In this document: piece after piece, positions 1 to 64,000 of the stretch | Layout: every line of letters starts with the position of its first letter | How positions within the stretch are numbered: the first letter of the stretch is position 1 | Assembly: GCA_041644975.1 (NCBI GenBank) | Contig: JBAZQX010000006.1 | Location: forward strand, 9,761 to 73,760 | DNA from: Candidatus Doudnabacteria bacterium | Lineage (GTDB): Bacteria; Patescibacteriota; JAQUNI01 | Direction: 5' to 3' | DNA: 64,000 nucleotides | Program-made: the position numbers and the translations under genes | The notes under the pieces: model-generated | Told to the model about the DNA's origin: nothing | What the model saw: only the letters and a program-made list of their open reading frames with translations | Database searches by the model: none

Positions 1-120
1 GATCAATGTCATTCGTGAATTAATTTTCAATTTCCAATTCTCAATTTTTTCACCCTCGCGGGTGACCACGGGAAGAGGCGTGGTAATCAATTTCTGATGT
101 CTAAATTTCTAAACTGTTGC

Positions 121-152
121 CCCCGTTTAGAAATTTCTCATTTCTAACGGGG
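121..152. repeat. family A short module (ccccgtttagaaatttctcatttctaacgggg)
   Basis: Same hairpin module as the inner part of the long family A copies. Confidence 0.55.
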
Positions 153-207
153 TTTAAAAATTAAGTCACTAAAAATTTAATAAAAATTCAAAATTAGAAA
201 TTAAAAA

Positions 208-2160
208 TTACTCTTCTTTTATCCTTGTAAACTTGTACTCCCTCTTGAGCGGCTTAAACATCCTCCCTCCGCCTTCCATAAACTTCGGAAAAAATTCTAC
301 GAATTGCAGGCGCGCGGAATGAATAAAGCCGCCTAAAATATTAATCCCCATATTAAAAAGATGCCCGCCGATCAAAATCGGAATCATCACCAGTACGCCT
401 ACATAAGGAACCATATCCTTGAAAAGCAAAGCGATCACATTAATCACCAACCCGATAATACTGGTGGTCAAACCCAAGGCCAGAAGCCGTGAATATGACA
501 AGATATCCGAAAGCATCCCTACGACTTTATAAAGCGACAAAAGACCGCTAGTAAACTTCAAAAAGATGTTCTTTTTCTGATACCCTTGGGTCAAAACTAA
601 AATTATAGCAAAACCAATCACGGTATAACCCCCGATTCGAGCTAAAGATGGAAAAAACAATTTCGTGATTCCAAAGAAAATAATCGCCAAGATCGCCCAC
701 ACCCAAATAAAATCCCCTAATAGGGCTTCCTTAATCCTTTTTTTTGATAAAAGATATTTCACATTCACCATCCGCGCAAACCAAGATTGCAACAACCCAA
801 ACAACAAAGAAATAATCATAATTTGCAAAGGACTTTTAATCGGATCAATGACCTGCAGGGAAAGAAGAAAATCGCGCAAGCTTGATGCTGGAAGATCTAT
901 TAAGCTGATGCTGAAATAGGCTCCGTAAAGCACCCCAACGATGATTGTGGTAATACTGCAATAAATCATTAATTTAAAAAGGCGCTTCACCCCCTCTGAC
1001 AACTTCAAATATTTCACCACTGCCACACTGGCAATTAAAAGGACAATGCCATAACCAGCATCGGAAAGACACATACCAAAAAATATCGCAAAAAAGAAGG
1101 ATAAATAAGGGGTGGGGTCTAATTCATTATATTCCGGGAGGCCATAAATTCGGGTTACGGATTCAAAGGGCTCCATAAGGTTTCTATTGGCCACAATCAC
1201 TGGCACCCGTTCACTCTTTTCTTTCTCTGTCTTTTCCAAATAAACACCAGGAAATTTTTGGGGCAAAATTCGCTGCAATCTTTTAAAACCAAGACTAGAA
1301 ATCCAGCCAGAAATAAAACTCATATAGCGCGTATCTTCTATCCAACCTGTTGTGTCTTTTACTTTCTTCTTATTCTGCCAATAATCATAAACCATTTTGA
1401 CCTTCCCTTCCTCGCTGCTTGCTCGCTTGATTTGCTTTAAGACATCTTTTTTCAATTTCTGAATTTCTTCCAGCCTTTCCTCTATTTTTTGAATCTCCGA
1501 GGCGGGCGTATTCTCGCAAGGCAAAACAACAATGCTAAAACCCGTGCTTTGTAAATCGCGCAAAAAAATCTCTTCATTCTTCTTGAGGTATGTAATCACC
1601 AAATAATAATCCTTGACCTCCTCTTTAACTTTGCGAATATTCACTTCGCCATTCACCACCTTTTTTAAATTGGACAAAGCTTGCCCCGGAAGAATACCCA
1701 AGACTGATTTGGTTTTTCCAGTTTCCAAATCCGCCCGCGTCAAACCTAAAGTCTGCCACGGCCTTAAGATCTCCATTTTTTCTATCCGTTCTTTTCCCTC
1801 TATTTCCAACCTGACCAAATCATTATCCCATTTTTTAAGATCATTCACTAACTTTGAATAATCAAAACTTCGGCAAATTTTTTCAAAATCCTGGTGGGAA
1901 AATTCTGGGGGACCAGCCAAAAATTTTTTGACTCCCGCCAGCGCCCCTTCTTTCTCTTTTGCCACGCGTTCCTTAAAAAGATCCAAGACAAAATCCAGTT
2001 CCGCAAGCAATAAATCAATTTCGTGCTCGCTGGATGGTTCTTCTTTTTTTGTCCGCACATCCACAACTTCAACATCTCCCCTTTCCTGCAAATAAGAAAG
2101 GAGCGCGCTCTTCTTGTGTTTGTCAACCACAATATTAAATTTTTGCATCGGAATAATCAT
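208..2160 (-). CDS. ntpI: V-type (A/V) ATP synthase subunit I (membrane a subunit)
   Basis: 650 aa; soluble N-terminal half followed by a multi-TM C-terminal half typical of subunit I; small stalk subunit gene lies immediately upstream on the same strand. Confidence 0.75.
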   Translation of the reverse strand: MIIPMQKFNIVVDKHKKSALLSYLQERGDVEVVDVRTKKEEPSSEHEIDLLLAELDFVLDLFKERVAKEKEGALAGVKKFLAGPPEFSHQDFEKICRSFDYSKLVNDLKKWDNDLVRLEIEGKERIEKMEILRPWQTLGLTRADLETGKTKSVLGILPGQALSNLKKVVNGEVNIRKVKEEVKDYYLVITYLKKNEEIFLRDLQSTGFSIVVLPCENTPASEIQKIEERLEEIQKLKKDVLKQIKRASSEEGKVKMVYDYWQNKKKVKDTTGWIEDTRYMSFISGWISSLGFKRLQRILPQKFPGVYLEKTEKEKSERVPVIVANRNLMEPFESVTRIYGLPEYNELDPTPYLSFFFAIFFGMCLSDAGYGIVLLIASVAVVKYLKLSEGVKRLFKLMIYCSITTIIVGVLYGAYFSISLIDLPASSLRDFLLSLQVIDPIKSPLQIMIISLLFGLLQSWFARMVNVKYLLSKKRIKEALLGDFIWVWAILAIIFFGITKLFFPSLARIGGYTVIGFAIILVLTQGYQKKNIFLKFTSGLLSLYKVVGMLSDILSYSRLLALGLTTSIIGLVINVIALLFKDMVPYVGVLVMIPILIGGHLFNMGINILGGFIHSARLQFVEFFPKFMEGGGRMFKPLKREYKFTRIKEE

Positions 2161-2213
2161 AAAATCTGATTAATTTAGACCACGAAGTCAGTTAAGTAAG
2201 AGTGAAAAATTCG

Positions 2214-2534
2214 TTAAATCTCGTTTAAAATTCTCCCCACTACAAAATCCGCCGCTGTTTCAATTTTACCTTGCGCCTTCGCGGCGATACTTGCGACTTC
2301 CTTCTCGCTATCTTCTAAAATTTCTTTTTCTATCTTCTTTGCTTCTTCAGCCGCGGTTTTTAAAAACCGCTCTTTTTGTTTTAAAAAGCTTTCTTCTTCT
2401 CTCTTTATTTCTACTTCTGACTCTAAGCGCCCCCTCTCCAAAATCTTTTCTTTTTCTTCGCGCGCCATTTCAATAATCCTCTGCGCCTCGGCTTCTACTT
2501 TTTTAATTTCTTTCAAGGTTTGTATTGACGACAT
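2214..2534 (-). CDS. V-type ATPase peripheral stalk subunit (G/H-like)
   Basis: 106-aa highly charged coiled-coil protein directly upstream of subunit I, matching the G(H)-I-K gene order of V/A-ATPase operons. Confidence 0.5.
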   Translation of the reverse strand: MSSIQTLKEIKKVEAEAQRIIEMAREEKEKILERGRLESEVEIKREEESFLKQKERFLKTAAEEAKKIEKEILEDSEKEVASIAAKAQGKIETAADFVVGRILNEI

Positions 2535-2674
2535 TGGTTTTAAAAATTAGCCAAAATAAAAAAAATTTCCAGAAAAATATATTCAATGTCTAGTCTACTC
2601 CAAATTACAAAAAAAGCAAGAGATAAATTGTGGATAATCTAAATAAAAAAACCGCCTTCTTATAAAAGGCGGGG

Positions 2675-3142
2675 TTAATCCCTATATCGTGCCCGCTCTG
2701 GGACCAATTGAACTAGGCATCCTGGAATCTCCCAAAAATTCCTTTTGCTAGCATATCCCGCGTCAAAAGCATCAATCAAGATATGGAAGCAATAAGCAAT
2801 GATTGGTAAAAAGCTATGGGTCAAGAACCATGCGCCCAGTATGATAAGCGCGGCCATTGGCCAAGTATGGAAGAGGTTCGCCTTTTTATCGTCAAGCACT
2901 TCAAAGCTCCGAACCCAAGCTTTGCCGAAAGGAATTTTATCTTGCTTGCGAATCTGTAATGCTATTTTCACTCGTTTCCAGTGGAAAAAATGGTCCACGT
3001 CCACCAGAATACCTGACCAACAAGTGATTATTACAACCCATGCGTAATGCCAACCAAAGCTCAAAGTCGTTGCCAAATTGTTGAACCAATGAGCCAAGAT
3101 AACGAAAGCAGTGCCTACCAAATGTGTCTTTGTATCAGCCAT
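2675..3142 (-). CDS. membrane protein, possible membrane-bound metal-dependent hydrolase
   Basis: 155 aa, several TM helices, His-rich loops (DVDHFFHW, HILID). Confidence 0.35.
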   Translation of the reverse strand: MADTKTHLVGTAFVILAHWFNNLATTLSFGWHYAWVVIITCWSGILVDVDHFFHWKRVKIALQIRKQDKIPFGKAWVRSFEVLDDKKANLFHTWPMAALIILGAWFLTHSFLPIIAYCFHILIDAFDAGYASKRNFWEIPGCLVQLVPERARYRD

Positions 3143-3317
3143 TCCAAACCTCCTTCACTATTCTGAACAACAAGAAAAACTAAAAACGCGCCATACCATA
3201 ATTAAAGTATTATTATCTAAAGAGCAATGTTTCATTGAACCATAAAATCAAAAATAAATCAAGAGTTTGCAACTAATAATTTACTTGCTATCCTAAACAT
3301 TACACTCTAATATAAAA

Positions 3318-4613
3318 TTGGAGGGAAATGATCTTTTTAAAATCACACTACCCCTTACAAGGGATGGGAGGAAATCTATGTCAGACCAGTATAAAACAGA
3401 AATTATTGATCCGGGCGACCAAGCTTCACATCTTGCCCACGAAGTCTGCGTCCAAAGCTACTCTAACTGCAAAGCGGTAATTATTGTTCCACACCAACCG
3501 GGGAATTTTCGCGGATCAGTCGGTTTTCTTTGGAAGCCGCACATCCTGGAAGCAATGGCGAGAAACAGGGTTGATCCCGAAAGTGAAGTATTAACCCATT
3601 GGGAAATGCTCCAAGAAGTGGAAAATGACGGCGCTGGCGGCAAACCCCAATTTTTTACCCTGTTGGGAATACTTGAATTCTTTCAACGTCTGGGCTTCGA
3701 GATTATCACAATGACTGCCGATGATTTCGCCCGCTCTGGAAGATTTCCCGCAGTGATGGTGAACGAGATAAACACGAAAAGGATCACCGAGGAAAATTTT
3801 CCTCTCTTCCAAGCCGCAATGGAAGGATACGGCAAGGCGCTGGAAGAAGCTGGACTTGTAAACATCACCGGCGAAATTGCCATAATGAAGCACAGTATCA
3901 CTGCTTTCTGCGACACAGGATCTTTAGCAGAATTTATTCTCACTTGGGGAGGCACTTGTATCGGCTTAGCCCACCGCGATCTCTTGATTGATGGGTCGGA
4001 AATCAAGCCCGGAATGCCGATTGTCGGATTCTGGGAGCCGGGCTACCGTTGCAACGGCGGCACGTTCTTCACTAACTTAATCCTGCAAAAATTCGGACCG
4101 GAGATACAAAGAATCAAAGATAATCCTCGAGCTCTGGACTTTATCGCCAATTTAACCATACCTTCTAGAAGTTATGCCCGCACTATTACACGTATCGCGG
4201 GCTGGTATCCGGACGGAGGCATCGGCAAGCCGCTAGCTAAGATTTACGGCATTGCCCATATCACCGGCGGCGGGGTCTGGAAAAAATTTGGCGAGTTGTT
4301 GCCCGAGGGCGTTGGAGCGAATCTTGACTCTATGCCCGAACCCACCGAAGTTCTGAAACAAGGTCAGGAACTTTCTTGGGATCTCCCGGATTTAAGACTC
4401 ACGGACAGACAAGCCTATGGCACGCTCCACGGCGGCTGCGGCATGCTCCTTGTATGCGCGAAAAATGACGCGGAAAAGATTATCGCGGAGGCAGAAAAAG
4501 ATAGAATCAGCGCAGAAGTGGTTGGTGAAACAACAGCATCGCCGGACAGAGAGGTAGTTATTCATTCACGCTTTAAGGAAGGCAGAATCCTTTCTTCAAA
4601 AAACCCTGAATAA
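3318..4613 (+). CDS. PurM-like AIR-synthase-related protein
   Basis: C-terminal domain carries GIAHITGGG motif typical of the PurM/AIR synthase-related superfamily; true start may be the internal ATG at 3378. Confidence 0.6.
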   Translation: MEGNDLFKITLPLTRDGRKSMSDQYKTEIIDPGDQASHLAHEVCVQSYSNCKAVIIVPHQPGNFRGSVGFLWKPHILEAMARNRVDPESEVLTHWEMLQEVENDGAGGKPQFFTLLGILEFFQRLGFEIITMTADDFARSGRFPAVMVNEINTKRITEENFPLFQAAMEGYGKALEEAGLVNITGEIAIMKHSITAFCDTGSLAEFILTWGGTCIGLAHRDLLIDGSEIKPGMPIVGFWEPGYRCNGGTFFTNLILQKFGPEIQRIKDNPRALDFIANLTIPSRSYARTITRIAGWYPDGGIGKPLAKIYGIAHITGGGVWKKFGELLPEGVGANLDSMPEPTEVLKQGQELSWDLPDLRLTDRQAYGTLHGGCGMLLVCAKNDAEKIIAEAEKDRISAEVVGETTASPDREVVIHSRFKEGRILSSKNPE

Positions 4614-4627
4614 AAATCAGGGACAAC

Positions 4628-4657
4628 AGAAGAGTTATATTACTCTTCTTTTTTTAT
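4628..4657 (+). terminator. rho-independent terminator after PurM-like gene
   Basis: agaagag-loop-ctcttct stem followed by a T7 run. Confidence 0.5.
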
Positions 4658-4745
4658 AAACGATTTTTTGGATTTTCAAAGGAATAATAAAAGGCTTGCA
4701 AAATAGCAAGCCGTGTTGAAAAAGATACTGCATTCCCTCTTTATT

Positions 4746-5159
4746 TTACGCCGGTGTCAGTGGTTCCCTTTTAAGCTTTGAGCAGGGTCGCTCATTACAC
4801 TCGCCGCAATGCTTTATATTACGCTTCTTTGCACATTTAACCAACTCTTTTACTCTTTTCACTTCCTCTCCTAAAACTTTTTCAAGACCAATTCTCTTTA
4901 CTTGCTCGAGATTGCCAACAACATCATTATACCAAGCCGGCGTATCAAAAAAGGCTTTTAATTTTTCGCAAGGAAATTCCTTGCACTCGCAACACACTCT
5001 CAAACCTTTTACCTTTATACAACAATCATAAATCTTGCAGATTTTAGTGTATTTTAAACAAAGCCCTTTCCGAGAAATGCATCCCCCGCAGCTTCCATCC
5101 TGCAAAGCGCTGCACTCTCCGCAATACAAACCACAAGGAGCAATTAAATCTTGATCCAT
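4746..5159 (-). CDS. Cys-rich DUF3795-like protein
   Basis: 137 aa with repeated CGxxC / CxxC clusters (CGLYCGECS, CGGC, CCECKEFPC, CGECNERPC). Confidence 0.5.
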   Translation of the reverse strand: MDQDLIAPCGLYCGECSALQDGSCGGCISRKGLCLKYTKICKIYDCCIKVKGLRVCCECKEFPCEKLKAFFDTPAWYNDVVGNLEQVKRIGLEKVLGEEVKRVKELVKCAKKRNIKHCGECNERPCSKLKREPLTPA

Positions 5160-5249
5160 AAGTATGAATAAAAGCCAAAACTATGATTTAAAAATTTTTC
5201 ATTTTAAATCATAATTTTGAATTTTGCGATTTGAGTTTTGAATTTTCAA

Positions 5250-5326
5250 TGGTGCGCGCGGAGGGAATCGAACCCCCGACCGTCTCCTTAAAAGGGAGCT
5301 GCTCTACCTAACTGAGCTACGCGCGC
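5250..5326 (-). tRNA. tRNA-Lys (anticodon UUU)
   Basis: Cloverleaf readable on the minus strand: GCGCGCG acceptor, GCTC/GAGC D-stem, anticodon loop CTTTTAA, T-loop TTCGATT, encoded CCA. Confidence 0.8.
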
Positions 5327-5446
5327 TCGCAAGTCGTTCAGACCCCAAAGGTAAAAAACAAATATATAAAATAATTTTGACTTCCCGATTATATACAAAA
5401 AATCCCCCCTTGTCAAAACTTTTGTCTGGAAGAAAGCAAGGAGGAC

Positions 5447-5956
5447 TTAGTCTTTTTCTTTGCGCCAAAGGATTAAGCCCGAAACCAACATCAAGACTGC
5501 TGGCGCTAAAAACCACCACATCCGATAGTCAATAATATAGGACGAGAGGCGGGAGAAAGTTAAAATTTGAATCTCCAATTCTGAATTCAAGAATAAACTT
5601 AAAATAGACAAAAGCATCGCGGCAAGCAAAAAACCGTAAACGCCAGACATCACTAAATTGACCATTCCCTTTTTGCCGGAACTTGCGGCTAAATATTCCG
5701 CCCAAATTGCCAACAGAACCATAACCACTAAAAACAAACCTATTTTAAGCGCGGGAGACGCCCAAATCCCGTAACTTTCAATATTTAAAGCATTATTCAA
5801 ACAGCTGACAACTTTATTCCCGACCTCATTCACTACCACGAAACTAATGTAACTGGAAACAAAAAGCACCACGATTTGCCCTTTCCGGAAAATAAAACCA
5901 TAACCAGCGCCGATCGCTAAAAATAAAATGAGTCCAAAATCCCAAGTAGAGAACAT
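5447..5956 (-). CDS. hypothetical polytopic membrane protein
   Basis: 169 aa, about five hydrophobic helices, no recognisable motifs. Confidence 0.4.
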   Translation of the reverse strand: MFSTWDFGLILFLAIGAGYGFIFRKGQIVVLFVSSYISFVVVNEVGNKVVSCLNNALNIESYGIWASPALKIGLFLVVMVLLAIWAEYLAASSGKKGMVNLVMSGVYGFLLAAMLLSILSLFLNSELEIQILTFSRLSSYIIDYRMWWFLAPAVLMLVSGLILWRKEKD

Positions 5957-6075
5957 AAGTTTTTTTGCCCGCAGAATAATAGAAGGCGGACCTGCCCACC
6001 GAAGCTAAATAGTAGCACCGGTGGGTTTTTGTTTTTATTTGAATTTAATCAACCTTTTAGTATTATACCACTTTT

Positions 6076-7224
6076 TTAGAAAAAATTCCAAAACCCCTTA
6101 TCTTTATCCACATTCGCCGTTTCGCCTCCCTCGTTCTCCAGTTCTTTAAGGAGCGCTCTTTCCCGCCGTGAAAGATGCCTCGGCACAATTACGTTAACCT
6201 TGACCAATTGATCGCCGCGGCCGCGGCCACCAAGATGAGGAATACCCTTCTCGGAAAGCTTAAAGATCTTGCCCGATTGGGTTCCCGCTGGAATTTTTAA
6301 TTTCACCGCGCCGTCATAGGTCTTGACCCTCACTTCCCCGCCTAAAGCCGCTCGAGTAAAAGAAATATTTACGGCGGTTAAAACATCGTCTCTTTGACGC
6401 TCAAAATAACTAGAAGGTTTAATATGAATATTCAAATAAAGATCGCCGGAAGCCGCGCCGCGCACTCCCGCCTCGCCCTTGCCTTCCACCTTAATTGTTT
6501 CACCGTCGCGCACTCCCGCTGGTATCTCCACAACAATCCTCTCCTCATCCACCACCCGACCCGTGCCCGAGCAACGGGTGCAGGGACGGCTAATCTTTTT
6601 ACCCTCCCCTCCGCATTCAGGGCAGGGAGACACTTGAGAAAAATTCCCCAAGAAAGTCTGCCGCGTAATCCTCACCTGCCCCGTTCCTTTGCAACGGGGA
6701 CATTCTGTAACTCTGCTCCCCGGCTCCGCGCCGCGACCGTGGCAATGGCTGCATACCACCTCTTTGCGCAAGCGCATTGTCTCTCGCGAGCCTGTGAAAA
6801 CTTTCCCAAAATCTAATTCCAAATCCGCTTGAATGTCCGCGCCGCGCACTCCCTGCCTCTTGCGCCGGCGGCTCCCGCCAAAACCGAACATATCCGAAAA
6901 GATATCGCCTAAATCAAAATCCGCAAAATTCGCGTTAGAACCTTGGGTGCGAAAATTATTAAAATCAAAGCCTGAAAAACCAGAAAAACCAGCGCCTCCG
7001 CCCGAGGCTCCGGCTTCACCAAAAGTAGTGCCGAATTGGTCATACTGGGCGCGCTTCTTCGGATTTCCCAAAACCTGATAGGCTTCATTTAGTTCCTTAA
7101 ACTTAGCCTCGTTGCCTCCATCTTTATCCGGATGATGCTGGTGCGCCAATTTTCGAAAGGCTTTTTTAATTTCTTCTTGGGTGGCATTTTTAGAAACGCA
7201 AAGGATTTGATAGTAGTCTTTCAT
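6076..7224 (-). CDS. dnaJ: molecular chaperone DnaJ
   Basis: J-domain with HPD motif (AHQHHPDK), Gly-rich linker, four CxxCxGxG zinc-finger repeats. Confidence 0.95.
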   Translation of the reverse strand: MKDYYQILCVSKNATQEEIKKAFRKLAHQHHPDKDGGNEAKFKELNEAYQVLGNPKKRAQYDQFGTTFGEAGASGGGAGFSGFSGFDFNNFRTQGSNANFADFDLGDIFSDMFGFGGSRRRKRQGVRGADIQADLELDFGKVFTGSRETMRLRKEVVCSHCHGRGAEPGSRVTECPRCKGTGQVRITRQTFLGNFSQVSPCPECGGEGKKISRPCTRCSGTGRVVDEERIVVEIPAGVRDGETIKVEGKGEAGVRGAASGDLYLNIHIKPSSYFERQRDDVLTAVNISFTRAALGGEVRVKTYDGAVKLKIPAGTQSGKIFKLSEKGIPHLGGRGRGDQLVKVNVIVPRHLSRRERALLKELENEGGETANVDKDKGFWNFF

Positions 7225-7325
7225 TATAATAAAGAATCAAGAAGTAAGAATTATGAATCAAGAATAATAAAAATTGCTTAGGCATTCTGTTGGTTCAAAT
7301 CTCCTGACTTAAACCAACGAAGGGA

Positions 7326-7483
7326 CGTCATTGCGAGGAGTCCCGAGCTTGTCGAGGGACGACGAAGCAATCTCATCGAGCGTAATATCTAGTTTTATGA
7401 GATTGCCTGCCCGCCATCGCTTCGCTTCAGGCGAGGCGGGCGGGCTTCGTCGTCGGGCTTCTGCCCTCCTCCTCGCAATGACG
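7326..7483. mobile_element. MITE-like nested palindrome, family B (TIR cgtcattgcgagg / cctcgcaatgacg)
   Basis: ~158-bp imperfect palindrome containing the core gcctgcccgccatcgcttcgcttcaggcgaggcgggcggg; related copies at 22700, 39184, 58864 and the core alone at 23021, 32914, 38286, 38936, 51862. Confidence 0.7.
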
Positions 7484-7490
7484 AATTAGT

Positions 7491-7901
7491 TTAAATTTTT
7501 AGTAATTTCAACCCAATCTCCTCTGAATATTTTCTTGAAATTTCAGCGTCCCATTTACGCACGACGATTTCGCAAGTCGCGGCGACGCGAGCTTCCTTTA
7601 GATGTCCGCCGAAAACTTGCGTCGCGGCGTTCCCTAAAACAATATGGGCGTGTAAACCATCACGCGTGATAGTCGCTAACAAATTAACAATCTCCAATGG
7701 TTCATTAAATTCTTTTTCGCTGTATTCTTTTTTATCCACGCGGTAATGGGCGAGCTTCGCATAGTCCACCGCCCCTAAGCCCCAAAGAATGCCGCTTGCT
7801 ATTTTTTCTCTTTTTAAAAAATCTTCTACGGTCTTCACAATTTCTTCTCCCCGCTCTAATCTCAAAAGATATTCATTTTTAAAAACCTTTTTAACCCTCA
7901 T
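7491..7901 (-). CDS. PPC/DUF296-domain protein (predicted DNA-binding)
   Basis: 136 aa; sequence pattern resembles PPC (DUF296) domain proteins; inserted between dnaK and dnaJ. Confidence 0.5.
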   Translation of the reverse strand: MRVKKVFKNEYLLRLERGEEIVKTVEDFLKREKIASGILWGLGAVDYAKLAHYRVDKKEYSEKEFNEPLEIVNLLATITRDGLHAHIVLGNAATQVFGGHLKEARVAATCEIVVRKWDAEISRKYSEEIGLKLLKI

Positions 7902-7950
7902 AAATATATATAAATGCAGAAACAGTTAAAATAAGAGGTGAAGCCCAAGT

Positions 7951-8235
7951 TCACCTCTCCTCTTCCTTCTTTTGGACCTCAAAAGAGCGCAAAATACCTA
8001 CAGGGACCGAACCAGAGATTGCACCATTGACCTTTAGTTTGCCGTCTATTTCAGTCATTTCAAAACTAAATTCCTGGCCATTCTCTAAAGCTTTGAGGTC
8101 AAATTTGAGCTTCAAGTCCCTGGGATCAACGATTTCCATAGTTCCGGTCAACCTTTGATTATCACGATCAATAGTGACCTCAAAAACCGTTCCTGCCTTT
8201 TCTTTCCTCACATTGATCTTTTCTCCACCAAACAT
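7951..8235 (-). CDS. hypothetical protein
   Basis: 94-aa acidic ORF inside the dnaK-dnaJ operon; no recognisable motif. Confidence 0.35.
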   Translation of the reverse strand: MFGGEKINVRKEKAGTVFEVTIDRDNQRLTGTMEIVDPRDLKLKFDLKALENGQEFSFEMTEIDGKLKVNGAISGSVPVGILRSFEVQKKEEER

Positions 8236-8517
8236 TTAAATCACCTCTATTTTCTTTAATAGCCAGATTTTAGGATAAATGATTCTAAAATTAAAAATAA
8301 CCAATACCTCTTCATAACCAAAACCGCCCCACTAATCCCATAACTTAATGGTTTTGGTTTTGGCAAGTACACCCCGCAAGATATTTTGTCCGCGAGGGCG
8401 AGGCCCATTTTTAAGAAGATTTTCTCATCTTCTCATTCCTTCTCGCTAATTCTCTAGAGATTAGCGAGAAGGTATACGAAAAGATAATCTTCCACTAACA
8501 GGGTAATAAAGAACAAT

Positions 8518-10434
<1,917 letters not shown>

Positions 10435-10649
10435 TTAATATTCCTTATCTCTTTTAATCAAGATGATTAACAATGGTTTAGAATATTAATGGTTAAATTA
10501 AAATGTTTGGACAATGAAGCAATGAAGCAATGAATTTTAGAACGTGTCCTGAAAAATCCACCTTTTAGAACACCTTTCTTATTGAATTATGAATCAGGAA
10601 GCAGAAATCAGGAATATTGAAAATTATTTTATTCCTGATTCATAATTCC

Positions 10650-11192
10650 CTATTCAACCTTAACCCTTGCTGGCCGAATGACTTTGCCATTCAAGCTATA
10701 CCCTTTTTGTAAAACCTCTGCAATCTGGCATTCCTTATCCCCTTTCTTCTTTACTTCTTTATTAGTTTCTTCCTTTTCCACGGCTTCGCAAGTACAAGGA
10801 TCAAATTTGTCCCCTGCCTGCAGCTCAATTTCCTGTAAACCTTCAGCCGCTAAAATATTTTGGAAATGATTCTTGATATGTTTAATCCCCTCTACCCAGC
10901 TTGTTTTTTCCCAACCCTTGGGCGTATGTTTTAATGCCTCTTCCATGTGATCCAGAATCGGCAGTATCTTTAATAATAATTCTTCATTGGCAAACTTGAT
11001 TAAATCTAAATTCCTTTTTTCCATTCTTTTCCGATAATTCTCAAAATCCGCTCTTTCCCTCTGCCAACCCGCCAGATTTTCCTCTGCCATTTTTCTGTAT
11101 TTCTCCAGCTCTTGGTTTGCCCGTTGCTCCCCTCTTTTCTTAATAATCTTTTTATTTTTTATCTCTTTCATAAAGTTATTTACAAATTGCAC
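10650..11192 (-). CDS. grpE: nucleotide exchange factor GrpE
   Basis: 180 aa; coiled-coil N-terminus and C-terminal beta domain, located between hrcA and dnaK. Confidence 0.85.
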   Translation of the reverse strand: MQFVNNFMKEIKNKKIIKKRGEQRANQELEKYRKMAEENLAGWQRERADFENYRKRMEKRNLDLIKFANEELLLKILPILDHMEEALKHTPKGWEKTSWVEGIKHIKNHFQNILAAEGLQEIELQAGDKFDPCTCEAVEKEETNKEVKKKGDKECQIAEVLQKGYSLNGKVIRPARVKVE

Positions 11193-11222
11193 ATTATATA
11201 ATAAAAACCTTAATTCTTAATT

Positions 11223-12002
11223 CTAACTAAATAATTCTAAAATTTGATCTCCAAATCCCACCATCAACATTCCGCTTACGGTCGCACCGCCCAAAAATTT
11301 AGTAACATAGTCTAAAATAGACATATTACGTGCGTAATGCATTCTTTTCGGACCGATCAAAGCGATAATCCCTTTTTCACCCGAGGGTAGCTCAAAGTGA
11401 GACACCATTAAAGCGCATTCTTGAGCCTCGCAAAAAGGGTTTTCCCCTCCGATATATACCTCTAAATCTTGATCCTCGGATCTCACTAAAACTTTAATGT
11501 TCTCGTCTAAAAGATCAACCATTTGCGTCATTTCGAAGACTGACTCGGGGCGCGCGAATTCCGGCTCATTTAAAAGGCGTGAGATTCCAGAATCAAAAAC
11601 CAAATCTTCGCCCAGGATGCTCGTTAAGGCAACATTCCCCGTAAGTTTGGCTAAAAGTTTTGTTAAGTGGTGAAACAGTTTTGTGTTTGCCGCCCTGGTC
11701 TTTAATAATTCTAAGGCTAATTTCTTCTGCTCTTTACGGGACAAATTTCTATCCTGCATTAAATAATCAATAAAATAGCGATAACCCTTGTCGGTCGGGA
11801 TACGTCCCGCGGATGTGTGCGGCTGAAGAATCAAGCCCCTTTTTTCCAAAGCAACCATTTCGCTGCGCATTGTCGCGGTTGAAATATTAAAATGAGATTT
11901 CTTGACGATCCTTTCTGAAGAAACAGGCAAAGCCGTTTCCACATATTCGCGAATAATCGCTTTTAAGATTTTATTTTGTCTGTCTGAAATTTTAATCTTC
12001 AT
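11223..12002 (-). CDS. hrcA: heat-inducible transcription repressor HrcA
   Basis: N-terminal winged-helix region (ALPVSSERIVKKS...ISTATMRSEMVALE) typical of HrcA; first gene of the hsp operon. Confidence 0.9.
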   Translation of the reverse strand: MKIKISDRQNKILKAIIREYVETALPVSSERIVKKSHFNISTATMRSEMVALEKRGLILQPHTSAGRIPTDKGYRYFIDYLMQDRNLSRKEQKKLALELLKTRAANTKLFHHLTKLLAKLTGNVALTSILGEDLVFDSGISRLLNEPEFARPESVFEMTQMVDLLDENIKVLVRSEDQDLEVYIGGENPFCEAQECALMVSHFELPSGEKGIIALIGPKRMHYARNMSILDYVTKFLGGATVSGMLMVGFGDQILELFS

Positions 12003-12105
12003 AGAATAATATTCTTATTATTGGTTTTCCCTTCCTTTGGCTCAAGACTTATCCACAGGATTAGCACTCTCACTCCCTAACTGCTAATTCCATTATATAC
12101 CCCTA

Positions 12106-12132
12106 TTAGCACTTGTCAAGTAGGAGTGCTAA
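12106..12132. promoter_or_regulatory. CIRCE operator (HrcA binding site)
   Basis: ttagcactt-N9-gagtgctaa, near-perfect match to TTAGCACTC-N9-GAGTGCTAA, ~100 bp upstream of hrcA; a second half-site ttagcactc lies at 12061-12069. Confidence 0.8.
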
Positions 12133-12289
12133 CCCCCCACCTTTTAGAAAAAGGTGGGGGTAAAAATTAAAAGTGAAAAGTTAGAAATTGACCTTCCCCC
12201 TGACAAGGGGGAATTGAAGGGGGTTTTAAAAACTTATGACAAAACCGCTACGATATGCTACTCTTAAAGAAAGAAATATGATTTAAAAT

Positions 12290-13813
12290 ATGCTTGAAAC
12301 TTCCTTTCAATTATTCCAAAAACAACAAAAATATCTGGAGAAGATGCAGAAAGAGCGACCGGATTTGTTTGAAGTGGACAAGTTGTTTAGGGAGGAAGAA
12401 GTCCTCCCGCAAATTGGGATCACTACCCTAGACCCCAAACGACCCGAAGGTTTTCTGCGTCTTTATCCCCAAGATTTTATTGTTGAAGAAATCCAAAAGG
12501 ATGGAAGTTTGAGCCAAATTGAACCGAAAGACAATGTGCCCGAAAAACCTAAAGAAGAAAAATTTACCCTCTATGCCGATCTGGTTAAAGTAGGAATCTC
12601 TACTTTGGAAGTTGTAAGCCGTCTAGCCAAAGCCTTGGAAATAACACCGAATAAAATCGGGTACGCGGGAATCAAAGATGCCCAAGCGCTATCCAGTCAA
12701 AGAATCGCTCTGCCTAAAATTGGATATGAAAAAGTAAACCCCGTTAGAGAACTTCATTCTCTAACGGTTCCCGCTAACGGTGGCATTAAACCACCGTCAG
12801 CGTCTATATCTTCCCCACCACCGACTTCGTCGGTGGCTTTCTCTAACGGGGTAAAGGATTTAAAGTTAGAGGGGTTTTTTTTAAACAATTTTTTCTATGG
12901 TCGGGGGACAGTAGAGGTTGGAAGCCTGCTTGGCAACCGTTTTACCATCTTCGTCCGCACCGAGAAACGTTTTCCGCGCGAAGAATTAAAAAATAAATTA
13001 GCGGCTATAAAAGAAAAGGGGTTCTTAAACTATTACCAAACCCAACGCTTTGGCGGCGCGAGAATGTTAAGCCACATTCTGGGAAAGTTAATCTTGCAAA
13101 AAAAATATGAGGAGACGGTAAAAACATTCCTCACCACGCCCAGCGATTATAACATTAAACTAATCAAAGCCGTGCGCGCTCGAGCCGCGGAAAATTATGG
13201 CAATTGGAAACGAATGCGGGAAATATTAAATCATCTGCCTTACAACTTTCAGAATGAAATAAAAATATTGGAATATTTGGAAAAATATCCCAGCAATTTC
13301 ATTGGCGCCTTAATCGCCCTCCAAGACCAAACCCAACTTTGGGTCTATGCCTACGCGAGCCTCTTATTTAACGAATATTTATCCTGGGCGACTGAAAATA
13401 ATGAAACCATTCCCCGCGATATCCCTTTGCTTTTAAGCCCTGATTATCAAGACCAAAATTTCTACCGCGTTCTCCTTGACCGCGACGGAATTCGTGATTT
13501 GCAAGAAGCCTTGCGGCCTTTTAAATTTATTCCGATCAAAAGACGTTTTAACCCCGCCTTAATTTTCCTTAAAAACATTCTTGCCAAATCTCTGATGAGT
13601 GGCGTTATCATCAGCTTCTCCTTGGATAAGGGCGCCTATGCCACAACATTCTTAATGAATCTCTTTAAACTGCGCCAGGGTTTGCCCATTCCCGCATGGC
13701 TTAATCGCGATCAGATTGACAGTAAAAAGATCCTGGAAATCGGCACTTGTGAACCGGCTTGCGAGAGATTAAAAGAATATATTTTTTCGGTGTTGGATTA
13801 TGAGAAAGAGTAA
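12290..13813 (+). CDS. truD: tRNA pseudouridine(13) synthase TruD carrying an in-frame repeat insertion
   Basis: YPQDFIVEE N-terminal motif, GIKDAQA catalytic Asp region, NYYQTQRFG motif; 507 aa is long for TruD because of the 12736-12852 element. Confidence 0.8.
   Translation: MLETSFQLFQKQQKYLEKMQKERPDLFEVDKLFREEEVLPQIGITTLDPKRPEGFLRLYPQDFIVEEIQKDGSLSQIEPKDNVPEKPKEEKFTLYADLVKVGISTLEVVSRLAKALEITPNKIGYAGIKDAQALSSQRIALPKIGYEKVNPVRELHSLTVPANGGIKPPSASISSPPPTSSVAFSNGVKDLKLEGFFLNNFFYGRGTVEVGSLLGNRFTIFVRTEKRFPREELKNKLAAIKEKGFLNYYQTQRFGGARMLSHILGKLILQKKYEETVKTFLTTPSDYNIKLIKAVRARAAENYGNWKRMREILNHLPYNFQNEIKILEYLEKYPSNFIGALIALQDQTQLWVYAYASLLFNEYLSWATENNETIPRDIPLLLSPDYQDQNFYRVLLDRDGIRDLQEALRPFKFIPIKRRFNPALIFLKNILAKSLMSGVIISFSLDKGAYATTFLMNLFKLRQGLPIPAWLNRDQIDSKKILEIGTCEPACERLKEYIFSVLDYEKE
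12736..12852 (+). mobile_element. family A MITE-like element inside the truD ORF (in frame)
   Basis: aaaccccgttagagaacttcattctctaacgg ... ccaccaccgacttcgtcggtggctttctctaacgggg; near-identical to intergenic copies at 63700-63838 and 57066-57234. Confidence 0.7.
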
Positions 13814-13947
13814 TTGGTAATTAGTAATTGGTAATCAGTAATTGGGGATTAAAAAGGTTGGCTCCATAGTCCCCGAGTGAAGCGAAGGGCTGTGGAGCCA
13901 AGATGCAAGCCTTCATAAATCTCTATATTCACTTTAAAAAAAATATC

Positions 13948-13993
13948 CCGGCTAAAGTAAAGGATATTTTTTAATATCTCCTTTCTTGCCGGG
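13948..13993. terminator. possible bidirectional terminator hairpin between truD and the convergent gene
   Basis: cccggc ... gccggg stem enclosing an inner aaggatatttttt hairpin, between two convergent gene ends. Confidence 0.3.
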
Positions 13994-13999
13994 ATTTGA

Positions 14000-14602
14000 T
14001 TAGATAACATCCATCCTATACGTGTTTGGATGGTCATCTGGGATAACGACTTGCCATGCTGCAGGTGAACTATCCGGAGCAGCAAGGTTGATAGTGTCTA
14101 ATCTATACTGCCCTTTACTAGGGTCTTCCGAATCACTATAGCGGAAGTTGGCCCAGATTACTGCATCATTGAAACGCATCTTAAGAATTCTTTGTACCTG
14201 ATCCGGAACTGCAACCTCTTCTCCACTAATGCTGAAGTTGAGAAACAATACCGGACCCTTACCTGGAACATCCTGCCAATGCCCGCTAACATACTTTAGA
14301 CCAAGGGATTTTAATTGGGGGAGCAGTTTTGTAATTCTGATTCCCTTGTATTCACCTTTCGACACTACGCAGTATCCAGTATCACCTTTTGGACGGTATG
14401 CCTGGAAGTCCAACCCTCTCTTCTCTGCCTCTGTGGCACGTTTTGCATAAATTCCTTCTTCGTCGCGCTCCTTCTTCTCAAGACCAAGCTGACTCACTTT
14501 GACCCCTTTCAGCGCCATGATTTTGATAATAACAGTCTGTCTGGATTTCGTGAGAATGGTCTGTCTCTTCTGTTCTTCCGTTCTATCCACTACTTGTCCC
14601 AT
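14000..14602 (-). CDS. hypothetical protein
   Basis: Start chosen at ATG 14602 (MGQVVDR), preceded by AAGGAG at -8; the longer listed ORF begins inside the promoter/leader. Confidence 0.5.
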   Translation of the reverse strand: MGQVVDRTEEQKRQTILTKSRQTVIIKIMALKGVKVSQLGLEKKERDEEGIYAKRATEAEKRGLDFQAYRPKGDTGYCVVSKGEYKGIRITKLLPQLKSLGLKYVSGHWQDVPGKGPVLFLNFSISGEEVAVPDQVQRILKMRFNDAVIWANFRYSDSEDPSKGQYRLDTINLAAPDSSPAAWQVVIPDDHPNTYRMDVI

Positions 14603-14683
14603 TTTTTGTCTCCTTATTTGGCTTTCGCCTATTCGGGTTTTGAACTGAAATATAAAAGAACCCAATAAATTCTACGAAGCTAC

Positions 14684-14712
14684 ATTATAGCATATCTGCC
14701 TGAAAAAGTCAA
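14684..14712 (-). promoter_or_regulatory. sigma70-type promoter (TTGACT-17-TATAAT), copy 1
   Basis: Minus-strand reading ttgactttttcaggcagatatgctataat; part of a ~105-bp cassette duplicated at 15620-15745. Confidence 0.6.
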
Positions 14713-14731
14713 TAGTTGGGCATCTATTGTA

Positions 14732-14760
14732 CCATTTTGGCTTAAATAAGCCCAAAATGG
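14732..14760. promoter_or_regulatory. 30-bp palindromic operator-like site upstream of the promoter
   Basis: ccattttggctta-aat-taagcccaaaatgg; 13-bp arms with one bulge, centred ~35 bp upstream of the -35. Confidence 0.45.
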
Positions 14761-14766
14761 CTATTT

Positions 14767-15516
14767 TTAACCCAGACAATCCACGATAAAGGCATATTGA
14801 TCCCAAAAGAGCTTATTTGCTTCAAACTCCTCTGAAGTTTGCCTTTTATCTGGAAACGGCGGCGATACAAACCCAGCATAAACAGTATTAAACCGAGGAG
14901 CTGGCTGGTTATTGTACCATCGCAGGACAACAATCAACTGATCAATTCCAGGTACAGGAATACCTCTGATTTTATTAACCTCATATAGGTCATTTGCCCC
15001 TCTTTGCTCTCTGAAAACTAGACGAGAATTTTGGGAGGTAATTTTAACCACTGGGCATTCCCCGATCTTCTGACTCACAGGGATTCCTTCTGTCTTTTTT
15101 ATACCTTCATCTATCTGCAAGGCAAAAGTGCAATCTTTACATCCTGACTTGACGATCCAATAATATTCCTCTGACGCGGTGATGATTCTTAATGAATATT
15201 TTTTCGCAAATGCGAACACCAACCGCGGAGAAGCAAGCGCAGGAATTCCGCCGGTGAAGTTTGAACCAGCCGTATTAAGTTGCTGGTCAATTAGCTCATC
15301 GGTAATCACAATCTCCCTGCCCCGAAACATAATCTTCTGTCCTACTAAAAGATTGCGCTCTTCTGGGGACAAAGACGAAAAATGCTTCAAAAGATAAAAC
15401 CAGTTGCTGGGGTCATCTTGAAGCATTTTAATATGCTCGGGATTAACCCTCTCTCCCTTGTCACCAAAAAACTTAACCCCATCTATTTCTACATAGCCTT
15501 TCTCCCAGCTTTGCAT
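14767..15516 (-). CDS. hypothetical protein
   Basis: 249 aa; GAAGGAGG Shine-Dalgarno 8 nt upstream of ATG; second copy of the promoter cassette upstream. Confidence 0.5.
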   Translation of the reverse strand: MQSWEKGYVEIDGVKFFGDKGERVNPEHIKMLQDDPSNWFYLLKHFSSLSPEERNLLVGQKIMFRGREIVITDELIDQQLNTAGSNFTGGIPALASPRLVFAFAKKYSLRIITASEEYYWIVKSGCKDCTFALQIDEGIKKTEGIPVSQKIGECPVVKITSQNSRLVFREQRGANDLYEVNKIRGIPVPGIDQLIVVLRWYNNQPAPRFNTVYAGFVSPPFPDKRQTSEEFEANKLFWDQYAFIVDCLG

Positions 15517-15645
15517 CTCTTATCCCTCCTTCTATAAACATTTTTTTTAAACTCTCGTTGGTTCAAGTCTCCTGACTTGAACCAAACATTTCTACAGCCC
15601 TACTAAATAATCAAAAGACCAAATTTTCTTTAATCTACGAAACTA

Positions 15646-15674
15646 CATTATAGCATATCTACCTAAAAAAGTCA
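15646..15674 (-). promoter_or_regulatory. sigma70-type promoter (TTGACT-17-TATAAT), copy 2
   Basis: Minus-strand ttgactttttttaggtagatatgctataat; degenerate copy of the palindrome at 15697-15727. Confidence 0.55.
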
Positions 15675-15856
15675 ATAGCTTTAACATCCCCAATACGCTA
15701 TTTTGGCTAAGATAAGCCAAGAATGGCTATTTCTAACCCTAAATTTTACCCCTTTACCTCTTGAAGGGAGGGGTGGGTTATTTGTAGAGACGCAAAGTTT
15801 TGTGTCTCTCCTCTAAAAGAAAAAAGAGACCGCTTGTAAAAAGGTCTCTAGAGAGA

Positions 15857-16390
15857 TTAAACATAACCATAATACCCTACCAGCAGATCTCGCAGGAGTT
15901 GACGTCCTCTGTGCAACCTAGACATAACTGTTCCTATGGGACAATTGAGGATCTTCGCGATCTCCTTATATGTATATCCCCACAGATCCGAGAGGATAAT
16001 CGCTTCACGACAATATTCCGGAAGCGCTTTGATAGCTGATGAAACTTCATCATCAAACATATCATATAAAACTTCATCTTCCGGCGTCTCTTTATTAATC
16101 AGCTCACCCTCCCTTTCCGCCTTGTTTACATCCACCTTTTCGGGTTCTCTTCCTTGCTCACGATAACTATTAATAAATAAATTCTGCAAAATTTTGCCCA
16201 GCCACGCCTTCACATTCGTCCCTTTCTTAAATTTATCAAAGAACTGCCAAGCCCTGAGAAAGGTCTCCTGCGTCAAATCCTCGGCGTCTGTCTCGTTTCT
16301 CGCCATTCGCAGAGCATTCTGATAGATATAATCCATCCAAGGCAGGATGAGCTCTGCAGACTTATCTAGCGTTAAAGTGTTATCAGCCAT
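15857..16390 (-). CDS. RNA polymerase sigma factor, ECF (sigma-70 family group 4)
   Basis: 177 aa; region 2 (ETFLRAWQ) and region 4 HTH (YKEIAKILNCPIGTVMSRLHRGRQLL). Confidence 0.85.
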   Translation of the reverse strand: MADNTLTLDKSAELILPWMDYIYQNALRMARNETDAEDLTQETFLRAWQFFDKFKKGTNVKAWLGKILQNLFINSYREQGREPEKVDVNKAEREGELINKETPEDEVLYDMFDDEVSSAIKALPEYCREAIILSDLWGYTYKEIAKILNCPIGTVMSRLHRGRQLLRDLLVGYYGYV

Positions 16391-16529
16391 CTTTTTCCCT
16401 CCCTTACTCCAGTAAAATCAATAGCTTCATGATGGTCATATATTCTCGCTCACTTCCAAAGCGGCTAAGAATACCAAAATATTCCTATTTTGTCAAAGTA
16501 AAAAAAGAGCCAAGGAACTCATAGCTCTT

Positions 16530-16805
16530 TTAAAAAATCCATTTCCTTAAAAAATAGATCACTGGCGAATAAAGCGCTAGCGCGACCATAAGCACAATAA
16601 AGGTTTGATAGAGACGATGATGCGCCGCTCTATCCGAGTAAAGGCGCAAGGTGTTGCGAACAGTGTGCTTTATCCACCAACTGCCAGCATATAAAGAGAG
16701 AATCAGCCCAGCGTATTTTACGCTGTATATAATCAAGCGCGCGCATATTGCCGGCAGTTCATTAAAAAAAAGAACGAATGAGAACAAAATAATTTTCTTC
16801 TTCAA
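16530..16805 (-). CDS. small membrane protein (hypothetical)
   Basis: 91 aa, two or three hydrophobic helices. Confidence 0.3.
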   Translation of the reverse strand: MKKKIILFSFVLFFNELPAICARLIIYSVKYAGLILSLYAGSWWIKHTVRNTLRLYSDRAAHHRLYQTFIVLMVALALYSPVIYFLRKWIF

Positions 16806-16925
16806 AACAAAAGACCCTCCTGTCTGAAAAATTGACTCTTGATACTATTATATAACTTTTTGCTGGATAAAAAACCACCCTGCCGCGCAAAGCCTGTCAA
16901 TATGAAATAGATTTTTATAAACTCG

Positions 16926-16997
16926 TACCGCCACGGGGATTTGAACCCCGGTTACTGGGCTGAGAACCCAGTGTCCTAACCACTAGACGATAGCGGC
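16926..16997 (-). tRNA. tRNA-Glu (anticodon CUC)
   Basis: GCCGCTA acceptor, 3-bp D-stem, anticodon stem CTGGG/CCCAG with loop TTCTCAG, T-loop TTCAAAT; no encoded CCA. Confidence 0.8.
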
Positions 16998-17034
16998 AAA
17001 TCTAATTAAAAGTTTAAAATGAAAAATTAAAAAT

Positions 17035-17069
17035 TATCATCGCTTTGCGAGATCTCGCGAAGCGAGACA
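17035..17069. repeat. family E GC palindrome (tcgctttgcgagatctcgcgaagcga) with flanking tgtaaaat AT-repeats
   Basis: Copies at 17035, 18511, 28728, 33701, each beside (cattttacatt)n tracts. Confidence 0.6.
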
Positions 17070-17135
17070 ACTCAAAATTTAAAATTGAATAATTTTGAAT
17101 TTTACATTGCAATTTTACATTTTACATTTTTAATT

Positions 17136-18500
17136 TTACATTTTCCTCGTCCATTCCTCATTCTGCCTCACCAAAAGCTCCCGCGCGCGCAGAGGCTCCA
17201 GCATAATATCTTTCACGATTTTCTCCATCCGCATTGCCTGCGAACCCTTCACAAGAATAATATCATTGGGTTTTAAAATATTCTCAATATCCTCCAAAAC
17301 CTCGTCGGTGTAATTATATTCAACGATTCTCTCTTCCGACATTCCAGCCCGCCGCGCTTCATCCGAAGCAAAATTCGCTCGGTCGCCGACCGTGATTAAA
17401 AGGTCAGCCATTGAACGGGCAACCCGCCCCACCTCTCTGTGACCCGCTTCTGTTTCTTGCCCGAGCTCCAGCATATCGCCCAAAATTGCCACTCTTCTCC
17501 TTCCGGTGGGCGCAACTTCCGCTAATGCGCGCAAAGCGGCAATCGTAGAGACAGGCGCGGCATTATAAGTATCGTCAATAATCAAACTATTTTTGATCCC
17601 AGGGAGCATGCGCATTCTGCCCGGCGGCGCTTGAAAATGTTTCAGGCTTTCCGAAATCTTAATCAAATTCATTTTAAAATAAATCCCAACGGCGGCGGCG
17701 GCGAGCGCGGCGTAAATCTGATGCCGACCCAAAACTTTTGGCAAATGCACCGGCACACTATTGCCTTTGTAATTTAATTTAAAGCCTAACCCCCCTTGAT
17801 TAGAAATTACACGAATATCTGAAGCCACTATTTCTTCTCGCAAGGGTCTTTCCTCATCCTTTAAAAGACCATATTTTAGAATCGGCGACCGACCCTTCAT
17901 TTCCGCCACGCGGGGATCGTCTCGGTTCAAAACAACAAGACCATCAGCCGCGACTCCCTTGACCAACTTTTCCTTCTCGTCCCGAATCGCTTCCATGGAC
18001 GCAAAAAATTCCAGATGCGAAGGACCAACTGCAGTGACTACGGCAACGTCAGGCCGCGCGATATTCACCAAATAACTAATATCTCCAGGTCTATCCGCGG
18101 CCATTTCTAAAACTAAAATTTCCGGATAATTTTTGGTCTTGCTTAAAACGAGCCTCAAAGCCTGTCCCAAAACATTAAACCAAGCGCCGATGTTCCTCGC
18201 GGGCGCTTTCACGCCAATAATGGCGAATGGCACTCCCAATTCATTATTATAATTCTCCGCGCTTTTGCGCACCCGTCCGGGAAAGGCGGCAGCAAGGACT
18301 GTATAGATGGCGTCTTTGGTGGAGGTCTTGCCCACGCTGCCAGTAACCGCCACAATTTTGGGGCGGTGTTTTTTCAAAATTTTCCGAGCAGATAAAGCGA
18401 GAATTTTTTGAAGAAAAATTTTCATAACTTTAATGCAAAATTGAAAAATCAATCTTTCGACTGTGCTCAAGATTGATGGTGAGCAAAGTCGAACCATCAA
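17136..18500 (-). CDS. murF: UDP-N-acetylmuramoyl-tripeptide--D-alanyl-D-alanine ligase MurF (short N-terminal domain)
   Basis: Mur ligase P-loop VAVTGSVGKTSTKD and C-terminal domain; position in the dcw cluster; true start may be the internal M at ~18423. Confidence 0.75.
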   Translation of the reverse strand: MMVRLCSPSILSTVERLIFQFCIKVMKIFLQKILALSARKILKKHRPKIVAVTGSVGKTSTKDAIYTVLAAAFPGRVRKSAENYNNELGVPFAIIGVKAPARNIGAWFNVLGQALRLVLSKTKNYPEILVLEMAADRPGDISYLVNIARPDVAVVTAVGPSHLEFFASMEAIRDEKEKLVKGVAADGLVVLNRDDPRVAEMKGRSPILKYGLLKDEERPLREEIVASDIRVISNQGGLGFKLNYKGNSVPVHLPKVLGRHQIYAALAAAAVGIYFKMNLIKISESLKHFQAPPGRMRMLPGIKNSLIIDDTYNAAPVSTIAALRALAEVAPTGRRRVAILGDMLELGQETEAGHREVGRVARSMADLLITVGDRANFASDEARRAGMSEERIVEYNYTDEVLEDIENILKPNDIILVKGSQAMRMEKIVKDIMLEPLRARELLVRQNEEWTRKM

Positions 18501-18510
18501 AATGCAAAAT

Positions 18511-18748
18511 GATCATCGCTTCGCGAGATCTCGTCTGAAGATCTGGCGTAGCCATGACAGGCGAGATAGTGCAAAATCACAAAATGAAATTAAGGTTTTT
18601 GGGAATTCGCCATCTATGGTTTCAAGAATCTTGATCCATAACAAACCATAGTTTCTAAAGAATAAATCCTGAATTCCCAACAATAAAGAATAATTTTAAC
18701 ATTTTACATTGTCATTTTAATTTTTGATATTTACATTTTACATTTTTA
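18511..18748. mobile_element. ~240-bp composite repeat element K (copy 1)
   Basis: gatcatcgcttcgcgagatctcg ... tttgggaattcgccatctatggttt ... aattcccaa ... cattttacattttacattt; fills the murF-ftsI intergenic region; second copy at 33701-33960. Confidence 0.55.
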
Positions 18749-20509
18749 TTATTCTGACGGCGGTATTTGGTAGTAGTTCACCAAAAATTGGACCAACTCT
18801 TTGAAAACAGGCGCCGCGGTGTTCACGCCGTCTGCCTGAAAATTCGGCCCTGATTTTGGATTATCAAATTTCACTAAAATTAAAAATTTGGGATCTTCAA
18901 TCGGACCATAGCCGATAAAAGAAGTAATCACTTTTTCCGGATCATAACCCCTTTCACTTTTCAACGGCACCTGCGCTGTTCCCGTTTTGCCTGCCAAATG
19001 ATATCCAGGCACTCTTCCGGTCTTAGCATAACCGTTATCCACGGAACTGACAAGCATTGCTGAAATAGTGGCGGCGGTCCCTGGTTTTAACGCTTGCCGC
19101 ACAATTTTAGCGGGAATCTTTTCCCGCGTCTCGGTGCCGTCGGGATTATAATGAATAATCTCTTTGACAATATGCGGGGTAACCAAATTCCCATTCCCCG
19201 CCATTGCCGCTGTCGCGTTGGCAAGTTCAATAGGCGTAACGGCAATCCCTTGGCCATAGCCAATCGTTGCTAGATTGGATTCCCGCCAAAGCTGGGGGTT
19301 ATTTAGTTCTGTGTTCGCCTCGCTGTCCAAATCAATGCCGCTCAACTCATTAAAACCAAGTTTGAGAAGACCATTATACAGCTTTTCCGCTCCTAAATGT
19401 TCGTTCACAAACACCATTCCCGTGTTAATGGATTTCTCCAGAACATTAGTCATTGTTTGCACGCCGTAACTTTTATTGTCATAGTTATGAATGGTGTAGC
19501 CGCCTATATTGGCCGCGCCCGTATCAGTATAAGTTGTGCCTGGAGCGACCACGCCTTCATCCAGCGCGACGGCCATACAAATTGGTTTAAAGGCCGAGCC
19601 TGGCTCATAATGTTCAAAAATTGCCGCATTGTTAAAAATATTAATGTCTTTAACCTCCGCATATTTATTATTATCGTATGTCGGATAATTAGCCATTACC
19701 AAGATCTCCCCGTCTTGGGGATTCATCACAATAATAGAAGCGGAATCCGCGCCCCATTTCTCCGTTGCGCTTTTTAACTCGGCTTCCGCCTTATATTGGA
19801 TGGCGCGATCCAGAGTGAGAATTAAATCATCACCATTTACCGCGGGTTTAATTTCCTTTTTCCCAATGGAGATCCAACGCCCAGCCACATCCCTCTCGGC
19901 TTCTAAATGACCCGATTTTCCCGCTAACCTCTGCTCGTAATAGCCTTCCACGCCATAACGACCTTTTCTTTGGTCGCCATCATACCCGACGAATCCCAAA
20001 ATATGAGCCGCGAGCCCACCTTCTGGATAGATGCGCCAGGACTCCCTGGTAAAGCCAACTCCCTTTAAATCTAACTTTTTGATCTCTTCTACCTTTTCAT
20101 CTGTAACTTTATTTTTCAAAGGTTCATATAAATCGTCTTCTTTAGAGACACGCTCCAGAATAACCTTTTCATCTATTTCTAAAATAGGAGCGAGCTTCTT
20201 GGCAAAATCATCAGGATTTTTAATTTGCTTAGGAACAGCGTAAACCAAATTTAATTTTTGATTGGAAGCAAGAGGATAGAGGGCGTCTGAATATTTGTCT
20301 TGAACAAAAATCTGGCCCCGTTCCGGAGTAAGACTGGCCACGACTTGATGTTGATCTTGCGCCAAAGCCACATAAAAACTGTGATTTACCACTTGCACCA
20401 CAAAAAGACGGAAGATGATTAAACCCATAATTAAAAAAACAACCGCAAGCAGAATATCTATGCGAATGTCATGTCTTTTGTGATGCTTTTTATTTTTGCG
20501 ATAGGACAA
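18749..20509 (-). CDS. ftsI: peptidoglycan D,D-transpeptidase FtsI / PBP2 family
   Basis: N-terminal membrane anchor, dimerisation domain and transpeptidase domain; position in the dcw cluster. Confidence 0.9.
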   Translation of the reverse strand: MSYRKNKKHHKRHDIRIDILLAVVFLIMGLIIFRLFVVQVVNHSFYVALAQDQHQVVASLTPERGQIFVQDKYSDALYPLASNQKLNLVYAVPKQIKNPDDFAKKLAPILEIDEKVILERVSKEDDLYEPLKNKVTDEKVEEIKKLDLKGVGFTRESWRIYPEGGLAAHILGFVGYDGDQRKGRYGVEGYYEQRLAGKSGHLEAERDVAGRWISIGKKEIKPAVNGDDLILTLDRAIQYKAEAELKSATEKWGADSASIIVMNPQDGEILVMANYPTYDNNKYAEVKDINIFNNAAIFEHYEPGSAFKPICMAVALDEGVVAPGTTYTDTGAANIGGYTIHNYDNKSYGVQTMTNVLEKSINTGMVFVNEHLGAEKLYNGLLKLGFNELSGIDLDSEANTELNNPQLWRESNLATIGYGQGIAVTPIELANATAAMAGNGNLVTPHIVKEIIHYNPDGTETREKIPAKIVRQALKPGTAATISAMLVSSVDNGYAKTGRVPGYHLAGKTGTAQVPLKSERGYDPEKVITSFIGYGPIEDPKFLILVKFDNPKSGPNFQADGVNTAAPVFKELVQFLVNYYQIPPSE

Positions 20510-20569
20510 AGTTTTAAAAATCTATTATTCAATTGCTCTATTGTTGAAAGTATTAAAAAATTATTCAAT

Positions 20570-20632
20570 AAACCCCGTTAGAGAACCTCGTTCTCTAACC
20601 CCGTTTAAAAATTTATTTCTAACGGGGTAAAC
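20570..20632. mobile_element. family A MITE-like element (short form)
   Basis: aaaccccgttagagaacctcgttctctaaccccgtttaaaaatttatttctaacggggtaaac. Confidence 0.65.
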
Positions 20633-20700
20633 AATTAAGCAATTAAACAATAAATCTTAATGTTATGTATTATGTGTTATGTGTTTTATGTTTCAGACTT

Positions 20701-21069
20701 TTAATTTCCTTTCAAAGCTACAACCGTGCCTTCGGGGGAAATATAAACAACCTTCTGAAGCGGCACCATATTTAATTTTTTTACCCCCTCTTCCACATTC
20801 CGCACGGATTGCAACTCTGCCGCGCGTAATTCTAATTCACGATTCTTTTCTTTTAAGTTATCAAGTCTATCTTCTAAATCTTTAATCTCATAGCCCTTCG
20901 TCGCGATTTGATTGGCTTGAGTGAGGTAAAAAAGACTTATGAAACACAAAAGAATAATCGTCACAAAACACAAAGTAACCGGCCCAATTTTGATCTTCCC
21001 CCTAATTGCTTTTTTTCTTTTTCCTCTTTGAATATCACCGCTCTTTGAAAGTGTGAGAAAACGCGCCAT
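20701..21069 (-). CDS. ftsL: cell division protein FtsL/DivIC-like
   Basis: 122 aa; basic N-terminus, single TM, coiled-coil; sits between rsmH and ftsI. Confidence 0.6.
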   Translation of the reverse strand: MARFLTLSKSGDIQRGKRKKAIRGKIKIGPVTLCFVTIILLCFISLFYLTQANQIATKGYEIKDLEDRLDNLKEKNRELELRAAELQSVRNVEEGVKKLNMVPLQKVVYISPEGTVVALKGN

Positions 21070-21104
21070 TTTCAGATCTTGACTGATCCCCCTTTTCCCT
21101 TTGA

Positions 21105-22058
21105 TCAGCCAATAATTTTTTCCGCGACGCGCAAAAGTGCGCTTCGCGATCGTGGATTTTGCTTAATCTCTCTATTTTTAGGCTTAGTTGGTTTTTTATT
21201 TAAAATTTTGATTTGCGGCAAATGGCCACAAACGCATTGCGGCACTTCTGGCGGACAAAGACAGCCGCGGCTCTCGGTGCGGAAAAAATTCTTCACTATT
21301 CTATCCTCTAAAGAATGAAAAGAGATGGCTATAAGCCTTCCTCCTCGTTCTAAAATCTCTAAAGCCTGCGGCAGCACTATTCGCAAATTTTCTAATTCAT
21401 TGTTCACGGCGATTCTCAAGGCTTGAAAAATCTTGGTTGCTGGATGAATCCTGCCTTTTTGAAAAAATGTCACTTTCAAAATAATCTTAACCAAATCTTG
21501 TGTTGTTTCTATCTTCTGTGTTTTGCGCTCTTCCACGATCAGTCGGGCAATTTCGCGCGCTTTCCGCTCCTCTCCATATAGGCGCAAAATCCGCGCCAAA
21601 TCTTCTTCATTATAATGATTTACAATATAAGCGGCGGTAGTCCTCGTTTCTTCGCCATGCCGCATATCTAATGGCTCATCTTTCAAAAACGAAAAGCCGC
21701 GGCCTGAAGACTCAAGTTCAAGAGAAGATAGACCCAAATCCAGCAACACACCTTGCACATTTTTAAAATGATGCTCCTCTACAACTTTTTTCAAATCGGC
21801 AAAGTTGCCTTGGACCAAAACGGCGCGTTCGCCAAATTCTCTTAAATTCTCGCGCGCGATTTTAATACTCGCCGCGCTCCAATCAATGCCGAGTAACATA
21901 CCGCACGGGCCAGTGCGCTCTAAAATAGCTCGCGCGTGGCCCGCTCCCCCTATGGTGCAGTCAATGAAGTTTCGATTGGGTTGTGGGTTTAAATAAGAGA
22001 TCACCTCCTCTAATAAGACGGGAATATGTGCAGAACCTGCTCTTGTAATAATTTTCAA
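21105..22058 (-). CDS. rsmH: 16S rRNA (cytosine1402-N4)-methyltransferase RsmH (MraW)
   Basis: HIPVLLEEV ... DCTIGGAGHA SAM-binding motifs. Confidence 0.9.
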   Translation of the reverse strand: MKIITRAGSAHIPVLLEEVISYLNPQPNRNFIDCTIGGAGHARAILERTGPCGMLLGIDWSAASIKIARENLREFGERAVLVQGNFADLKKVVEEHHFKNVQGVLLDLGLSSLELESSGRGFSFLKDEPLDMRHGEETRTTAAYIVNHYNEEDLARILRLYGEERKAREIARLIVEERKTQKIETTQDLVKIILKVTFFQKGRIHPATKIFQALRIAVNNELENLRIVLPQALEILERGGRLIAISFHSLEDRIVKNFFRTESRGCLCPPEVPQCVCGHLPQIKILNKKPTKPKNREIKQNPRSRSALLRVAEKIIG

Positions 22059-22186
22059 TTTTAAATTCTAAATTTTAAATCAAATCCAAATTTTAAATTC
22101 TAAATTTTAAAACTTTTTTCTTTGTTTTAAAATTTAAAATTCAAGCATTTAAAATTGATTTAAAATTAAAAATTAAGAATTTAAAA

Positions 22187-22618
22187 TTACACACCCAGTT
22201 CTCCCATCGCCTCCGCGATCTCGGTTGAGTCTTTCTCTGTCACTGCCTTGTATTTATTCCAAAGCTCCGCGTCCCAAATTTCCAAACGGTTATACAGACC
22301 GGCGATGACGGCTTGTTTCCCAAGCCGCGCGTAGTGGCGCAAATAATCCGGAATCAGAATCCGCCCCTGCTTATCCATCTTGACGTCCATCGCGCCGGCA
22401 AGCATAAGACGCGCGAACGCGCGCGACTTCGCTTGACTTATAGGGAGGCTCGCCAACTTCTCGGCAAGTTTCGTCCATTCTTCTTGACCATACAAAAAGA
22501 GACAGTTATCAAGACCTCGCGTCACCACGGCTCCGCTTGCTAACTTTTTCCGAAATTTTGCTGGAACAGCTAGACGACCCTTAGTATCTAAACTATGACT
22601 GTATTCGCCGATAAACAT
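22187..22618 (-). CDS. mraZ: transcriptional regulator MraZ
   Basis: Two DxxxR MraZ-type repeats (SLDTKGRLAVP; KMDKQGRILIP); start set at MFIGEY, because the 45 upstream codons of the listed ORF run through a family B/G repeat. Confidence 0.85.
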   Translation of the reverse strand: MFIGEYSHSLDTKGRLAVPAKFRKKLASGAVVTRGLDNCLFLYGQEEWTKLAEKLASLPISQAKSRAFARLMLAGAMDVKMDKQGRILIPDYLRHYARLGKQAVIAGLYNRLEIWDAELWNKYKAVTEKDSTEIAEAMGELGV

Positions 22619-22699
22619 TATAAAACAACCGATCCCAAATATTTCGGCTTTCCTTTTTTGGCGAGCGCAAAATACTTCGGATCTCCCCCTATATACTCT

Positions 22700-22765
22700 C
22701 GTCATTGCGAGGAGCCCCCCACCTTTTACAAAAGGTGGGGGGCAGCGAAGCAATCTCCTCGCATG
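22700..22765. mobile_element. family B/G palindromic repeat overlapping the annotated mraZ 5' end
   Basis: cgtcattgcgaggagccccccaccttttacaaaaggtggggggcagcgaagcaatctcctcgcatg. Confidence 0.65.
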
Positions 22766-22837
22766 AAAGTCTATTTAATTAAATTTTTATATTTTTATTC
22801 TTAAGTGGGTTATCCACCTTTGACCTGACTTCTCCCC

Positions 22838-22868
22838 ACTTTTGTCCACAGTTCCCCACAACAAAGTT
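22838..22868 (-). promoter_or_regulatory. three GTGG(G/A) direct repeats at 10-bp spacing (MraZ-box-like)
   Basis: Minus-strand gtggggaact gtggacaaaa gtgggga located ~220 bp upstream of mraZ, matching the known architecture of MraZ operators. Confidence 0.4.
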
Positions 22869-22977
22869 ATTATACACCATTTCAATGTTCCCGCCAACCA
22901 TTGCAAACCACTCTTCCCTTTGGCTTATTTAAAGGGAAATATAAGATAATCTTAAACTTTATCCACAGTTTTTAAAA

Positions 22978-23102
22978 CCCTCCCCCTTACCAAGGGGGAG
23001 ATGGCCTGCCCGCAACGCCTCGCAAGCTCGGCTTGCGTGGCGGGCGGGAGGGGGTCTATTCTCTCCCTCCCCTCCCAACCTCCCCTCGGGCAGGGGAGGA
23101 CA
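22978..23102. repeat. left arm of an ~85-bp inverted repeat pair (contains an inserted family B core)
   Basis: ctcccccttaccaagggggag ... agggggtctattctctccctcccctcccaacctcccctcgggcaggggagga is the reverse complement of 25387-25466. Confidence 0.6.
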
Positions 23103-23345
23103 TTTTTTTCCAAACAAAAAAATCCTCACCAATCTGCGAAAGGACCCAGCCCTTCATCTTTTTAAAAAAGGTGAAGGGGGAGGAGAGAGATTTTCTCTGC
23201 GTCCAAAAAGGACACAGAAAGTCCATTCGCAGGTTGGTGAGGACAAATTACCCTTTCCTCAAATGGCATTTTAAAATACCATTTAGGGAAAGGAGGAATA
23301 GGATCATAAAATAAAAAAAATTTAATCCTATCCTCGGAAGCACAA

Positions 23346-23684
23346 CTATTCGCCAGCCATTGCCGCGCGATAGTTACAAAAATTCACCCAGCCATCCTCT
23401 TTTGCTACTTTTCGTAGCAAAATAATTTCAGCATCAGTGACTTCATTCCTACCTGGAGGCAATAAGGGCTCAACCATATAGTTGCCTTTGCTATAAACCC
23501 AGTGACCACCCGGAGACAAATCGGTCACTAATTCTCCAGTTTTAAATTGAAAAACGACGGATAGAGGAGATACCTTTAAATAGCAAAGGTCATAAATCCC
23601 CCATCCGAGCCATCCCACAATAAAAGCCAATAACAGATAGATGACCGAAAGAAAAATTATCCTCATTTTTTTCTCCTTTGCCAC
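23346..23684 (-). CDS. small membrane protein (hypothetical)
   Basis: 112 aa, N-terminal TM helix. Confidence 0.3.
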   Translation of the reverse strand: MAKEKKMRIIFLSVIYLLLAFIVGWLGWGIYDLCYLKVSPLSVVFQFKTGELVTDLSPGGHWVYSKGNYMVEPLLPPGRNEVTDAEIILLRKVAKEDGWVNFCNYRAAMAGE

Positions 23685-24534
23685 TTTAATGTGGCTTATG
23701 GGTTTTGGGTTTTACTAATAATGAACAATCACTCTTTTGGATTAAACTCTAATTTTTCTCTCCTACCCCAGGGATCGGGAGATTTTCCCCCTGATAAGGG
23801 GGAAGTAAAGGGGGTTGAATTTTTTTATAACCACTCCTCAACCTCCCGCTTTCCAAAGGGGAGGAACTAAAAGACTTTAACCCAAAAGAATGAGCCAAGG
23901 GAAGAAAAAATATCTCTCAACCCTTGACTGAAACGGCTTTAAGGATTTTCATTAAAGGGGTTTTCTCGTCCCCCTGACTGATAAAAATCCTCGAGCATAA
24001 TACCCACTTTTTTAAAGAAATTTTTTAAAACTTGAAAAATCTTTTTCATTCCTCACCTCCTCAACAAAAATGACAACTGTAGCTTAACGACACCTCCAAA
24101 TTGCCTTTTCTTTTTTAAAAAGAAACTTAGAGATAACTTTAGGCACCTTAAATTACGCAATGCGTCGTCATTCAAGAATTAGGTAAGAATACACAGAACA
24201 ACAAATAAAGATTGAAGGAATGGATAAACAGACGAATTATACAGATCATTTCGTTTATCCATTCCTCCTGCGGATAGATTTTGGTTTACCACCAAAAATC
24301 TATCTGTATTGTTTTCTCTATTACTCCGCCTTTATAGGCGAGACAATAAAAATGCAAGACATGCCACCACAACAATCACCTCCTCTTACGGTTAGCTTTA
24401 CTATCCAACAACTGAAACTTTATTGACTTATATAGACACCTTCTTACTCTCCTCCAACTAAATTTTGGAAAATTTTCCAAAGCTTGGTTGAAGGACTGAC
24501 GCGAAGAAAAAAATGTGCGTCAGTCCGGAATTCG

Positions 24535-24933
24535 CTACACGAATTTTATTCCTGCCAGGATGTTAACCCCAGCGAATTTGGCGAATAACCATATTATTCC
24601 ATAGTTCGCTAGAATCCATAACAGAAAGCATAAACATGCAACAATTATCATATAATCGTTGGGGTTAGACAACATGATGCCAACGATTAATAAGAATGTG
24701 AACAATCCCATAATTATGGTTGCAACATATAAGATATTTGCAACCACTGAAACTGCGTTGCTTATTTCATAACCATGCATTTCTAACAGGTTGAATATAA
24801 CATTTAGTAGAGATAAAAATATCCCCACTATTGTTATAATTATTATTGCCCAATGAAAACGATAATGGGCAACCTTGTCGTTATACCCTACCTCTTGGTC
24901 AGCTCGAACTGGTTTTTGCGAAAATTCCATCAT
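24535..24933 (-). CDS. hypothetical membrane protein (4 TM)
   Basis: 132 aa; overlaps the upstream ORF by 4 nt (translational coupling). Confidence 0.4.
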   Translation of the reverse strand: MMEFSQKPVRADQEVGYNDKVAHYRFHWAIIIITIVGIFLSLLNVIFNLLEMHGYEISNAVSVVANILYVATIIMGLFTFLLIVGIMLSNPNDYMIIVACLCFLLWILANYGIIWLFAKFAGVNILAGIKFV

Positions 24934-25280
24934 TCTGCACTCCCAAAATATTCAAAGGCTGCTTTCCATACTATGCCATTTCTAACACAATAAATTTGTA
25001 GATTAATGTGCTGGATCATAATATCCAGAACGCATTTTTTGGGAATGCGAACTAAAATTACCCAATCTCCTTCTTCCTCTAAAAAATAGAACCCATTTTT
25101 CTTTTTCAAGAGTCCGGGTATCAATTTTTGGGCATCTACTTCTGTTTCATCTTTACGACAAACAACGATCTCTTCTAACCTAATCTCCAAATCCACTTTA
25201 TTCATTTTCTTCTCCTCGGCCATTTCTGACCTTTCAAAAAACCTTAAACCTTTTCTTTCTTCCACCCCAGTAAATGCCAT
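24930..25280 (-). CDS. hypothetical soluble protein
   Basis: 116 aa; paired with the downstream membrane protein. Confidence 0.4.
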   Translation of the reverse strand: MAFTGVEERKGLRFFERSEMAEEKKMNKVDLEIRLEEIVVCRKDETEVDAQKLIPGLLKKKNGFYFLEEEGDWVILVRIPKKCVLDIMIQHINLQIYCVRNGIVWKAAFEYFGSAE

Positions 25281-25386
25281 ACCTTCAAATCAGGCCATTA
25301 CCCTCTTTCTGGCAGGGACGGAAAGATTAAAATTAAGGGCAAATATTAATCGCTCCAAGCGACCAAACTGTGGCTAATCTTTCCTT

Positions 25387-25466
25387 CCCTGCCCGAGGGG
25401 AGGTTGGGAGGGGAGGGAGCTTCAATAGATAGACCCCCTCCACCTCCCCCTTGGTAAGGGGGAGAA
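25387..25466. repeat. right arm of the ~85-bp inverted repeat pair
   Basis: ccctgcccgaggggaggttgggaggggagggag ... ctcccccttggtaagggggag. Confidence 0.6.
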
Positions 25467-27004
25467 AATTTCAATTTCGCCGCACTTTGGTTGCTTGGAT
25501 ATGGTATTCGGTTTTAAAGAACACATAACCCCTCTTAGTCTCCCCTTATCAGGGGAGAAACTCTTAAAGAGGACGATGTAGATGAGAAATAGGCGTAATA
25601 AATATTTTGGCCCTCTCCTCTACATCGTTCTCTCTGCTATAAACCTAAACGTGGTTCATAGCTGGACTGCGCTAGACATAGTGTAGCTCGTCTTCTCTTA
25701 TATAAATGATAAAGAATCATTACTTCTAAGTCTCTTTCTCCCCTCCTTGCAATAACATTTGGAAAGAAACTTGGAAGTGAGGACCAGTATTTCTCTGGTC
25801 CGAAGGTTTGTATTTAACTAAGCCTAGCGCAATCCTGTCTGATGCCACACGGCATCTCTCCCAAGGTTACCAGGGTCTAGTATTTGTTGACCCCCCAAGA
25901 GAGTCATAACGAAACTATGCGCATCAACAATAGGTTCGTCTTCGTCTTCTTCATCATCATCTTCGTTATCATCTATCTCATCATCAAAGTTTACCACTCA
26001 ATTCACCTCCTTAAATTTTGGCAGTCAAATGTTCAAGTTCAAACGTTTCTCAAGAAGACGATGCAGATGAGATTTTGAATGGGATTATTTTGGAAACGGC
26101 AGCTGTCTTAGGGTGAATAATTAATATGAATATTACCCTAAGTAATCCTGCCAAAAAATAATCCATTCGCACTCTCTCCTCCACATCGTTCTCTTGAGGA
26201 TTTTCTCAAACCCCCTCTTCACTCCCCCTTTGAAATGGGGAGATTTTGGTAAACAAATAGCCCCAAGGTAGAAAACCTAAGGGCTATTTGTCAAAATTCT
26301 GAATTAGTATTAAAAGGTTCTCTCTCCTTTACCCTCCGAAGCTTCAGCGCAGGAGGGCTTTACCTCGCCGAAGTCCCAATGGGACAAAGGCAAGTTTTTA
26401 ATAATATATATAAAATTGTAAATTAGCATTTTTCTTATTTTGTTTTAGGACTGTTATCATAGCATACTTTGATATTCTTGTCAAGGGTTTCACCTAATTT
26501 TGGATCATTTTAAGGCTTTTTATCCATTATTCTAAGCCTATCAATATTATTTGTTCAGGTAGAGAAGCAAGAGCGGTGAAGATCAAACAGAGTTGAATAA
26601 AAATCATCTACGATCCTCGTTGGTCTTCACCGTTTGCGGATTCAAAAATCTTGTATTGGATCCCCATCCAAAGGGGAGGAATTTTCTGAACCTTCCAAAT
26701 TCCACATCGTGAAATCTGAAATTTGGAAGATTGGTGAGCTGGTTTTGCCTAGGTTTTTTCTAATCCCCAGAAAAGTTACTTTCCAAATCTTGTTGGAGCA
26801 AGAATTAATTTGAATGAACATATATATAAATTTTCCCTGCTCCAACCGGATTTGAAAATAACTTTTTGATATTTTGTTTGAAGTGGTATTATATCATAAT
26901 CATATATTTTTGTCAAGAGTTTATTCTCTTTTATAACAAAAAAGGGCTTATTGTAGCCAAATTTTTATTTCTTAATTTTTAATTTTTAACTAATTTTTAT
27001 TTGT

Positions 27005-27430
27005 TTAATTTTTATTACTCTTAATAGTGGATAAGATTTTGGAAAACATTTTGGCGTAGCCTTGAGTTTCTAGCCATAACTTGCGGCATTCACTTTTTAC
27101 GCTAGCATCGGCTTGAGCCAACATTCTTAACCAGTGCATTGTCTCCTTGGCTTCTTTCTTACAGATGTGGATTTTGTTCTTGAAATCTTTTTTACTTGAC
27201 GCGCCGTTCGCTTCCATCCTTCCTTTGTCAGGATTTTCAATATAGTTTGCTCCAATAGAAGTGCCAGCTCTAACCAACTGGCTGATAATGGGTAGAGTCA
27301 CTGCATTTTTAGCCGCTTTCTTGGTTAAAATAATGATTTTCTCCCCTAATTGTTCAAACTTCTCCTCTAAATCATAACTTTGCTTTGTATTTATGCGGGG
27401 CATAAATGGTTTAATAAGTAAATAATTCAA
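27005..27430 (-). CDS. four-helix-bundle protein (23S rRNA intervening-sequence protein family)
   Basis: LVRAGTSIGANYIEN ... KDF ... KEAKETMHWL pattern characteristic of this family. Confidence 0.7.
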   Translation of the reverse strand: MNYLLIKPFMPRINTKQSYDLEEKFEQLGEKIIILTKKAAKNAVTLPIISQLVRAGTSIGANYIENPDKGRMEANGASSKKDFKNKIHICKKEAKETMHWLRMLAQADASVKSECRKLWLETQGYAKMFSKILSTIKSNKN

Positions 27431-27475
27431 TAAAAATTAGCTAAAAATTAATAAATAAAAATTAAAAATTACTTT

Positions 27476-28654
27476 CTACTCTCCCCTCAACGCTTCCACG
27501 GGATCCATCCTGCTTGCCCGAATCGCAGGATAAAGACCGGACAATAGACCCACAAGCGTGGCAAAAACAATAATACTGCCTATAAGCCACCAAGGCAGCG
27601 CAAATAAATCAACTTGGGTTTGGACAATGTTTTGCGCGGCAATATAATTATTAAGAAGAGAACTTAAAATTACAGTAATGCCCCAGCCGCAGAGCACGCC
27701 AAAAAAACCGCCGATAAAACCAATCGCAGAAGCTTCCAAACTGAAAATTTTTAAGATGTCCCGCCGCGACGCGCCGACCGCGCGCATCACCCCAATCTCA
27801 CGAGTCCGCTCCAGGGTAGCCATAATCATCGTATTGATAATCCCGAGGGAAGCGACGCCCAAGATGATAATCCCCACGCTTCCGAGAGCAAGTTCTAAAA
27901 TCCTGAAATATTTGGTCACGCGGTCAACCAAATCATCTAAAGCGACTGCTTCCAAGCCCATCCCCTTAATCTCTTTGCTAATCCCCGCGACCTTTTGCAC
28001 GGAATTTGCCTTCACCCGCAGACTATCATAAGTTACCATTTTCTTAATCTCGCTCGCCTGGGTCAAAGGGATAAAAACTCCATAGCCCAAGATATTCTCT
28101 CCCCGAGCCACGCCGACAATTTTTAAAACTAAATTCTTTTGGCCGAAGGTTAAATTTAAAGATTTACCTAAAAATCTCTCTGGATAATCATTAGAAAAAT
28201 CTTTCAAAAAATTCTCTCCTATGACAGCGCTTTCCCCTGCCAAACTTGAAGCGGGACTACCAGCGATCAATTTAAAAACATCCGTCGCCCCTGACGGCAC
28301 GGCAGTAACCAAGGTCTTGCCTACTTTTTTTTCAAAACCGCTCAAGGATACCTCATCAGCCATTAAAGTAACCATCGGATCCACACGCGCGACATCAGGC
28401 AGGCTTTCCAACTTGCTGATTGTTTCGGAGTCCAGAAGCCGATTCCCATCCTCTTTCTGATAAACATTAATGTCTGTTAATTCTCCCGTGTCTTTCAGAC
28501 CTTTAACGACGATCTGCTGTAAACCCACGCCCAGAGAAACCATAGAGCTAATTAAAGTCGTGCCGATAAGAATCGCGAAGGTCGTTAAAACCGTGCGCAA
28601 CTTGCGGCGGCGCAGATTTTTGAAAGCAAATAAAATTGCCGAGGAAATCTTCAT
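27476..28654 (-). CDS. ABC transporter permease (FtsX/MacB-type)
   Basis: 392 aa; N-terminal TM, large periplasmic domain, three C-terminal TM helices; adjacent to the ATPase. Confidence 0.8.
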   Translation of the reverse strand: MKISSAILFAFKNLRRRKLRTVLTTFAILIGTTLISSMVSLGVGLQQIVVKGLKDTGELTDINVYQKEDGNRLLDSETISKLESLPDVARVDPMVTLMADEVSLSGFEKKVGKTLVTAVPSGATDVFKLIAGSPASSLAGESAVIGENFLKDFSNDYPERFLGKSLNLTFGQKNLVLKIVGVARGENILGYGVFIPLTQASEIKKMVTYDSLRVKANSVQKVAGISKEIKGMGLEAVALDDLVDRVTKYFRILELALGSVGIIILGVASLGIINTMIMATLERTREIGVMRAVGASRRDILKIFSLEASAIGFIGGFFGVLCGWGITVILSSLLNNYIAAQNIVQTQVDLFALPWWLIGSIIVFATLVGLLSGLYPAIRASRMDPVEALRGE

Positions 28655-28786
28655 AGAGAAAATTCAAAATGTAAAAATTAAAATGAAAGTTTAAAATGTC
28701 AAAATGAAAAAAATTTTAAAATTTTGCATTGTCTCGCTGTGCGAGATCTGACCATAAAGATCTGGCAAATCCAGAAAAATTGAAAA

Positions 28787-29452
28787 TTAATTTATCACTC
28801 TCCCATCCTGCATCCTTAAAACCCGAGGCGCGATTCCCGCCGCTTCCGAATCATGGGTAACTAAAAGCACGGTGACGCCCAAGTGCTGATTAATATAAGA
28901 TAAAATCTCTAAAATCTGTTGGCTTGCCTGCGAATCTAGATTTCCTGTCGGCTCATCCGCCAAAATAATCTCTGGCCGCGTCACGAGAGCGCGCGCGATG
29001 GCTACCCGCTGGCGCTGACCCCCTGAAAGTTCACTGCCCTTATGTTCAAGCCGGTCGCCTAACCCCAGCCATATCAGCAAATCAGCAGCAATTCTATTTC
29101 TTTTCCCCTTGGCAACATTAGCGAATAACAAAGGCAAAGCGACATTTTCCACGGCGGTTTGCGAGGAGTCTAAATTAAACATCTGAAAGATGAAGCCGAC
29201 TTTTTGATTGCGGTAAGTAGAAATGGCTTGGTCCGACAGACTGGTCAAACAAAGCTGGTCCACAAAAATATCGCCCTGATTCGGCCGATCCAAACCGCCG
29301 ATCACGTGCAAAAGAGTGGATTTTCCCGAACCCGAGGGACCCGTGATCGCCAAAAATTCACCCCGGCTGATATTCAAATTAATACCATCCAAGGCAAAAA
29401 TATTTTCTCCACCCATCTTGTAGATTTTAGAAACATTCTGGAGGGAAATCAT
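28787..29452 (-). CDS. ABC transporter ATP-binding protein (MacB/LolD-type)
   Basis: Walker A GPSGSGKST, signature LSGGQRQR, Walker B ILADEPTGNLD. Confidence 0.9.
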   Translation of the reverse strand: MISLQNVSKIYKMGGENIFALDGINLNISRGEFLAITGPSGSGKSTLLHVIGGLDRPNQGDIFVDQLCLTSLSDQAISTYRNQKVGFIFQMFNLDSSQTAVENVALPLLFANVAKGKRNRIAADLLIWLGLGDRLEHKGSELSGGQRQRVAIARALVTRPEIILADEPTGNLDSQASQQILEILSYINQHLGVTVLLVTHDSEAAGIAPRVLRMQDGRVIN

Positions 29453-29572
29453 AACAAATTAAAAATTTTAAATGAAAAATGTAAAATTATAACGCAAAAT
29501 CCAAAATTCTTCAATTTCTTAATTTTGAATTTTAAATTGCAATTTTCAATTTTGAACTTTTAATTTTTAATT

Positions 29573-30181
29573 TTATATTCTTCCCCAATCCAATTCCGCT
29601 GGTTTGTGGCTGCCGATTCTGTCCACTAACTTTAAATAATCACTCTTAAAAATTGTATCCACAAAACGGTCATGCATTTCCTGACGATACAAAAATTCAG
29701 CGAGCGACACTACCGTATAATTTAACTCCTCGCCTAATCCCTCTTCTAATTTTCTCACAATACGCACGAGCGCTTTTTTATTGATCCTGCCCACAACAAA
29801 CAAATCCACCGGCGAATCATCTAAACCAATGAACTTACCCGAGAGACAGGCAAACTTGATTCCCGCTAACTGCTCAATGTCCCGAGCCAATTTACTCCCC
29901 TCCAATCCCGCCTTGAAAATCAGACGCTTTAATTCCGGATACAGTTTAAACTGATCGTTCGGGTAATAATACTTCTTGCCCTCCTGGAAGCGACTCTTGA
30001 GCAGTCCTAATCCCTCCAAATTCGCAAGCTCTAGTCTCACCGAATTAATCCTTTCATCCAAACGGCGGGTTAACTCCCGCACATAATAAGATTGGGGCTT
30101 GCCCGCCAAAAAAATCGCCAGTAGCTTCACCCTTACTTTGGAAGAAAATAATTGTTCCAGCATAGAGTTGCTTTTGAACAA
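29573..30181 (-). CDS. putative transcriptional regulator (N-terminal winged helix)
   Basis: 202 aa; N-terminal HTH-like segment (KVRVKLLAIFLAG...YYVRELTRRL) plus an uncharacterised C-terminal domain. Confidence 0.4.
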   Translation of the reverse strand: MFKSNSMLEQLFSSKVRVKLLAIFLAGKPQSYYVRELTRRLDERINSVRLELANLEGLGLLKSRFQEGKKYYYPNDQFKLYPELKRLIFKAGLEGSKLARDIEQLAGIKFACLSGKFIGLDDSPVDLFVVGRINKKALVRIVRKLEEGLGEELNYTVVSLAEFLYRQEMHDRFVDTIFKSDYLKLVDRIGSHKPAELDWGRI

Positions 30182-30342
30182 GTTAGTTGTTCACTTTTAA
30201 TATAGCATAACAAAAATCAGAATGTAAAGCTAGTCCAGTTTCTAAATGACCTAAATAACAACAGCTAATTTTAAAATTCTTGCAACTTGTAACATATAAC
30301 CCAAGACTTGAGTTATATGTTACACGTTATAAGTTACAAATT

Positions 30343-30402
30343 TACCCCGTTAGAGAACTTCGTTCTCTAACCCCGTTTAGAAATTTATTTCTAACGGGGT
30401 TT
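30343..30402. mobile_element. family A MITE-like element (short form)
   Basis: ccccgttagagaacttcgttctctaaccccgtttagaaatttatttctaacggggt. Confidence 0.65.
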
Positions 30403-30492
30403 ACAAGAATTAGGTCAATTAGAAATTTCACCACCTTTTGCATTTTTATCTCATCAATATTATAATGTAAGTAAATACTTTGTATATATCTT

Positions 30493-32802
30493 ATGTTCCA
30501 ACGCTCAAGGTTAGAAATTCAAAACACCAAACTGCTGATTTCTAATCCTAAGGTGCGCGAAGGCTTGTGTAATGTTTTTATTTTTGAACCTGAAAGAGGA
30601 AAAGAGAACTTAGGAGAGCTTCTTATTCTTATCAAAATTGAGGAAGACAATAGAGATAATCGGGAGATCGCCCAAGGAATCGTGGAAATTGTAAAAAATG
30701 AATTTTACCGCGATGCGGAAAAAAATCCCGAAGAAAACTTAGAAGCTAGTTTGGTGAAAATCAATGAGATTCTGAAAGAGTTAGCCTCTTTAGGCAAAGT
30801 GGCTTGGGTGGGTAAGTTGGACGCAATCATCGCTTGTCTCCAAAATAAAAAGCTAATTTTAACCCAAACAGGAAAAGCCTTGTCTCTTTTGGTCCGCGAT
30901 GGCGAGGCTAGTTTTATTACGGAAGGACGGCAGGAGGAAAAAGAAGGCCAACCCCTCAAAACTTTCAAGGGTTTAACCTTCGGTCTTTTGGAACCCAACG
31001 ATCACCTTATTCTTTCCACTGCCACTTTACTTGATTTCTTCTCTCCGGCAAAACTCATCCAAATCCTCTGCCGCGGCACCTTAAAAGAAGCAAAAAATTA
31101 TCTGGAAGAATTACTTAAGGAGCAAATTGAGACAGAAATGGTAGGGACAATCCTTGTCTCCTTAAAACGCATTCAGTCTAAAAAATCTTTCAGACAAAAA
31201 GAAGAACAATTATCCGCTTTAGAAAAAATTGGCAGGCTTGAGGATTTCCCTGAAGTAGTGGAAATGGCAACAGAGGAAGTAGAAACTCAAGCTGATTTCC
31301 TGCAAGCAGTGGATAAAAGACTGGAAGCAAAAAGAAGGGAAAAATTTCCTTTCTCCCTCTTTTGCGCTCTCAAAAGCTCCTTCTTGATTTTAAAACAAGG
31401 AGGGCGATCTTCCTTTAAATATGTCATTAAAATACCCCAATCTCTGTGGCGGTTCATTCTGCTTCCTTTCCTTCTTCTCCTTAAGAAAATATTTTTGTGG
31501 TTTCCTGTCCTTTGGAAAAAACTTCTACCCCTCTTCGGAAAAACAAGGGGTCTCTTGGCGCGCAAAAAGATAAAAACCCCAAGCGTCACCCCCATTCAAA
31601 CTAAACAGGGAATAATCACCAAATTATCCTTTGTGAAATACATTCCAAGATTCATCAAACCGATTTCTCTCCACCTACAAGCTATTCCTTTGCGAAGCAA
31701 AATAATTCTTTCCAGTCTGATCGTCGCGCTATTGTTCCTTGCCTCCGGTATCATCTTCCTCAAAAAATATCATTCCCCCCAGCCCCAAGTCGCGCAAGGC
31801 GAAGAAACGATTCTCCAAGAGGCCGAGGGAAAAAGAAAAGCGGCGTTAGATGCAATGATTTACAAAGACGAAAAGCAAGCAAGGAAACTTTTAGAAGAAG
31901 CGGACCGCCTTACGGGTCAAATTTTGGGTTCGGCCACGCGTCGCGAACAGGCAGAGGGTTTAAAAAGCGCGATTGTAGAGCAATTTGACAAGATGGATAA
32001 TATCACCCGCATCACAGAACCAACGCTTATATTGAATGCTGACCAAATTAACTCTGGTTTCAATCCGTTAGACTTAATTGGCTTGGAGAATGGTCTCTAC
32101 ACTCTCTGCGGTCCCAACAATATCATCCTCCGCCTTGATCCGCAAAAGAAAGAAGCAGTCCAACTCTCGCCCAGTTTTAATGATATAGGCTACCTCGTCC
32201 GCGCTTCCCAGATTGATCAAGGAAAAAATATCCTCTTTGTCAACGCCGATAACGAATTTTCTCTTTTTGATTTTAATTCCTTTAAAATTGAACCTATCAC
32301 GACCGAACCCCCCTTAGAGCCCAACAACATTCAAGATTTAGCTGAATATTCCAACAAAATCTATACCCTCAATCCTAGTGAAAACCAAATCGTGAAATAC
32401 ACGCGCACGATTGGAGGCTTATCCAAAGGAAGCTTATGGCTTTCTGAAGGTGATATTAAAAATGGCGCTTCTTTAGCAATTGACGGTGATGCCTATGTCT
32501 TGACCCTCAATGGTGAAATCTTGAAATTTCGCGCGGGAAAACAAGTGAATTTTAATAAGCCCGCAATCCAGCCCGCCATGGAAAAACCCGCGAAAATTTT
32601 CACGCGATTAAATGACAAAAATCTCTATCTTATTGATCCCCCCACGCGGCGCATTATTGTTTTAGAAAAAAACACGAGCGAAGTGCTCCGCCAATTTACC
32701 TCGGACCAGTTTAACGACCTTAAAGATATTTGGGTAGCACCGGATGAAAAAATAATTTATGTTCTAGCGGGCAAAAGCGTCTTTCAGATAGAAAACAAGT
32801 GA
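30493..32802 (+). CDS. large membrane protein: N-terminal cytoplasmic domain, TM region, C-terminal repeat domain
   Basis: 769 aa; hydrophobic helices around residues 300-420; repetitive C-terminal half. Confidence 0.5.
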   Translation: MFQRSRLEIQNTKLLISNPKVREGLCNVFIFEPERGKENLGELLILIKIEEDNRDNREIAQGIVEIVKNEFYRDAEKNPEENLEASLVKINEILKELASLGKVAWVGKLDAIIACLQNKKLILTQTGKALSLLVRDGEASFITEGRQEEKEGQPLKTFKGLTFGLLEPNDHLILSTATLLDFFSPAKLIQILCRGTLKEAKNYLEELLKEQIETEMVGTILVSLKRIQSKKSFRQKEEQLSALEKIGRLEDFPEVVEMATEEVETQADFLQAVDKRLEAKRREKFPFSLFCALKSSFLILKQGGRSSFKYVIKIPQSLWRFILLPFLLLLKKIFLWFPVLWKKLLPLFGKTRGLLARKKIKTPSVTPIQTKQGIITKLSFVKYIPRFIKPISLHLQAIPLRSKIILSSLIVALLFLASGIIFLKKYHSPQPQVAQGEETILQEAEGKRKAALDAMIYKDEKQARKLLEEADRLTGQILGSATRREQAEGLKSAIVEQFDKMDNITRITEPTLILNADQINSGFNPLDLIGLENGLYTLCGPNNIILRLDPQKKEAVQLSPSFNDIGYLVRASQIDQGKNILFVNADNEFSLFDFNSFKIEPITTEPPLEPNNIQDLAEYSNKIYTLNPSENQIVKYTRTIGGLSKGSLWLSEGDIKNGASLAIDGDAYVLTLNGEILKFRAGKQVNFNKPAIQPAMEKPAKIFTRLNDKNLYLIDPPTRRIIVLEKNTSEVLRQFTSDQFNDLKDIWVAPDEKIIYVLAGKSVFQIENK

Positions 32803-32913
32803 ATTTTTATTTTTTGATTTTTAATTTTTAACTAATTTTTATTTGCTTAATTTATATTGTTATCATAAATAATACAATAATCCAATAGCTCAATAAAAAT
32901 TAGCCAAAAACTA

Positions 32914-32991
32914 CCTGCCCGCCATCGCTTCGCCCGCCCGCAACGCCTTGCGGCTAGCATGGCGGGCGCGGCTTCAGGCGAGGCGGGCGGG
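32914..32991. repeat. family B core repeat
   Basis: ctgcccgccatcgcttcgcccgcccgcaacgccttgcggctagcatggcgggcgcggcttcaggcgaggcgggcggg. Confidence 0.6.
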
Positions 32992-33056
32992 AGAAATAAA
33001 AATTAAAAATTTTAAAAAACAGCCCTTGAGCTGTTTTTGTTTAGTTTAGTTTAGTT

Positions 33057-33665
33057 TTATTCCACCAACCTTCCTTTGACAATGAGTCTTTTCAGCGGCG
33101 TTCCAACCGGCCAACAAGTCATTAAGGAAATAGTGGGTTCGGAAGTGGATGCTAACACCTGCACTTCGTTTTCGGAAACAATTATTTTATCAATGACTCT
33201 ATATAAATATTCTTTACCCTGATAATATACTTTGATTTCGTCATTTGTTTCTAATTTATCCAAGAGAGCGAAAATATCTTTATAATCTCCTTTGCGCCAA
33301 ATATAATCTGATGAATGGCCAAGGATAAAATAATTCCCTACCTCCCCTGAATTTGCCGTCCCCGGATAATGGACGACGCCGTTCTCTAGACCCTTTTGAA
33401 TCGTGCTCTCTTGACTATTCTCCACCTCAATGACTGGCACATTCACATTAATTTTAGGGATGATGAGCCGAGTTTCCGCTGGAATCCCCTCCTCGCGGGA
33501 GGGCTTCTCTAAAATAGTCCGGATTACTTCCGCCTTGGGATATTTAGAATAAAAATAATATTCCGCCTGCTTCACCAAAGCCTGATAATTGATCACTCCA
33601 AAAACCACGGCTAAAAACAAAACCGCGTAGATTATTCTTTTAATTAAACGGAGGGGATGAAACAT
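33057..33665 (-). CDS. sortase family transpeptidase
   Basis: N-terminal TM; conserved His (ILGHSS) and catalytic Cys in the TLxTC-like motif ISLMTCWP. Confidence 0.7.
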   Translation of the reverse strand: MFHPLRLIKRIIYAVLFLAVVFGVINYQALVKQAEYYFYSKYPKAEVIRTILEKPSREEGIPAETRLIIPKINVNVPVIEVENSQESTIQKGLENGVVHYPGTANSGEVGNYFILGHSSDYIWRKGDYKDIFALLDKLETNDEIKVYYQGKEYLYRVIDKIIVSENEVQVLASTSEPTISLMTCWPVGTPLKRLIVKGRLVE

Positions 33666-33700
33666 AAATAAATCAAAGTGTAAAAATCAAAATGTAAAAT

Positions 33701-33960
33701 GATCATCGCTTCGCGAGATCTCGCGAAGCGAGACAGTGCAAAATTTTAAAATGAATTACGTTTTTTGGGAATTCACCATTTATGGTTTTAAAACCGAGGT
33801 TTTCATAGGGTTTTGCCACGCCTTTGCCAGCAGTCACTAAAAAGGCGTGAAAAGGCTAAAGTATACCACGGTGAATACAGTGGCCTAAATTCCCAAAATC
33901 ATTTTGACATTTTAAACTGTCATTTTGATTTTTGCATTTTACATTTTACATTTCTATTAT
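33701..33960. mobile_element. ~260-bp composite repeat element K (copy 2)
   Basis: Collinear with 18511-18748: same GC palindrome, ttgggaattcaccatttatggttt, aattcccaa and terminal cattttacattttacattt. Confidence 0.55.
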
Positions 33961-34017
33961 ACCAAACTTAGAATAAAAAATCACCTCATACTCTGGAGGT
34001 GATTTTTAAATCTCTAT

Positions 34018-34455
34018 TTATTTCAATGTTACCGTCGCTCCCGCCTCTTCCAATTTCTTCTTAAGCTCTTCGGCTTCAGCCTTACCCATCTTGGCTTTAA
34101 TCACTTTAGGGGCGCTGTCCACAATATCCTTCGCTTCTTTTAGTCCCTGCCCGGTGATTTCGCGGACGAGTTTGATCACCGCGATTTTGGCATCGCCAGG
34201 GGCGGTCAGTTCCACATCCCATTCTGTCTTTTCTTCAGCAACGCCCGCGGCCTCACCGCTCCCAGCAGGGGCGCCAGCGGCAGACATAGCCACAGGGGCA
34301 GAGGCAGAAACGCCAAATTTCTCTTCAAGAACCTTAACCAACTCCGATAGGTCCAATACGGTCATCTTTCCGATTTCTTCCACAATTTTTTTGAACTTCT
34401 CTGGAACTTTAACCTTTTTTTCTTCCTTGATTTCTTCTTTTGTTTCCTCGGCCAT
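34018..34455 (-). CDS. rplL: 50S ribosomal protein L7/L12
   Basis: Ala-rich flexible hinge; C-terminal domain [19 protein letters not shown]. Confidence 0.95.
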
Positions 34456-34505
34456 AAATTTTGTATAAAAGGGAGAATACGAATTATCAAAATCTTGATG
34501 AATTA

Positions 34506-35039
34506 TTATTCTGCGCCTTTTTCGCTAATATTTTTTAAAATATAAATTAAATTACGCAAGTTACCCGCCAAAACGTTGGCAAAACCAGAAACTGGAGCGG
34601 CGATCGCGCCAACAACCCTGGCCCGCATCTCACCGCGACCCGGAAGTCCAGCTAAACTTAAAATTTCTGTGTCCGCCAGAAAACGTTTATCTAAAATACC
34701 ACCTAAAATTTTCAAATCCTTATGCGCTTTTTTAAAATTAACTAAAACGCGAGCAGGCGCGATCTCATCTTCTAAACCAAAGGCCAGAGAAAGCGGCCCC
34801 TCCACCTTCACTTCTTCTTTTAAAACCTTTAGATCTTTATCCTGTTCAATGGCGATTCCGAAAAGCTTTTTTTTTGTAACTTTCAGAACAGCGTTCTCTT
34901 TTTTGAGATGGCGGCGCAGATCTTGGATTTCAGAAACTTTGAGATTTGTAAAATCCGCAAAAACAACGCTTTTCATTTTGCCAAAAATTTCGCATAACCA
35001 TTTTACCTCTTTTTCCTTTTGTTTTTTGGTTTTGGCCAT
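34506..35039 (-). CDS. rplJ: 50S ribosomal protein L10
   Basis: 177 aa, immediately upstream of rplL; typical L10 N-terminal region. Confidence 0.9.
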
Positions 35040-35290
35040 AAAGTTGGAATTAGGAATAGCAAATTAGGGATAAAAAAATAAAGTCTTTTTCCCAAGAGGC
35101 TTTATCAAATACAAAAAAGTCAACTTGCTCTTTCCTGCACGAGATTTACCAAGCGGCTCATACCACCCTACTCGTGGTCTTGGGAAGCATATGTATTATA
35201 CACTGGCAGAAGAAACTGTCAACCTTAAGGGGATTAAGAATTATGAATATTTTTATATTCCTAATTCCTAATTCCTGATTCCTGATTCAT

Positions 35291-36304
35291 TTACGGAAGA
35301 TATTTCTGCTTGTTCAGATTGTGCTCCTGCAAGTTTTTGGAAAAAACAGCGGGTTGTCCTTCTGGATGCAGGAAATACAAATAGTCCGTCTCTTCGGAAT
35401 AAATCACTGCTCTTATCGCGGCTAAACCTGGGTTGCAGATCGGACTTGGCGGCAATCCCTTGTAACGATAAGTATTATAACGGGAATCCATTTGGACATC
35501 CTCCAAAGTGGGCTGGCGCGATTTTTTACCGGTCACGTAATTCACCGTGGCGTCGGATTCCAAAGAACGATCCAATTCAAGGCGGTTATAAAATACCCCC
35601 GCGATCTTCGGCATTTCCTCTTCGCTAGCCGATTCTTTTTCCACAATGCTCGCCAGAATTAAAACATCATATAAATTCTTTTCCTGCTTCTCTATCTCTG
35701 CCGAAAGATCAGACCCCATTTTCTTTTGAAAATTTGCCAACATCTTTTTCAAAAGATCTTCCACGGCTTGATCCTTGTAAACCCGATAAGTATCGGGGAA
35801 CAAAAAACCTTCCAGGGAGGATTCCGGAGGTGTCTTAAAATGGTCAGCGAAGACGCTATCTTCAAAACCGCGGGTCGCGACAATGAAATCGTCTCGCTCA
35901 ATAAGCTTTAACCCCGCTAAATACTGATCAATATCCTGCCGATCCCAACCTTCAATAATTGTAATATCTATCTCCTTAGGCTCTGGTTTGCCAGTCAAAA
36001 CGCGGACAGTTTCGGGAATATTAATCTTGGGTGGCAATTTGAATTCACCCGCCTTAAAATCCTTCTCTCTCTTCTCTGCCCAGACATAGACTTCAAAATA
36101 CCAAGCATCGCGAATAAAACCTTCCTTTTGCAAATTGCCGGCAATCTCTTTGACTCCCTGACCTTCTGTAATCACAAACTGCCGCGTCCCCTCGCTCTCG
36201 TTAAAGGATCTATGGATCTGCCATTCAATAAAAAGCAAAACCGCTAGTAAAATGAATAAAAATGAAATTACAAAAAGAATGATGGTGTTAAAAATTTTCT
36301 TCAT
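35291..36304 (-). CDS. mltG: endolytic murein transglycosylase MltG (YceG family)
   Basis: N-terminal TM; YceG-type motifs FPDTY, LASIVEKE, YNTYRYKGLPPSPICNPG. Confidence 0.85.
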   Translation of the reverse strand: MKKIFNTIILFVISFLFILLAVLLFIEWQIHRSFNESEGTRQFVITEGQGVKEIAGNLQKEGFIRDAWYFEVYVWAEKREKDFKAGEFKLPPKINIPETVRVLTGKPEPKEIDITIIEGWDRQDIDQYLAGLKLIERDDFIVATRGFEDSVFADHFKTPPESSLEGFLFPDTYRVYKDQAVEDLLKKMLANFQKKMGSDLSAEIEKQEKNLYDVLILASIVEKESASEEEMPKIAGVFYNRLELDRSLESDATVNYVTGKKSRQPTLEDVQMDSRYNTYRYKGLPPSPICNPGLAAIRAVIYSEETDYLYFLHPEGQPAVFSKNLQEHNLNKQKYLP

Positions 36305-36350
36305 AGATTGGAATCAGGAATAATGAATCAGGAATATAAAATATTCATAA

Positions 36351-37430
36351 TCACAAATATTTCTTCTGCCCATTCTTCTCCAATGTCTCCACGATCTTCT
36401 TTACATCCTGCGACCGATCCTTGGGGCAGATTAACAAAATATCTTCCGTATCAATGACCACCATATCGCGCATACCGATAGTAGCCACTAATTTTTTGGC
36501 GGGCGCGTAAATTAAACTGCCGTCCGTATCCAAACCAACGTGATGGCACTTGATATAATTCTCGGCTTGACCGTGCGTCAAAATTTCCTTGACCGCCTGC
36601 CATTGCCCCACATCGGACCAGCCAAATTCCGCGGGAATGGTTAAAATCTTTTTAGTTTTTTCCACGATGCCATAGTCCACGGAGATGGGCTTAATCTTGC
36701 TGTACTCTAGGTCTAAAACTTTTTTTTCTTCCTTCGTGCCAATGGCTTTTTGAATCTTCCTTAATTTTTTATAAGTGTCGGGAAGATATTTTTCAAAAAG
36801 CGCGACCAAGGCCTTCGCCTTCCAAAAAAACATCCCCGAATTCCATAAATATTGGCCTGAAGCGATATAACGTTGGGCGGTTTTCAAATCCGGTTTTTCC
36901 ACGAAACGTTTCACATAATAGACAGCATCCTTGCCTCGCTTTTTTAAGAGACGACTGCGTTCAATATAGCCATAGCCGGTTTCAGGATAAGCCGGATTCA
37001 TACCCAAAATCACCGTGTATTCCGGTCTCTCCGAAACAATCTGTTCGGCTAATTTTGCCACCCGGCGATATTCATCTTCATCCAGAATATAATGGTCGGA
37101 GTAGACGCAAGATATCACTGCCTCCGGATCCCGTTTTTCCAAAATCACCGCCGCGAGGCCTAGAGCCGCCGCTGTATCTTTGCGTTCCGGCTCCAAAGAA
37201 AAATTGGAAAGCGAAAGAGAAGGGAGTTGTTTTCTAATATCCTTAAAATTTTTCCGCCCCGTGGTAATGAGAATATGCTTTTTATCCACGGCTTTGGCTA
37301 GACGGGTGAAAGTTTTTTGCAAAAGCGTGCGGTTGCCAATAATGGCTTGGGATTGTTTGGGTTTAGCCTTGCGACTTATAGGCCAAAGGCGCGTCCCCGT
37401 TCCGCCCGCCATAATCACGGCGTAGAACAT
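36351..37430 (-). CDS. mannose-1-phosphate guanylyltransferase (nucleotidyltransferase, GMP family)
   Basis: MFYAVIMAGGTGTRLWP sugar-nucleotidyltransferase N-terminus; start set at the MFYAV methionine. Confidence 0.75.
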   Translation of the reverse strand: MFYAVIMAGGTGTRLWPISRKAKPKQSQAIIGNRTLLQKTFTRLAKAVDKKHILITTGRKNFKDIRKQLPSLSLSNFSLEPERKDTAAALGLAAVILEKRDPEAVISCVYSDHYILDEDEYRRVAKLAEQIVSERPEYTVILGMNPAYPETGYGYIERSRLLKKRGKDAVYYVKRFVEKPDLKTAQRYIASGQYLWNSGMFFWKAKALVALFEKYLPDTYKKLRKIQKAIGTKEEKKVLDLEYSKIKPISVDYGIVEKTKKILTIPAEFGWSDVGQWQAVKEILTHGQAENYIKCHHVGLDTDGSLIYAPAKKLVATIGMRDMVVIDTEDILLICPKDRSQDVKKIVETLEKNGQKKYL

Positions 37431-37539
37431 AATATTAAAGTGAAAAGCTAAAAGTGAAAAGCTAAATTTCAAAACTAAAAACTTCTATGATCTTTTTCCT
37501 TTTTGATAATCTTAATGGAAAATCGATAGGCTCTGTATT

Positions 37540-38232
37540 TTACTTGATCTTGCTTTTCCATAAGTTTTTAGCTTGAAGTTGTGGCTTTACACTTTGCGCT
37601 TTTACTAATGGCACGAATGAGAATCCTGGCTCTTCGGTAATCTCAAAATCATCTTCACTTATTTTTTCCAGTCGCGTCATTGTGCAAGTATAAGGCGAAC
37701 CCACGGGAATGACCATCACCCCGCCCACTTTTAACTGCGCTTTTAAAGCCTCGGGAATCTCAAGCGCCGCCGCCGCCACAATAATGCGGTCATAAGGCGC
37801 CGCTACCGGATGCCCTTTCCAACCATCGCCTAAAATAAATTGAACATTGCGGAAACCTAATGCCTTAACATTCTTCTCGCCAAACTCTTTCAATTTTGGA
37901 ATTACTTCTAAGGCGTAAATTTTCCCTTTGGCGCCAACAATGTGCGCGAGCAGCCCTGCCTGCCAGCCAGAGCCTGAACCCACATCTAAAATCTTGTCTC
38001 CCCTTTTCGGGGCGAGCATCTCTAGCATCATCGCGACGGTCAAGGGCTGGGAAATCGTCTGACCGAAACCAATGGGTAGAGGGGCGTTAATTTCCGACTG
38101 TTCGCGCAGATCCTCTGCGCTTCTACCCTCCTTGGGGATAAAACGAAAGCGAGGCACTCTTCTAAATGCCTCAATGATCCGCGGCGTGCGCAAATGTCCT
38201 TGACTGATTAGGGTTTCAATTAGAGCGGACAT
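37540..38232 (-). CDS. pcm: protein-L-isoaspartate O-methyltransferase
   Basis: SAM-binding motif LDVGSGSGWQAGLLAHIVG and overall PCMT pattern. Confidence 0.85.
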   Translation of the reverse strand: MSALIETLISQGHLRTPRIIEAFRRVPRFRFIPKEGRSAEDLREQSEINAPLPIGFGQTISQPLTVAMMLEMLAPKRGDKILDVGSGSGWQAGLLAHIVGAKGKIYALEVIPKLKEFGEKNVKALGFRNVQFILGDGWKGHPVAAPYDRIIVAAAALEIPEALKAQLKVGGVMVIPVGSPYTCTMTRLEKISEDDFEITEEPGFSFVPLVKAQSVKPQLQAKNLWKSKIK

Positions 38233-38285
38233 AATGATGTTTATAATCTAACATAAATTCTTTCCTAAATCAAGGAAAGACCCCC

Positions 38286-38370
38286 TCCCCGCCCGCCTCG
38301 CACTCCCGCCGCGCCCGCCATGCAGCTAAGAGCGTTGCGGGCGGGCGAAGCTTGTGAGCGGGCAGGCACC
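38286..38370. repeat. family B core repeat (variant)
   Basis: ccgcccgcctcgcactcccgccgcgcccgccatgcagctaagagcgttgcgggcgggcgaagcttgtgagcgggcagg; the small ORFs 38265-38522 and 38270-38452 are read from this repeat. Confidence 0.6.
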
Positions 38371-38509
38371 TCCCCCTTCCGCCCAAGGCGGACACAGTGG
38401 AAGGGGGAGTGAAAAATCCCTTGACTTTTATCTTTATAACTTCTAAAATCAATGTGCTCTGAATATCCTTGGATCTTTACACTCATACTGAATTGGAAGG
38501 AGAGAAAAA

Positions 38510-38881
38510 ATGGAGAGAACATCTTTTGTTATAGCAAGCGTAGAGAATGGAATAAGCGCTGCGACATTGTCCGCAATTACGGGCATTATTTACACAATGG
38601 CGGAAAAAGTGGAGGAAGCACTGTCTCCCTTGACTAAATGTCCTATTATTTGGGGTATTATTCCTTATCTGTATAATAATGAGGAACCTGCGTGCACCTA
38701 TTCTGTTTCTATATGTAAAGGTGTGGAAACGCCTGAAGCATTGCGGCTAATCCACGTAGATGGGGCTCTGATGAGCGTGGCCAAGGTGGTCGATCATTAT
38801 GTTTCTGCGCAATTCCCGCTAGAGATGATTGAAAGCAATATACGGGATATTATTAGTGACTTAACAAAACAAATGCCTTGA
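38510..38881 (+). CDS. hypothetical protein
   Basis: 123 aa; bracketed by family B repeats; followed by a terminator. Confidence 0.4.
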   Translation: MERTSFVIASVENGISAATLSAITGIIYTMAEKVEEALSPLTKCPIIWGIIPYLYNNEEPACTYSVSICKGVETPEALRLIHVDGALMSVAKVVDHYVSAQFPLEMIESNIRDIISDLTKQMP

Positions 38882-38909
38882 CCCACGGAATAAGCTGGGT
38901 CTTTTTTTT
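38880..38909 (+). terminator. rho-independent terminator
   Basis: gaccca-cggaataagc-tgggtc followed by T8. Confidence 0.6.
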
Positions 38910-38935
38910 ATATAAAGTTAATCTCCCACCCCCTC

Positions 38936-38975
38936 CCCGCCCGCCATCGCTTCGCTTCAGGCGAGGCGGGCGGGC
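38936..38975. repeat. family B core repeat
   Basis: ccccgcccgccatcgcttcgcttcaggcgaggcgggcggg. Confidence 0.65.
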
Positions 38976-39097
38976 ATCTCCCCCTCTTAATCAAGGGGGG
39001 AGTAAAAATCCTTGCTTTTTTTCTTTAGATATGATATAATATAACCATCAAGTACAAAGAGCTCGCCCCGTGTCTAAAGCGAGCTTTTCGGCTTTTT

Positions 39098-39125
39098 AAG
39101 GATGTCGTTCGCGAACGACATCCTA
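39098..39125. repeat. family C palindrome ggatgtcgttcgcgaacgacatcc
   Basis: Perfect 24-bp palindrome; related copies at 49541, 56874, 62941. Confidence 0.6.
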
Positions 39126-39183
39126 AAGAACGGCAAAATATCCAGATTCCAGCCTTTTAACCCATCTTTACTAAACATTGAAT

Positions 39184-39304
39184 TATGGAATGTATCGTCA
39201 TTGCGAGGGAGGCATCTGATGCCGACCGAAGCAATCTCCTAAATCTGTATAAATACAGCTCGATGAGATTGCTTCGTCGGGCTCAAAGAGCCCTCCTCGC
39301 AATG
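39184..39304. mobile_element. family B MITE-like nested palindrome
   Basis: cgtcattgcgaggga ... gaagcaatctc ... gagattgcttcg ... cctcctcgcaatgac. Confidence 0.65.
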
Positions 39305-39340
39305 ACAAAATGAATTTCGTAATTCCAAGGTTACTAAAGC

Positions 39341-40822
39341 TTGGGAGTGAGTAAAATCAAAACAAATATCCTACCCCAAAACAAGGGCGGGACACATAAA
39401 ATGAATATCAAGACTATTCTCAAATGGTTCGTGCCGTATAAGAACAATCAATATCAACCTTACGCTCTGCGTAAAAAGGCGCTTACCTTTTATGTCGCCG
39501 TGATTTTCATACTGAAGGCGAGCGTCGGTTTTTTGTTTTTCGCTTTTCCGGAAACCGCCTATCTCTCTCAAGTGAGCATTAAAGAAATCGTAGACCTCGC
39601 GAATCAATCTCGCGCCGAGGTAGGTCTCGCTCCCCTTAAACTGAATGCCAAATTAAATATCTCGTCCGCGGGAAAAGCCGAAGATATGATGACGAAGCAA
39701 TATTTTGCCCATAACTCGCCCGAGGGCGTGGAGCCTTGGTATTGGTTTGAGAAAGCGGGCTATCCCTACACCTACGCGGGAGAAAATCTGGCTCTCGGTT
39801 TTGAAACAAGCACGGGCGTGCATCAAGCTTGGATGAATTCCAAAGGTCACCGCGACAATATTATCAATCCTAATTACAAAGAGATTGGCGTCGCGATTAT
39901 TTACGGCAATTTTGAAGGCAGTTTCACCACGATTATTGTTCAGCATTTCGGCTCTATCGAATCCACAACTCCCCAAGAAGTCCCTGCCTATCCGCCTCCG
40001 AAAAAAGAAACCCCGGCGCCGACCACCCCGCCTCAAACCCCGGCGAATCCCGACCGCACGGCTCCCGCTCCCCCGCGCATTCTAACCCCCGATCCCCGCA
40101 CGCTGACGAATAATAAAGAAGTAACCATCACGGGACAAGCCGAAAAAGAAAGCACAGTTTTAATCTATGAAAAAAACCAAAAGATCGGCCAGACCAAAGC
40201 TACTAAAAATAACCGCTTTAATTTTGCTTCCGCTTCCGATTTTTCCGATGGCGAACATTCTTTCCGCGCCATGGCGGTGGATAAAGCAGGAAACCGCAGC
40301 GCTTTCTCTAAAAGCGTGGCGGTGGTCATTGACACAACTCCGCCGGTAATTGATATGGAAAAATCATATATCCTGCCCACTTATCTTAATCCGCTTAAAA
40401 CCTTTGATGTCTTCGCTTATGTGACTGGCGAACCGGTGGAAGTCAAAGCCACTGCCGGTCAAAATGAAGTTATTCTCAAAGAAAAAGAGGCGCATCTCTA
40501 TCGCGGCGTTATTAACCAATCAACAAGCGGGGTCTGGGTTCAAACGAAAGATGCCGCCGGCAATGTTGCCAAGGCAAAATTAAACTTTACCCAAAATGTC
40601 AGCAGCGAGCGCGACCTGCATCTGGTGAACTCCGACAATAGTTGGACGCTTTTCTTAAACACACTGGATCAAACTAGCCGCAATCTTATTATAATCTTTA
40701 GCGCCGCGATTATGATTCTTCTGCTTGTAAATATTCTTGTGCATATCAAAAAACAAAACAGTAAAACCATCAGCTCTGTCTTGCTGATTATCCTTATTAA
40801 CGGTCTTCTCCTGGCGGCTTAA
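39341..40822 (+). CDS. CAP (SCP/PR-1-like) domain cell-surface protein with Pro-rich linker, Ig-like domains and C-terminal TM
   Basis: CAP motifs (FAHNSPEG ... GENLA ... WMNSKGHRDNIINPNYKEIGVAI); likely start at MNIKTILKW (39401). Confidence 0.7.
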   Translation: MGVSKIKTNILPQNKGGTHKMNIKTILKWFVPYKNNQYQPYALRKKALTFYVAVIFILKASVGFLFFAFPETAYLSQVSIKEIVDLANQSRAEVGLAPLKLNAKLNISSAGKAEDMMTKQYFAHNSPEGVEPWYWFEKAGYPYTYAGENLALGFETSTGVHQAWMNSKGHRDNIINPNYKEIGVAIIYGNFEGSFTTIIVQHFGSIESTTPQEVPAYPPPKKETPAPTTPPQTPANPDRTAPAPPRILTPDPRTLTNNKEVTITGQAEKESTVLIYEKNQKIGQTKATKNNRFNFASASDFSDGEHSFRAMAVDKAGNRSAFSKSVAVVIDTTPPVIDMEKSYILPTYLNPLKTFDVFAYVTGEPVEVKATAGQNEVILKEKEAHLYRGVINQSTSGVWVQTKDAAGNVAKAKLNFTQNVSSERDLHLVNSDNSWTLFLNTLDQTSRNLIIIFSAAIMILLLVNILVHIKKQNSKTISSVLLIILINGLLLAA

Positions 40823-41127
40823 TCTTGGTTATTCTTGAGGCCACTTAAAATAAAGGTCGAGGTCTCAAAGTAACAATAGTAAAACCCGCCTTCGTCTCAT
40901 TGACTTCGGCGAGGTAAAACAAAAATAAAAAACACCCTTAAATAAATAAGAGGGTGTTTTAATTCTTAAAAATATTGACAGCGTGGAATAAAAAAGAATA
41001 TAATGGTAGCGGATAGGTGAATACCCCTCCCAAAAGAGTATTAGCTTATTCCAGCCTTCAGGGAGCCCTTGATTTTGAAGAAAGCTCCCGGAAGGCTTTT
41101 TATTATTTTTAGGACTTCCGCGTTTGA

Positions 41128-41210
41128 TGTCATCCCCGACCTGATCGGGGATCCAGGTTAATAGCACTAATCCTGGATTCCCGCTTTCGCGGGAATGACA
41201 ATAGGTATAT
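41128..41210. mobile_element. family F palindromic repeat (tgtcatccccgac ... cgcgggaatgaca)
   Basis: Second, longer copy at 47642-47762; listed ORF 40865-41230 runs through it and is probably spurious. Confidence 0.5.
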
Positions 41211-41713
41211 TCAAATTTAATTATTATCAAACACGAAAGTCCTATACTTATTGATTTATTGTATTGCCAAGATTAAATAATGCAATAAGACATTAAAACA
41301 ATAAAAATTAGCTAAAAATTAAAAAATAAAAATTAAAAATTATTCGTCTGTGGATAACTTTTTGACTCCTCTAAGCAAGGTGAGATATAATGATATATCT
41401 TTAGGAATTTAAGCCTCAAAAATAAAAAAATAATGTTTCAGAAAGAGCGAGGAAACCGAGTCAAAAAAAATCAATTCAGCGGATGGATTGTTTATATTTT
41501 ATTGATAAAAAAACAACGCAGTCGAAAGTCCCTTTGTTAATTCAAGGGACTTTTTAAATAAAATAAGTTTGCTTTCTAGCCTCTTTGAAATCAAAGAGGT
41601 ACATCCCCATACTTCTAAAAGTGTGGGGGTAAAAAACAAAGACTTTAACAAGGAGGGATAAGTCTCCCCTTTTTAATTTATAAGTAAGAAGTAATAAGTG
41701 AGAAAAAATAAAG

Positions 41714-42064
41714 ATGATTCAGAGAGATATTGAGAAAAGAAGTTTTGATTTCGCGGTGAGGGTAATTAAGATGGTTAATGAACTGCCTAAAAGTATAGCC
41801 GCCTATGAACTAGGCAAACAGGCAATCAGATCAGCTTCTTCTATTAACTCCAACATTGTCCAAGCAAGATCAGGTGTAAGCAAAGCAGATTTTGTGCAAC
41901 ATATGAAAGTTGCTTTGAAAGAAGCGAAGGAAACTGAAAGATGGATTGAGATGATGATAGCAGTTAATCTAGTCTCTAAAACAAAGACAGCATCACTTTT
42001 ACAAGAAAATGTAGAAATCATCAAAATCTTGGTCACCATCGTCAAAAATGCCCAAGTAAAATGA
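41714..42064 (+). CDS. four-helix-bundle protein (23S rRNA IVS protein family), second copy
   Basis: ASSINSNIVQA ... ADF ... KEAKETERWI pattern. Confidence 0.7.
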   Translation: MIQRDIEKRSFDFAVRVIKMVNELPKSIAAYELGKQAIRSASSINSNIVQARSGVSKADFVQHMKVALKEAKETERWIEMMIAVNLVSKTKTASLLQENVEIIKILVTIVKNAQVK

Positions 42065-42120
42065 ATCTTATCACTTCTAACTTATTACTTATGACTTTAA
42101 AAGAAGGGAGGTGTTAAAAA

Positions 42121-43389
42121 ATGAAAAAAATTATTCTAGGCTTAGTTGCTGTGGTCGCTATCGTCGGCGGCGTCATAGCGATGTCCGCCTTTGAGGCGCA
42201 TGTCGTCAATGTCACCGCGAAAATTGAAAATGCGTTGAATGTACCAATTACAGAATTGGGATTCGGTACGGTCTTCCCCGAAGAAGTCCTTAATAAAACC
42301 CTGGCTGTGAACTTAAGCGAATCTTTTAAAGAAGCAGCGGGTTGCAACACAACAAACTTGATTCAAAACGGTGGATTTGAGACACCAGAAGTGACGGACG
42401 CGGCCAAGTGGGAAATTTTCCCCAGTGGTGCCACAGGGCTTTTTTGGACCATTGGATGGGAACCCGGACAGTCAACTACCTATGGCGGACAAACTCGTCC
42501 GGATCCGGCCCTCAAAGAACTACAAGAAGGTGTCAATGGTTGGCTCCCTGCCGAAGGCGACCAATATGCTGAGCTCGATACTGATTGGTTTGGACCGGGT
42601 AACCCCTTAAGCGGCGAACCTGCTCGTGTCAACATCTACCAGAATATCACCACGACCATCGGCAATACCTACAAGCTCACTTACAAGTATTCACCGCGAC
42701 CTGGTGTAGGTGCAGACAATAATACACTGATTGTCCGCGTGAATGACAGCCAAGTAGCAACTCATTCTGCTGTTGGAGGCAGTAATACCATCTGGACTGA
42801 ATACACTTATGAGTTTAAAGCGACGGGTACCACAACCAAGATTGAATTTGCAGCAGGTGGCGCTTCCGATTCTTTGGGTGTTTTCTTGGATGATGTAAAA
42901 CTAGTTGAATGCGGTCGGGTCAATACGGTTGATTATGTCGTTCGTCAGAAGCCCAAGTGTGTTGACGACACTAATCTTTCCATTCATCCCCAAGTCACTC
43001 ATAACACAAATGGCGATTTTGCTTGCCCTAGAGGTTCAACGATGATGCCTTTACTCTGTCCTTATCTCTCTAAATCAGAAACAACGAGTGATGGCGAAGG
43101 CAAAGATAATGATGGCACGCCAATTACAGCCTTTCACGGACCGCTTACTGGCTGGACAATGGCAAATACGGAGGCAAATCAAGTGAAAGGAAAGCTGTCC
43201 GCGGCCATTAAGGACATTGCGGATGAATGGCTGATTGATCTCCATGTGCCCTGTTTCAAAGGGATGTGTGCCCAAGACAATGTAATTCCGACAGATTACC
43301 AAGCCGATCCAACACTCGAACATGCAGTCTTCGGCTGTGATCTCTGGCTGGAAGTAACAGGCATTGATCAGGAGCAACCGGCTCCGTAA
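42121..43389 (+). CDS. secreted protein with SipW-cognate-like N-terminus (TasA/camelysin-like module)
   Basis: Signal anchor then SAFEAHVVNVTA and ITELGFGTVFPEEVLNKTLAV module shared with 43482, 44520, 45847; first gene of the sipW cluster. Confidence 0.45.
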   Translation: MKKIILGLVAVVAIVGGVIAMSAFEAHVVNVTAKIENALNVPITELGFGTVFPEEVLNKTLAVNLSESFKEAAGCNTTNLIQNGGFETPEVTDAAKWEIFPSGATGLFWTIGWEPGQSTTYGGQTRPDPALKELQEGVNGWLPAEGDQYAELDTDWFGPGNPLSGEPARVNIYQNITTTIGNTYKLTYKYSPRPGVGADNNTLIVRVNDSQVATHSAVGGSNTIWTEYTYEFKATGTTTKIEFAAGGASDSLGVFLDDVKLVECGRVNTVDYVVRQKPKCVDDTNLSIHPQVTHNTNGDFACPRGSTMMPLLCPYLSKSETTSDGEGKDNDGTPITAFHGPLTGWTMANTEANQVKGKLSAAIKDIADEWLIDLHVPCFKGMCAQDNVIPTDYQADPTLEHAVFGCDLWLEVTGIDQEQPAP

Positions 43390-43481
43390 CATAAAGACAA
43401 CCTTGAATTCACTTTAGCTAGTTTTCATTGTTGATCGTTTCCCCTCTGCTTCTGCTTTAGGCAGACGGAGGGGAGGGATCA

Positions 43482-44018
43482 GTGATGAAATCATCAAAAA
43501 AAATTATGCTTGAAAATAATTCGGAAGAAGAAAAGAACCCCGAAAACGAAACGGAAAATCCAGCCCAAAAATTAATGTCCAAAAAAAAGGCAGAAAAGCC
43601 GCAAAGAAAAAGAAAGGTCGGGCGCACTATTGGCTATGTAATCATTGCCATTATCGCGGTCTTTATTGTTGTCCAGCTTTTGAGCGCTTCCTATTACAAG
43701 ATGACGGTCAATGTCGTGGAGGGTGAAAACGTGGTCGGGGTCAATCCCACTGCGGACAAATTAGATTTTGGCGACCTTTCCCGCGGCAGTGGTATGACCC
43801 GCTACATAACTTTAAAAAGCGCGGGAAAATCCCCAAGTTACATTATTGTCTGGAAATTTGGCGGCGTTGCCTCGCTCATTAAGGTGGAAAAAAACTACTT
43901 TACACTTAATTCCGGTGAAGAGGTAAAAATTACTTTTTCTCTTACCATTCCTCCTTCCGCCCAAACCAAACACTATAACGGTCAAGTGATTATTTTCAAA
44001 CTACCCAAGATTTTCTAA
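43482..44018 (+). CDS. small membrane-anchored protein with the same conserved N-terminal module
   Basis: TM then SASYYKMTVNVVEGE ... LDFGDLSRGSGMTRYITLK. Confidence 0.4.
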   Translation: MMKSSKKIMLENNSEEEKNPENETENPAQKLMSKKKAEKPQRKRKVGRTIGYVIIAIIAVFIVVQLLSASYYKMTVNVVEGENVVGVNPTADKLDFGDLSRGSGMTRYITLKSAGKSPSYIIVWKFGGVASLIKVEKNYFTLNSGEEVKITFSLTIPPSAQTKHYNGQVIIFKLPKIF

Positions 44019-44020
44019 GT

Positions 44021-44512
44021 ATGAAAAAGATTTTGAAATATTTTCAAAAGCGTAAGGAAGAAAAATGCACCCAAGCGGAAGAATTAAGTAAGAGGCAAAG
44101 AATTTTCCGGAAAGCTATCGGTTATGTATTTTATGTTGGGATTTTAATTGGACTCTTCTACGGCACACCCAAAATTCTATCCTATCTTCTAAATACTAAA
44201 TATCCTTTTGCGTCAATTACATCGGGGTCAATGTGGCCAGTCTTAAAGAAGGGAGATCTCGCCTTGATCTGCAGTGCGGAACCTAGCGAAATCAAAACGA
44301 ATGATGTCGTGGTTTTCCCTAATGAAAATGGCGCTTTAGCAATCCACCGGGTAGTTAAAATAAATGGCGATAAAATTATTACCAAAGGAGATGCCAACAC
44401 TAAAGAAGATAAACCAATCAACCGCTCCGACATCTTGGGCCGACTTTGCACAGTGGGTTCCCTTGAAGCAAAAATCCCCAAACTCGGATTAATCGCTCCA
44501 CTTTTTCACTAA
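44021..44512 (+). CDS. sipW: signal peptidase I, SipW-like (ER/archaeal type)
   Basis: S26 boxes SGSMWPVL, GDL, IHRVV (His instead of Lys general base), GDAN; start 3 nt after the upstream stop. Confidence 0.7.
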   Translation: MKKILKYFQKRKEEKCTQAEELSKRQRIFRKAIGYVFYVGILIGLFYGTPKILSYLLNTKYPFASITSGSMWPVLKKGDLALICSAEPSEIKTNDVVVFPNENGALAIHRVVKINGDKIITKGDANTKEDKPINRSDILGRLCTVGSLEAKIPKLGLIAPLFH

Positions 44513-44519
44513 ATTATTT

Positions 44520-45824
44520 ATGCCAAAGATGAGTAGTAAAAATAAATATTTAACTCTTGGTCTCCAAACAATACTAGGGATATTTATTGTTTTTGTTTCA
44601 ACTTTCTTCTGGGCAAATAAATCATTTGCTTATGAAGCGCATGTGGTGGGCGTAACGGCGATGTTTCAAAATTATGTTTGCGGCGATGGCAATCTTAATC
44701 CCGGCGAGGAATGTGATGATGGCAACAACAGTAATGGCGATGGCTGTTCGGCAACTTGCGTCCTTGAAAAAACACCTAGTTGCATGAAAATTAACGAGGT
44801 CTATTATGATCCAGATGATGCGCATGGCGGCGGGGATGCCGAATGGATTGAACTTTATAATGCTTGCGGATATCAAGTTAATCTTAAAAATTGGTATTTG
44901 AAAGACAATACTAAAACGGAAACCATCCATCAAAATTATATTATTAACCCAGATCAATTTGTAGTTCTCGCACCCAATGCTTCAATTTGGGAAAAATACT
45001 GGGATATTACCCCTACGAACGCCATAAAAATCGCTTTGGGCGGAGGACAAAAAATGTTTGATAATCTAGCGAATGACGGCGATCGGGTTTTCCTTTATGA
45101 TAATCACGATAATGGGATTGACGCGGTAAGCTGGGGAACAGACACAACCGCTTTTGACCCGAACGTCCCCGGTGTTGCCGAAGGCTATTCTATTGCCCGT
45201 ATAGTCAAGGGCGTGGATACGGATAAAGCTGCTGACTGGACAGATTTAACTACACCCAACCCGGGCACCAATCCCCATTCAACAATCAAAACAACTATTC
45301 CTGAACCGCCTAAATTACCAACCAGTAATCTTAACATCGCTGGCGACAGCACTCCCACAACCACCGATACGATTGTCGGCGATGCCACTGATTCCACACC
45401 AAATAATAATCTTCCAACTAATGATTCCACGCCCGCGACTGAAAATAACATAATAACCGACCCCGGCGATTCCACGCCCGCGACTGATACCCTTGAGGGA
45501 GAAGAACAAAAAGACATACCCCCTGCCTTAGAACCAAATGAAAACCAAGAAGACAATAATAGCGCGGAAAATCCTGGTGAGACAGAAAATATTTCTCCTC
45601 CCTCCGGTTCTGATGATTCTCAAACCGATTTAGCGCAAGAAGACCCTGTAACAGACAATACGCCATCTGAAGAAGGCATCAATAATACCGATTCATCCCT
45701 ATCCCCGCCCGAAAATCCAGAGCCAGAAGAGGAAACCAGTACAACCAATAACCCAGAATCAAATTCTTCTTCTGAATCTCCTCCCCCTAACCCCGCAGAA
45801 GGCACGGAAAATAATTCCTCTTAA
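44520..45824 (+). CDS. secreted protein with Cys-rich repeat, lamin-tail domain and Pro/Ser/Thr-rich acidic tail
   Basis: N-terminal AYEAHVVGVTA; CGDGNLNPGEECDDGNNSNGDGCSATC repeat; LTD signature AEWIELYNACGYQVNLKNWYLKD; antisense ORFs 45185-45805 are low-complexity artefacts. Confidence 0.55.
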   Translation: MPKMSSKNKYLTLGLQTILGIFIVFVSTFFWANKSFAYEAHVVGVTAMFQNYVCGDGNLNPGEECDDGNNSNGDGCSATCVLEKTPSCMKINEVYYDPDDAHGGGDAEWIELYNACGYQVNLKNWYLKDNTKTETIHQNYIINPDQFVVLAPNASIWEKYWDITPTNAIKIALGGGQKMFDNLANDGDRVFLYDNHDNGIDAVSWGTDTTAFDPNVPGVAEGYSIARIVKGVDTDKAADWTDLTTPNPGTNPHSTIKTTIPEPPKLPTSNLNIAGDSTPTTTDTIVGDATDSTPNNNLPTNDSTPATENNIITDPGDSTPATDTLEGEEQKDIPPALEPNENQEDNNSAENPGETENISPPSGSDDSQTDLAQEDPVTDNTPSEEGINNTDSSLSPPENPEPEEETSTTNNPESNSSSESPPPNPAEGTENNSS

Positions 45825-45846
45825 ACTCTCTGTATTTATAATTTTT

Positions 45847-46644
45847 ATGATTAAGTTGGACCGCAAATTAAAACGAGTCCTCTTTCCTCCCCAAGAAAAA
45901 AGTTTTAGGGCTAAATTATTTATTTTCTTAACAGGAGCAATAACCCTCGTTTTATTTTTCTTCATTCTGCAAGTAGAAACAACGCGCGTCTCGGCGCAAG
46001 CCTTGCCTATTGCTGTTTCAATGAATCATATTGATTTTGGTTTGGTCTTTCCCGGGGAGAGTCTGGAAAAAAACTTTACTGTTTATCTTGCCAATGGTTA
46101 TACCGAAAAAGTAAATTACACGTTAACTCAAAGGAGAAAGCCCCTGCCGCTTGAATCCGAGATTAAGGAAGATCCAAATATGCCCGGTTTCTATCGCGAC
46201 CTCTGCCCCTTTCTCACCAAAACCACTAAAGAGGGGGAAGGTGATTTGGAAATCAACGCGTCGGTGGCACCCACCACTGATCTTACCGATAAATGGCTGA
46301 TTGACTTGGCAGTCCCAGCGCTGGAAGGCTATGTGGCTCAAGAACACGGTGATAAGATAGTGAAGATTGCCGGCGACTATGGCTGTGATATCGTGATTGA
46401 TATTGAGCTACTTAAAAAGAATGGTACAGACGGAAATGGAGCTGGCGGCGGTCCAGAATGGTTTTGGCAGGATATGAATCTTGCGGGAGCCATGGAAACA
46501 GCCACATCTCCAATTAAAAAAGTTGCGCAGGCAGCAGTCAAGTTACCGGCGAAACTCCCCCGCGTTGGCGCGTGGAGCGCGCTTATTGCCGCCTCAATGG
46601 GCTTAATCGCGACAGCAACCTTTTACAGAAGGAATAAAAAGTAG
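45847..46644 (+). CDS. secreted protein with conserved N-terminal module and sortase-like C-terminal signal
   Basis: IDFGLVFPGESLEKNFTV module; C-terminus LPRVGAW + hydrophobic helix + RRNKK. Confidence 0.45.
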   Translation: MIKLDRKLKRVLFPPQEKSFRAKLFIFLTGAITLVLFFFILQVETTRVSAQALPIAVSMNHIDFGLVFPGESLEKNFTVYLANGYTEKVNYTLTQRRKPLPLESEIKEDPNMPGFYRDLCPFLTKTTKEGEGDLEINASVAPTTDLTDKWLIDLAVPALEGYVAQEHGDKIVKIAGDYGCDIVIDIELLKKNGTDGNGAGGGPEWFWQDMNLAGAMETATSPIKKVAQAAVKLPAKLPRVGAWSALIAASMGLIATATFYRRNKK

Positions 46645-46735
46645 AGAATATTATGGATTGTGCTAATTAAACATCTTGGTTTTAGGGGAATTTAAGGCTA
46701 TGGTATTCACCGTGCCTTTCACTTCTAAAAATTAT

Positions 46736-46880
46736 TCTAATTAACCTAATTATTCTAATTATTCTAAGCAAATCCCAATATCTAATGTCCAATGTCTAAA
46801 ATTAATTTTTGGTCATTCAAGATTTGGTCATTGGTCATTTCTTAGGTTAATTAGGTCAATTAGAACAATTAGAATAATTT
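46736..46880. repeat. AT-rich complex palindromic element
   Basis: attattctaattaacctaattattctaattattctaa ... tcccaatatctaatgtccaatgtctaaaat ... ttaggttaattaggtcaattagaacaattagaataatt; inverted partial copy at 51500-51620. Confidence 0.5.
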
Positions 46881-47334
46881 TGAATGAAATTTTGAATGGT
46901 TAACTCCCAAGGTGTTATTTTAATAGAATGACTAGCGCAATTCATAGAATATATTTTATAAATCAAAAAGACTTTTCTAAAAAGTCTTTTTTTATTCCCC
47001 CCTGTGGATAACTTTCTTGAATCAAATCTTAAATGAAAATATAATAAAAGTGCGTGTTTCCGCTAATGTTACAGTCATGCCGTTCTTTCGCTCCTTAGCG
47101 TCTAACGCCAAAAGGAGCAATTGCTTATCCGCCTTTTAAGGACAAAGACGGATACCATGCCTCTTGGGGAACTTATGTTTTTTATGGGTGTGTGTTGGGT
47201 AAGTTTTCCAAGGGCACTTTTTTTTGACAAAAAAAATAAAAAATGGTATTATAGAAAAGCTTTATTCCAAGAACTTGTTATTATTCTTGCTATTATTTTG
47301 GCACATTTTATTTCAAAAATAAGGGGGGTGAAAA

Positions 47335-47583
47335 ATGAAACAAGTTGCCCAGTATCTAGCTGTTATTTTATTCTTCTTTCTATTGTTTTTCGGTGGAGCG
47401 GACACGGATAACATAAGCTATCTCCTTGTCATTCTGGGAGTGGCTATATTGGGAATAATCACGATTATTATTCTGGTTGTCGTTGACTACCGCCGTCATC
47501 CGCCCATTACAACAGCGGACTTGATTAAGAAAATTAATTTTGACACGCATCAAGAGATCATTAAATCAGCCCGCCGTTCTTAA
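47335..47583 (+). CDS. small membrane protein (hypothetical)
   Basis: 82 aa, two hydrophobic helices; followed by a terminator. Confidence 0.3.
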   Translation: MKQVAQYLAVILFFFLLFFGGADTDNISYLLVILGVAILGIITIIILVVVDYRRHPPITTADLIKKINFDTHQEIIKSARRS

Positions 47584-47611
47584 GGATCTGACCATTCAAG
47601 ATCCTTTTTTT
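47582..47611 (+). terminator. rho-independent terminator
   Basis: aaggatc-tgaccattcaa-gatcctt followed by T6. Confidence 0.55.
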
Positions 47612-47641
47612 ATTAGGACTTACGCGATTCAGGGTGTTTTG

Positions 47642-47762
47642 TGTCATTCCCGACCTGATTCAGCCTTCGCAGCCAGAAGCATTGCTTCGGCGAAGTAGGC
47701 TCGGGAATCTAGGTCCTACTAAGTAAGCCAAATTCTGGATTCCCGTTTTCACGGGAATGACA
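47642..47762. mobile_element. family F palindromic repeat
   Basis: tgtcattcccgacctgattcag ... ctggattcccgttttcacgggaatgaca, itself nested in aggacttacg ... cgtaagtcct. Confidence 0.6.
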
Positions 47763-48010
47763 AATACGTAAGTCCTTTTTTATTTAAAAACAGTAGAGAC
47801 AGGTTTAAAACCTGTCTCTAATCACTACAAGATCAACGAATATAAATTATACCCCTAATTTTTCTTTCACTTTAAAATAGCCGTCAAATTTTCCTCCCAA
47901 TATCTCTTCAAAAATATAAACAGCATCAAAGGGAATTGGTTTACGGAGTAACTTATCGCCGTATTCTTTTTCTAGATATTTGAGGAGATCTAAAAACTAA
48001 CTTTGGGACA

Positions 48011-48406
48011 TTATTTCCTAGGCTTGAGCTCAATTTCTTCTTTCTGGTAATCAAACTTAACCATGAAAAGATTGAAAAATCCTTTTTGACCAACAACACC
48101 ATAACCTAAACGTGCAATCTCCGGAAGAAATCCAACCTTTATTGCGTAACACCAGCCACCTACCTTAACCTTTACGGGATGGATATAATAAGGCTGCACT
48201 ACTCCCGTGATGCCTCCCACTTTTTGTTCCTCTCCTTCATAAATATCAATACCCAAAACTTCTCCAATTTCGGCATCAAAAATGCAAAAATCCGCCCCCG
48301 AGTCTATCAAAACCTCATAAGGGACGGAATTGCTTTTATAACTAATCTCAATCGGAATAATAGGACGAATAATTCCTCTTCCGTATTTTTTGTATTTGAA
48401 TTTCAT
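48011..48406 (-). CDS. retropepsin-like aspartic protease (clan AA)
   Basis: 131 aa; LIDSGAD catalytic DSG motif. Confidence 0.7.
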   Translation of the reverse strand: MKFKYKKYGRGIIRPIIPIEISYKSNSVPYEVLIDSGADFCIFDAEIGEVLGIDIYEGEEQKVGGITGVVQPYYIHPVKVKVGGWCYAIKVGFLPEIARLGYGVVGQKGFFNLFMVKFDYQKEEIELKPRK

Positions 48407-48600
48407 AAGCCAAAACCAACATATGTCACAAGTCTGTTAGGCATACGTGTTAGAATAGGCTTTTCAAATCCGCGTCTTTTGGCTCTCTCCCACGCTTCTT
48501 TGGCCGTTCTCCCGCTTGCAATTACTGTTTTTTCGTCTTTCTGTAAAGCGACCCAAAGCCCTTTGTATTTTTGATAAATTTTAGTCCAATCAATAGCCAT
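48403..48600 (-). CDS. small DUF5678-like protein (partner of the aspartic protease)
   Basis: ~65 aa from the internal Met: YKGLWVALQKDEKTVIASGRTAKEAWERAKRRGFEKPILTRMP; overlaps the protease gene by 4 nt. Confidence 0.45.
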   Translation of the reverse strand: MAIDWTKIYQKYKGLWVALQKDEKTVIASGRTAKEAWERAKRRGFEKPILTRMPNRLVTYVGFGL

Positions 48601-48873
48601 AGATTTAATTTTAAGATAACATAAATTATAATAAAGAACAATCCCAAATAAACAAAAAGATGAAGCCTCTAGTTGATTCGGTTCTCCGAGTTGAATCAAT
48701 AAGAACTAACAAGAACAAAAAAGGGCAGTATTACTACTGTCCGCTGGAGAAAGAATACAATTCCCTATTTTGTAAAATAAAAAAGAGGTCAAGATTTTTA
48801 GACTTGACCCCATTATGCCAATTACCGAGGGTGCAAAACCGCTCCCCTAAATCAATCTCCAAAATTAGGAGAA

Positions 48874-49314
48874 TTACTGAAGAAAAAACTGGACTTGAGC
48901 GTTTACAGCACTCACCTCACCCTTGGCAATAGCTTTCTCAACATCCTTCCGGATCCTCTCACCGTCTAGGGGTGAAACTCGTAGGATAAAATGCTCATCG
49001 TTATTGACATCCAGTTCAGTCAAGAATTGTTTTTCTACTACTGTCACCCTTGCTAGGTGGGTGGTATCACCCTTTTCTATCTTCCAAGGCACAAAAAAGG
49101 GATTGGGACGCCATTCTTCCTCCCCGATTTTTACGCGGAGATCAAAACGGATATAATCCCTCCCGTATGACCTGGACTGTCCAGCAAATTGAAGGGCTAC
49201 CACCGGATAGGTTTCCCCTTCTTTCATTCTATTTGAGATGTACTTAAGGTTACAACCACTCACAATAGCCACAACCATCACTAATCCTACGGCCAGCAAT
49301 GCCTTCTTCATCAT
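48874..49314 (-). CDS. lipoprotein (hypothetical)
   Basis: Signal peptide with lipobox VSGC. Confidence 0.5.
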   Translation of the reverse strand: MMKKALLAVGLVMVVAIVSGCNLKYISNRMKEGETYPVVALQFAGQSRSYGRDYIRFDLRVKIGEEEWRPNPFFVPWKIEKGDTTHLARVTVVEKQFLTELDVNNDEHFILRVSPLDGERIRKDVEKAIAKGEVSAVNAQVQFFLQ

Positions 49315-49540
49315 TATTCCCTCCTTAATAAACAGACCGAGACGATAGAACCAAGAACCAAATACTCATTATAGATAGCTTACCATCTGCAGAAATATCA
49401 AGGAACAAGAAATTATTTTAGATCAAATCCAAAAATATGGCAAGATTACTATATCTGATCCACAAGGTTCACCTTTTAGAATATCGCCCTTTCTACACGA
49501 AAAATTCTTTCCACGTCTCTCATTAATTTACTAACTGGCA

Positions 49541-49567
49541 GGTCATGTCGTTTGCGAACGACATGGC
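49541..49567. repeat. family C palindrome (catgtcgtttgcgaacgacatg)
   Basis: Variant of ggatgtcgttcgcgaacgacatcc. Confidence 0.55.
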
Positions 49568-49742
49568 AAGGCATCGTGGACGATAGCCCCTCGGGGCTCA
49601 AGTCCTCTCGGGACGAACGGCCTGCCCTCAAGCGAAGCCGAAGGGTTAGAAACCATAATCCAACGACAAATGACGAGTTTTTTTAACACAAAACCCCGTT
49701 TTAAAACGAAGTTTTGTGTAGTATATCTCTTATTAATAACCG

Positions 49743-50810
49743 CTATAAAAGCAGGTCGTCAAAAAAATTATCGCTTATTACGGGCTTTTGTCTAACCTTC
49801 AGATAAGAAGAAGTATTTGCTTTAGCTTTAGCATAATCAAAAGCTTCTTCTACTGTTGCTGGCTCGTTTCCTTCTACCCCGACATAATCATGGACATCTG
49901 CTAAACCTTGCAACATTCCTTCATTGACAAAATAACGGGTGAACACTCCTTCGCCATCTTTGATTCCGTCTCCATCCACATCTTCTCCGGCAGTTGAATA
50001 AACATAAGCTGATTGAGTTTCTCCGGTTGCCATAGAAACTACTCTTCCAACGCTTGCCACATCGTTCATTCCGCCAGCAAGGCAAGAGTCAAAAATAAAA
50101 GCAATCCTTTTAGTAGTAAAACCATCAAACCAATTCCTTAATTCTCCGTCCCATATGTAAGTTATATTATTAGCCTCGGTGTTCCAGACAACAATGCCTT
50201 CATCTGTGAGTTCATCGTCTCCGTCCATAGCTGTCCCTTTTGTTCCGTGTCCGCTGAAAAAGAATACCACTTCATCATCGGGATTTACTGCCTTGCTTTT
50301 TATTGTCATTACAGCATTAGAAATATTCCCATAAGTAGGAATTCCGGCAAGGATATATTCTCCAATAGAGTTCTTAAAACCCGTCAGACCTCCCCCATCT
50401 TTAAACAACCAAATATTCTCTGATTCATATCCGTAAAGCTCGGTAAGAGCTTTATACATATGCAGTGAATCTCCATCGGATTGGCAGAGGTCAAGGTTTG
50501 TGCCGGGATAATCACAAATTCCGATTATCACCGCATATTTATTACCCGTTGCCGGCGCGCCCAAAACTCCAGTAGCTACGCTCCCCGTTTTAGGAGAAGG
50601 AGAAGGTTTGCCCTTTCCCTTGCCCACATCTTCAGAAAAAACTTTCTTTACTATTTCTATATTAGTAGCAGGAATAGGTTTGGGCACTTCTCTATTTGGA
50701 CCCTGCTGTTTTTCAGACGGCGCCGCTTGAGAAACTAAAACTCCAGATAAACTCAGAGTTAATCCGAATATCGCTATACCAGATACTAAAATACTTAATC
50801 CTTTTTTCAT
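49743..50810 (-). CDS. secreted caspase-like peptidase (C14 family)
   Basis: Signal peptide; His in FFSGHGT and Cys in IFDSCLAGG form the caspase catalytic dyad pattern. Confidence 0.65.
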   Translation of the reverse strand: MKKGLSILVSGIAIFGLTLSLSGVLVSQAAPSEKQQGPNREVPKPIPATNIEIVKKVFSEDVGKGKGKPSPSPKTGSVATGVLGAPATGNKYAVIIGICDYPGTNLDLCQSDGDSLHMYKALTELYGYESENIWLFKDGGGLTGFKNSIGEYILAGIPTYGNISNAVMTIKSKAVNPDDEVVFFFSGHGTKGTAMDGDDELTDEGIVVWNTEANNITYIWDGELRNWFDGFTTKRIAFIFDSCLAGGMNDVASVGRVVSMATGETQSAYVYSTAGEDVDGDGIKDGEGVFTRYFVNEGMLQGLADVHDYVGVEGNEPATVEEAFDYAKAKANTSSYLKVRQKPVISDNFFDDLLL

Positions 50811-51034
50811 GTTTTATGTTTTTAATTAAATTGTAAATACTCGACCTTTTAGTTAAGGATTTTTCTCTTAACCTATATTAAAATTTTAATATATTTTTTG
50901 TAGAAAAACAATAAATTATTAGGGCTTGGAAAGTTCACAACACGGGCATTGGGATCAGGTCTTGAATTGTGCCAGGGCGCCATACTTCGCTAAGGGCGAA
51001 GCGGGCGCGGTCGCTTGTTGCTCCATTCTAATCT

Positions 51035-51108
51035 TGGCAGGCCCTGAGGGAGTCGAACCCCCGACTGTGGTTTTGGAGACCACCGTTTTACCGCTAAACT
51101 AAGGACCC
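51035..51108 (-). tRNA. tRNA-Trp (anticodon CCA)
   Basis: GGTCTCCAAAACC anticodon arm (loop CTCCAAA), G73, encoded CCA. Confidence 0.85.
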
Positions 51109-51115
51109 ATTGCAA

Positions 51116-51361
51116 TTATAAGATTTTTAATCTTTTCAATAATCCGTGATGTGCAGAGCCAAATTGTTTGAGTTTATGTTCGCGTTCTTTGGCAAGTTCC
51201 TCGCTAGAATAAGCTTCATAATAAACTAATTTTAAATTGAACATCTTTTTTGTTGTGAATACCTTCTGATTCTTGTGCTCGCTTATTCTACGCCGTAAAT
51301 CCCTGGAATATCCAATGTATATTTTTTTATTGCCATCTTTCAAAAGGTAAACATAGAACAT
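51116..51361 (-). CDS. GIY-YIG nuclease-domain protein (short, YhbQ-like)
   Basis: 81 aa: YVYLLKDGNKKIYIGYSRDLRRRISEH matches GIY-X10-YIG with conserved Arg and Glu. Confidence 0.75.
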   Translation of the reverse strand: MFYVYLLKDGNKKIYIGYSRDLRRRISEHKNQKVFTTKKMFNLKLVYYEAYSSEELAKEREHKLKQFGSAHHGLLKRLKIL

Positions 51362-51375
51362 ATTTTTACATTTGT

Positions 51376-51478
51376 TTTGGACCCAGCCCTTCGCGATGGG
51401 CTGGGTTCGCGAAGGGCTGGGTGGAGACCGTCGTTATACCACTTACCCAGCCTCTCGCGAGAGGCTGGGTTAACTACA
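51376..51478. repeat. family D palindromic repeats (ccagcccttcgcgaagggctgg)
   Basis: Related copy at 54395-54460. Confidence 0.55.
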
Positions 51479-51499
51479 CCCCCGAAAAACAATTTTTAA

Positions 51500-51620
51500 T
51501 TCTTAATTTTTAAATAAATCCCAATTTCTAATAACCAATAACCAAGATCATTTTAGACATTAGACATTGGATATTGGGAATTAGTTAGAATAATTAGGTC
51601 AATTAGAATAATTAGAATAA
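51500..51620. repeat. inverted partial copy of the 46736-46880 AT-rich element
   Basis: ttttagacattagacattggatattggga ... aattaggtcaattagaataattagaataatt. Confidence 0.5.
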
Positions 51621-51623
51621 TTC

Positions 51624-51785
51624 TTATTTCTTCACTTCTTTATGCAAGATGTGCTTGCGGCAGTGGCGGCAGTATTTTTTTAATTCCAGTTTTTTCGCCT
51701 GCGGATCTTTCTTGTTGCGGCGGGTGAAATAATTGATATTCTTGCACGCCGTGCATTGCAGACGGACTAAAGTCTTTTGGGGCAT
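51624..51785 (-). CDS. rpmG: 50S ribosomal protein L33
   Basis: 53-aa ORF not in the supplied track: [53 protein letters not shown], with the L33 zinc-ribbon CxxC...CxxC pattern. Confidence 0.8.
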
Positions 51786-51861
51786 AATAGTAAAATCAAA
51801 ATTTAAAAATCGCTCCGTCGCTAAAACTTTGAAGCGTCAACGACAAAATGCAAAATAATAT

Positions 51862-51917
51862 GAGATTGCCTGCCCGCTAATAGCTTCGCATAGCGAGGCG
51901 GGCGGGCTCGCAATGAC
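51862..51917. repeat. family B core repeat
   Basis: gagattgcctgcccgctaatagcttcgcatagcgaggcgggcgggctcgcaatgac. Confidence 0.6.
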
Positions 51918-51930
51918 ATAGAAGAGACTG

Positions 51931-52223
51931 AGCCGATGACCGGATTTGAACCGGTGACCTACTCCTTCACTTATACCTCTTTTTTCCTTTTAAAAAAAGC
52001 ACTTATAAGAGGGTTAGACTGTATCTTAAGCATATCTTAAAAAAGACTTAGCTCTTCTTGGCAGTCGTTCGGGCGTTGTCTGAAAAAATTAAAATAACGC
52101 CACGGTCTGAACCTTGTGCCAGGTCTTTAACCGTTATTCGAAAGCACTATAGGGATTTCTCCCAAAGTGGGCAGGTTTAAAGCGAACTACCATGGAGTTG
52201 CTCTACCACTGAGCTACATCGGC
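51931..52223 (-). tRNA. tRNA-Thr (anticodon GGU) interrupted by a 221-nt insertion in the anticodon loop
   Basis: 5' exon 52189-52223 (GCCGATG TA GCTC AGTGGTA GAGC A ACTCC ATGGT) and 3' exon 51931-51967 (AA GGAGT AGGTC ACCGG TTCAAAT CCGGT CATCGGC T) reconstitute a canonical cloverleaf with loop ATGGTAA. Confidence 0.65.
51968..52188 (-). ncRNA. putative group I intron (221 nt) between tRNA positions 36 and 37
   Basis: Follows U36 and ends in G; contains GGGAGAAATCCC GNRA-capped hairpin, P7-like GACTG/CAGTC pairing and an S-like element aagatacagtctaa (compare AAGAUAUAGUCC). Confidence 0.4.
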
Positions 52224-52633
52224 AACGAATTAAAATTGATTAAGGACTCTAGACACCATCGATTTATTATTTTCTTTAATTTGGTATTGCAAACATAAAT
52301 ACTTAAGGTGCCATATTGACTTTTATTCTTATAACTGCCCCCCTTCCCTTTTCTAATCTGAACATTTTTTAATTGATCTCTGCTTATACCTGTATTCTTC
52401 CGCCAAAAATCAATGGCCTTATTTACATCAACATCATCAAAAATATTCAATTCTGCTTTGATTTTTGATTCCCTAACGCCGCAAATTTTTCGCAAAAACA
52501 TCAAAAATGTGTTTAATATTTTAGGGTCAGTATTTGCTAGTTTAATGTGGCCTTTATCTCTTTTATCCCCCTCTCCGAGGTATAAACCAATTCCTAAATA
52601 AAACAAGCTTAATTCTGTATCGCCCTTTACCAA
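52214..52633 (-). CDS. LAGLIDADG-type homing-endonuclease-like protein (single motif)
   Basis: LSLFYLGIGLYLGEGDK resembles the LAGLIDADG motif; 139 aa with I-CreI-like spacing; TTG start as listed (start uncertain); 3' end overlaps the tRNA-Thr 5' end by 10 nt. Confidence 0.45.
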   Translation of the reverse strand: MVKGDTELSLFYLGIGLYLGEGDKRDKGHIKLANTDPKILNTFLMFLRKICGVRESKIKAELNIFDDVDVNKAIDFWRKNTGISRDQLKNVQIRKGKGGSYKNKSQYGTLSIYVCNTKLKKIINRWCLESLINFNSLPM

Positions 52634-52945
52634 TCGAACTTTAAAGGGATCGCCGTGAATATTACGTTTAACATAAGTAGCTTCACTTTTGTGATCTTCT
52701 TGGAATCTGATATTTTTGCATCCAATAAACTACTGTCTTATACCCCCAACCATTATCTTTGGCTATTTCCATCATTGATAGACCCTTTTTATATAATTTT
52801 TCCAATCTTTGTCTTTGTATCATACTATCAACTTAAGCTCTCCATGTAAAACGGAATAAGGAATTAGGAATAAATAAAAAACAAATATGGAACTACCAAT
52901 TGATATTCCTAATTCATTATTCCCAATTCCTGATTCCTAATATTG

Positions 52946-53028
52946 TGGGGAGAGCAGGATTTGAACCTGCGTAGCCCGAAGGCGCGAGTTTTACAGACTC
53001 GAGCAATTGACCACTCTGCCATCTCCCC
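52946..53028 (-). tRNA. tRNA-Tyr (anticodon GUA)
   Basis: Anticodon stem CGAGT/ACTCG with loop CTGTAAA; long variable arm; GGGGAGA/TCTCCCC acceptor. Confidence 0.85.
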
Positions 53029-53119
53029 AAACTCAATTGTTCTATTGTTCAATCGCTCTATTGCTAAAATACAACAATCAAACAATGAAACAATTGAACA
53101 ATAGAACAATAAAGTTGTG

Positions 53120-53157
53120 AGCCGACTGTCGGATTTGAACCGACGACCTACTGTTTA
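53120..53157 (-). repeat. duplicated 3' half of tRNA-Thr(UGU) (anticodon loop to 3' end)
   Basis: gagccgactgtcggatttgaaccgacgacctactgtttac versus the genuine 3' half gagccagcggtcggatttgaaccgacgacctactgtttac; only the acceptor arm differs. Confidence 0.6.
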
Positions 53158-53174
53158 CCCCCCACCTTTCCGCC
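53158..53174. repeat. 17-nt arm ccccccacctttccgcc (family G), complementary to 53247-53263
   Basis: Together the two arms enclose the complete tRNA-Thr(UGU) gene. Confidence 0.6.
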
Positions 53175-53177
53175 AAG

Positions 53178-53249
53178 AGCCAGCGGTCGGATTTGAACCG
53201 ACGACCTACTGTTTACAAAACAGTTGCTCTGCCACTGAGCTACGCTGGC
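53178..53249 (-). tRNA. tRNA-Thr (anticodon UGU)
   Basis: GCCAGCG TA GCTC AGTGGCA GAGC A ACTGT TTTGTAA ACAGT AGGTC GTCGG TTCAAAT CCGAC CGCTGGC T. Confidence 0.85.
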
Positions 53250-53287
53250 GGAAAGGTGGGGGGCTCTACCACTCAGGCTACCTCGGC
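53247..53287 (-). repeat. second 17-nt arm ggcggaaaggtgggggg plus a degenerate tRNA 5'-half fragment
   Basis: gctctaccactcaggctacctcggc resembles the 5' half of tRNA-Thr(GGU) (gctctaccactgagctacatcggc at 52201-52223). Confidence 0.5.
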
Positions 53288-53381
53288 AAAAGGGAATAAT
53301 GAATCAGGAATTATGAATGAGGAAAATTATGAATAAAAAAAATAATTCATTATTCTCCAATTACCAATTACAGATTACTGA

Positions 53382-54335
53382 TTACTGATTGCCTTTAATT
53401 TTCCTCTGTTTCTCTAAAAGCTCAAGATATTGATAATTACCCGGATATGCTTTCACCAGTTCTTCATAAGTTCTCACTGTCTTATCAATATTGTTCTGAT
53501 TGCGATACATCTTGCCTAGTTCTAAGTAAAAATACTCTTTGGCGCGGTTATTTTTAATCGCCCGGCGATAAATTTTTTCCGCCTCCTTCATCTTGCCTTC
53601 TCCGGTATAAGCCAACCCCAATTTTCTGTAAATATCAACTTCATCCGCTCTCCTTTTCAAGGCTTCTCGAAAAGAAGATTCGGCATCGCGGAAATTTCCC
53701 TGCTCAAAATAAAGAGTGCCCAATATTTTGTAAACTTGGGCATTTTTAGGACTCTTGCGAATGACGGAAAAACAAATCTTTTCTGCCGCTTTGAAGTGTT
53801 TTATTTTAACAGCATTTTGAGCATCGGTCAACAACTCTTCCAAACTTAATTCTTTTCGCTCTTCCCGCTCTAAAGGCGCGGAAGGAATTTCCACTTTGAC
53901 CTCTCTGGCTTTGAACCCTTGGGACATAAATGGTTTCGGCCTTCTTAACCCCCGCGCTTCTTGCTCGTCATCTGCCCGCATCAATGTTTCTTCCCGCTGA
54001 ATTTTTTCATTTTGACGCGGCATCTTTTGCCTATTTTCCCTTCTCGCCTCAATTAGTCCCTTGATTCCACCTCCCAAGGCTTTCAGTCCCCTCCCGCATA
54101 AAACCAAAATCTTTTCCCCCGCTCTTCCGCCCTTCCGAGCAATGGATAAAATAAAATACCCTATACGAGGCAGACCCGCTTTTAAAACCGCTAAAATTGT
54201 TTTTCTATTCTTTCTTGACTCTGATACCGCATCTATTTTTAATTCTCGGACCTCGGGCAACTTCCGACCTAAAATCACAATAATACCCGCCAGCGCTAAA
54301 ACAATTACGAATTGAGGAATTATCTCGTAAGTCAT
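53382..54335 (-). CDS. TPR-repeat protein with N-terminal membrane anchor
   Basis: N-terminal TM; C-terminal tetratricopeptide-like repeats (YFYLELGKMYRNQNN, AESSFREALKRRADEV ...). Confidence 0.6.
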   Translation of the reverse strand: MTYEIIPQFVIVLALAGIIVILGRKLPEVRELKIDAVSESRKNRKTILAVLKAGLPRIGYFILSIARKGGRAGEKILVLCGRGLKALGGGIKGLIEARRENRQKMPRQNEKIQREETLMRADDEQEARGLRRPKPFMSQGFKAREVKVEIPSAPLEREERKELSLEELLTDAQNAVKIKHFKAAEKICFSVIRKSPKNAQVYKILGTLYFEQGNFRDAESSFREALKRRADEVDIYRKLGLAYTGEGKMKEAEKIYRRAIKNNRAKEYFYLELGKMYRNQNNIDKTVRTYEELVKAYPGNYQYLELLEKQRKIKGNQ

Positions 54336-54497
54336 TATTGTATAATGGTTTAAAGTGAAGGTCCTTAAAGAATGGAATTTGGATTTTAATTTTGCCGCCG
54401 CGCCCGCTTTTTGGAGCCCTTCTCCAGCCCCTCGCGAGGGGCTGGATTCGCGAAGAAGGGCTCCATTTCACCCTAGATAAACCTCTCTTAGGGGCGG

Positions 54498-55319
54498 TCA
54501 TTTCCTTGCGCAAGCCCTGTTAGTGAGATTCTCTACTACAGGGCAAGGGATCTCAATTTCTGTCCCGTCCTGATTCAACTTAACTTTAATTTTCTGCGCC
54601 AAAAGGTTGCGACTGACAACTATCCCCTTGCCTTGAGGAGTATTAACCACTTCATTAATTTCTGGCATCTGACGAGCCAGTTCTTCATACATATCCGCTT
54701 CGTAAGAAAGACAGCACTTTAAACGTCCACACAGTCCGGAATTTTTTTCACTGCCCTTATGGGTCATCTCTTGCATTCTAGCCATATCCGTGGTGACGCT
54801 TTTCAATTCCTCCAAGAAACGGCTGCAACAGATTTCGCGACCGCACATCCCATAACCACCCACTACTTTCGCGCCATCTCTGGAGCCAACTTGCTGCAAG
54901 CGAATTGATTTCTGGAAATGATGCGTCAAATCCTTCAAAAGATTGCGAAAATCAATCCGTCCCTCCGCCGTAAAAGCAAAAGTAATACGGCTGCCATCCA
55001 AAGCAAAATGGACATCCACTAGTTTCATCGTGAGTTTATATTCTTTGATTTTCTCTTGAAAAATTTTGACCGCCTCATCCTTCTTGGCTTCATAATATTT
55101 AATCTTTTCCAGATCGGTATTGACCGCTTTTCTTAAAACCGGCTTCAAGGCCGCCACCGATTTTTCCTCCGCGCTCTCTCTTACATAAAGCACTCTCCCC
55201 AACTCCAACCCCTGTTCTGTTTCCACAATCACAGCATCATTTTCTCTTAAATTCAAATCCCGCGGATTGAATTCCTCCGGCACCCCCCAAGATTTAATTT
55301 TGACATTTACCACCTGCAT
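54498..55319 (-). CDS. PSP1 C-terminal domain protein (RicT/YaaT-like)
   Basis: GMCGREICCSRF and GLCGRLKCCLSYE Cys motifs characteristic of the PSP1/YaaT family. Confidence 0.75.
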   Translation of the reverse strand: MQVVNVKIKSWGVPEEFNPRDLNLRENDAVIVETEQGLELGRVLYVRESAEEKSVAALKPVLRKAVNTDLEKIKYYEAKKDEAVKIFQEKIKEYKLTMKLVDVHFALDGSRITFAFTAEGRIDFRNLLKDLTHHFQKSIRLQQVGSRDGAKVVGGYGMCGREICCSRFLEELKSVTTDMARMQEMTHKGSEKNSGLCGRLKCCLSYEADMYEELARQMPEINEVVNTPQGKGIVVSRNLLAQKIKVKLNQDGTEIEIPCPVVENLTNRACARK

Positions 55320-55335
55320 ATTCTAAGGAAAAGAT

Positions 55336-55923
55336 TTAGATTTCAAATTTGATAAACTCCCCCACCTCAATCTTCTCGCCTAACTTCAATATTTTTTCCT
55401 GCACCAATGCTTGAATACTCATCTCTGGGTTCTGAAAAAATGGTTGCGCAAGAAGAGAAATCCCTTCCTGATATTTCTTTAATTTTCCTGCCACAATCTT
55501 CTCTTTGACCTGCCGCGGTTTCTTTTCCATTTTAAGCTCTCCTAAAATGATTTCCTTTTCTTCTTTGATTTTTTCCGCGGGGATGTCTTCTGGATGAACA
55601 TAAAGCGCGCCCGCGGCCAAAACCTGCATTGCCAAGAGATGAGCTAACTCTTGAAATTCCTTATTTCGCGCCACAAAATCACTCTCGCAATAGACCTTGA
55701 TGAGAGAAGCTACCTTGCCATTATTGTGGACATAACAGCCAATCACGCCTTCATGCGCGGTCCGATTTCCTTTCTGCCTCGCAATCTTCTGTCCTTTTTT
55801 CCTTAATATTTTTTCTGCCTCCTTTAAATCGCCATCCGCCTCGCAAAGCGCTTTTTTGCAATCCATCATTCCCGCACCCGTCATTTCCCTTAATTTTTGA
55901 ATAGAAATGATTGCTATTTTCAT
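55336..55923 (-). CDS. tsf: translation elongation factor Ts
   Basis: N-terminal UBA-like motif LREMTGAGMMDCKKAL; immediately downstream of rpsB. Confidence 0.85.
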   Translation of the reverse strand: MKIAIISIQKLREMTGAGMMDCKKALCEADGDLKEAEKILRKKGQKIARQKGNRTAHEGVIGCYVHNNGKVASLIKVYCESDFVARNKEFQELAHLLAMQVLAAGALYVHPEDIPAEKIKEEKEIILGELKMEKKPRQVKEKIVAGKLKKYQEGISLLAQPFFQNPEMSIQALVQEKILKLGEKIEVGEFIKFEI

Positions 55924-55935
55924 TTTTTAATTTAT

Positions 55936-56643
55936 TCAAGAAGGTTTTATGGTTTTTAAATTTTTTTGAACCTCGGTAATAGCCTCGCCTACCTTTGCAC
56001 AGACAACTTCAATCCCCCGAATAGCGTCATCATTGCCAGGAATGGGATAATCAATAAGTTCGGGGTTGCCGTTAGTATCCACTAAAGCAATAATAGGCAC
56101 TTTCTTTCTCCGCGCTTCAAGCACCGCGTTCTTTTCCCTCACCACATCAATAATGAAAATCGCTTGAGGAAATCCGTTCAAGGTTTTTAGCCCCCCAACC
56201 ATTTCCGTGAGTTTCTTTTTTTCTCGAGCAAGGGCTAAACATTCTTTTTTTGTATATTTTTTCCATTCCCCTTCTTTCTCTTCTTCTTCCAGCTTTTTTA
56301 GCCTCTCTACCTTTTGATGAATAACATCAAAATTGGTAAAAGTGCCTCCCAACCATCTTTTTACCACATACGGCATTCGCGTTTTGAGGGCTGTTTCTCG
56401 GATAATCTCTTGGGCTTGTTTTTTACTGCCTAAAAATAAAATTTGACCCCCGCGAGAGACTATTTCCTGAACAAAATGTAAAACCTCTCCCAACTTTTCT
56501 TGCGTCTTCTGTAAATCAATAATTGAAATTCCATTCCGCACGGTAAAAATATAAGGCTCCATCTTGGGATGCCTTTTAGACTTTTGATGACCAAAATGCA
56601 ATCCCGCTTCCAGCATTTTAACAATTAAGTTTTCATTCTCCAT
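55936..56643 (-). CDS. rpsB: 30S ribosomal protein S2
   Basis: MLEAGLHFGHQ N-terminus and the full S2 pattern. Confidence 0.95.
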   Translation of the reverse strand: MENENLIVKMLEAGLHFGHQKSKRHPKMEPYIFTVRNGISIIDLQKTQEKLGEVLHFVQEIVSRGGQILFLGSKKQAQEIIRETALKTRMPYVVKRWLGGTFTNFDVIHQKVERLKKLEEEEKEGEWKKYTKKECLALAREKKKLTEMVGGLKTLNGFPQAIFIIDVVREKNAVLEARRKKVPIIALVDTNGNPELIDYPIPGNDDAIRGIEVVCAKVGEAITEVQKNLKTIKPS

Positions 56644-56852
56644 AAATAATTTCCAAAAATATAAATTAACCCTTCACTAAAGTTCAGGCCGTTCAGGCTC
56701 TGAAGAGCCTTCAGGCTCGAAGAGATGCCAAATAAATCCGAAACATTAAGAGACTCCGCATCTCCTATTTTTCACAAAGTATTATATTTAAAGTTTCAAA
56801 TTGCTGTTTAAGCCCTCCTTCTCGCCTTTCAGGAACTCAAGGGGTTCCCCAG

Positions 56853-57020
56853 AGCCAATTATAAGCGAGGTTTGAAGGATGTCGCTCGCGAACGACTATC
56901 CTGAAATTGGCTATTCGGTCGAAATGAAAATTCCATTTTTATTCCTGCCTTCTAGAGCCAATTATAAGCAGAGCTTGAAATTCTTGTTCGGTCTAAATGA
57001 AAGTTGACTTTCATTTATTC
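56853..57020. repeat. two ~80-bp direct repeat units, the first embedding a family C palindrome
   Basis: agagccaattataagc(g/a)ag ... ttcggtc(g/t)aaatgaaa(a/g)tt occurs twice; unit 1 contains aaggatgtcgctcgcgaacgactatcc. Confidence 0.5.
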
Positions 57021-57065
57021 CTCACTGCGAATTATAGCATATAAAAAAATTTAATCAAGGGGAGC

Positions 57066-57234
57066 AAACCCCATTAAAGAACTTCATTCTTTAACGGTTT
57101 TCGCTGACACCGTTAGATGTTTACTATCTAACGGGGTCAGCATCTATATTTTTCCACCATCGACTTTGTCGACGTGTCCCGTTACAAATTCATTTGTAAC
57201 GGGATGAACTTTCTCTAACGGGGTAAAAAAACCG
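57066..57234. mobile_element. family A MITE-like element (long form)
   Basis: aaaccccattaaagaacttcattctttaacgg ... ccaccatcgactttgtcgacg ... ctttctctaacggggtaaa. Confidence 0.6.
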
Positions 57235-57324
57235 TTTGGAAAACTTTGGAGAGGTTATAAAAGCCGAGAAATCTTGCTTAAATTCATTTTTTATATTATA
57301 TTAATCTCATAGTAATTAACTTCT

Positions 57325-57585
57325 ATGAAAGAAAAAATTCACCCTCAATACGGCAAATCAATTGTGGCTTGTTCCTGTGGCAATACTTTTGAAACTGGCT
57401 CCGTGGTTCCAGAAATTCACGTGGAGATCTGTTCGGCGTGCCATCCATTTTACACAGGGAAAAAGAAACTCGTGGACGAAGCGGGAAGGGTGGAACGTTT
57501 TGAGAAAATCATGGCTAAAACGAAAAACATCAAAAAAATGAAAAAAACAAAAAAGGTAAAAAAAGGCGGAAAAGGTAAAAGATAA
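57325..57585 (+). CDS. rpmE: 50S ribosomal protein L31
   Basis: MKEKIHPQY ... CSCGNTF ... [11 protein letters not shown] zinc-binding L31 pattern. Confidence 0.9.
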
Positions 57586-57597
57586 ATATTTGTTTTG

Positions 57598-57702
57598 ACC
57601 CCGTTAGAAACATGCCCCGCAGCTAGGCTAGCGGTTAATGTAGAAATATAGATAACTCGTGCGGTTGGGTTTCATGCCCCGCGCGAGTTTCTAACGGGGT
57701 TG
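57598..57702. mobile_element. family A-related element (divergent)
   Basis: gaccccgttagaaacatgccccgc ... catgccccgcgcgagtttctaacggggttgac. Confidence 0.5.
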
Positions 57703-57809
57703 ACTAAATTTGGCTGTGAATAGTAGGGGCGGACCAGTGTGTCCGCCCGATTTCGAGTTAACACAGATCGCGGGTTGACACATGGGTCAACCCCTACAAT
57801 TTCATCTTT

Positions 57810-58919
57810 ATGAAGCAAGAAATTAAAAAAATTCAAAAGGAATATGAAACGATCTTGAGCGCGCTTTCCGAGCCTGCTGCTATTTCTGATCCAGCGAAGC
57901 GAGCTTCCCTTAGTAAAAGAGGCGCTAGGCTTCAAACCATACTCGCGGAGTATGAAAATTACAAAAAAATTCAGAAAGAGATTAGAGAAACTGGAACCTT
58001 GCTTGTTGATCCCGAACTTAAAAAGGAAGCGGAGCAAGAATTGCAAAATTTAAAAAGTAAAGAGACGCAGATCAGGCAGAGTTTGGAGGAAAAATTAAAT
58101 CCCCCAAATCCCAATGACGTCAAAGATGTAATTATGGAAATCCGCGCCGGCGCCGGCGGCGATGAAGCCGGACTTTTCGCCGCCGATCTTTTTCGGATGT
58201 ATTCACGTTATGCTGAACAACGCGGATGGGAGATAAATCTTCTTAATTCCAGCCGCACAGGCATCGGCGGCTTTAAAGAGATTATCTTTGAGGTGAACGG
58301 CAGCGATGTTTTCAGCCACTTAAAATACGAAAGCGGAGTGCATCGCGTCCAACGCATACCGGAAACCGAAAAGTCGGGGCGTATCCACACCTCCACGGCT
58401 TCCGTCGCGGTTCTGCCTCAAGCCGAGGAAGTGGAAATCAAAATCAAACCGGAAAATTTACGCATTGACGTTTACCGTTCTTCCGGACCCGGCGGCCAAA
58501 GCGTAAACACCACCGATTCCGCTGTCCGCATCACCCACCTGCCCACCGGCTTGGTTGTTTCCTGCCAAGATCAAAAATCACAACTTAAAAACAAAGAAAA
58601 AGCGCTTCAGGTTCTCCGCTCTCGCTTGCTCGTTCAAAGGCAAGAAGAAGAAGCAAAAGCGCAAGGCAAGGCAAGACGTGCTCAAATTGGCGGGGCTAAA
58701 CGCGCTGAAAAAATTCGCACCTATAATTTTCCCCAAGACCGCGTCACAGATCACCGGATCAAAAAAAGTTGGCACGGTATAGAAAAAATTTTAAATGGGG
58801 AATTGGATGATATTGTTAAAACGACAAAAAAAAGTATTGAAACTAAGGGCATAAATATAATTCGTCGTTGCGAGGAGGCCGCCCCAAAGCGGCCGACGAA
58901 GCCCGCCCGCCTCGCCTGA
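57810..58919 (+). CDS. prfA: peptide chain release factor 1
   Basis: GGQ motif (SGPGGQSVNTTDSAVRITHLPTG) and RF1-type domains; the last ~18 codons run into a family B element, so the C-terminus is uncertain. Confidence 0.9.
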   Translation: MKQEIKKIQKEYETILSALSEPAAISDPAKRASLSKRGARLQTILAEYENYKKIQKEIRETGTLLVDPELKKEAEQELQNLKSKETQIRQSLEEKLNPPNPNDVKDVIMEIRAGAGGDEAGLFAADLFRMYSRYAEQRGWEINLLNSSRTGIGGFKEIIFEVNGSDVFSHLKYESGVHRVQRIPETEKSGRIHTSTASVAVLPQAEEVEIKIKPENLRIDVYRSSGPGGQSVNTTDSAVRITHLPTGLVVSCQDQKSQLKNKEKALQVLRSRLLVQRQEEEAKAQGKARRAQIGGAKRAEKIRTYNFPQDRVTDHRIKKSWHGIEKILNGELDDIVKTTKKSIETKGINIIRRCEEAAPKRPTKPARLA

Positions 58920-59051
58920 AGCGAAGCGATGGCGGGCAGGCAATCTCATAAAATTAGATAATTTTGGGATGACAAGTTTTTTCTTTTTTAGGAGATTGCC
59001 GCATCGCTTCGGCTCCGTTTCTACTCGCGCCTCGCTCCTCGCAATGACGAC
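58864..59051. mobile_element. family B MITE-like element spanning the prfA-prmC junction
   Basis: cgtcgttgcgaggagg ... gcccgcccgcctcgcctgaagcgaagcgatggcgggcagg ... cctcgcaatgacgacg. Confidence 0.6.
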
Positions 59052-59059
59052 GTACGCTA

Positions 59060-60235
59060 ATGACCATCTCCCAAGCCTTATCCCAAGCCATGAAAAAACT
59101 CAAATTGAGCAAAATTCCCTCCGCCCCTTTAGACGCGGAGATTTTATTATCTTCTGTTTTAAGGAAAAAACGAGAATATCTGCTTGCGCACCCAGGGGAC
59201 GCCATAACTCTCAGCCAAAGCCAAAAATACCAAGCCTTAATCTCGCGCCGCGTTAAAGGTGAACCCGCGGCTTATCTCACGCATCACAAAGAATTTTACG
59301 GTCTGGATTTTTATGTCAATAAAAATACTCTCATCCCGCGGCCGGAGTCAGAATTAATCATTGAGGAGGTCAAAAAAATTGCAGCATCACCAATCATTAT
59401 TGACGTAGGCACAGGATCGGGGTGTCTCGCGATTACCTTGGCGTACAGCATACCGCAAGCTGCTGTCTACGCCACTGACCTTTCGCCAAAAGCGCTTTCT
59501 ATCGCCCGAAGAAACGCCCGCTTACATAAGATAAACCCCGTTAGAGAACCTCGTTCTCTAACCCAGTCTAGAAATTTATTTCTAACGGGGCTAAAATCGG
59601 CGGGTTTCTCTAACGGGATAAAAATCAAATTCCTGCGAGGCAATCTCCTTTCGCCCTTGCCGTCTTGCGTTTGGCAGCTGCCAAGCAAAAAAATTATTAT
59701 CGCCAATCTCCCCTATCTTTCAGAAAAATACCGCAAAGATATTCGCGACACGAGCTTAAGATATGAACCGCGAGAAGCTCTTTGGGGCGGCAAAGACGGT
59801 TTAAAATATTACCGGCAATTATTTCAACAAATTTCCAAAATTATACAATCTCGCGCAATAGACCTCACTATTTTAATTGAAATTAATCCGGAACAAACAA
59901 TTAGAATAAAAAAGGTAATTAAACAATATCTTCCCTGCGCGGAAATAAAAATAAAAAAAGACCTCGCGGGTCTTAATCGTATTGCAGTTATTCAAATGGA
60001 CAGGCGAAAGCCTGCTAAAATGAGGTCATGCTGCGAGAGCGCGACACAGGTAAGTGTCAGACTTTCGCCCTTACAGGACCTTCGGCCTGACCTCCAAAAT
60101 AACACACTTTCCGCCTGCGTCCGCAAAAGGCGGACTGCGGCGAGACGAGGTCGTGTGTTACTCCAAAAATTGCTCCCACCCCCTCTTGTCTCCCCCTGTT
60201 TGTCTTCTCTTCAGAGTCTGAACGACCTGAACTAG
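59060..60235 (+). CDS. prmC: release factor glutamine methyltransferase PrmC (HemK) with in-frame repeat insertion and C-terminal read-through
   Basis: PLDAEILLSSVL N-terminal motif, SAM motif IDVGTGSGCLAITLA, NPPY-type ANLPY; 391 aa versus ~280 expected; the last ~80 codons run through GC-rich repeats. Confidence 0.8.
   Translation: MTISQALSQAMKKLKLSKIPSAPLDAEILLSSVLRKKREYLLAHPGDAITLSQSQKYQALISRRVKGEPAAYLTHHKEFYGLDFYVNKNTLIPRPESELIIEEVKKIAASPIIIDVGTGSGCLAITLAYSIPQAAVYATDLSPKALSIARRNARLHKINPVREPRSLTQSRNLFLTGLKSAGFSNGIKIKFLRGNLLSPLPSCVWQLPSKKIIIANLPYLSEKYRKDIRDTSLRYEPREALWGGKDGLKYYRQLFQQISKIIQSRAIDLTILIEINPEQTIRIKKVIKQYLPCAEIKIKKDLAGLNRIAVIQMDRRKPAKMRSCCESATQVSVRLSPLQDLRPDLQNNTLSACVRKRRTAARRGRVLLQKLLPPPLVSPCLSSLQSLNDLN
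59533..59616 (+). mobile_element. family A MITE-like element inside the prmC ORF (in frame)
   Basis: aaaccccgttagagaacctcgttctctaacccagtctagaaatttatttctaacggggctaaaatcggcgggtttctctaacggga. Confidence 0.7.
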
Positions 60236-60245
60236 TTTCAGGATC
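60207..60245. repeat. family J hairpin repeat (cagagtctgaacgacctgaa ... ttcaggatct)
   Basis: Second copy at 61066-61112. Confidence 0.5.
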
Positions 60246-60522
60246 TAACCTTTCTTGCCCTGTAGTCCGCCTTAGGCGGACAGGGCTTGCTTTCCAATAA
60301 TTTTTGTTTTTTATATTTAAAAACCAACCTTTTGTATTCGGCAAGCCGCTTTTCGGCCTTAAAAACCTTTGTCTGCAACAAAACAAAGCTTTTCCCGCTC
60401 CCCTTGCCCTTCTTAAATAAATCTATTTTTTTTCTAATCTCCTTGAGCTCTCCTTCAAAACTGGCAAGCTTTGCTAAAAGCACTGTCCGCTTAATCTTCG
60501 TCTTTTTATTTTTCTCGGGCAT
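60238..60522 (-). CDS. small basic protein (hypothetical)
   Basis: 94 aa, Lys-rich; the C-terminal region overlaps a repeat. Confidence 0.3.
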   Translation of the reverse strand: MPEKNKKTKIKRTVLLAKLASFEGELKEIRKKIDLFKKGKGSGKSFVLLQTKVFKAEKRLAEYKRLVFKYKKQKLLESKPCPPKADYRARKVRS

Positions 60523-60559
60523 AGAGCATTAGAATATAAAATCAAAATAATAAAGGGGG

Positions 60560-61024
60560 TTATTTTATTTTTAAAAAGGTTTGGCATTCTCTTATGTCCT
60601 TTCGCATTGCCCCAAACTGATTTTCTAAAATAAAAAACTTCTCTTTGTCTAATTTCTTCTCTTTTAATTCTCTGATATCCTCTTTGATTCCCATAATCTC
60701 ATCTTCAATGCGGGAAAGATACTGCAAAATAGATTTAAAATTATCCCGCATCTCTTGTTCTAGACCATCTATTCTCTGGCTTAAATTTTTCCCCAAACCA
60801 TCCATTTTTTGATCCAGACCATCCATTCTTTGATTTAAGCCCGTCTGACCCTCTGCTAAAATTTTAATATTATCATTCACATTTTCCAATAATACAGCAA
60901 CATCGCTCTCCTTAAAAATTTTTTCTTGCTTCTTAGGTATTTTTTTTAATTTTTGAATCATAATTTTCAAACCTCTACTTTTAGTATACCATTTCCAATT
61001 TTTTAAGTTAAATGTTATCCACAA
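60560..61024 (-). CDS. coiled-coil protein (hypothetical)
   Basis: Heptad-like repeats MDGLDQKMDGLGKNLSQRIDGLEQEM. Confidence 0.35.
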   Translation of the reverse strand: MWITFNLKNWKWYTKSRGLKIMIQKLKKIPKKQEKIFKESDVAVLLENVNDNIKILAEGQTGLNQRMDGLDQKMDGLGKNLSQRIDGLEQEMRDNFKSILQYLSRIEDEIMGIKEDIRELKEKKLDKEKFFILENQFGAMRKDIRECQTFLKIK

Positions 61025-61198
61025 TCTGTGCTTTAAAAAGGAATCTCGGCTCTGTCATCTCTTCAGAGTCTGAAGACTCTTCGGAGTCTGAACGACCTGA
61101 ATTTATTTCAGGATCTCCTCTTTAAACATGAAGATGCTGAACCAAGTTCAGCAAGACATTTTGAGCAGGGGGAGTAAGTTTTGTAATTCAAGGTATTA

Positions 61199-62317
61199 TT
61201 AGTAATTTACCGTCTTTTCCGGCGGGACTACTTCCACCCATGTTGTGCCGGGGTTAAATTCTATTTCTTTTCCTTCACCATCATAAAACCGTGTTCGCTC
61301 TTGCCGCGAGCCCTTTTTCCAAATTCCTTGGATTACTTCGCCATCGCGGAAGATGAGAGCCTTATTCCCGCCGATCGTGTGCATACCGAGCCGTCCTTTG
61401 ATATCACCAGGATCTTTTAATTTAGCCACCATATATTGCACAACGACATTTTTCGCCGCAATCTCCGCGCCGGAATTTTTGTCTATATGCTTGAAGCCGC
61501 CATTATAACGCAAATATTGATTATTTTCGCGGTCATACTTCCAAACCACTTGATAGCTGGAAGTGGAAAAGGGAATCACAATGTCAGGGACTTCTGCTCC
61601 CCGGCCATCACGCTCTTTCTCTTTTTTGAAAAGCCAAGGTTGAAAACTGCCTTTCTCCTCCCAACCTTTGGATCGTACAGCTTCTCGCAAAGATTCTATC
61701 TTAGTAAAAAGATTATGAGGAGCGAGAGCGCCAGAGGCGCGCCAGAAGAAATTACCATTATACATTTGATTTAATTCCTTCATCCCGTATTCCCGGCCGA
61801 GTCTTAAGGCGTAAGGATCTCCCCCGCAATATACATAGGCCGCGTTAAGCTCGCTTGCCCAATCCAGATAATAAACCCGCGCGCTCCGCACTGGTCCGAT
61901 TTCAGGGATATCTCCGTTAGCGGTAAAAAAGGCTAAAAAGCGGGTAATCCCGCCTTCGGCGAGCGCTTCATAAACTAAGTTGGCTTGAGAAAGTCCAGAT
62001 TGAGGCCTGACCGTTACCAAATTTTCAATCATCACCCCCAAAGGCAGCCTGTTTACTTCCTCTTCTTCAACCGGCATTCCGTCAATGAGGCGAATCCCTT
62101 TAGGTAAAACGTAATTTTGATTTTGTCGCGCGTCTTTCTGATTTAACTCACTCTCTCCCTCTCCTCCTCGCGCCTTGGGCGCAAGTCCCCGAATGTAAAA
62201 AATACCCAAGAAAATAACCACTACCAATAAAAAACCAGCCGCGCCAAAAATAATTTGGTGCTTGCGGCTGGTTTTTAATAAAATAAGGAATTGATGAAAA
62301 AAATTTTTGATATGCAT
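61199..62317 (-). CDS. DUF3048-domain protein (YerB-like)
   Basis: N-terminal TM/signal; C-terminal domain pattern typical of DUF3048 (YVYCGGDPYA ... NLF). Confidence 0.65.
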   Translation of the reverse strand: MHIKNFFHQFLILLKTSRKHQIIFGAAGFLLVVVIFLGIFYIRGLAPKARGGEGESELNQKDARQNQNYVLPKGIRLIDGMPVEEEEVNRLPLGVMIENLVTVRPQSGLSQANLVYEALAEGGITRFLAFFTANGDIPEIGPVRSARVYYLDWASELNAAYVYCGGDPYALRLGREYGMKELNQMYNGNFFWRASGALAPHNLFTKIESLREAVRSKGWEEKGSFQPWLFKKEKERDGRGAEVPDIVIPFSTSSYQVVWKYDRENNQYLRYNGGFKHIDKNSGAEIAAKNVVVQYMVAKLKDPGDIKGRLGMHTIGGNKALIFRDGEVIQGIWKKGSRQERTRFYDGEGKEIEFNPGTTWVEVVPPEKTVNY

Positions 62318-62332
62318 ATAAAGCTAAAAATA

Positions 62333-62923
62333 CTATTGTTCAAATCCTCCAGTTACCCAATCAAACTCACTTTGCCAATTACGCCCAGAACAACTCCAGC
62401 CGGGGCTATTCGGATGGGGATTACCGCTTGTCTCTATATCTACTACTCCTAAAACATAAAAGGCTCCTCGGGAAGCATCACAACCATAACTCCCAGCAGG
62501 ATAACGGTAATAGCGATAATTCCCACAATTATAATTATTGGTCGGATCTCTCACCTCTTGGCTTAATAATCCTGCCGTTCTTAAAGGAGAAATAAAATCA
62601 CCATCTCCGGGAGTGTCCCAACCACCACAACCCTGATAGTCTGAACTAGGATATAACCCGTATTGATCATAATACAGCGCCAGGGCAGTTATCAACTGTT
62701 TCATTGCCGCTAATCTTTGGGTATCTCGCGCTTTTTTTCGGGCATTATTCACAGACACAGTCACGATTGTTGCCAAAAGACCGATGATCGCAATTACCAC
62801 CAAAAGCTCAATTAGAGTAAACCCCGTTAAATGCCGCTTCACGGCAATTTTGCCAAAAGCAAAATTATTTAATGGGGTAAAAGCCATTGAGTGAACAGCG
62901 CGTTTTTTATTTTTGCAAAACAT
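62333..62923 (-). CDS. type IV pilin / pseudopilin with prepilin-type N-terminal methylation domain
   Basis: [21 protein letters not shown] class III signal sequence. Confidence 0.7.
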
Positions 62924-62979
62924 AGTCTTCTTGAACTAAAGGATGTTATTTGCGAATGACATCCCTGAAATTTGTATTT

Positions 62980-63693
62980 TTATTTTACATCCCCTTGTTT
63001 TTCTCCTGCTCCTTCTTGGGCTCTCGGTTCGCCCCCTGCTTCACTTTCAGCCCCCTCCTCTCCCTCTTTTTTAACGCCCTCAACCTCTTCCACTTTTTCC
63101 TCTACTTTTTCCTCCAATTCTTCTAATTCCTTCTCTGAACGCGGCGGCATCACAGAAACGACCACATCTTCCGGGTGAGCCAACACTTCCACATTCTTTG
63201 GAATATCCAAATCTTTGACATGGATAACGTCATCAAATGTCTTTAAAGAAGATATGGAAACAGGAATAGAGTGGGGCAAATCTTGAGGTAAACAGGAGAC
63301 CTCAATCTCATCTAAATTCTTCACCAAAACGCCATCCAGATCCTTTACCGCCCGCGATACCCCATTGAATTCCAAAGGCGCTTCCGCGGTAATCTTCTCG
63401 GTCATCCTGACCTCGTAAAAATCTATATGCAAATACTCCCCGGATACTGGATCACGTTGCACCTCTTTGACTAAAACCTTGCGCGGTTTTTTTTCTTTTT
63501 CAATGGCAAGATCGATCAAAGAACTTTCACCTGCTTCTTGAAAAACCTTTTGAAATTGCTTACGATCAACAATCAAAAAAACATTTTTCACCTCGTGCCC
63601 ATAGAGCACCGCCGGCACCATTGCTTCTCGCCGCAACTTCTTGGGTTTGTTTTGAAGATCTCTTAATTTAACTTGTAAAACTAAATCAGCCAT
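62980..63693 (-). CDS. rplY: 50S ribosomal protein L25 / general stress protein Ctc
   Basis: N-terminal L25 domain and acidic C-terminal extension typical of the Ctc form. Confidence 0.85.
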   Translation of the reverse strand: MADLVLQVKLRDLQNKPKKLRREAMVPAVLYGHEVKNVFLIVDRKQFQKVFQEAGESSLIDLAIEKEKKPRKVLVKEVQRDPVSGEYLHIDFYEVRMTEKITAEAPLEFNGVSRAVKDLDGVLVKNLDEIEVSCLPQDLPHSIPVSISSLKTFDDVIHVKDLDIPKNVEVLAHPEDVVVSVMPPRSEKELEELEEKVEEKVEEVEGVKKEGEEGAESEAGGEPRAQEGAGEKQGDVK

Positions 63694-63699
63694 ATTTGT

Positions 63700-63838
63700 A
63701 AACCCCGTTAGAGAACTTCATTCTCTAACGGTTCTATTAAACCACCGTCAGCCCCGTTAGAAATTTATTTCTAACGGGGTCAGCGCCTATATTTTTCCCA
63801 CCACCACCGACTTTGTCGGTGGCTTTCTCTAACGGGGT
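63700..63838. mobile_element. family A MITE-like element (long form)
   Basis: aaaccccgttagagaacttcattctctaacgg ... ccccgttagaaatttatttctaacgggg ... ccaccaccaccgactttgtcggtggctttctctaacgggg; directly upstream of rplY. Confidence 0.65.
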
Positions 63839-64000
63839 AAAGATATCCCATTAAAAGTTCACCTTTTAAAGGGGGTATAAGCTCCATTAATAATAAAACG
63901 AAATTCCTCTATAACTCAAGCTGCGTATTTTAGCGAGGGAAAATAAAATCCCTTTGGTCTTAATAACTTATTTGGTTATTTTGCTATTCCAATTTCTTCT

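Follow-up and report, generated by a model that had tools for sequence, protein, structure and literature searches.

The prmC (hemK) gene of this Candidatus Doudnabacteria genome contains a segment that is very probably a nonautonomous transposable element of the MITE type, which has inserted into the gene and is read through as 29 extra amino acids. The element belongs to a repeat family, here called family A, which has eight copies in the window (the whole stretch of 64,000 nucleotides that we analyzed, to which all positions refer; every feature located below is on the plus strand). This genome was assembled from a metagenome, and the insertion junctions are those of the assembly.

The host reading frame (59060..60235, 391 amino acids) was assigned to prmC from Pfam domains, protein matches, alignments, and a structure model. 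The NCBI gene model starts at 59090, giving 381 amino acids, and the product is a 100% match to the Candidatus Doudnabacteria PrmC held at NCBI (P0001). Pfam recognized PrmC_N (PF17827, E = 2.5e-19) together with methyltransferase domains, and when the predicted structure was compared with the PDB, the best match was E. coli PrmC (2b3t_A, E = 3.2e-22, target-normalized TM-score of 0.91), with T. maritima HemK matched as well; both the N-terminal domain and the class I SAM methyltransferase fold of PrmC/HemK are present. Directly upstream of prmC lies prfA (57810..58919), which encodes release factor 1, the substrate partner of the enzyme; the two genes form a syntenic pair whose order is the same in the relative L071. 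The ancestral stop position of prmC has been lost, and the product ends in a 78-amino-acid C-terminal tail (approximately 60001-60235) that has no counterpart in its homologues.

Translated in the prmC frame, positions 59531-59617 read INPVREPRSLTQSRNLFLTGLKSAGFSNG, a stretch of 29 codons or 87 nt. The first-pass annotation had given the insert as 84 bp, a length that we correct here: the 87 extra bases are an element proper of 83 nt plus a 4-nt target duplication. The left target-site duplication, TAAA at 59532..59535, was defined from empty sites in L071 and L072 and is paired with a right TAAA at 59619..59622. Between them lies the element at 59536..59618, which nhmmer, RNA folding, and comparison of copies support. 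It begins with the module 1 hairpin (59536..59562), in which the left terminal inverted repeat CCCCGTTAGAGAAC is followed by a CTC loop and an internal inverted copy, GTTCTCTAAC. Module 2 (59563..59590) is a degenerate 28-nt hairpin whose intact form is CCCCGTTAGAAAT-TT-ATTTCTAACGGGG and whose left arm is here mutated to CCAGTCTAG. These two modules had been recognized before, but they do not make up the whole element, since a 28-nt tail (59591..59618) forms a third part. The tail consists of the 3' half of a third hairpin and the right terminal inverted repeat GTTTCTCTAACGGGA, with its last G changed to A, and shares homology with the right end seen in long-form copies, for example L066.

When a profile was trained exclusively on copies from other genomes, it matched 59532-59622 end to end (model positions 1-121, nhmmer E = 1.3e-12), which bears out the earlier claim that a family A copy lies inside prmC. 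The first 55 nt are identical at 52 of 55 positions to intergenic copies at 20573 and 30345, and a 26-mer of module 1 occurs five times in the window, compared to 0 expected from 100 shuffles. The region 59520-59630 folds as RNA at -35.3 kcal/mol (z = -5.2). We infer that the canonical 113-nt form was rearranged and shortened to give the prmC copy, which probably joins a 55-nt form to 28 nt of a long-form right end. A metagenome scan for the junction of modules 1 and 2 returned only three contigs, all from one sample; these demonstrate that module 1, module 2, and a right end also occur joined together outside the window, and none of them held an 83-nt twin of the prmC copy.

Judged from comparison with relatives, the prmC insert is real and lineage specific. 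The earlier annotation had proposed a comparison with homologues lacking the insert, and in our alignments (A1 and A2) it was absent from 95/95 other PrmC sequences, with only P0009, P0011, P0019, and P0099 varying by one or two residues at the same loop. The window sequence reads CATAAGA-TAAA-(83 nt)-TAAA-AATCAAA, while L071 (CACAAGGTAACAATCAAA) and L072 (CACAAGGTGAAAATTAAA) keep a single target site (GTAACA and GTGAAA, respectively) without the element. A canonical 113-nt element occupies truD (reading frame 12290-13813) in the same manner. There, TAAA/TAAA duplications bound an element proper at 12739-12851 (12735..12855 in total), which is in frame and adds 39 amino acids; a 94%-identical truD homologue in L073 has the empty site GAAAAAGTAAAGGATTT in place of TAAA-(113 nt)-TAAA. 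In both genes, the empty site has the tetranucleotide exactly once. With catalytic residues kept as well, prmC does represent a second, independent in-frame insertion in a housekeeping gene, as had been proposed.

The insert lies where it had first been placed, between NARLHK and the NLPY motif of PrmC (within ANLPY, the counterpart of NPPY), and in the AlphaFold model it follows helix 143-155 and precedes strand 189-193 within the Rossmann fold. Mean pLDDT for the protein is 92.4, versus 53-64 in 10-residue blocks over residues 161-190, so that the insert is modeled as a low-confidence surface loop while the rest of the PrmC fold is predicted with confidence. TruD is similar, with a mean pLDDT of 90.5 and values below 50 for insert residues 152-184. 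Both window inserts sit at Lys-Val/Ile-Lys, and their peptides are mildly hydrophilic (GRAVY of -0.43 and -0.11).

The frame is maintained through the prmC insert as first reported, with no stop or frameshift over 391 codons. The NLPY catalytic motif (59705..59716), equivalent to NPPY, is intact. It is invariant in 96 aligned PrmC sequences (the window copy and the 95 database proteins most similar to it), and since it is invariant among them, NLPY in place of NPPY is best read from this alignment as a clade feature and not as damage. The window protein keeps every residue that is invariant or nearly so in the 96 sequences, including DVGTGSG and NLPY, and the invariant SAM-binding residues are unchanged. 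PrmC carrying the insert probably remains active, and the insertion is likely neutral or mildly harmful rather than useful.

These observations bear on whether prmC might instead have been inactivated by the insertion, or be decaying, with its intact frame a recent accident. The 78-amino-acid tail with its lost ancestral stop is consistent with decay, as are the 22 residues of the C-terminal half that differ only in the window protein and the lower DNA identity of that half. Against L071, the two prmC segments are 89.7% and 79.2% identical and the flanking genes 90-95%; the lower-identity segment is the C-terminal half (79%, versus approximately 90% elsewhere). The tail and the lower 3' identity could hint at relaxed constraint on the gene. 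However, the retained invariant residues, the 391 uninterrupted codons, and a fold predicted at pLDDT 92 all argue against this reading, and the residues that differ only in the window protein are concentrated in a stretch that is variable across the family. Distances to the outgroup P0004 are likewise those of insert-free relatives, at 0.70 versus 0.70 and 0.68 for the N-terminal part and 0.60 versus 0.57 and 0.55 for the C-terminal part, and by this measure we see no sign of decay. We therefore consider inactivation distinctly improbable. Still less credible is an assembly artifact in which a repeat was spliced into prmC. A metagenome-assembled source and a multicopy element make such an error conceivable, but the junctions are exact, the 4-bp duplication is present, the frame is preserved, and insertions of the same kind recur in many independent assemblies. 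In addition, no other copy has the sequence of the prmC insert, an 83-nt composite bearing substitutions of its own, and thus it was not copied from another locus in the window.

Family A as a whole has the structure expected of a MITE. Copies range from 31 to 199 nt around the canonical 113 nt and carry no transposase reading frame; their only open frames are the read-through peptides. Pairing between the terminal inverted repeats (CCCCGTTAGAGAA ... TTCTCTAACGGGG) reaches 97% over 25 copies. The target duplication is 4 bp, with G|TAAA preferred (TTTAC on the other strand), and across 73 copies the flanking tetranucleotides covary as TAAA/TAAA, TTTA/TTTA, TGAA/TGAA, CAAA/CAAA, and TAAG/TAAG. 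At least three interior subfamilies share the modal 113 nt through compensating indels, although they are only 76-83% identical overall. In two internal hairpins, eight pairs have changed on both sides, with a covariation score reached by 0/500 shuffles; these compensatory changes suggest that structure is required, which simple cut-and-paste movement would leave unexplained. The small size, the dispersed copies, the terminal inverted repeats, and the target duplication with its empty sites are all observed, while no cognate autonomous element was found in the window, 70 genome loci of 8 kb, IMG/VR, or PLSDB.

Further copies in the window are intergenic. Two 55-nt copies lie at 20573..20627 (modules 1 and 2, duplication TAAA/TAAA) and 30345..30399 (TTTA/TTTA). 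A 155-nt copy with nested hairpins (57069..57223) lies upstream of rpmE, and a related 101-nt element with ends CCCCGTTAGAAAC and GTTTCTAACGGGG and a TTGA/TTGA duplication (57599..57699) is found between rpmE and prfA. Nested within a 135-nt copy (63703..63837) is the 28-nt hairpin of module 2, there flanked by a separate TCAG duplication. Beyond the window, we located 70 family A loci in representative genomes. The family occurs in Omnitrophota, Nitrospirota, Patescibacteria, and other phyla, and a Doudnabacteria copy is 91-93% identical to Omnitrophota copies.

Several alternative descriptions of the element were rejected. A 5-bp duplication, (G/A)TAAA, was raised by ATAAA on both sides of the prmC insert, but the base at left position -5 differs in many copies, whereas on the right the G that belongs to the element is retained. 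Stop codons (G-TAA-A) are not the main niche, given that approximately 6 of 73 copies lie at the stop of a reading frame of at least 80 codons. An intein or intron does not fit an 87-nt insert with no matching family that is read through as a loop. Rfam searches found nothing but five tRNAs in the whole window at gathering thresholds and only chance-level matches to the truD copy at E values up to 10; without a family match in Rfam, family A is therefore not a described RNA family. A scan of IMG/VR for module 1 gave 0 matches, as did a blastn search of PLSDB with the family consensus. No autonomous partner was found when ends were paired 400-5000 nt apart in the window and the 70 loci of 8 kb; no widely spaced pair enclosed a gene, solo ends in the same sequences were uninformative, and paired and solo ends alike proved to be independent small copies or degenerate ends. 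The end sequence was found in no paper in a literature search, and among publications on MITEs in Patescibacteria or Omnitrophota, or on bacterial MITEs with a 4-bp TAAA duplication, none describes family A.

The length of an element determines whether it can be read through. A 113-nt copy and its duplication together add 117 nt (39 codons). Each strand then has one stop-free frame, and most 113-nt copies keep such a frame (both strands in 10/18, one strand in 7/18). Other in-frame lengths are 83, 95, 110, 143, and 161 nt. Where length plus 4 is not divisible by 3, copies have stops in all six frames, yet lengths without any open frame (31, 55, 60, 69, 108, 112, 114, 115, and 135 nt) have multiplied nonetheless; copies of 31, 55, 60, 108, and 114 nt are never within long reading frames. 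Approximately 16 of 26 in-frame long copies are located in long reading frames, and genic copies, which are used in one orientation, gain stops in the unused frame. All copies in long reading frames are in frame and stop free, although gene-splitting copies escape recognition by this census; within that scope, the out-of-frame or stop-containing genic copies that the first-pass annotation had named as the contrary result were not seen. Because a profile of the translated element, run as a word-indexed search against proteins, returned only eight small reading frames, missed the window TruD, and so was no census, we used an exhaustive HMMER profile search of 1.84 billion representative proteins. 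Most matches were proteins of 50-75 amino acids, and the peptide was also found inside several unrelated proteins: methylguanine methyltransferase (MGMT), radical SAM, glycosyltransferase (GT4), PilZ, TonB, and an 1897-amino-acid HAD/IMPase protein. Prepilins carry family A inserts as well.

These data allow two further hypotheses to be weighed against simple insertion. One holds that family A has itself been selected to be translatable, through a 3n+2 length, stop-free frames on both strands, a phase-setting target, and a hydrophilic loop peptide, and so colonizes the coding sequence of small, gene-dense genomes. The modal 113 nt (117 with the duplication) held by compensating indels in at least three subfamilies, the further in-frame lengths, the mildly hydrophilic peptides, and genic copies in several phyla are consistent with this idea, and the stop-free frame on each strand avoids nine and seven out-of-frame stop triplets. 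Yet multicopy subfamilies of 31, 55, 60, 108, and 114 nt are untranslatable, the unused frames of genic copies decay, and a constant length could equally reflect a spacing need of the transposase. When interiors were shuffled with ends and an in-frame length fixed, 41% were stop free on the same strand, 39% on the opposite strand, and 20% on both. Multiplying 0.4 for one strand or 0.2 for both by a 1-in-3 chance of an in-frame length gives approximately 0.07-0.14 for an in-frame, stop-free element by chance alone, and we conclude that the permissive design of family A could arise by chance at about 0.07-0.2. Selection on the element is thus possible but doubtful. The broader proposal that family A is a cross-phylum, coding-compatible transposon, with its 3n+2 length, both-strand openness, and phase-setting target (GTA-AAx/TTT-ACx) as adaptations to life in the coding genes of streamlined genomes and with horizontal spread among Patescibacteria, Omnitrophota, Nitrospirota, and others, is tentative to the same degree; an example would be prepilins, with repeated insertion into their Gly-Phe-Thr cleavage motif and removal of the added peptide together with the leader. 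The second hypothesis, transfer of single-stranded hairpin DNA in the style of IS200/IS605 or REP-associated tyrosine transposases rather than by a DDE enzyme, would make TAAA a recognition or cleavage tetranucleotide. It could account for the hairpin-dominated structure with its compensatory changes, the strong choice of G|TAAA, and the same orientation of six of six module 1 copies in the window, with uniformly negative GC skew. However, the flanks covary as direct repeats of many tetranucleotides, including TCAG inside another copy, the empty sites have exactly one tetranucleotide, and the ends are true terminal inverted repeats, making this mode of movement unlikely.

We therefore favor insertion of a MITE-type element that was probably moved by a putative DDE-type transposase supplied in trans. 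Where the target in a gene is read as GTA-AAx or ATA-AAx (Val/Ile-Lys), any element whose length is 3n+2 is translated in its single stop-free frame (NPVRE...FSNG-V/I). Most genic insertions would be removed by purifying selection, leaving survivors that are in frame, stop free, and located in loops, and this filter may be why both genic copies in the window are in frame. The suggestion that length and composition are constrained to be translatable consequently holds in part. The 113-nt form is open on both strands, and in-frame genic copies recur in many genomes; conversely, many untranslatable lengths have multiplied, unused frames gain stops, and openness arises by chance in 20-41% of cases. 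To explain two in-frame survivors, the fixed target phase (GTA-AAx / TTT-ACx) and purifying selection on host genes suffice.

Family A is an undescribed family of an RPE-like kind. RPEs (Ogata et al. 2000 Science 290:347), in the summary given in PMC10969869, are palindromic repeats of approximately 100-150 bp that lie in frame in unrelated Rickettsia housekeeping genes and add a conserved peptide at fold-compatible positions, with no transposase known. Family A shares each of these traits, being short, palindromic, in frame in unrelated genes, and without a known transposase, with a conserved peptide at fold-compatible positions. Its hosts are Patescibacteria, Omnitrophota, Nitrospirota, and others rather than Rickettsia, and because host phyla differ, we say by analogy of behavior that it appears to work like an RPE and do not call it a member; no sequence kinship would be expected. 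Family A is further set apart by a clear 4-bp duplication with empty sites, by G|TAAA as a target that fixes the reading phase, and by a minimal hairpin form of 31 nt. Bacterial MITEs such as Correia/CREE of Neisseria, ERIC, and QMITE1 of Coxiella (PMC10969869, PMC5896051, PMC3184786) are similarly small and multicopy, with terminal inverted repeats, target duplication, no transposase coding, and occasional overlap or fusion with reading frames. Correia duplicates TA, and QMITE1 has variable direct repeats of 2-4 bp, whereas family A duplicates 4 bp, mostly TAAA. Its presence across several phyla at 91-93% identity is unusual for MITEs. REP/BIME (RAYT) and IS200/IS605-derived elements resemble family A in their hairpin-dominated structure and strong local target preference, but they are extragenic and make no target duplication, while family A has terminal inverted repeats and a 4-bp duplication and lies inside genes, which places it outside these groups. 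In the IS1380 family and piggyBac-like elements, target duplications are 4 bp long (sometimes 5 bp) and the ends start with CC(C), a resemblance that is a lead only. piggyBac targets TTAA, with ends CCCTAGAAAG, whereas family A targets TAAA.

In-frame selfish DNA in housekeeping genes, best known from Rickettsia, also occurs in uncultivated small-genome lineages such as Patescibacteria and Omnitrophota, and for family A a precise mechanism is visible in the 4-bp duplication at G|TAAA and the empty sites of relatives. These inserts inflate and distort metagenomic protein families, give rise to spurious small reading frames in databases, and can mislead annotation and phylogeny. They also provide a natural experiment that can show where, among the loops of essential enzymes, an additional 29-39 residues are tolerated, and near-identical copies across phyla mark horizontal DNA flow among co-occurring groundwater and sediment lineages.

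The prmC open reading frame (59060-60235), directly downstream of prfA (release factor 1; 57810-58919) in this Patescibacteria metagenome-assembled genome (Candidatus Doudnabacteria), is 100% identical to the NCBI Candidatus Doudnabacteria peptide chain release factor N(5)-glutamine methyltransferase. Its product carries the PrmC N-terminal and SAM methyltransferase domains, and all methyltransferase Pfam matches end at residue 157-160. The first-pass annotation had placed an 84-bp in-frame copy of the repeat family A here; the peptide it gave, INPVREPRSLTQSRNLFLTGLKSAGFSNG, is what 59531-59617 encodes in the prmC frame, and the insert is in fact 87 nt, or 29 codons. In alignments with 13 and then 95 homologues, only the window PrmC carried these 29 additional residues, which lie between NARLHK(V/I) and KIKFL. 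The insert is real and lineage-specific.

We compared this site with the DNA of the two closest PrmC homologues, L071 (GCA_028717685.1) and L072. The L071 locus is syntenic with the window (tsf, rpsB, rpmE, prfA, prmC, DUF3048) and shares 90-95% DNA identity with it in the flanking genes; the prmC segments before and after the insert are 89.7% and 79.2% identical, respectively. The insertion site reads CACAAG GTAACA ATCAAA in L071, CACAAG GTGAAA ATTAAA in L072, and CATAAG A-TAAA-[83 nt]-TAAA-A ATCAAA in the window. Without the 83-nt element and one TAAA, the window site encodes His-Lys-Ile-Lys-Ile-Lys, colinear with the relatives' His-Lys-Val-Lys-Ile-Lys. A canonical 113-nt form lies within truD (12290-13813), whose product has 507 residues, compared with 468 in a 94%-identical homologue, the 39 insert residues being absent from all nine aligned homologues. 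Here the empty site in homologue DNA is GAAAAAGTAAAGGATTT, and the window reads GAAAAAG-TAAA-[113 nt]-TAAA-GGATTT.

Repeat finding and inspection gave eight family A copies in the window (~125-155, 12739-12851, 20573-20627, 30345-30399, 57069-57223, 57599-57699, 59536-59618 and 63703-63837). The 26-mer of module 1, the left terminal inverted repeat with its adjacent inverted copy, occurs five times in the window and never in 100 shuffles, and an nhmmer profile built only from other genomes' copies matched over its whole length at 59532-59622 (E=1.3e-12). Of the two main forms, one is a 31-nt perfect hairpin, CCCCGTTAGAGAAC-TTC-GTTCTCTAACGGGG; in the other, of 113 nt, the same left end and adjacent inverted copy precede two further hairpins and the right end, TTCTCTAACGGGG. 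Terminal inverted repeats form the ends, with 97% pairing across 25 copies. Compensatory changes mark the two inner hairpins (8 pairs altered on both sides), and none of 500 shuffles attained their covariation score. Rfam held no family matching family A. By its sequence, the prmC copy is a composite: its first 55 nt match two intergenic 55-nt copies at 52/55 positions and its last 28 nt match the long-form right end. Another metagenome contains a comparable composite whose right part is longer. All six module 1-bearing window copies are in + orientation regardless of target orientation, and GC skew is negative over the whole 64 kb (one replichore), a weak hint of replication-linked strand bias (~p=0.03).

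The 4-nt flanks are direct repeats that vary together, mostly TAAA/TAAA but also TTTA/TTTA, TGAA/TGAA, CAAA/CAAA and TAAG/TAAG. In addition, a 28-nt hairpin, CCCCGTTAGAAATTTATTTCTAACGGGG, is nested within the copy at 63703-63837 between direct repeats TCAG/TCAG, whereas at this point the uninterrupted copy (12739-12851) has a single TCAG; thus, mobility extends even to the minimal hairpins, and targets other than TAAA are used. Taken with the empty sites, these flanks show insertion with a 4-bp target duplication. Since most copies have a G ahead of the left TAAA, the preferred target is G|TAAA.

Each element end is stop-free in one phase only, and read-through therefore requires a length of 3n+2, such that (length + 4) is divisible by 3. 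Among 73 well-bounded copies, all those of other lengths (31, 55, 60, 69, 108, 112, 114, 115, 135 and 199 nt) had stops in all six frames, while the 18 copies of 113 nt were open on each strand in 10 cases, on one strand only in 7 and on neither in 1. Read along the element's own strand, the open phase runs GTA-AAC-CCC-GTT..., so that a Val/Ile-Lys target yields ...V-NPVRE...FSNG-V-K...; both genic window insertions are located at Lys-Val/Ile-Lys. The opposite-strand phase begins TTT-ACC, so that the target is read as Phe-Thr. At six Omnitrophota loci (L007, L010, L030, L031, L040 and L041), the reversed element sits exactly on TTT-ACx (Phe-Thr) codons of pilin-like genes. Its position there is the G|FTLIEL prepilin cleavage motif, giving M..GF[TPLEKAADFSRR...RERSSLTGF]TLIEL; because the motif is duplicated, the added peptide could depart with the leader and leave the mature pilin unaltered.

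Of 26 in-frame long copies, ~16 lie within long ORFs, which by construction the copies of other lengths could not; hosts included inositol-monophosphatase-like, PilZ, TonB and six prepilin-like proteins. When 1.84 billion representative proteins were searched exhaustively with a profile of the translated element, there were 47 hits, some within methylguanine-DNA methyltransferase, radical SAM, glycosyltransferase, LysM-TPR and 1897-aa multidomain proteins. Most were annotated proteins of 45-75 aa with little beyond the element (e.g., P0121-P0129, P0131, P0135 and P0139), which probably represent spurious genes called where intergenic copies lie. Two of the eight window copies are genic, both in frame, and six fall in the small intergenic fraction.

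The evidence only partly supports the proposal that the element is under constraint to be translatable. A length of 113 nt persists across diverged interiors, but subfamilies that cannot be translated are common, and in genic copies the frame that is not used decays. In shuffles with fixed ends and an in-frame length, random interiors were stop-free in 41% of cases on the same strand, 39% on the opposite strand and 20% on both. We propose that a putative transposase supplied in trans would insert the element at G|TAAA by a 4-bp staggered cut, and in gene-dense genomes most targets would lie inside genes. Insertions of the wrong phase or length, or in structured regions of a protein, would be lost; surface-loop insertions of a 3n+2 element at GTA-AAx or TTT-ACx would be read through and persist.

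The AlphaFold model of PrmC (96 sequences) had a mean pLDDT of 92.4, with 10-residue blocks over residues 161-190 averaging 53-64, and placed the insert between helix 143-155 and strand 189-193. Its target-normalised TM-score against E. coli PrmC in the RF1 complex (2b3t_A) was 0.91. In class I methyltransferases the loop into strand 3 lies at the sheet's edge, opposite the SAM and substrate pockets; by this general layout, the insert loop would lie away from both. The loop varies by one or two residues in some homologues. PrmC retains DVGTGSG, NLPY and all remaining invariant residues, NLPY (not NPPY) being invariant across the 96 aligned sequences, and the window PrmC is no farther from the outgroup than its insert-free relatives. 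The TruD model (mean pLDDT 90.5) showed its insert as a coil between two strands, below 50.

Other additions surround the locus. The prmC frame extends 78 codons (60001-60235) past the conserved end of the protein (...IAVIQ), because the ancestral stop seen in L071 and L072 is lost; this tail, a caveat to reading the window PrmC as sound, has no homologue and falls within a block of ~630 bases that L071 lacks. The last prfA codons (RRCEEAAPKRPTKPARLA) are formed by another palindromic repeat, which is G+C-rich (...GCCCGCCCGCCTCGCCTGAAGCGAAGCGATGGCGGGC...), spans 58865-58935 and is also present at 7406-7448 and 38936-38978; the prfA product has 369 aa versus 350 in L071, and the two also differ in C-terminal sequence ahead of the stop. 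Several blocks absent from L071 lie in intergenic regions around rpsB, rpmE, prfA and prmC (56688-56920, 57090-57211, 58822-59078 and 59997-61195) and consist of repeats where inspected; the window lineage has recently gained much repeat DNA. In other Patescibacteria, two PrmC homologues (P0007 and P0002) have Pro/Ala/Arg-rich inserts of ~11-45 residues in a different loop (columns 285-330 of the homologue alignment). They probably represent G+C-rich repeats translated in frame, and repeat-derived inserts in PrmC may thus be common.

Scanning module 1 against one genome per species gave 70 loci, mostly Omnitrophota. The rest were labelled Nitrospirota (including a 1.09-Mb contig), Planctomycetia, Saccharibacteria, Ratteibacteria and a deltaproteobacterium, and some labels may reflect binning or naming. 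The truD copy shares 93% identity with copies in an Omnitrophota metagenome-assembled genome, a similarity that points to horizontal spread. In behavior, family A is nearest to the Rickettsia palindromic elements, which occur in frame within many unrelated genes (PMC10969869), and it broadly resembles bacterial MITEs including Correia, ERIC and QMITE1 (PMC5896051), with every MITE feature save a known autonomous partner. A REP/RAYT or IS200/IS605-type element was ruled out because family A makes a target duplication. Our literature search found the end sequence in no paper and no description of the family. The features of family A most worth following are its cross-phylum spread and its phase-setting target.

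Follow-up and report, generated by a model that had tools for sequence, protein, structure and literature searches.

A family of short palindromic elements with 4-bp target duplications and in-frame copies in genes of Candidatus Doudnabacteria and other bacteria

Classical bacterial MITEs such as Correia, ERIC and the Coxiella QMITE are short, non-coding elements with terminal inverted repeats and a target duplication, which are present in many copies and occasionally become fused in frame to a gene (PMC10969869, PMC5896051). Rickettsia palindromic elements (RPE) add translated peptide segments that the fold of their host proteins can accommodate, and no transposase is known for them (PMC10969869). 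REPs are extragenic sequences carrying a GTAG or CGTC tag (PMC3733652).

We analyzed a 64,000 nt stretch of a Candidatus Doudnabacteria contig (referred to as the window), which contains a family of small palindromic repeats that we call family A. Like RPE, these repeats are found in frame in unrelated housekeeping genes; however, family A has clear 14-bp inverted ends, duplicates 4 bp at G|TAAA, keeps one orientation and occurs in many phyla, whereas RPE are confined to one genus. To our knowledge, the RPE sequences are not related to that of family A. In contrast to the classical MITEs, family A has an asymmetric target, a fixed orientation, covarying internal hairpins and no known parent insertion sequence (IS). 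It resembles IS200/IS605-derived elements and REP/RAYT in being rich in hairpins, in its short, asymmetric, T-rich target and in its fixed orientation, but these elements have neither terminal inverted repeats nor a target duplication. Elements of the piggyBac/IS1380 type duplicate 4 bp at a T/A-rich word and have ends with a run of C followed by a TAGA-like sequence, as does family A, but their target TTAA is palindromic and their orientation is free. No transposase of this type was found near any family A copy. Taken as a whole, the data are probably best explained by a family of the MITE kind that inserts at G|TAAA, is tolerated within genes, is mobilized in trans and spreads horizontally.

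Copies in the window and their anatomy

Searching the window for TCTAACGGGG with up to one mismatch yielded 22 matches, compared to 3.09 ± 1.72 (maximum 8) in dinucleotide shuffles. Nine family A copies are present altogether (Table 1); the eight copies listed in the original prediction were all confirmed, while the one at 62822-62877 had been left off the list. Copy sizes range from 28 to 155 nt, and at least two further copies are located on the same contig just to the right of the window (L117 4173-4263 and 8123-8132).

Table 1. Family A copies in the window (positions without the target duplication), hairpins of the full-length copy and host genes.
Feature	Position	Strand	Description
Mini-palindrome copy, 32 nt	121-152	.	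CCCCGTTTAGAAAT-TTCTC-ATTTCTAACGGGG
truD (tRNA pseudouridine-13 synthase), 507 aa	12290-13813	+	Host of the 113-nt copy
Full-length element, 113 nt	12739-12851	+	Spans 12735-12855 with TAAA duplication (12735-12738, 12852-12855)
Hairpin A of the 113-nt copy	12741-12767
Hairpin 2 of the 113-nt copy	12772-12802
Hairpin 3 of the 113-nt copy	12818-12836
Short composite copy, 55 nt	20573-20627	+	Hairpin A fused to mini-palindrome; duplication TAAA
Short composite copy, 55 nt	30345-30399	+	Duplication TTTA; divergent intergenic region
Degenerate long copy, 155 nt	57069-57223	+	Flanks CAAA / TAAA; between rpsB and rpmE
Variant subfamily copy, 101 nt	57599-57699	.	Ends CCCCGTTAGAAAC / GTTTCTAACGGGG; duplication TTGA
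prmC (release-factor glutamine methyltransferase)	59060-60235	+	Host of the 83-nt copy
Truncated composite copy, 83 nt	59536-59618	+	Duplication TAAA; in frame in prmC
Prepilin-type gene	62333-62923	-	N_methyl motif at residues 34-54 of a long ORF; host of the 56-nt copy
Ninth copy, 56-nt variant	62822-62877	.	TAAA-CCCCGTTAAATGCC...ATTTAATGGGG-TAAA; TTTA on the gene strand
Long copy, 135 nt	63703-63837	+	Duplication TAAA

The 32-nt copy is intergenic, 56 nt past the stop codon of the gene for V-ATPase subunit I, and its flanks (TTGC / TTTA) do not form a clean duplication. The first of the two 55-nt copies is intergenic as well, with a PBP gene on one side and a DivIC-like gene on the other; the second is the sole exception to the orientation rule described below. 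Two inner mini-palindromes (57108-57136 and 57177-57205) were detected in the 155-nt copy. The 101-nt copy, located between rpmE and prfA, has an interior that differs from the rest of the family, and the 135-nt copy ends 9 nt before the start codon of L25.

That these copies are products of assembly or binning has a negligible probability. One Logan contig does terminate within the 62822 copy, as is common in assemblies of repeats, but the copies are internal to a contig of 86,805 nt, long contigs and a complete genome from other phyla carry them too, the 121-152 copy is also internal in an independent Logan assembly and no host gene has lost its reading frame. The possibility raised earlier that copies always coincide with contig ends is thereby refuted.

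The master form is 113 nt long and consists of three hairpins and perfect 14-bp inverted ends (CCCCGTTAGAGAAC / GTTCTCTAACGGGG). Folding of the 113-nt copy as single-stranded DNA likewise gave three hairpins (-31.9 kcal/mol, z = -8.9). Both the hairpins of the original prediction and its inverted outer ends are real. Changes on both sides were found at 11 of the 19 pairs in hairpins 2 and 3, and their covariation score of 0.295 (shuffled: 0.171) was reached by none of 500 shuffles; pairings slid out of register scored 0.147 at most. Hairpins 2 and 3 are maintained through compensatory changes.

The transposing unit is the 110-113-nt element with its perfect 14-bp terminal inverted repeats, in which hairpin A corresponds to the left terminal repeat folding back onto its own internal copy. 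Palindromes of 31 nt probably arose by deletion across an 11-nt internal direct repeat (TTCTCTAACGG). Composite copies result from the insertion of 28-nt mini-palindromes of the same superfamily into larger copies, as is seen for the nested ones: a 28-nt mini-palindrome at 63752-63779 lies within the 135-nt copy and is flanked by its own TCAG duplication (63748-63751 and 63780-63783), and a nested mini-palindrome in L114 has a TTAG duplication. Such nested insertions, together with deletion between the TTCTCTAACGG repeats, account better for the variety of copies than the combination of modules that had been assumed before.

Target duplication, target site and orientation

In two relatives with 94-97% DNA identity (L113 and L114) the truD site is empty (GGATATGAAAAAGTAAAGGAT), while the window reads GTAAA, the 113-nt element and TAAAGGAT. 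The converse polymorphism was found as well: L114 holds a copy of ~160 nt with a TTTA duplication at a site that is empty in the window (8515-8525). In addition to the canonical flanks, we detected matched non-canonical ones, namely TGAA (six copies, four of them orientable), CAAA (two copies), TTCA, TAGA, TAAG and TTGA. Within a single genome (MHFY01) the same subfamily is flanked by TAAA (L046, L047 and L081) and by TGAA (L108). Because matched variant flanks occur on both sides, the 4-bp target duplication is real. Family A transposed recently, and its insertion is precise with a duplication of 4 bp. Its classification as a non-autonomous transposable element in the original prediction is supported by these duplications, by the two empty/filled polymorphisms with close relatives and by the lack of a transposase in the window; target-site duplications at the copy boundaries and empty sites in related strains had been suggested as checks, and both were found, the latter in both directions. 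Family A shares with MITEs the small size, the lack of coding capacity, the terminal inverted repeats and the duplication with corresponding empty sites.

To define the target, 56 empty sites were reconstructed. A G precedes the duplication (position -1) in 91% of them, and the duplication itself has T (100%), A (91%), A (96%) and A (100%); nothing is conserved 3' of it. Among the orientable copies, 50 have TAAA/TAAA flanks and one has TTTA/TTTA flanks. Family A inserts at 5'-G|TAAA-3' (TTTA|C on the opposite strand) and duplicates TAAA, with hairpin A on the G side of the target. Orientation also favors the C-rich strand, in 44 of 66 copies overall (p ~0.009) and in all five copies scored in the window. 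The asymmetric target and the fixed orientation (50:1) are the two unusual features of the family. No transposase family known to us predicts that a strictly asymmetric target and a fixed orientation occur alongside a genuine duplication of 4 bp.

Several other identities were rejected. In integron attC sites, which are found in cassette arrays, the 5' arm carries RYYYAAC and the 3' arm GTTRRRY; in family A this polarity is reversed (GTTAGAG on the 5' arm, CTCTAAC on the 3' arm), and copies are dispersed among housekeeping genes. CRISPR repeats were ruled out since the copies are dispersed and have duplications. A 2-bp TA duplication of the IS630 type was ruled out because the fourth base always co-varies, and a recombinase with a heritable overlap because TGAA-flanked copies span four subfamilies.

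Copies within genes

Three of the nine window copies, those in truD, prmC and the prepilin-type gene, are intragenic and in frame, which the original prediction had missed. The insert in truD adds 39 aa, and the closest ortholog (468 aa) is shorter by exactly this number. An AlphaFold model of TruD (117 sequences) has a mean pLDDT of 91.8, the only segment below 50 being residues 152-184, that is, the insert, which is modelled as a disordered loop. The prmC insert comprises 87 nt (29 aa) relative to orthologs. In the prepilin leader the insert comprises 60 nt (20 aa), as inferred from homolog leaders of ~3-12 aa and not from a near-identical empty allele; here the element end and the duplication re-create the cleavage motif TG|FTLIE. 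Host genes of other phyla, some of them supported by Pfam, include proB and genes for MiaB-like, IF-2B family, transglutaminase-like and TPR proteins, of which one TPR protein also has a LysM domain. Family A therefore behaves as RPE do in this respect: it is inserted in unrelated genes and the frame is kept. The prmC ORF also extends ~80 aa beyond the end of all orthologs.

The length plus 4 is divisible by three in 40 of 50 long copies. Stop codons are lacking in frame +2 in 27 of 40 copies and in frame -0 in 24 of 40 (28-29% with shuffled interiors), while the remaining four frames contain stops in every copy. Since three usually divides the combined length of element and duplication, and one frame per orientation is usually free of stops, copies in genes are read through and persist; they would be translated as surface loops of 20-39 aa. 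Family A can thus sit in frame within essential genes without breaking them. Instead of reflecting selection, part of this frame compatibility could be due to GC-rich stems and to descent from a few founder copies. When the translated element was used for a profile search, only 56 short hypothetical proteins were retrieved; because TruD itself was missed, this search is not usable for counting host genes. One practical consequence is that the element inflates or fuses gene calls, and dozens of "hypothetical proteins" in databases are its translation. Selfish DNA that colonizes essential genes, previously described mainly from Rickettsia, is here found in bacterial genomes that are among the smallest and the most densely packed with genes.

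The location of the copies also bears on an interpretation as REP/BIME-like palindromes maintained by the host or as a structured RNA (terminator or mRNA stabilizer) spread by recombination. The hairpins are stable, several copies are located between operon genes or directly after stop codons and Omnitrophota have tandem arrays, all of which would agree with such a role. However, insertion is precise with a target duplication and is polymorphic, genes harbor a third of the window copies, and the sequence hardly differs between phyla. No Rfam family was matched in the window and eight loci, where only tRNAs were found. G-T and A-C mismatches are equally common in the stems (31 vs 28) and thus give no indication of an RNA made from one strand. 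Neither a GTAG nor a CGTC tag is present, and the Y1 gene described below is not flanked by family A copies. The REP/BIME alternative offered in the original prediction does not fit, since copies carry target duplications and a third are within genes; we regard a host-maintained palindrome or RNA as very improbable.

Mobilization and spread across phyla

Family A itself has no coding capacity, and, as stated in the original prediction, no transposase is encoded in the window. None was found in ~700 kb of flanking loci either. When 13-mer ends were paired at distances of 400-5000 nt with equal flanks in all loci, only neighboring small copies were obtained; "solo" ends proved to be chance matches or belonged to copies whose other end had decayed. 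When the 538 ORFs of at least 200 aa in the flanking loci were clustered all against all, only housekeeping families emerged, and the further contig context examined contained only housekeeping genes. A parent IS with the same ends was absent from the window, from 114 flanking loci and from plasmid, phage and viral collections. Because no autonomous element with these ends was found, we infer mobilization in trans, for which the transposase would be encoded elsewhere.

Such an enzyme might belong to a DDE insertion sequence of the IS1380/piggyBac-like or IS5-like type, with family A as an ordinary MITE and the parent IS, with the same 14-bp ends, located elsewhere. Ends of the IS1380 family start with CC and duplications are 4-5 bp; piggyBac ends read CCCTAGA, and TTAA is duplicated. 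The perfect terminal inverted repeats and the real 4-bp duplication are in line with this assignment, as are the nested insertions and the single duplication common to a tandem array. Symmetric DDE complexes, however, predict neither a target without two-fold symmetry nor an orientation of 50:1, and compensatory upkeep of internal hairpins would be unnecessary if only the ends mattered. In addition, no ORF bounded by the ends was present in any locus analyzed, and plasmid, phage and IMG/VR viral contig collections contained no family A match. An ordinary DDE parent is possible, but we do not consider it the probable one.

Checking for a tyrosine transposase, as had been proposed, gave a divided result: a Y1_Tnp gene (147 aa, Pfam E = 1.3e-39) is located on the same contig as the family A copies, ~9.3 kb left of the window, and a hairpin stem is shared, but the duplication does not fit the known Y1 mechanism. 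According to an explanation based on an IS200/IS605-type enzyme, a Y1 (HUH) transposase moves family A as single-stranded DNA and inserts it 3' of TTTA(C) in the lagging-strand template; the long form would be a palindrome-associated non-autonomous derivative and the right-hand TTTA its own cleavage site instead of a duplication. The stem of hairpin 3 recurs, as CCACCGAC / GTCGGT(G/C)G, in the end hairpins of the IS200-like gene on the contig and in those of its relatives (protein identity 63-97%). In the relatives L121-L125 the left-end hairpin, CCACCGAC-GAA-GTCGGT, is identical to the reverse complement of hairpin 3 over 17 nt that include the loop; the hairpin loop of the contig's own IS200-like element is GTA, so the match there is limited to the stem. 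The spacing between hairpin and end is similar (13 nt in the IS, 15 nt in family A), and CACCGAC-N3-5-GTCGGTG is found nowhere else in the window (expected 0.00). A short, asymmetric, T-rich target and a fixed orientation, as seen for family A, are typical of IS200/IS605 elements (IS608, ISDra2), and the bias towards the C-rich strand points in the same direction. The end word of the IS relatives co-varies with the tetranucleotide located 5' of their right-end hairpin (AATT with TTAA, AATA with TTAT); guide pairing of this covarying type is known from IS608.

Several observations speak against a Y1 transposase. The matched non-canonical flanks occur without a change in the putative guide bases and hence represent a real target duplication, whereas peel-and-paste transposition makes none. 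In a metagenome scan, ~307 kb around 65 Y1 relatives contained no family A copies, and motif matches numbered five there compared to ~18 by a rough estimate assuming uniform composition; tblastn detected no Y1 homolog in ~700 kb around family A copies. Furthermore, IS200/IS605 elements are devoid of terminal inverted repeats, which in family A are perfect over 14 bp, and the right-end hairpin of family A differs from that of the IS. Movement by a Y1 enzyme of the known kind is therefore unlikely.

If family A is a MITE-like family mobilized in trans, its enzyme may recognize a single strand or a folded hairpin, as suggested by the asymmetric target and the fixed orientation, by the conservation of the hairpins and by the match to an IS200-type end hairpin. 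Such an enzyme does not resemble the classical, two-fold symmetric DDE transposases. The duplication, the asymmetric target and the fixed orientation fit no textbook transposase family, and the enzyme could reveal a new mechanism of insertion into a very short, defined target.

Among the matches listed, the 27-nt hairpin motif is present at more than 111 loci, which span Omnitrophota, Planctomycetia, Deltaproteobacteria, Nitrospirota and other phyla, at least 10 bacterial phyla in addition to that of Doudnabacteria; some of these assignments come from metagenome bins with short contigs, and long contigs and the complete genome CP019384 (Ca. Velamenicoccus archaeovorus) also carry copies. Neither this spread nor the fixed orientation had been seen in the original prediction, and a literature search on the end sequences and on MITEs in Omnitrophota retrieved nothing relevant. 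Horizontal transfer among co-resident uncultivated bacteria would explain the distribution, and a nearly identical element common to distant uncultivated phyla is a marker of DNA exchange between them. More speculatively, family A may represent a new mode of transposition, in which a hairpin-reading, strand-specific and possibly Y1/HUH-related enzyme makes a 4-bp duplication. In this tentative scenario a 113-nt element was moved among at least 10 phyla, its length and codon content were tuned to a life within essential genes where genomes are very small (candidate phyla radiation, Omnitrophota), and the conserved FT codons of prepilins (TTT-AC) serve as a recurrent, self-healing landing site. 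In Omnitrophota, where family A tandem arrays sharing one duplication are found, a copy (L025) is ~93% identical to a window copy.

Copies of family A and their insertion sites

All eight family A copies listed in the original prediction were found in the window. A nucleotide profile derived from long copies of other genomes recovered six of them, and a ninth copy belongs to a variant subfamily; beyond the window, its contig carries further copies close by. With at most one mismatch, the 10-mer TCTAACGGGG occurs 22 times in the window, compared to 3.09 ± 1.72 times (maximum 8) in dinucleotide-preserving shuffles. The source of the window is a metagenome-assembled genome of Candidatus Doudnabacteria, a member of the candidate phyla radiation, in which the window spans approximately nucleotides 9795-73794 of an 86,805-nt contig. 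Since the copies are internal to this contig and one is also internal in an independent Logan assembly, an assembly artefact, the objection raised beforehand, is excluded.

Coordinates of the features (window positions unless a locus is named)
Feature	Position	Strand	Remark
Family A copy	12739-12851	+	profile-recovered; in truD
Family A copy	63703-63837	+	profile-recovered
Family A copy	59536-59617	+	profile-recovered
Family A copy	57069-57223	+	profile-recovered
Family A copy	starts 30345	+	profile-recovered
Family A copy	starts 20573	+	profile-recovered
Family A copy	62822-62877		ninth copy, variant subfamily; in prepilin gene
IS200-like element	L115 21330-21953		contig end, ~9.3 kb left of window position 1
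A/V-type ATPase operon	L115 10001-19310		reaches window 208-2160
AT-rich ~90-nt repeats	27380-27471, 41251-41342, 32842-32913
Intervening-sequence protein gene	27005-27430	-
Intervening-sequence protein gene	41714-42064	+
First other GC-rich hairpin family	7406-7448, 38936-38978
Second other GC-rich hairpin family	17003-17090, 18484-18533, 33669-33756
Extension of the prmC frame	59995-60235
18-nt inverted repeat	60119-60136 / 60264-60281		in GC-rich stretch at prmC extension
53-nt variant, tandem arrays	L036 4440-4565, 5418-5553		Omnitrophota

The truD copy is a precise insertion of 117 nt in total with a 4-bp TAAA duplication: the close relatives L113 and L114 carry the empty site GGATATGAAAAAGTAAAGGATTTAAAG, and the window carries the filled site ...AAAAAGTAAA[CCCC...113 nt...GGGG]TAAAGGATTTAAAG. 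The product in the window is 507 aa long; its closest ortholog (P0002, 468 aa) is 94% identical outside a single clean gap of 39 aa. The reverse polymorphism was also present, with a ~160-nt copy with TTTA flanks in L114 and the uninterrupted sequence GAACAATTTATTTCTTCAC at the corresponding window positions 8515-8525. The proposed checks revealed both a target-site duplication and empty sites. Both comparable sites (2/2) are polymorphic between genomes that are ~95% identical, showing that family A has been active recently. Upstream of the ribosomal protein L25 gene (start codon at 63693, minus strand), the 63703 copy comes within 9 nt of the start codon, and its terminal GGGG occupies the expected ribosome-binding-site position (63694-63703).

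Hairpin structure and short or nested forms

The full form is 113 nt long, as at 12739-12851. Its hairpin A is formed by the left terminal repeat and an inverted copy of that repeat inside the element (CCCCGTTAGAGAAC and (G)TTCTCTAACGG, separated by a loop of 3-5 nt). Hairpin 2 (GCTGACGGTGG-CATTAAA-CCACCGTCAGC), hairpin 3 (CCACCGAC-TTC-GTCGGTGG) and the right terminal repeat CTTTCTCTAACGGGG follow. The three predicted hairpins were seen when this form was folded as single-stranded DNA (-31.9 kcal/mol; shuffle mean -11.35; z = -8.9). An alignment of 32 long copies showed that pairing in hairpins 2 and 3 is retained in 87% of cells, with both-sided changes at 11 of 19 pairs. Their covariation score was 0.295, compared to 0.171 after shuffling (0/500 reach 0.295) and at most 0.147 for slid partners; the hairpin structure is under constraint. 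G-T and A-C mismatches are equally common in the stems (31 and 28), so nothing indicates one transcribed strand. Rfam contains no family matching family A.

Modules do vary between copies as predicted, the better account being the nesting of mini-palindromes in larger copies. The copy at 63703 is the 12739 copy with an additional 28-nt palindrome (63752-63779) that has TCAG on each side, where the 12739 copy has one TCAG only. In L114, a larger copy has a similar mini-palindrome between two TTAG within its left terminal repeat. Mini-palindromes thus represent small members of the family A superfamily that inserted into larger ones. The lengths of 135 elements, delimited across 114 loci and the window, have two peaks, one at 31 nt (50 copies) and the other at 110 or 113 nt (36 copies). 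Exactly 31 nt would remain after a deletion between the copies of an 11-nt direct repeat inside the element (TTCTCTAACGG), and such a deletion may have generated the short form. The head-to-tail arrays in L036 have a BIME-cluster-like layout, with a single TAAG or TTTA common to adjacent copies.

Target site and candidate transposases

When hairpin A is on the left, 50 copies are flanked by TAAA/TAAA, four by TGAA/TGAA, and one each by TAGA/TAGA and TTTA/TTTA. In 56 reconstructed empty sites, G is found at position -1 in 91% and A at -2 in 62%; the duplication itself reads T (100%), A (91%), A (96%), A (100%), and the positions 3' of it show no bias. The target is therefore asymmetric, (A)G/TAAA with the insertion point after G, and the element has a single orientation at this word. 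The duplication is genuine and not a fixed end word, since matched variants one transition away from TAAA are present in different subfamilies and one subfamily of the MHFY01 genome has TAAA (L046, L047, L081) and TGAA flanks (L108) with unchanged terminal sequences. Orientation is moderately biased to the C-rich strand (44/66 copies, binomial p ~0.009; 5/5 scored window copies).

As predicted, no transposase is encoded in the 64-kb window, and none was found in ~700 kb around copies elsewhere. The window contig does carry, 9.3 kb to the left of the window, an IS200-like Y1 transposase gene (147 aa; Pfam Y1_Tnp E = 1.3e-39). Its element has the left-end hairpin CCACCGACGTAGTCGGT, and groundwater-metagenome relatives end in ...GTAGTTTAAT or ...GTTTATT; all have the end-hairpin stem CCACCGAC / GTCGGT(G/C)G. 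In five relatives (L121-L125), the left-end hairpin CCACCGAC-GAA-GTCGGT and the reverse complement of hairpin 3 are identical over 17 nt; on the window contig, where the loop is GTA, the match is limited to the stem. The distance between hairpin and end is 13 nt in the IS compared to 15 nt in family A, and within the window the motif is confined to family A copies. In the relatives, the end word and the bases 5' of the right-end hairpin vary together, IS608-style. Movement by a Y1-type, single-strand mechanism would account for the hairpin match, the T-rich asymmetric target, the fixed orientation and the C-rich-strand bias, but family A has perfect inverted ends and a real duplication, whereas peel-and-paste transposition gives none, and no copies accompany the Y1 relatives. 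The proposed search for a tyrosine transposase was partly successful. A classical DDE transposase would explain the inverted ends and the duplication, but leaves the asymmetric target, the orientation and the conserved hairpins unexplained. Both enzyme types are retained as rival readings.

In its behaviour family A is nearest to the Rickettsia palindromic elements (review PMC10969869). MITEs are the nearest formal class, and family A agrees with them in everything tested except a known parent IS; with precise insertion, duplication and no transposase encoded in the window, the proposed non-autonomous transposable element is upheld. IS200/IS605 elements have neither inverted ends nor duplication, so family A, which has both, departs from two of their defining features. 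It does not fit the definition of REP/BIME, and the alternative of a REP/BIME-like recombining repeat is very unlikely; the definition of an integron attC site does not fit either. Full-text literature searches yielded nothing on the end sequences or on MITEs in phyla carrying family A.

Copies inside genes and spread across phyla

Of the nine window copies, three lie in frame within genes. The truD copy adds 39 aa; in an AlphaFold model of TruD (117-sequence alignment, mean pLDDT 91.8) the insert (residues 152-184) is the sole segment with pLDDT <50, located between two confident strands. The prmC copy adds 29 aa after ...ARRNARLHK, and orthologs are without the insert. In the prepilin gene, 20 aa lengthen the leader (ATG GCT TTT A[CC CCA ... 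ACG GGG] TTT ACT CTA ATT GAG), and the insert end together with the duplication restores the TG/FTLIE motif, cleaved between G and F. Homologs have leaders of 3-12 aa (e.g. MNRG/FTLVE, MNKKA/FTLTE; slash, cleavage point), and a second pilin (P0292) carries a full copy at the identical G/FT position. Read on the opposite strand, the conserved FT codons (TTT-AC) give GTAAA, the preferred target.

In genomes of other phyla, host frames run through long copies in either orientation; Pfam-supported hosts are proB, a MiaB-like radical-SAM enzyme, an IF-2B family protein, a transglutaminase-like protein and TPR proteins, one with a LysM domain, and additional examples are a GIY-YIG protein and ribosomal protein S17. 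Length plus 4 is divisible by three in 40 of 50 long copies, and exactly one frame is stop-free per orientation in 27/40 and 24/40 copies, compared to 28-29% of same-composition shuffled interiors. Family A thus looks built for intragenic life; founder effects could add to the pattern.

A scan of one genome per GTDB species with CCCCGTTAGAGAACNNNNTTCTCTAAC gave matches at more than 111 loci. Among the matches listed are at least 20 Omnitrophota genomes, including the complete Ca. Velamenicoccus archaeovorus genome, Planctomycetia and Pirellulales, Deltaproteobacteria and Thermodesulfobacteriota, Nitrospirota, Ratteibacteria, Auribacterota, Elusimicrobia, one Ignavibacterium bin and one Saccharibacteria bin. 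A window copy and an Omnitrophota copy (L025) are ~93% identical. Some bins are possibly contaminated, yet copies lie on contigs of 88-631 kb. Plasmid, phage and IMG/VR viral collections contained no copy. Dozens of public "hypothetical proteins" of 43-137 aa (P0241-P0296) are mere translations of family A and thus annotation noise; the word-indexed protein search was incomplete, missing the 507-aa TruD although it contains the query peptide.

Other features were observed in the window. The prmC frame runs ~80 aa beyond the end of all orthologs through a GC-rich stretch without Rfam match; it seems that a stop codon was lost, or that this is another insertion or an unrecognised RNA gene. The prmC ortholog P0122 has its own 11-aa insertion at another position. 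Two other GC-rich hairpin families (copies 83-95% identical) are not related to family A. Both genes for 23S-rRNA-intervening-sequence (four-helix-bundle) proteins adjoin a common AT-rich repeat, with which they may form another small mobile unit. AAAATT-type AT-rich simple repeats are found in most intergenic regions, and the ATPase operon is complete (subunits I, c, AC39, F, A, B, D).
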